From assembly GCF_000150275.1 (NCBI RefSeq), contig NW_002061118.1, positions 4,912 through 10,162 of the forward strand: a stretch of DNA of 5,251 nt, read 5' to 3'. Both the position numbers and the translations under genes were made by a program. Shown piece by piece: positions 1 through 5,251 of the stretch (positions are counted from its first letter, which is position 1; each line of letters opens with the position of its first letter). This DNA comes from Trichoplax adhaerens. Lineage: Eukaryota > Animalia > Placozoa. The notes beneath the pieces are model-generated. The model was given only the letters and a program-made list of their open reading frames with translations, was not told the origin of the DNA and ran no database searches.

Positions 1-543
1 TCTTCTGTTTATAACTCAAGCCTGATTGTAGTTAATTATATTATCATAAATGGATTTAACGAAATATATTTAAGAAGTGTAGAGATGAGCTCAAAACAGA
101 CAGACTTCAATTCATGAATGGACTACGGACCTTACTTGCAAAACTAAAATATTTTCTAAATGCAAAATCTTTACTTAATTCACGAAAGAGTTCTTTGAGG
201 AACAGTAGATTAAATTGATCGGATAATATCAATTATGGATATTAAAATAGACTGCAATCATTTTTGTATATCTACTTGATCTGGTAGAGATTTCTTTCCA
301 TATTGTCGATATTTATCACAAGGATAGCTAACAGCATGCAGCAATCTAGTGCAGAAGACCTACTAAAATAGTACTGCGTGTGCTATAATCTACACAGTTG
401 TCTAATTTCCTTTATATAGGTATACGTATGTATAATTTGGGCGACGTCATGTTTAACTGTAAGCGAGTGTCCATAACCTTCTGAAATGCCTCTTTAAAGC
501 TACTTCTATCAGTATACGATACAAACCCTAAATTATTGCTATA

Positions 544-557
544 GTTACTATAGTAAC
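544..557. promoter_or_regulatory. Perfect 14-bp palindrome GTTACTATAGTAAC matching the RFX X-box consensus
   Basis: Self-complementary, and fits RTHNYYWTRRNRAC / GYTRYY-N2-RRHRAC at every position. Lies about 1 kb upstream of the ATG. Function is inferred only. Confidence 0.45.
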
Positions 558-595
558 CAGTTTTTTCCGTCGATCGTCTTCTGCAGCAGTAATAC

Positions 596-615
596 TATGG
601 TACAATATGGTACAA
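596..615 (+). repeat. Short direct tandem duplication (TATGGTACAA)x2
   Basis: Two exact adjacent 10-bp copies at 596-605 and 606-615. Confidence 0.8.
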
Positions 616-928
616 CTTAAATTCATGCATACTATTATTTTTATTTGATGCCTAAATCAATAAAACAGACGACTAACTCGTTGGCTGTTTCGTACTTTAT
701 TGTACTACTTGCAAAGTACTCCTTGTTAATCAGTGCGTGTATTTAGCATATATATATGCAGTTGGATAGAGCTGTTTAGCCGAGTAGAGTTTTATATCAC
801 TTGTCCATCTCTTTTTATCCACTTGCTCCTGTTTGCAATAAGCAGCGCGCAGTCGGATTGATAGGATTAAATCGACGTCACAGTAAAATCATCAAGTTGT
901 TATTAGCCGATTATTAAAACATCCATTG

Positions 929-1554
929 GTAAGTGACCTATTCCGTTTGGGTATCCATCCTTATACGTTGTATTTCAAGTAAAAATAGAAATTAAAGATA
1001 GGTAAACGACGCCAACGAAACTATATTGCAAGCATTCTTTCTTATTTTGCACTATCATTGATGTGGTTAGCATTCATTTGCTGTTGTCTATTAGAATAAA
1101 ACGATTGTTGTTTGATGGTTATTATGATTATGAGTATAATGTATTTGTAAGCTGGAGTGCATTTTGTTAATGTACACGTCAATTAGTCTACTCTTTGGAT
1201 TTAGTTTGGCATTAGTTGATGTCAGCACACGATTGTCCGATAGCATTGTCTTCAGTAATCACCTACAGAGATTGATTGACTGATTTTCGGATAATCTTCC
1301 ATGCGGAATTGATAGCGACATTGTAGAAGTTGATTTATTGATGCTTGAAAATTGTGTATAATGGAATAATTAATGTTGTTCTGTTGAACTACGACTGGCA
1401 CGCAAGTACAACCATTCCGACATACCCTCATTAATTCATAGAGATAATATCGATCCGATGATTAGTAATTAATGGTTGCAACGAAGCTAGATTTGAATCT
1501 TATTTATCTCTAACCTGTCGTTCTAGTCTTTAACTAACATACTATTGAATTTAG
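929..1554 (+). other. Possible 5'-UTR intron (acceptor at 1526 or 1554)
   Basis: Donor TTG|GTAAGT at 928/929. Two candidate 3' sites, each with a CTAAC branch-like motif: CTAAC (1510-1514)...TTCTAG (1526) and ACTAAC (1533-1538)...TTTAG (1554), both just upstream of ATG 1566. Confidence 0.35.
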
Positions 1555-1565
1555 AGAAGAAAAAG

Positions 1566-3069
1566 ATGGCTGATGATGAATCTGTCTGTTCCACGAGTGT
1601 GCTTCCTCACCATACCGGTATACAATCACTGTACGAAAAGGGCAACTCATGCAAGACCGCCTTCCAGTTGGTGGACGGACTTTCTTGTTATACGCAAGCT
1701 GTCGATGAGATTGCTTCGTTGTCGAATCCTAGTGCAGATATTGATCGACTTGCATGCGATATTTATCTTGGTCTTTGCGACATTTACACTTTACAATATC
1801 AATTCATGAAAGCTGCTGAATGGAGTCAAAAAGGACAAACTGTGGCTACTAACCTGCGAGATGAAGTGAGCATGGCTCAATGTTTACAAAGAGAAAGCGA
1901 GATTAAGAGGTGCCAAGGGGATTACAACGGAGCACTGGAAGACGGTAAGAAATCGTTGGAAATGAAATTAAAATGGTTAGACGAAAAGGATGCTCGTCTT
2001 GCAGATAGTTATTATCAAATTGGGCGCGTCTACTTCGACTTGTGCAAGCTTGACTTATGTCGGACTATATCGGACAAGTCGCTGCAAATTCGATTGTCAG
2101 TCCTTGGTCACAATCATCCCGATGTTGCCAACTCCTATCACAACATAGGAGATGTCTATAGAAGCCTAGGCAAGTACGATCAGGCTCTGGGTATGTATAA
2201 CAAGTCACTGCAAATTAGATTGTCAATCCTTGGTCACAATCATCCTGATGTTGCCAACTCATATAACAACATAGGAGTTGTCTATGATCACCAAGGCAAG
2301 TCAGATCAGGCTCTGGATATATATGACAAGTCACTGCAAATTGGATTGGCAGTCTTAGGTCACAATCATCCCTATGTTGCGAAGTCATATAACAACATAG
2401 GAGTTGTCTATCATCGCCAAGGCAAGTACGATCAGGCTCTGGATATGTATCACAAGTCACTGCAAATTGGATTGTCAGTCCTTGGTCACAATCATCCCTA
2501 TGTTGCCAACTCATATAAAAACATAGGAGTTGTTTATAGAAACCAAGGCAAGAACGAGCAGGCTCTTAATATGTATGACAAGACGCTGCAAATTCGATTG
2601 TTAGTCCTTGGTCACAATCATCCCTATGTTGCGAAGACATATGATAAAATAGGAGTTGTCTATAGAAGCCAAGGCAAGTACGATCAGGCTGTGGATTTGC
2701 ATGACAAGTCATTGCAAATTCGATTGTCAGTCCTTGGTCACAATCATCCCGATGTCGCCAACTCATATAAAAATATAGCAGTTGTTTATCATTGCCAAGG
2801 CAAGTACGATCAGGCTGTGGATATGTATAAGAAGTCACTGTATATCGCAGCCTTAAACGGGAATGATCGCCTAGTTACAAGGATAAGAAAGAATATCGAA
2901 ATCACTCTCCAAAAGCAGAAATCAGTGATCCGTGATCTGTCGACATCAATAGCGAGAAATTTCATCAGAAGTATCGTTGAACTGTTTCAACCTAATCAAA
3001 CCAGCAATGTTACAGCGCCAGCAAATACTATCGACGGCAGTCAGAACAATCAACACATACAACAGAAAG
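1566..3069 (+). CDS. Coding exon A: tetratricopeptide-repeat region (42-aa kinesin-light-chain/nephrocystin-3-like TPRs) plus linker
   Basis: Repeats of the form LGHNHPxVAxSYxNIGxVYxxQGKYDQALxMYxKSLQI match the TPR pattern (Y4, I7, G8, Y11, G15, A20, Y24). About three degenerate TPRs lie at ~1749-2072. The ORF track's TTG start at 1545 is unlikely in a eukaryote. Confidence 0.9.
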
Positions 3070-5251
3070 GTAAGTGGAGTTTTAATACAGTAGTAGACGA
3101 GAGAGCGATGGATAACCGTAACCATATTCTGCATTTTGTTGTTCTACAGCTTTACAAGAAAAGAAATATTACAATGCATATAGCAAAGGCTTAAAACATG
3201 GTCATTGCTTTAATCATTTAATACGAGGCATGTTTATTGGCCCTCGCAATGTGGGCAAAACTTCTCTTCGAAAAATATTTACTCAGCAACGACTCAACAA
3301 TCCATCTCCGACACAAGTGGCTGAGAGTTTGGATATTATGGTAGACACTGAATATTATAATATTCATAACTCAGAGTGTTGTGATTGGACTGAAATACTG
3401 GACGATAAAGTCAAGACAGTCATACAACAGTTAGCTCAGCCAAGTATCGATCGTCAAGATAACATCAGTCAGCAAGTAACCGACATAGATCCAATAGATC
3501 AACCCGTTATAGCCAATAATCCACCTGTGTCAAATTGGCAACAACACAGTGTCGATTCTTCTGCAACTGATGTCATTACGCAAGATGTAGCGCTAGTAGG
3601 GAAAGAGATTCCAATAGAATCACAGTCTAAACGAGGCTTGCATCAATATTACTGTTCGTCCATGGAAAGTCAAAATGCAGACAAAGATGATAAAAATCAG
3701 TATGTTAAAATATGGGATTTCGCAGGTCATGCCGTCTATCATGTTTCTCATTATCCGTTTATCTCCGTTAATTGTATTTATATTTTAGTATTTAATATTA
3801 ATCAAGACATTAACGACAAGGTAAGAACAAGGAAGAACCAATCACTCAAAACGACGTATTTACAAGCTATGCAAGAATGGCTTACATCAATCATAGCTGG
3901 CCATACAAGCCAAAGTACCATCAATGTTAACATTAAAAGTGGAGATGAACAGCATTTACCACCTTCACAGCATTCATTACCTATTATTATTTTAGTAGCT
4001 TCTCATGGCGATTGTATTACCAATGAAGAAGATGGACGAACTCGATTCAATCAATTTGTGTCTACATTGACGTCTCGCATGCCTTCTTATGCCAGTCATA
4101 TCTATTCTTCTGGTATTATTTTTGATTGCAATCCTCTTGATAGTACTCCATCGACACAGAAGCTGCGTCAACAATGTTGTCTTCGTTTACATGGTATCAT
4201 TAAGGCATTTGTACAATCACTGCCATTTATTACGAATCCTATACCTATTCGATGGTATATCATGGCTACAATATTAAATAAATCGCTCCCTACTAACAAT
4301 CAACCCGCATCTTCTATTATGAATCAAATTAGACATTCTCAAGTGCATAATATTATGACAATGCAACAAATAGTAACCTTGTCTCAACAATACGGATTAT
4401 ATGAAAACCGTGATGAATTAATCGCTATGCTAATGTATCTACACGATTTAGGAGAAGTCATCTATTGTGATAAAGTAGGCGACGACGGAATTATTATAAC
4501 TAATGTCGATTGGTTGTTAAGTATATTTCGTTCCATTATTCAATTACAAGATTTTGTACAAGGAAGTGCACAAATAAAACGTGACTATGATATAGCAAGC
4601 CAAACAGGAAAATTATCAAGATCATACATTGATCATGCTATTTATAAATTTAATTTAGATGACAATAGTAAGCAAACTATATTGGCACTCATGCATGCTT
4701 ATGATATTCTATGTTCAATTACAAATGAGAAGAACGACAACGGCGAAGAATGTCAATACTTTGTTCCATACTTGTTACGATATGATGTTAAGCCATTCGA
4801 TTTATCAAAATATCATCAATCAGATTGGCTCTACATCGGATACGAGCATACAGATATTCCATATCTTCCAGATGGAATTTATTATTGCTTGTTATCTTCC
4901 TGTTTAAAGGAATGGAATAATACGGACGTAGAATTATACTATCAATGTGCCAAATATTATTTAGCAAATGACAATCACTATCTTGTAGTCAGGAAAGAGG
5001 AATCTCATATCGGTTTACAATATTGCTATCAGAAAATAAATGAGCTCAAGAGGAGTCAATCGATTATCGATAAAGTTAAAAATTCTATATTTGTCAAACG
5101 GCCTCACGAAATTGTCAAGAATAAACTCATCTCCACTGTCAATGATAGGATGGTTAAGTTTAAAGGGGCCGATTGTCGATATTTCGTCAAATGTAGTGAA
5201 TGTAATACACAAACAAGTATAACGAAGAATCAAGGAAGGAGATCAAAATGA
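1566..5251 (+). CDS. Spliced TPR-Roc-COR (ROCO family) GTPase, join(1566..3069,3150..5251), predicted 1201 aa
   Basis: ATG at 1566 in good Kozak context (AAGATGG). Removing the phase-1 intron 3070-3149 fuses the frames: ...HIQQK-A-LQEKKYYNAYSKGLKHGHCFNHLIRGMFIGPRNVGKTS, with no stop between 3150 and 3230. 1504+2102=3606 nt = 1202 codons, ending at TGA 5249-5251. TPRs are N-terminal and Roc G-motifs plus COR motifs are C-terminal. Confidence 0.85.
2073..2840 (+). repeat. Coding tandem repeat: six 126-bp units plus a 12-bp partial
   Basis: Units start at 2073, 2199, 2325, 2451, 2577 and 2703. GGTCACAATCATCC recurs at 2106, 2232, 2358, 2484, 2610 and 2736 (exact period 126, no indels). Hand counts give 18/126 differences for unit 1 vs 2 and 17/126 for unit 3 vs 4 (~86% identity). 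Confidence 0.97.
3070..3149 (+). other. Spliceosomal GT-AG intron, 80 nt, phase 1
   Basis: Consensus donor AAG|GTAAGT at 3069/3070. Pyrimidine-rich acceptor TTTTGTTGTTCTACAG|C at 3149/3150. Splicing restores a single reading frame between the two ORFs. Confidence 0.85.
3150..5251 (+). CDS. Coding exon B: Roc (Ras of complex proteins) GTPase domain followed by COR domain
   Basis: P-loop GPRNVGKTS (3239-3265); switch-I Thr candidate at 3311; WDFAGH (3713-3730) followed by YHVSHYPF and YILVFN; G4 IILVASHGD (SHGD 4001-4012). COR-like motifs: PIPIRW, LMYLHDLGEVIY, IITNVDWL, LMHAYDIL, YFVPYLL, LPDGIYYCLL. Confidence 0.9.

What the first reader, a model, noticed from the sequence alone, without database searches (positions are those of the whole stretch)
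1566..5251. Hypervariable-TPR sensor fused to a Roc-COR switch: candidate NLR-analogous animal immune/non-self receptor
Seen: one spliced gene joins a homogenised 42-aa TPR array to Roc-COR, with no LRR, kinase or death domain. Known: well-studied ROCO proteins (LRRK1/2, MFHAS1, DAPK1, Dictyostelium Rocos) use LRR, ankyrin, kinase or death modules. High-identity TPR/WD40 arrays with variable binding residues typify fungal NLRs (e.g. HET-E-type WD40 arrays), where they are linked to NACHT/NB-ARC ATPases. Brown algal LRR-ROCOs have been proposed as diversifying immune receptors. I recall TPR-bearing ROCO models in placozoans, so the architecture may already be catalogued, but I know of no assigned function. 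Inference: a rapidly diversifying ligand-sensing solenoid controls a dimerising GTPase, i.e. NLR-like logic with Roc-COR replacing the STAND ATPase.
Basis: partly seen in the sequence, partly recalled or inferred. Interest (0 to 1): 0.85.

Follow-up and report, generated by a model that had tools for sequence, protein, structure and literature searches.

The report
Truncated placozoan TPR-Roco GTPase gene
This is one incomplete copy of an already catalogued Trichoplax gene family in which a fast-diversifying TPR repeat array is joined to a Roc-COR GTPase switch and, in its sister copies, to a death domain; an immune-sensor role is plausible but untested.

Summary
The genome is Trichoplax adhaerens, and the window ends exactly at the end of a 10,162-bp scaffold.

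**Confirmed**
- One gene has a TPR exon (1566-3069) holding six 126-bp units.
- An 80-nt phase-1 intron lies at 3070-3149.
- A second exon encodes a Roc-COR GTPase. Evidence: Pfam, a profile search of solved structures, and an AlphaFold model matching LRRK1, LRRK2 and CtRoco.

**Not confirmed: "no death domain"**
- The last 30 bases lack three single bases relative to two near-identical paralogues, and that creates the final TGA.
- The paralogues run on through a zinc ribbon to a Death-domain exon.

**Hypervariability is real**
- I compared 36 repeat units from five young paralogues, which carry 4-11 units each.
- The five most variable columns are TPR positions 2, 5, 9, 12 and 13, the published ligand-binding face.
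- dN/dS is about 3 at those positions and 0.55 elsewhere.
- Unrelated Trichoplax TPR arrays show the same pattern more weakly.
- One H1/H2 orthologue pair has a nearly invariant array.

**Novelty**
- The family was catalogued by Civiero et al. 2014.
- The idea that Roc-COR can work like an NLR switch was published for bacteria by Kaur et al. 2021.
- This scan has already met the family on other DNA of this genome.
- An immune role remains untested.

The parts
729..1565 (+). Upstream region shared with paralogues. It probably holds the promoter, a 5'UTR exon (about 815-929) and a 5'UTR intron.
   Evidence: Nucleotide homology to paralogues L013, L014 and L021 begins at 729 (88-89% identity). 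In run X8 one contig lies on 815-901 and one joins 929 to 1561. That joint is not canonical as placed and rests on a single contig, so this part is tentative.
1566..3069 (+). Exon 1 coding part: all-TPR sensor module (501 codons plus the first base of a split codon).
   Evidence: Open frame from ATG 1566. Pfam TPR_12 1.8e-118, TPR_10 1.3e-74. Donor AAG|GTAAGT at 3070.
1566..2072 (+). N-terminal head of degenerate TPR-like helices (aa 1-169).
   Evidence: dN/dS 0.45-0.56 against paralogues. The same head occurs in front of large TPR arrays elsewhere in the genome that have no Roc-COR match nearby.
2073..2828 (+). Six tandem 126-bp (42-aa) TPR_10/TPR_12 units.
   Evidence: TRF period 126, 6.1 copies, 85% matches. 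Units listed. Variation peaks at TPR positions 2, 5, 9, 12 and 13, with dN/dS about 3 there.
2829..3069 (+). Degenerate capping unit and linker.
   Evidence: dN/dS 0.5-0.8.
3070..3149 (+). Intron: 80 nt, GT..AG, phase 1.
   Evidence: Best-scoring frame-compatible intron. Position and phase are conserved (80-95 nt) in paralogues L013-L018 and L021. It matches the junction of the Trichoplax sp. H2 model P0001. No RNA contig across this junction was seen.
3150..5251 (+). Exon 2: Roc-COR GTPase module, open to the scaffold end.
   Evidence: Pfam Roc and COR-A. Family profile against solved structures: MbRoco2 4.6e-33, LRRK2 4.9e-30, CtRoco 5e-29, LRRK1 3.2e-25. AlphaFold model pLDDT 87.4, pTM 0.89, with best Foldseek hits LRRK1, LRRK2 and CtRoco over about 700 columns.
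3239..3265 (+). G1 P-loop, GPRNVGKTS.
   Evidence: Conserved as GPxxVGK[ST] in nearly all of the 19 paralogues aligned.
3476..3607 (+). Disordered core of a roughly 130-aa insertion inside Roc.
   Evidence: pLDDT below 50 at exon-2 residues 109-152. The insertion has dN/dS 1.2-1.95 against three of four close paralogues.
3716..3730 (+). G3 motif, DFAGH.
   Evidence: Conserved as DFxG[HQ] in nearly all of the 19 paralogues. It aligns to the LRRK2 and MbRoco2 G3 motif.
4001..4012 (+). G4 motif, SHGD (Roc-type [ST]HxD).
   Evidence: Conserved across the 19 paralogues.
4316..4777 (+). COR-A.
   Evidence: Pfam PF16095, E 1.2e-10, exon-2 residues 389-542.
4778..5161 (+). COR-B-like region.
   Evidence: No Pfam hit. 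The model is confident here. Foldseek alignments to LRRK1 and CtRoco Roc-COR and the LRRK1 profile match extend through it.
5192..5203 (+). First CxxC (CSEC) of a zinc ribbon. The second CxxC lies beyond the scaffold end.
   Evidence: C681 is nearly invariant in alignment A2. Paralogues continue to a second CxxC.
5222..5251 (+). Unreliable scaffold end carrying a false stop codon.
   Evidence: Three single-base gaps relative to C1375:190.9k and C1375:206k, which are otherwise identical over the last 150 nt. A contig of run X1 also shows two inserted bases and runs on by 74 nt.

Best explanation
**What it is.** The window holds the first two coding exons of a Trichoplax adhaerens ROCO gene of the placozoan TPR-Roc-COR-zinc ribbon-Death family. 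The gene is cut off by the end of its scaffold.

**Shown.**
- The gene structure, the Roc-COR identity and the intact G1, G3 and G4 motifs.
- Membership of a young subclade whose TPR arrays differ in unit number.
- Nonsynonymous change in excess of synonymous change at the concave-face positions of the TPR units.
- Segment exchange between paralogues.

**Inferred mechanism.**
- The TPR superhelix binds a protein or peptide ligand on its concave face.
- Binding changes the nucleotide state, and with it the dimer or oligomer state, of Roc-COR, as in CtRoco and LRRK2.
- This clusters the C-terminal death-fold domain, which recruits death-fold partners for a cell-death or inflammatory-type output.

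**Biological setting.** The most likely setting is surveillance of foreign or altered-self proteins, meaning innate immunity or non-self recognition. I put that specific sub-claim at about 0.35. The general sensor-switch-adaptor mechanism I put at about 0.55.
For: **Identity**
- Pfam finds TPR_12, Roc and COR-A.
- A family profile hits MbRoco2, LRRK2, CtRoco and LRRK1 at E 1e-25 to 1e-33.
- A confident model (pLDDT 87.4) matches LRRK1, LRRK2 and CtRoco Roc-COR.
- G1, G3 and G4 are conserved across the 19 paralogues aligned.

**Splicing**
- The intron position and phase are conserved among paralogues with dS up to about 0.6-1.1.
- The Trichoplax sp. H2 gene model uses the same junction.
- A run recorded as RNA (X15) has contigs in both exons and none in positions 1-1584.

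**Death tail in the family**
- P0008, P0011, P0012 and P0028 carry a Death domain C-terminal of COR.
- Death exons lie downstream of both C1375 paralogues.

**Diversification**
- Unit numbers are 4, 6, 7, 8 and 11 in five paralogues.
- The top-5 entropy columns are TPR positions 12, 13, 2, 9 and 5, all within the published variable and ligand-contacting set (PMC1261162).
- Pooled dN/dS is 3.1 there against 0.55 elsewhere.
- Parsimony counts give 71 nonsynonymous and 5 synonymous changes at those codons. About 26 nonsynonymous changes would be expected at the synonymous rate.
- The whole array has dN/dS about 1, against 0.2-0.6 in Roc core and COR.

**Family dynamics**
- About 60 Roc-COR places, with clusters on C1404, C1392, C1372, C1389 and C1375.
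- Identity is mosaic. Against the C1375 paralogue L013, dS is 0.01 in COR and 0.14 in the TPR array.

**Concept**
- Bacterial Roc-COR ('AP-GTPase') proteins with rapidly evolving LRRs and variable effectors are described as conflict systems (PMC8195603).
Against: - No transcript across the 3069/3150 junction of this particular copy was seen.
- The 3' end of this copy is missing from the assembly, so its own tail is unknown.
- There are no data on ligand, GTPase activity, dimerisation, cell type or induction.
- The concave-face variability also occurs in large TPR arrays elsewhere in the genome with no Roc-COR match nearby (dN/dS 0.9-1.8 at the same positions). It is therefore a property of this TPR class in placozoans, not a mark of the ROCO genes alone.
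- The H1 and H2 orthologues of the C1375 paralogue have a 99.6% identical 7-unit array, so arrays are stably inherited over that distance.
- My selection tests ignore recombination between units. They use pairwise or parsimony counting, not a likelihood site model.
Confidence: 0.55

Rival explanations
1. The gene is an endogenous stress or cell-death regulator or scaffold, a kinase-less DAPK1-like protein, not a sensor of foreign molecules. The paralogues' different TPR surfaces would reflect subfunctionalisation towards different host partners such as chaperones, motors or death-fold adaptors.
For: - The domain order repeat-Roc-COR-Death is that of DAPK1, from established knowledge of its architecture.
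- The nearest non-placozoan hit with a Death tail is ANK-Roc-COR-Death from a hemichordate.
- The TPR type is the kinesin-light-chain / nephrocystin-3 type, which binds host cargo (Pfam TPR_NPHP3).
- The same variability pattern is seen in TPR arrays elsewhere in the genome.
- The orthologous array is nearly invariant between H1 and H2.
Against: - dN/dS about 3 at binding positions, changing unit number, large clustered copy number and segment exchange are more typical of conflict-driven families than of housekeeping regulators.
Confidence: 0.3
2. This particular copy is not a working gene. It is either a decaying duplicate or an assembly chimera on a small gap-ridden scaffold, with its 3' half collapsed from the C1375 paralogues.
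For: - Scaffold C1239 is only 10,162 bp, with 1,923 N upstream and a broken TPR-head fragment nearby.
- Exon-2 codons 301-665 are identical at protein level to the C1375 copy, with dS 0.01.
- The terminal 30 nt are unreliable.
- No annotated protein identical to this copy was returned.
Against: - Both exons are open throughout.
- The splice signals and all G motifs are intact.
- Contigs from independent runs in several studies match the copy-specific TPR array with no differences, for example 2105-2256, 2283-2412 and 2477-2599.
Confidence: 0.1
3. The two ORFs are separate genes: a TPR-only protein and a separate Roc-COR protein.
For: - No read-level junction was seen for this copy.
- An ATG at 3230 could in principle start a Roc-COR protein.
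Against: - Only 80 nt separate the two frames, with canonical signals and a compatible phase conserved across diverged paralogues.
- The conserved peptide upstream of ATG 3230 has no start codon of its own.
- Annotated H1 and H2 models join TPR to Roc-COR (P0001, P0019, P0028).
Confidence: 0.03

Closest known systems
Trichoplax ROCO gene expansion (Civiero et al. 2014, PMC4104024), e.g. TRIADDRAFT_62437 and Trichoplax sp. H2 RDD45494.1 'Nephrocystin-3'
   Same: Same family and architecture. Public models show TPR_12 array, Roc and COR-A, with a Death domain behind in RDD45494.1. The closest public protein, P0001 from lineage H2, is 94% identical over the Roc-COR exon.
   Different: No public protein identical to this copy was returned. 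This copy has its own 6-unit array, at most 82% identical in exon 1 to any H2 model found. The paper counts at least 17 genes, whereas I find about 60 places, about 33 of them near full length without stops.
DAPK1 (kinase-ankyrin-Roc-COR-Death)
   Same: The order repeat array, Roc, COR, Death domain. The Roc-COR fold.
   Different: No kinase or calmodulin module. TPR in place of ankyrin repeats. A zinc ribbon sits before the Death domain. The family is multi-copy and diversifying.
LRRK1/LRRK2 and prokaryotic Roco (Chlorobium tepidum Roco, Methanosarcina barkeri Roco2)
   Same: Roc-COR-A-COR-B core by profile (E 1e-25 to 1e-33) and by predicted fold. Roc-type G4 motif [ST]HxD.
   Different: No LRR, kinase or WD40. 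A roughly 130-aa, partly disordered insertion sits in Roc. Sequence identity is only 11-14%.
Bacterial AP-GTPase (Roc-COR) conflict systems (Kaur, Iyer, Burroughs, Aravind 2021, PMC8195603)
   Same: The logic: rapidly evolving N-terminal repeats, a Roc-COR switch, and a variable C-terminal effector or adaptor.
   Different: LRR rather than TPR. The effectors are enzymatic domains rather than a death-fold adaptor. Prokaryotic.
Brown-algal LRR-ROCO candidate immune receptors (Zambounis 2012; PMC11378527)
   Same: An expanded, clustered ROCO family with a diversifying repeat sensor, proposed as immune receptors and also untested.
   Different: There each LRR unit is a separate exon, shuffled and alternatively spliced. 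Here the whole TPR array lies in one exon and changes by unit gain, loss and point substitution.
Fungal NLRs with highly similar TPR/ANK/WD40 repeats, and placozoan NB-ARC-TPR proteins (Kamm 2019, PMC6321704)
   Same: Near-identical repeat scaffolds with variation focused on binding positions. For the fungal NLRs this rests on my own knowledge and was not checked here. The placozoan NB-ARC proteins also use TPR or WD40 with CARD or Death domains.
   Different: The switch is a Roc-COR GTPase, not a STAND ATPase. No NACHT or NB-ARC is present.

Membership tests
ROCO proteins | A Roc (Ras of complex) GTPase domain | tested here: met
   Pfam PF08477 E 2.2e-12. Profile against LRRK2 Roc and MbRoco2. 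G1, G3 and G4 present and conserved.
ROCO proteins | A COR domain directly C-terminal of Roc in the same polypeptide | tested here: met
   Pfam COR-A E 1.2e-10. The profile match to LRRK1 spans Roc through COR-B. The predicted fold aligns over about 700 columns with LRRK1, LRRK2 and CtRoco Roc-COR.
ROCO proteins | Guanine-nucleotide binding, and COR-mediated dimerisation | not testable with these tools
   Motifs only. No biochemical data and no complex prediction run.
Placozoan TPR-Roc-COR-Zn ribbon-Death subfamily | N-terminal 42-aa TPR_10/TPR_12 array in one exon, joined to Roc by a phase-1 intron | tested here: met
Placozoan TPR-Roc-COR-Zn ribbon-Death subfamily | C-terminal CxxC..CxxC zinc ribbon and a Death-domain exon | tested here: inconclusive
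   Only the first CxxC lies inside the window, and the scaffold ends there. Paralogues at least 98.5% identical over the last 1.1 kb have both features.
NLR / STAND NTPases | A central NACHT or NB-ARC ATPase | tested here: not met
   No such Pfam match in either exon. It can resemble an NLR only in how it works, not as a member.
DAPK1 orthologues | An N-terminal Ca/calmodulin-regulated kinase domain and ankyrin repeats | tested here: not met
   Exon 1 is TPR from the start codon onwards. No kinase or ANK match.
TPR (KLC / NPHP3-like 42-aa class) | Matches to TPR_10/TPR_12 with canonical TPR_1 anchor positions | tested here: met
   TPR_12 1.8e-118. TPR_1 aligns residues 279-308 to model positions 1-30, which fixes the numbering I used.

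The most novel reading that the evidence does not exclude
Placozoans run an intracellular receptor repertoire built on Roc-COR GTPases instead of, or beside, STAND ATPases. It would comprise dozens of clustered TPR-Roc-COR-Death or -CARD genes. Their TPR concave faces are under diversifying selection and their modules are exchanged by gene conversion. They would act as immune or allorecognition sensors that signal through death-fold assemblies. That would be an animal counterpart of bacterial AP-GTPase conflict systems and brown-algal LRR-ROCOs.
Probability: 0.3. Interest if true: 0.75.

Novelty: new member of a known kind. Interest (0 to 1): 0.4.

Why it matters
Why animals, slime moulds, brown algae and bacteria repeatedly expand ROCO GTPases is an open question, and the function of kinase-less ROCO proteins is largely unknown.

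This copy adds no new architecture. It does give a quantitative handle on the question:
- In a young placozoan subclade the TPR scaffold is nearly frozen.
- Exactly the known ligand-contacting positions change faster than synonymous sites.
- Unit number and the 3' modules are also in flux.

That makes a ligand-driven arms race, or partner diversification, testable in a very simple animal. It also warns annotators that the scaffold-end stop and the missing tail are assembly artefacts.

Tried and rejected
Rejected. It deletes a peptide conserved in all paralogues and lacks a pyrimidine tract.

2. **Read evidence for the exon junction.** Only contigs were available. X1 and X2 behave like DNA, covering the intron and the upstream region. 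X15 and X8 cover exons, but no contig bridges 3069/3150. Inconclusive.

3. **Using X1's overhanging contig to prove the ORF continues.** Weakened, because the 30-mer it runs on with occurs exactly in both C1375 paralogues, so the contig may come from them. The argument now rests on the three single-base gaps at the scaffold end.

4. **Looking for the missing 3' piece elsewhere in the assembly.** Only paralogues were found.

5. **Single-sequence search of solved structures.** Only weak hits, E 0.002-0.005. The family profile was needed.

6. **Pfam on the last 173 residues.** No family found. COR-B and the zinc ribbon are seen only through the model and the alignment.

7. **Strong intragenic homogenisation.** Only weakly supported. 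Unit identity is 0.873 within genes and 0.859 between genes (permutation p 0.0005), and the nearest unit is often in another gene.

8. **An H2 orthologue of this copy.** None found. P0001 is the orthologue of the C1375 paralogue's TPR exon.

9. **Steps not run.** I ran no complex prediction for COR dimerisation and no second structure job for the TPR exon. The tools return no coordinates, so neither would have mapped the variable positions.

10. **Joined (spliced) protein.** One script read across candidate junctions only to print 60-residue junction peptides for a phase check.
Full report
**Source.** The window is G000:C1239:4912-10162. The genome has 105.6 Mb in 1,414 contigs. A hit named TRIADDRAFT_63591 [Trichoplax adhaerens] lies on a contig of 13,260,704 bp, which is the length of C1414, so the organism is Trichoplax adhaerens. 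Scaffold C1239 is 10,162 bp long, so the window ends exactly at the scaffold end. The 4.9 kb upstream on the scaffold holds 1,923 N. It also holds a broken fragment resembling the TPR head of this family, 51% identical and interrupted by stops.

**The observation.**
- Two long + strand ORFs lie in different frames, 1545-3194 and 3230-5251.
- The first is all TPR (TPR_12 E 1.8e-118, TPR_10 1.3e-74).
- The second has Roc (2.2e-12) and COR-A (1.2e-10).
- Tandem Repeats Finder gives a 126-bp period, 6.1 copies, 85% matches at 2073-2840.
- In protein these are six clean 42-aa units from 2073 to 2828, preceded by a 169-aa head of degenerate TPR-like helices and followed by a degenerate cap.
- No LRR, kinase, NACHT or NB-ARC is present.

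**The intron.**
- The donor is AAG|GTAAGT at 3070.
- Two frame-compatible acceptors exist, at 3149 and at 3227.
- The right one is 3149 (TTTGTTGTTCTACAG|), giving an 80-nt phase-1 intron.
- With it, exon 2 begins with a peptide (..KYYNAY.K.L..G.C.N.LIRGMFIGPRNVGKTS) that is conserved in all 19 paralogues I aligned.
- The same donor/acceptor position and phase recur in paralogues L013-L018 and L021, with introns of 80-95 nt. Some of these paralogues have dS of 0.6-1.1 against the window.
- The Trichoplax sp. H2 gene model P0001 reads exactly across this junction.
- Read-level proof for this copy is lacking. All four runs laid were contigs.
  - X1 and X2 cover the intron and the upstream DNA and so behave like DNA.
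  - X15, recorded as RNA, has contigs in both exons and none in 1-1584.
  - No contig bridges 3069/3150.
- I sent no joined protein to any search or fold tool. The exons were searched apart by reference. One script read across candidate junctions only to print short junction peptides.

**The end of the window.**
- The apparent stop (TGA, 5249-5251) is not trustworthy.
- I aligned the last 150 nt to the two C1375 paralogues. The window is identical to the C1375:190.9k copy, and the C1375:206k copy adds only two substitutions.
- The exception is three single-base gaps in the window's final 30 nt, the last of which creates the TGA.
- A contig of run X1 shows two of these bases and runs on for 74 nt. 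Its continuation occurs exactly in both paralogues, so it may derive from them.
- In the paralogues the frame continues about 40 codons through a second CxxC, completing a zinc ribbon. After roughly 1 kb comes a Death-domain exon.
  - P0008 has COR-A at 21-174 and Death at 375-454, E 3.6e-10.
  - Exon matches to it were found by tblastn.
  - A different Death exon lies downstream of the C1375:190.5k gene, E 5.6e-10.
- Full-length public models show the whole architecture. RDD45494.1 (Trichoplax sp. H2, 1,247 aa) is TPR_12 x5, Roc, COR-A, then Death at 1161-1235.
- Hence 'no death domain' is a window-end artefact. This copy's own tail is simply unknown.

**Roc-COR identity.**
- A profile of 80 relatives hits MbRoco2 RocCOR (4.6e-33), LRRK2 Roc-COR (4.9e-30), C. 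tepidum Roco (5e-29) and LRRK1 (3.2e-25).
- An AlphaFold model of exon 2 is confident (pLDDT 87.4, pTM 0.89).
- Its only long disordered stretch is residues 109-152, inside a roughly 130-aa insertion between G1 and G3.
- Foldseek ranks LRRK1, LRRK2 and CtRoco first, with alignments of about 700 columns. That covers Roc, COR-A and COR-B.
- G1 (GPxxVGK[ST]), G3 (DFxG[HQ]) and G4 ([ST]HxD) are conserved in nearly all 19 paralogues, so nucleotide binding is plausible.

**Family size and dynamics.**
- The Roc-COR exon matches about 60 separate places in the genome. About 33 are near full length without stops (my count).
- Clusters lie on C1404 (902-970 kb), C1392, C1372, C1389, C1368 and C1375.
- Of the 20 best loci, 11 have a TPR exon directly upstream, separated by an intron at the same place.
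- Five genes form a young subclade: the window, C1375:190.5k, C1381, C1295 and C1404:938.6k.
- Their identity is mosaic. Against C1375:190.5k, exon-2 codons 301-665 have dN 0 and dS 0.01. Roc core has dS 0.04, the head 0.08 and the TPR array 0.14. Other paralogues show 95-98.5% blocks only at the 3' end.
- This points to recent gene conversion of the COR part. It also means that the contrast between a conserved Roc-COR and a divergent TPR array is partly produced by conversion.
- The H2 protein P0001 is 99.6% identical to the C1375 gene in the TPR exon, with the same 7 units, but only 94.9% identical in exon 2. So 3' parts have been exchanged since the H1 and H2 lineages split, while the array stayed put.

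**Is the TPR array hypervariable?**
- I took 36 full units from the five young genes, which carry 6, 7, 4, 11 and 8 units.
- The Pfam TPR_1 alignment fixes the numbering: column 19 of my register is TPR position 1.
- The five most variable columns are TPR positions 12, 13, 2, 9 and 5, at 2.25-1.80 bits.
- Magliery and Regan list positions 2, 5, 9, 12, 13, 33 and 34 as the most variable concave-face positions. They list 2, 5, 6, 9, 12 and 13 as the ligand contacts in HOP (PMC1261162).
- The chance that the top five of 42 columns all fall in that set of seven is 21/850,668, by my arithmetic.
- At these five codons pooled Nei-Gojobori dN/dS is 3.1 (dN 0.70, dS 0.22). At the other positions it is 0.55.
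- Parsimony counts on a FastTree tree give 71 nonsynonymous and 5 synonymous changes, a per-site ratio of 2.75 (binomial P 0.011). About 26 nonsynonymous changes would be expected at the whole-unit synonymous rate. The rest of the unit has a ratio of 0.69.
- Over the whole array dN/dS is about 1 (0.97, 1.09, 0.46, 1.08). Roc core and COR give 0.2-0.8 in nearly all comparisons.
- Caveats: recombination between units is ignored, and these are counting methods.

**Two results temper the claim.**
- 'Homogenised' is only weakly true within genes. Unit identity is 0.873 within genes and 0.859 between genes, and the nearest unit is often in another gene. More distant TPR-Roco paralogues have 3-8 degenerate units.
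- The pattern is not specific to ROCO genes.
  - The genome holds hundreds of arrays of this 42-aa type, with at least 205 matches from 719 candidates.
  - I examined four large arrays of 26-33 units at places with no Roc-COR match.
  - They have the same head and the same top-variable positions.
  - Their dN/dS at the five positions is 0.9-1.8, against 0.24-0.55 elsewhere.
  - The ROCO subclade is the most extreme case I measured, but it is a case of a general placozoan TPR-cassette behaviour.

**What is known.**
- Civiero et al. 2014 catalogued at least 17 Trichoplax ROCO genes with TPR, LRR, CARD, death, AAA and TIR domains. They speculated about chemotaxis and phagocytosis (PMC4104024).
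- A 2024 brown-alga ROCO paper repeats this (PMC11378527).
- The survey of placozoan immunity does not mention ROCO genes. It describes 42 NB-ARC/NACHT genes with TPR or WD40 repeats (PMC6321704).
- Kaur et al. 2021 describe bacterial Roc-COR ('AP-GTPase') proteins with rapidly evolving N-terminal LRRs and at least 24 alternative C-terminal domains as a conflict system (PMC8195603).
- All close relatives of this exon are placozoan. The first outside hits are an echinoderm Roc-COR-kinase-ZU5 protein and a hemichordate ANK-Roc-COR-Death protein.
- This scan has already reported the same family on other pieces of this genome, with the same verdict: real genes, a published family, an untested immune role.

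**Verdict.**
- This is a real but assembly-truncated member of a known family.
- The sensor-switch-adaptor reading is well founded as architecture. As a mechanism it is inferred. An immune or non-self role is plausible, at about 0.35, and untested.
- The contributions of this check are:
  - the corrected intron;
  - the false stop and the probable missing Death tail;
  - the quantitative evidence for diversifying selection on the TPR concave face;
  - the finding that this signature is shared by TPR arrays elsewhere in the genome.

Noticed in passing
L033:2495-2893 (= G000:C1239:2495-2893), upstream of the window on the same scaffold: A fragment 51% identical to residues 39-172 of the TPR head, interrupted by two stops, next to 1,923 N. 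Probably a relic of another family member.
   Followed up: partly
L039, L040, L041, L042 (C1413:6.72 Mb, C1398:1.07 Mb, C1405:1.82 Mb, C1410:8.22 Mb): Very long single open frames (1,266-1,675 aa) with 26-33 units of the same 42-aa TPR and the same N-terminal head as the Roco TPR exon. They show the same concave-face variability (dN/dS 0.9-1.8). What they are fused to was not examined.
   Followed up: partly
G000:C1339 and G000:C1360 (rows): TPR matches lie in open frames reported as 7,814 and 8,698 aa on small contigs. These are either giant TPR genes or unusually long stop-free stretches.
   Followed up: no
window 3476-3607 and the wider Roc insertion (about 3320-3700): A roughly 130-aa insertion between the P-loop and G3 of Roc. 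It is partly helical, with a disordered core (pLDDT below 50), and evolves at dN/dS 1.2-1.95 against three of four close paralogues. I found no counterpart in the LRRK or CtRoco alignments.
   Followed up: partly
P0001 (Trichoplax sp. H2) versus L013 (G000:C1375:190500-196500): The TPR exon is 99.6% identical between lineages H1 and H2, but the Roc-COR exon only 94.9%. The 3' part seems to have been replaced by conversion in one lineage after the split.
   Followed up: partly
L034:3743-4018 (-) and L035:8107-8370 (-), both on C1375: Two neighbouring paralogues with nearly identical COR regions carry different Death-domain exons. This agrees with earlier scan notes on swapped tails.
   Followed up: partly
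window 927-1561: In run X8 single contigs join 929 to 1561 and 927 to 1398. This may be a 5'UTR intron ending just before ATG 1566, but the ends as placed (TA..GA, GG..TG) are not canonical.
   Followed up: no
window 2215-2514 and 2566-2838, minus strand: ORFs of 99 and 90 aa antisense to the TPR array. They are themselves repetitive and look like by-products of the repeat, not genes.
   Followed up: no

What the first reader, a model, noticed from the sequence alone, without database searches (positions are those of the whole stretch)
2127..2801. Repeat variation peaks at the TPR ligand-binding positions, including a two-residue 'code'
Seen: in helix A (A1-x2-S3-Y4-x5-N6-I7-G8-x9-V10-Y11-x12-x13-Q14-G15), positions 12-13 read RS, DH, HR, RN, RS, HC (codons at 2160, 2286, 2412, 2538, 2664, 2790: AGAAGC, GATCAC, CATCGC, AGAAAC, AGAAGC, CATTGC). 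Position 5 reads H, N, N, K, D, K; position 2 is N/K; position 9 is D/V. These are multi-nucleotide non-synonymous changes beside codons identical in all six units even at third positions (GGC AAG, CAG GCT, CAA ATT, GGT CAC AAT CAT). Known: TPR positions 2, 5, 6, 9, 12 and 13 line the concave peptide-binding groove. Inference: diversifying selection on specificity residues within a fixed scaffold, loosely like TALE RVDs or PPR codes, and possibly a programmable binding scaffold.
Basis: partly seen in the sequence, partly recalled or inferred. Interest (0 to 1): 0.8.

Follow-up and report, generated by a model that had tools for sequence, protein, structure and literature searches.

The report
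Fast-evolving binding groove in placozoan TPR
A Trichoplax gene joins near-identical TPR repeats to a Roc-COR GTPase switch, and the repeat positions that differ are those lining the peptide-binding groove and change faster than silent sites; this pattern is known from fungal and algal receptor-like proteins and is not a TALE-like code.

Summary
In the window alone, the six groove positions named in advance (2, 5, 6, 9, 12, 13) carry 56 of 161 pairwise residue differences, against 23 expected (p = 0.0005).

The window is from Trichoplax adhaerens. It encodes one spliced gene: a kinesin-light-chain-type 42-residue TPR array, an 80-nt intron, then Roc-COR. Close relatives end in a Death domain. 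At least seven further copies lie in the genome, with 2 to 10 full internal units.

Across 42 units of this subfamily, non-synonymous diversity at the groove positions is 2.56 times synonymous diversity (bootstrap interval 2.17-3.07). Elsewhere in the unit it is 0.56. Site models agree (M1a/M2a LRT 49, M7/M8 LRT 54), and neutral simulations with heavy recombination reach only 8.4. The same positions contact the peptide in the solved KLC1-JIP1 complex. Diversifying selection on the groove is therefore supported.

The 'two-residue code' is not supported. Variation also affects positions 2, 5, 9, 17, 21-25, 31 and 33. Positions 12-13 show 16 different pairs in 42 units and 96 in 331.

The pattern is known from fungal NLR TPRs and Ectocarpus NB-ARC-TPRs, and Trichoplax TPR-ROCO genes were catalogued in 2014. 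This scan has already reported the same pattern at other loci of this genome.

The parts
729..1544 (+). Upstream non-coding segment shared with the paralogous copies (start of the duplicated segment; probable promoter/5'UTR)
   Evidence: 92-94% nucleotide identity to C1375, C1404, C1381 and C1295 copies
1566..3069 (+). Exon 1: ATG at 1566, N-terminal helical region, TPR array, linker; ends on the first base of a split codon
   Evidence: ORF; Pfam TPR_12 E 1.8e-118, 7 stretches; N-terminus MADDESVCSTS matches Trichoplax sp. H2 protein P0001
2001..2126 (+). Degenerate first (N-cap type) TPR unit, about 65% identical to the internal units
   Evidence: the same cap type opens every paralogous array
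2127..2756 (+). Five full 126-bp (42-residue) KLC-type TPR units, 81-91% identical in DNA
   Evidence: AlphaFold2 helix A = positions 41-13, helix B = 17-35, pLDDT 80-96
2757..2843 (+). C-terminal capping part-unit (repeat-like to about position 29)
   Evidence: the same cap (…KSLYIA.LSGND.LV..) closes the paralogous arrays
2160..2795 (+). The six position-12/13 codon pairs (2160-2165, 2286-2291, 2412-2417, 2538-2543, 2664-2669, 2790-2795). In each unit the other groove codons lie at unit offsets +3 (position 2), +12 (5), +15 (6) and +24 (9)
   Evidence: per-site piN/piS in the subfamily: position 2 3.58, position 12 3.52, position 9 2.82, position 13 2.67, position 5 1.71, position 6 1.16
3070..3149 (+). 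80-nt phase-1 intron (GTAAGT … CTACAG)
   Evidence: the junction …QQK|A|LQEKKYY… is exactly as in the annotated Trichoplax sp. H2 protein P0001; 95-97% identical in paralogs
3150..5251 (+). Exon 2: Roc-COR, cut by the end of the contig
   Evidence: Pfam Roc E 2.2e-12, COR-A E 1.2e-10
3239..3262 (+). P-loop GPRNVGKT of the Roc GTPase
   Evidence: read directly from the translation
3656..3823 (+). Roc core matched by Pfam (includes WDFAGH, switch II)
   Evidence: residues 143-198 of the ORF
4316..4777 (+). COR-A domain
   Evidence: residues 363-516 of the ORF
5225..5251 (+). Two 1-nt gaps relative to paralogs and a terminal TGA at the contig end: a frameshift or poor end sequence

Best explanation
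The window holds most of one Trichoplax adhaerens gene of the TPR-Roc-COR(-Death) family. Its N-terminal solenoid of kinesin-light-chain-type 42-residue TPRs is the ligand-binding part. The residues on the exposed face of each helix A (positions 2, 5, 9, 12, 13, with the conserved Asn6 and position 17 of helix B) line the concave groove, where an extended peptide would lie. Among the eight gene copies, arrays change by gain, loss and shuffling of whole 126-bp units. At the groove positions, amino-acid-changing differences are kept more often than silent ones, so each copy, and each unit, presents a different binding surface on a constant scaffold. Shown here: the gene structure, the family, the excess of non-synonymous change at these positions, and their equivalence to the contact positions of a solved homologue. 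Inferred: that a ligand binds there, that binding is passed to the Roc-COR GTPase switch and the Death domain, and that the pressure comes from varied or changing ligands such as microbial or non-self molecules.
For: Fold and family: Pfam TPR_12/TPR_10, Roc and COR-A. KLC1/KLC2 are the best solved relatives by sequence (E 1e-38 to 2e-58) and by fold (TM 0.77-0.83 on the target). The AlphaFold2 repeat region has pLDDT 80-96. Gene and family: the splice junction is confirmed by the H2 protein P0001. Death domains occur in close relatives and in downstream exons of paralogs. At least seven further copies carry 2-10 full internal units; their flanks are 92-98% identical, but their arrays only 84-87%. 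Selection: NG86 dN/dS is 2.5 at positions 2, 5, 9, 12 and 13 against 0.53 elsewhere in the window, and 2.6 against 0.58 in 42 subfamily units. For the set named in advance, piN/piS is 2.56 (unit bootstrap 2.17-3.07; gene bootstrap 2.09-3.38), or 2.12 when only the synonymous sites of codons 1-16 are used. In 21 independent nearest-neighbour pairs, groove pN is 0.365 against pS 0.115 (Fisher p = 3.5e-18). M1a/M2a LRT is 49.3 (omega 3.05 for 25% of sites) and M7/M8 LRT is 54.2. Null simulations give LRT 0-4.8 without recombination and 2.6-8.4 with extreme recombination. Two other subfamilies (111 and 70 units) have the same top sites 2, 9 and 12, with piN/piS 1.6-2.2. In a genome sample of about 330 units, entropy peaks at positions 12, 9, 2 and 13. 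Location: the variable sites lie on one face of helix A (helical moment 0.62, p = 0.003). KLC1 residues that contact the JIP1 peptide (R266, N301, V305, K309, Y313, K340, N343, N344, L347, L348, N351, N386; PMC6214655) fall on unit positions 12, 5, 9, 13, 17, 2, 5, 6, 9, 10, 13 and 6 when counted on the KLC1 alignment.
Against: No ligand, expression or binding data exist. The units compared are paralogous repeats, not orthologues, so a tree of units is only an approximation. 20% of informative site pairs fail the four-gamete test. My site models use a fixed topology and scaled branch lengths, not a full codeml/HyPhy run. Tree-based tests also flag helix-B positions 17, 21, 24, 25, 31 and 33, which are not on the classical groove list; 31 and 33 are nearly two-state and may reflect shuffling. 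Position 9 is not significant in the site-wise test (omega 1.6). The T. adhaerens and Trichoplax sp. H2 orthologues of the C1375 copy differ by 3 of 1632 bases, with no residue change in the array, so there is no sign of change on that very short time scale. This copy may be damaged at its 3' end.
Confidence: 0.7

Rival explanations
1. The groove differences are old and merely preserved. Gene conversion among units and among copies keeps resetting the scaffold, including its silent sites. Silent divergence then under-states the age of the units, and the ratio above 1 reflects maintenance of distinct units rather than rapid adaptive change.
For: The history is mosaic: against C1375, Roc-COR dS is 0.028 and N-terminal dS 0.094. 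Four-gamete failures rise from 11% for sites within 10 nt to about 22% beyond. Groove divergence is almost as high in the closest pairs (pN 0.31 at pS 0.06) as in all pairs (0.41), so it is decoupled from the scaffold.
Against: Groove codons are interleaved with scaffold codons within 36 nt, so conversion tracts would homogenise them too unless selection removes such products, and that is itself selection for diversity. 38 of 42 units have a unique 2-5-9-12-13 combination and few are shared between copies, which does not fit old unit identities being preserved across copies. Synonymous diversity inside the units (0.16-0.19) is not lower than flank dS (0.03-0.13). The PHI-like test is not significant (p = 0.30).
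Confidence: 0.2
2. The variable positions are simply unconstrained surface residues drifting neutrally. This is the general TPR pattern described by Magliery and Regan, with no positive selection.
For: Positions 2, 5, 9, 12, 13 (and 33, 34) are the most variable in TPRs in general (PMC1261162). The whole family evolves loosely (omega 0.3-1.0 in flanks, 0.56 in the rest of the unit), and some copies are decayed.
Against: Neutral drift cannot exceed a ratio of 1. The ratio is 2.1-3.2 with intervals that exclude 1 by bootstrap over units and over genes, in independent pairs, and in two likelihood tests. Neutral simulations do not reproduce it.
Confidence: 0.07
3. Positions 12-13 form a modular per-repeat recognition code, like TALE RVDs or the PPR code, in which each repeat reads one unit of a linear ligand.
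For: Positions 12-13 are among the most variable and are statistically coupled (mutual information 0.98 bits, p = 0.001). The units are otherwise near-identical.
Against: Variation is spread over at least 5 groove positions plus helix B. There are 16 distinct pairs in 42 units and 96 in 331, with no small recurrent alphabet. In KLC1-JIP1 one ligand residue is held by residues of two neighbouring repeats. The coupling may simply reflect shared descent.
Confidence: 0.03

Closest known systems
Kinesin light chain TPR domain (KLC1/KLC2; PDB 3NF1, 3ZFW, 6FUZ, 7AI4)
   Same: The same 42-residue TPR_12/TPR_10 unit, the same helix boundaries and Asn5/Asn6 ladder, and the best sequence and fold matches. 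Peptide-contact positions coincide with the variable positions here.
   Different: KLC has six non-identical, conserved repeats in a single-copy motor adaptor. Here the units are 81-91% identical in DNA, vary in number between copies, and are fused to Roc-COR.
Highly internally conserved TPR, ANK and WD repeats of fungal NLRs (Dyrka et al. 2014, PMC4986451; Podospora 42-residue TPRs, PDB 4Y6C/4Y6W)
   Same: KLC-like TPR motifs, variation in repeat number, shuffling, and positive selection at a few positions that map to the concave side.
   Different: The fungal proteins carry a NACHT or NB-ARC domain with C-terminal repeats. Here the switch is Roc-COR and the repeats are N-terminal. Internal amino-acid identity here is about 74%, below the 85% used to define the fungal class. 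The host is an animal.
Ectocarpus NB-ARC-TPR and LRR-ROCO candidate receptors (Zambounis et al. 2012, PMC3341825; PMC11378527)
   Same: 126-nt, 42-residue TPR units under diversifying selection, and ROCO GTPases with hypervariable repeat sensors in multi-copy, birth-and-death families.
   Different: In Ectocarpus each repeat is its own exon and shuffling is exon shuffling; TPRs go with NB-ARC and LRRs with ROCO. Here the whole array is one exon and the TPRs go with ROCO.
Trichoplax ROCO expansion (Civiero et al. 2014, PMC4104024) and DAPK1-type ROCO proteins
   Same: At least 17 T. adhaerens ROCO genes with TPR, LRR, CARD and Death domains were already listed. Repeat-Roc-COR-Death is also the layout of DAPK1 (own knowledge).
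   Different: That paper does not analyse repeat variation or selection. DAPK1 has a kinase and ankyrin repeats instead of TPRs.
TALE repeat-variable di-residues and the PPR code
   Same: Near-identical helical repeats with two adjacent variable residues that happen to carry the same numbers (12, 13).
   Different: There is no small alphabet, the variation is not confined to the pair, the expected ligand is a peptide, and recognition in the nearest solved homologue is not one-repeat-one-unit.

Membership tests
KLC-type TPR (Pfam TPR_12 / TPR_10) | Profile match above the curated cut-off | tested here: met
   TPR_12 387 bits (cut-off 30.1); TPR_10 245 bits (cut-off 27.5)
KLC-type TPR (Pfam TPR_12 / TPR_10) | 42-residue helix-turn-helix units forming a solenoid like KLC | tested here: met
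   Period 126 bp with no indels; alternating 16- and 19-residue helices, pLDDT 80-96; Foldseek top hits are KLC1/KLC2, TM 0.77-0.83 on the target
ROCO proteins | Roc GTPase immediately followed by COR | tested here: met
   Roc 47.7 bits (cut-off 27) and COR-A 41.9 bits (cut-off 35.3) in the same exon; P-loop GPRNVGKT and WDFAGH visible in the translation
ROCO proteins | GTP binding and hydrolysis | not testable with these tools
   Needs biochemistry
TPR-Roc-COR-Death family of Placozoa | C-terminal Death domain | tested here: inconclusive
   The contig ends inside or just after COR. Death is present in the 93%-identical H2 protein P0008 (40.3 bits) and in downstream exons of the C1381 and C1404 copies
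Hypervariable, internally conserved repeat sensors of NLR-type receptors (fungal NLR class of Dyrka 2014) | Positive selection at a few repeat positions on the binding surface | tested here: met
Hypervariable, internally conserved repeat sensors of NLR-type receptors (fungal NLR class of Dyrka 2014) | Repeat-number variation between alleles or copies | tested here: met
   2 to 10 full internal units among eight copies; allelic variation not testable
Hypervariable, internally conserved repeat sensors of NLR-type receptors (fungal NLR class of Dyrka 2014) | Over 85% internal amino-acid identity of repeats | tested here: not met
   161 differences in 630 pairwise comparisons, about 74% identity in the window
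Hypervariable, internally conserved repeat sensors of NLR-type receptors (fungal NLR class of Dyrka 2014) | Central NACHT or NB-ARC (STAND) domain | tested here: not met
   Only Roc and COR-A are found. It works like this class but is not a member
TALE-like repeat code | Variation essentially confined to residues 12-13 | tested here: not met
   Positions 2, 5, 9, 17, 21-25, 31, 33 and 41 also vary
TALE-like repeat code | Small recurrent alphabet of di-residues | tested here: not met
   16 pairs in 42 units; 96 pairs in 331 units
TALE-like repeat code | One repeat reads one unit of a linear ligand | not testable with these tools
   In KLC1-JIP1 the Tyr pocket is built by residues of TPR3 and TPR4 together, which argues against it

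The most novel reading that the evidence does not exclude
The TPR-Roc-COR-Death copies of placozoans are an animal repertoire of intracellular non-self or microbe sensors. They would be analogous to NLRs but built on a ROCO switch, with specificities diversified at the TPR groove by unit shuffling plus positive selection. The papers I could search do not describe such a receptor class in animals: Kamm et al. 2019 on placozoan immunity does not mention ROCO proteins.
Probability: 0.3. Interest if true: 0.65.

Novelty: new member of a known kind. Interest (0 to 1): 0.4.

Why it matters
If these proteins are sensors, one of the simplest animals diversifies an intracellular receptor family in the same way as fungi and brown algae, but with a Roc-COR GTPase where those use an NLR ATPase. 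That bears on how death-domain signalling and repeat-based recognition were first combined in animals. It also bears on what ROCO proteins (LRRK2, DAPK1, MFHAS1) sense through their repeats. In practice, the natural variants give a ready set of groove sequences on one scaffold for binding studies. On its own, the finding extends a known pattern to a new gene family and phylum, and this scan has already seen it at other loci of the same genome.

Tried and rejected
1. Comparing T. adhaerens with Trichoplax sp. H2 orthologues (C1375 copy against L067) was uninformative. They differ by only 3 of 1632 bases, with no residue change in the array.

2. I tested whether the window is an allele of the very similar C1375 gene. 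Contig bases 1-2988 are not syntenic with that locus, so I treat it as a paralog. An assembly gap lies between those bases and the window, so this is not certain.

3. A PHI-like permutation test for recombination was not significant (p = 0.30), although 20% of site pairs fail the four-gamete test. Recombination is therefore neither shown nor excluded.

4. Coordinates of the AlphaFold2 model are not available to scripts, so no solvent-exposure map was made. I mapped the groove by helical periodicity and by the contact residues of the solved KLC1-JIP1 complex.

5. codeml, FUBAR and GARD are not installed. I wrote M0, M1a, M2a, M7, M8 and a site-wise test on a fixed IQ-TREE codon tree, and checked them with null simulations.

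6. The joined (spliced) protein was neither built nor searched. The exons were searched separately by reference.

7. Long antisense ORFs inside the array (2215-2514 and 2566-2838 on the minus strand) were dismissed as stop-free artefacts of the repeat.

Full report
**What is in the window**

The window is the last 5251 bases of a 10.2-kb contig (C1239) of a 105.6-Mb genome in 1414 contigs. Its proteins are nearly identical to annotated proteins of Trichoplax adhaerens and Trichoplax sp. H2, so the source is the placozoan T. adhaerens. An assembly gap lies directly upstream of the window.

Two long ORFs on the + strand are one gene:
- Exon 1 starts at ATG 1566 and ends at 3069.
- An 80-nt intron runs from GTAAGT to CTACAG at 3070-3149.
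- Exon 2 starts at 3150.
- The predicted junction, …QQK/A/LQEKKYY…, is exactly that of the annotated H2 protein P0001.

Exon 1 matches Pfam TPR_12 (E 1.8e-118) and TPR_10. Exon 2 matches Roc and COR-A. Close relatives continue into a Death domain: P0008 and P0012, and downstream exons of two paralogs. This contig ends first. I searched the exons separately by reference; the joined protein was neither built nor searched.

**Checking the observation**

- TRF reports one array at 2073-2840: period 126, 6.1 copies, 85% matches, no indels.
- Phased from helix A, there is a degenerate first unit (2001), five full units (2127-2756) and a C-terminal cap (2757 onward).
The four codon runs said to be identical in all six copies are identical, third bases included.
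Six random positions would hold 23 (p = 0.0005).
- The peaks are at positions 13, 5 and 12.

**A larger sample**

The genome holds thousands of TPR_12 candidates (2164 in the first look). From 67 fetched stretches I extracted 331 distinct in-frame 42-residue units. In that sample, amino-acid entropy peaks at positions 12 (3.7 bits), 9, 2 and 13. Positions 4, 8, 11, 20, 27, 28, 30 and 39 are almost fixed (before a minor re-deduplication).

Units at least 82% identical in DNA to the window's units form a sharply separate subfamily of 42 units from eight gene copies: the window, C1295 (two copies), C1375, C1404, C1381 (two copies) and C449. All copies share the same N-terminal region, the same first and last cap units and, where present, the same Roc-COR. 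They carry 2 to 10 full internal units.

Between copies:
- Upstream DNA, intron and flanking coding parts are 92-98% identical, with dS 0.03-0.13 and omega 0.3-1.0.
- The arrays are only 84-87% identical and cannot be aligned unit for unit.
- One copy has an in-frame stop in its array, and one has no Roc-COR.

**Is it selection?**

| Test | Groove positions | Rest of unit |
|---|---|---|
| Nei-Gojobori dN/dS, window (positions 2, 5, 9, 12, 13) | 2.5 | 0.53 |
| Nei-Gojobori dN/dS, 42 units (same positions) | 2.6 | 0.58 |
| piN/piS, set named in advance (2, 5, 6, 9, 12, 13) | 2.56 (unit bootstrap 2.17-3.07; gene bootstrap 2.09-3.38) | 0.56 |
| Same, using only synonymous sites of codons 1-16 | 2.12 | – |
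| 21 independent nearest-neighbour pairs, paired on non-groove codons | pN 0.365 vs pS 0.115 (Fisher p = 3.5e-18) | pN 0.052 |

- Dropping any one gene leaves the groove ratio at 2.4-3.0.
- Per site, the highest piN/piS values are at position 2 (3.6), 12 (3.5), 9 (2.8) and 13 (2.7), followed by 33 (2.2), 25, 5, 31, 24 and 21 (1.6-1.8).
- On an IQ-TREE codon tree, my implementation of the site models gives M1a against M2a LRT 49.3 (p = 2e-11; omega 3.05 for 25% of sites). M7 against M8 gives LRT 54.2.
- A site-wise likelihood test is significant after Bonferroni correction at positions 2, 12 and 33. It is nominally significant at 5, 13, 17, 21, 24, 25 and 31.
- Because repeat units recombine, I checked the test by simulation. 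Neutral data on the same tree gave LRT 0-4.8. Neutral data in which three segments had independently permuted genealogies gave 2.6-8.4. The observed 49 is far outside both.
- Two other subfamilies in the genome (111 and 70 units, silent diversity about 0.3) show the same top sites 2, 9 and 12, with ratios of 1.6-2.2.

So the ratio exceeds 1 at the groove positions by methods that do and do not use a tree.

**Where the variable residues lie**

- AlphaFold2 folds the repeat region with pLDDT 80-96. Helix A spans unit positions 41-13 and helix B spans 17-35.
- The closest solved folds are the KLC1 and KLC2 TPR domains, which are also the best sequence matches.
- Within helix A the variable sites lie on one face (helical moment 0.62 against 0.26 for shuffled values, p = 0.003). 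Helix B shows no such periodicity.
- In the KLC1-JIP1 crystal structure the peptide lies on the concave surface. It is held mainly by the first helices of the repeats, through R266, N301, V305, K309, Y313, K340, N343, N344, L347, L348, N351 and N386 (PMC6214655).
- Counting along the KLC1 sequence as aligned to the window, these residues are unit positions 12, 5, 9, 13, 17, 2, 5, 6, 9, 10, 13 and 6.
- For TPRs in general, Magliery and Regan found positions 2, 5, 9, 12, 13, 33 and 34 to be the most variable and on the concave face. Positions 2, 5, 6, 9, 12 and 13 contact the ligand in HOP (PMC1261162).

The helix-B sites (21, 24, 25, 31, 33) remain unplaced. Positions 31 (R/G) and 33 (S/A) are nearly two-state and may owe their tree-based signal to shuffling.

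**The 'code'**

- In the 42 units, positions 12-13 show 16 different pairs (HD 7, RH 5, DH, HR and KS 4 each, and so on).
- 38 of 42 units have a unique combination at positions 2, 5, 9, 12 and 13.
- In 331 units there are 96 pairs, and 17-19 residue types at each variable position.
- Positions 12 and 13 are statistically coupled (0.98 bits, p = 0.001), which may reflect shared descent.
- This is unlike a TALE or PPR code, which uses a few recurrent combinations at two positions only.
- In KLC1-JIP1 a single ligand residue sits in a pocket built by two neighbouring repeats.

The code idea is not supported.

**How it most likely works**

- Shown: a TPR solenoid whose groove residues evolve faster than silent sites, in a multi-copy gene family whose arrays gain, lose and reshuffle units, fused to Roc-COR and, in relatives, a Death domain.
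- Inferred: the groove binds extended peptides or other ligands that differ between copies. Binding is coupled to the Roc-COR GTPase or dimerisation switch, and the Death domain recruits death-fold partners. This would work like an NLR without being one.
- Main rival: scaffold homogenisation by gene conversion makes silent divergence too young, while old groove differences are preserved. The mosaic flanks and the decoupling of groove and scaffold divergence fit this. However, groove and scaffold codons are interleaved within 36 nt, few groove combinations are shared between copies, and silent diversity in the units is not low. Even in that case, selection for diversity is needed.
- Neutral drift alone cannot give ratios above 2.

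**Comparison with what is known**

- The pattern is established for fungal NLRs. There, KLC-like TPR motifs show repeat-number polymorphism and positive selection on the concave side (PMC4986451).
- It is also established for Ectocarpus NB-ARC-TPR genes with 126-nt TPR units, alongside LRR-ROCO genes under the same regime (PMC3341825; PMC11378527).
- The expansion of ROCO genes with TPR, LRR, CARD and Death domains in T. adhaerens was listed by Civiero et al. 2014 (PMC4104024).
- The review of placozoan immunity does not mention ROCO proteins (PMC6321704).
- I found no paper describing selection on the TPRs of these placozoan genes.
- This scan has already reported the same pattern at other loci of this genome (s1-739359, s1-751087, s1-741782, s1-778783, s1-739330). 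Those are unchecked AI notes and I do not count them as evidence.

**Verdict**

Noticed in passing
window 5225-5251: Relative to the C1375 and C1381 copies, the last 27 bases have two 1-nt gaps that shift the frame into a TGA at the very end of the contig. This is either a real 3' frameshift in this copy or poor sequence at a contig end. The paralogs read on to a further intron and a Death-domain exon.
   Followed up: partly
contig C1239 (L060) 2989-4911, just upstream of window base 1: A run of N (assembly gap) ends exactly where the window begins. The 2988 bases before the gap are not syntenic with the locus of the most similar copy (C1375).
   Followed up: partly
window 3230-5248 and 1566-2000, against L062 (C1375): The history between two copies is mosaic. 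Roc-COR is 98.1% identical (dS 0.028), the N-terminal region 94.5% (dS 0.094), and the arrays are completely re-patterned (5 against 6 full internal units, no shared groove combination). This suggests gene conversion between copies outside the array.
   Followed up: partly
L061 (C1295 copy 1) and L066 (C1381 copy 2): The family has decayed members. One array is interrupted by an in-frame stop and is followed by a Roc region only 75% identical. Another has two full internal units (four units with the caps) and no detectable Roc-COR.
   Followed up: partly
window 3263-3655: About 130 residues lie between the Roc P-loop (GPRNVGKT) and the part of Roc that Pfam recognises (from residue 143, including WDFAGH). 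This unusually long, polar insert in the GTPase is conserved in the H2 protein.
   Followed up: no
unit positions 31 and 33 (e.g. window 2217-2219 and 2223-2225 in the first full unit): Two nearly two-state helix-B sites (R/G and S/A) give the strongest tree-based signal after positions 2 and 12. They recur in all combinations across copies, as expected if short segments are shuffled between units.
   Followed up: partly
window 2215-2514 and 2566-2838, minus strand: Long antisense ORFs inside the array are by-products of a stop-free repeat, not genes.
   Followed up: no
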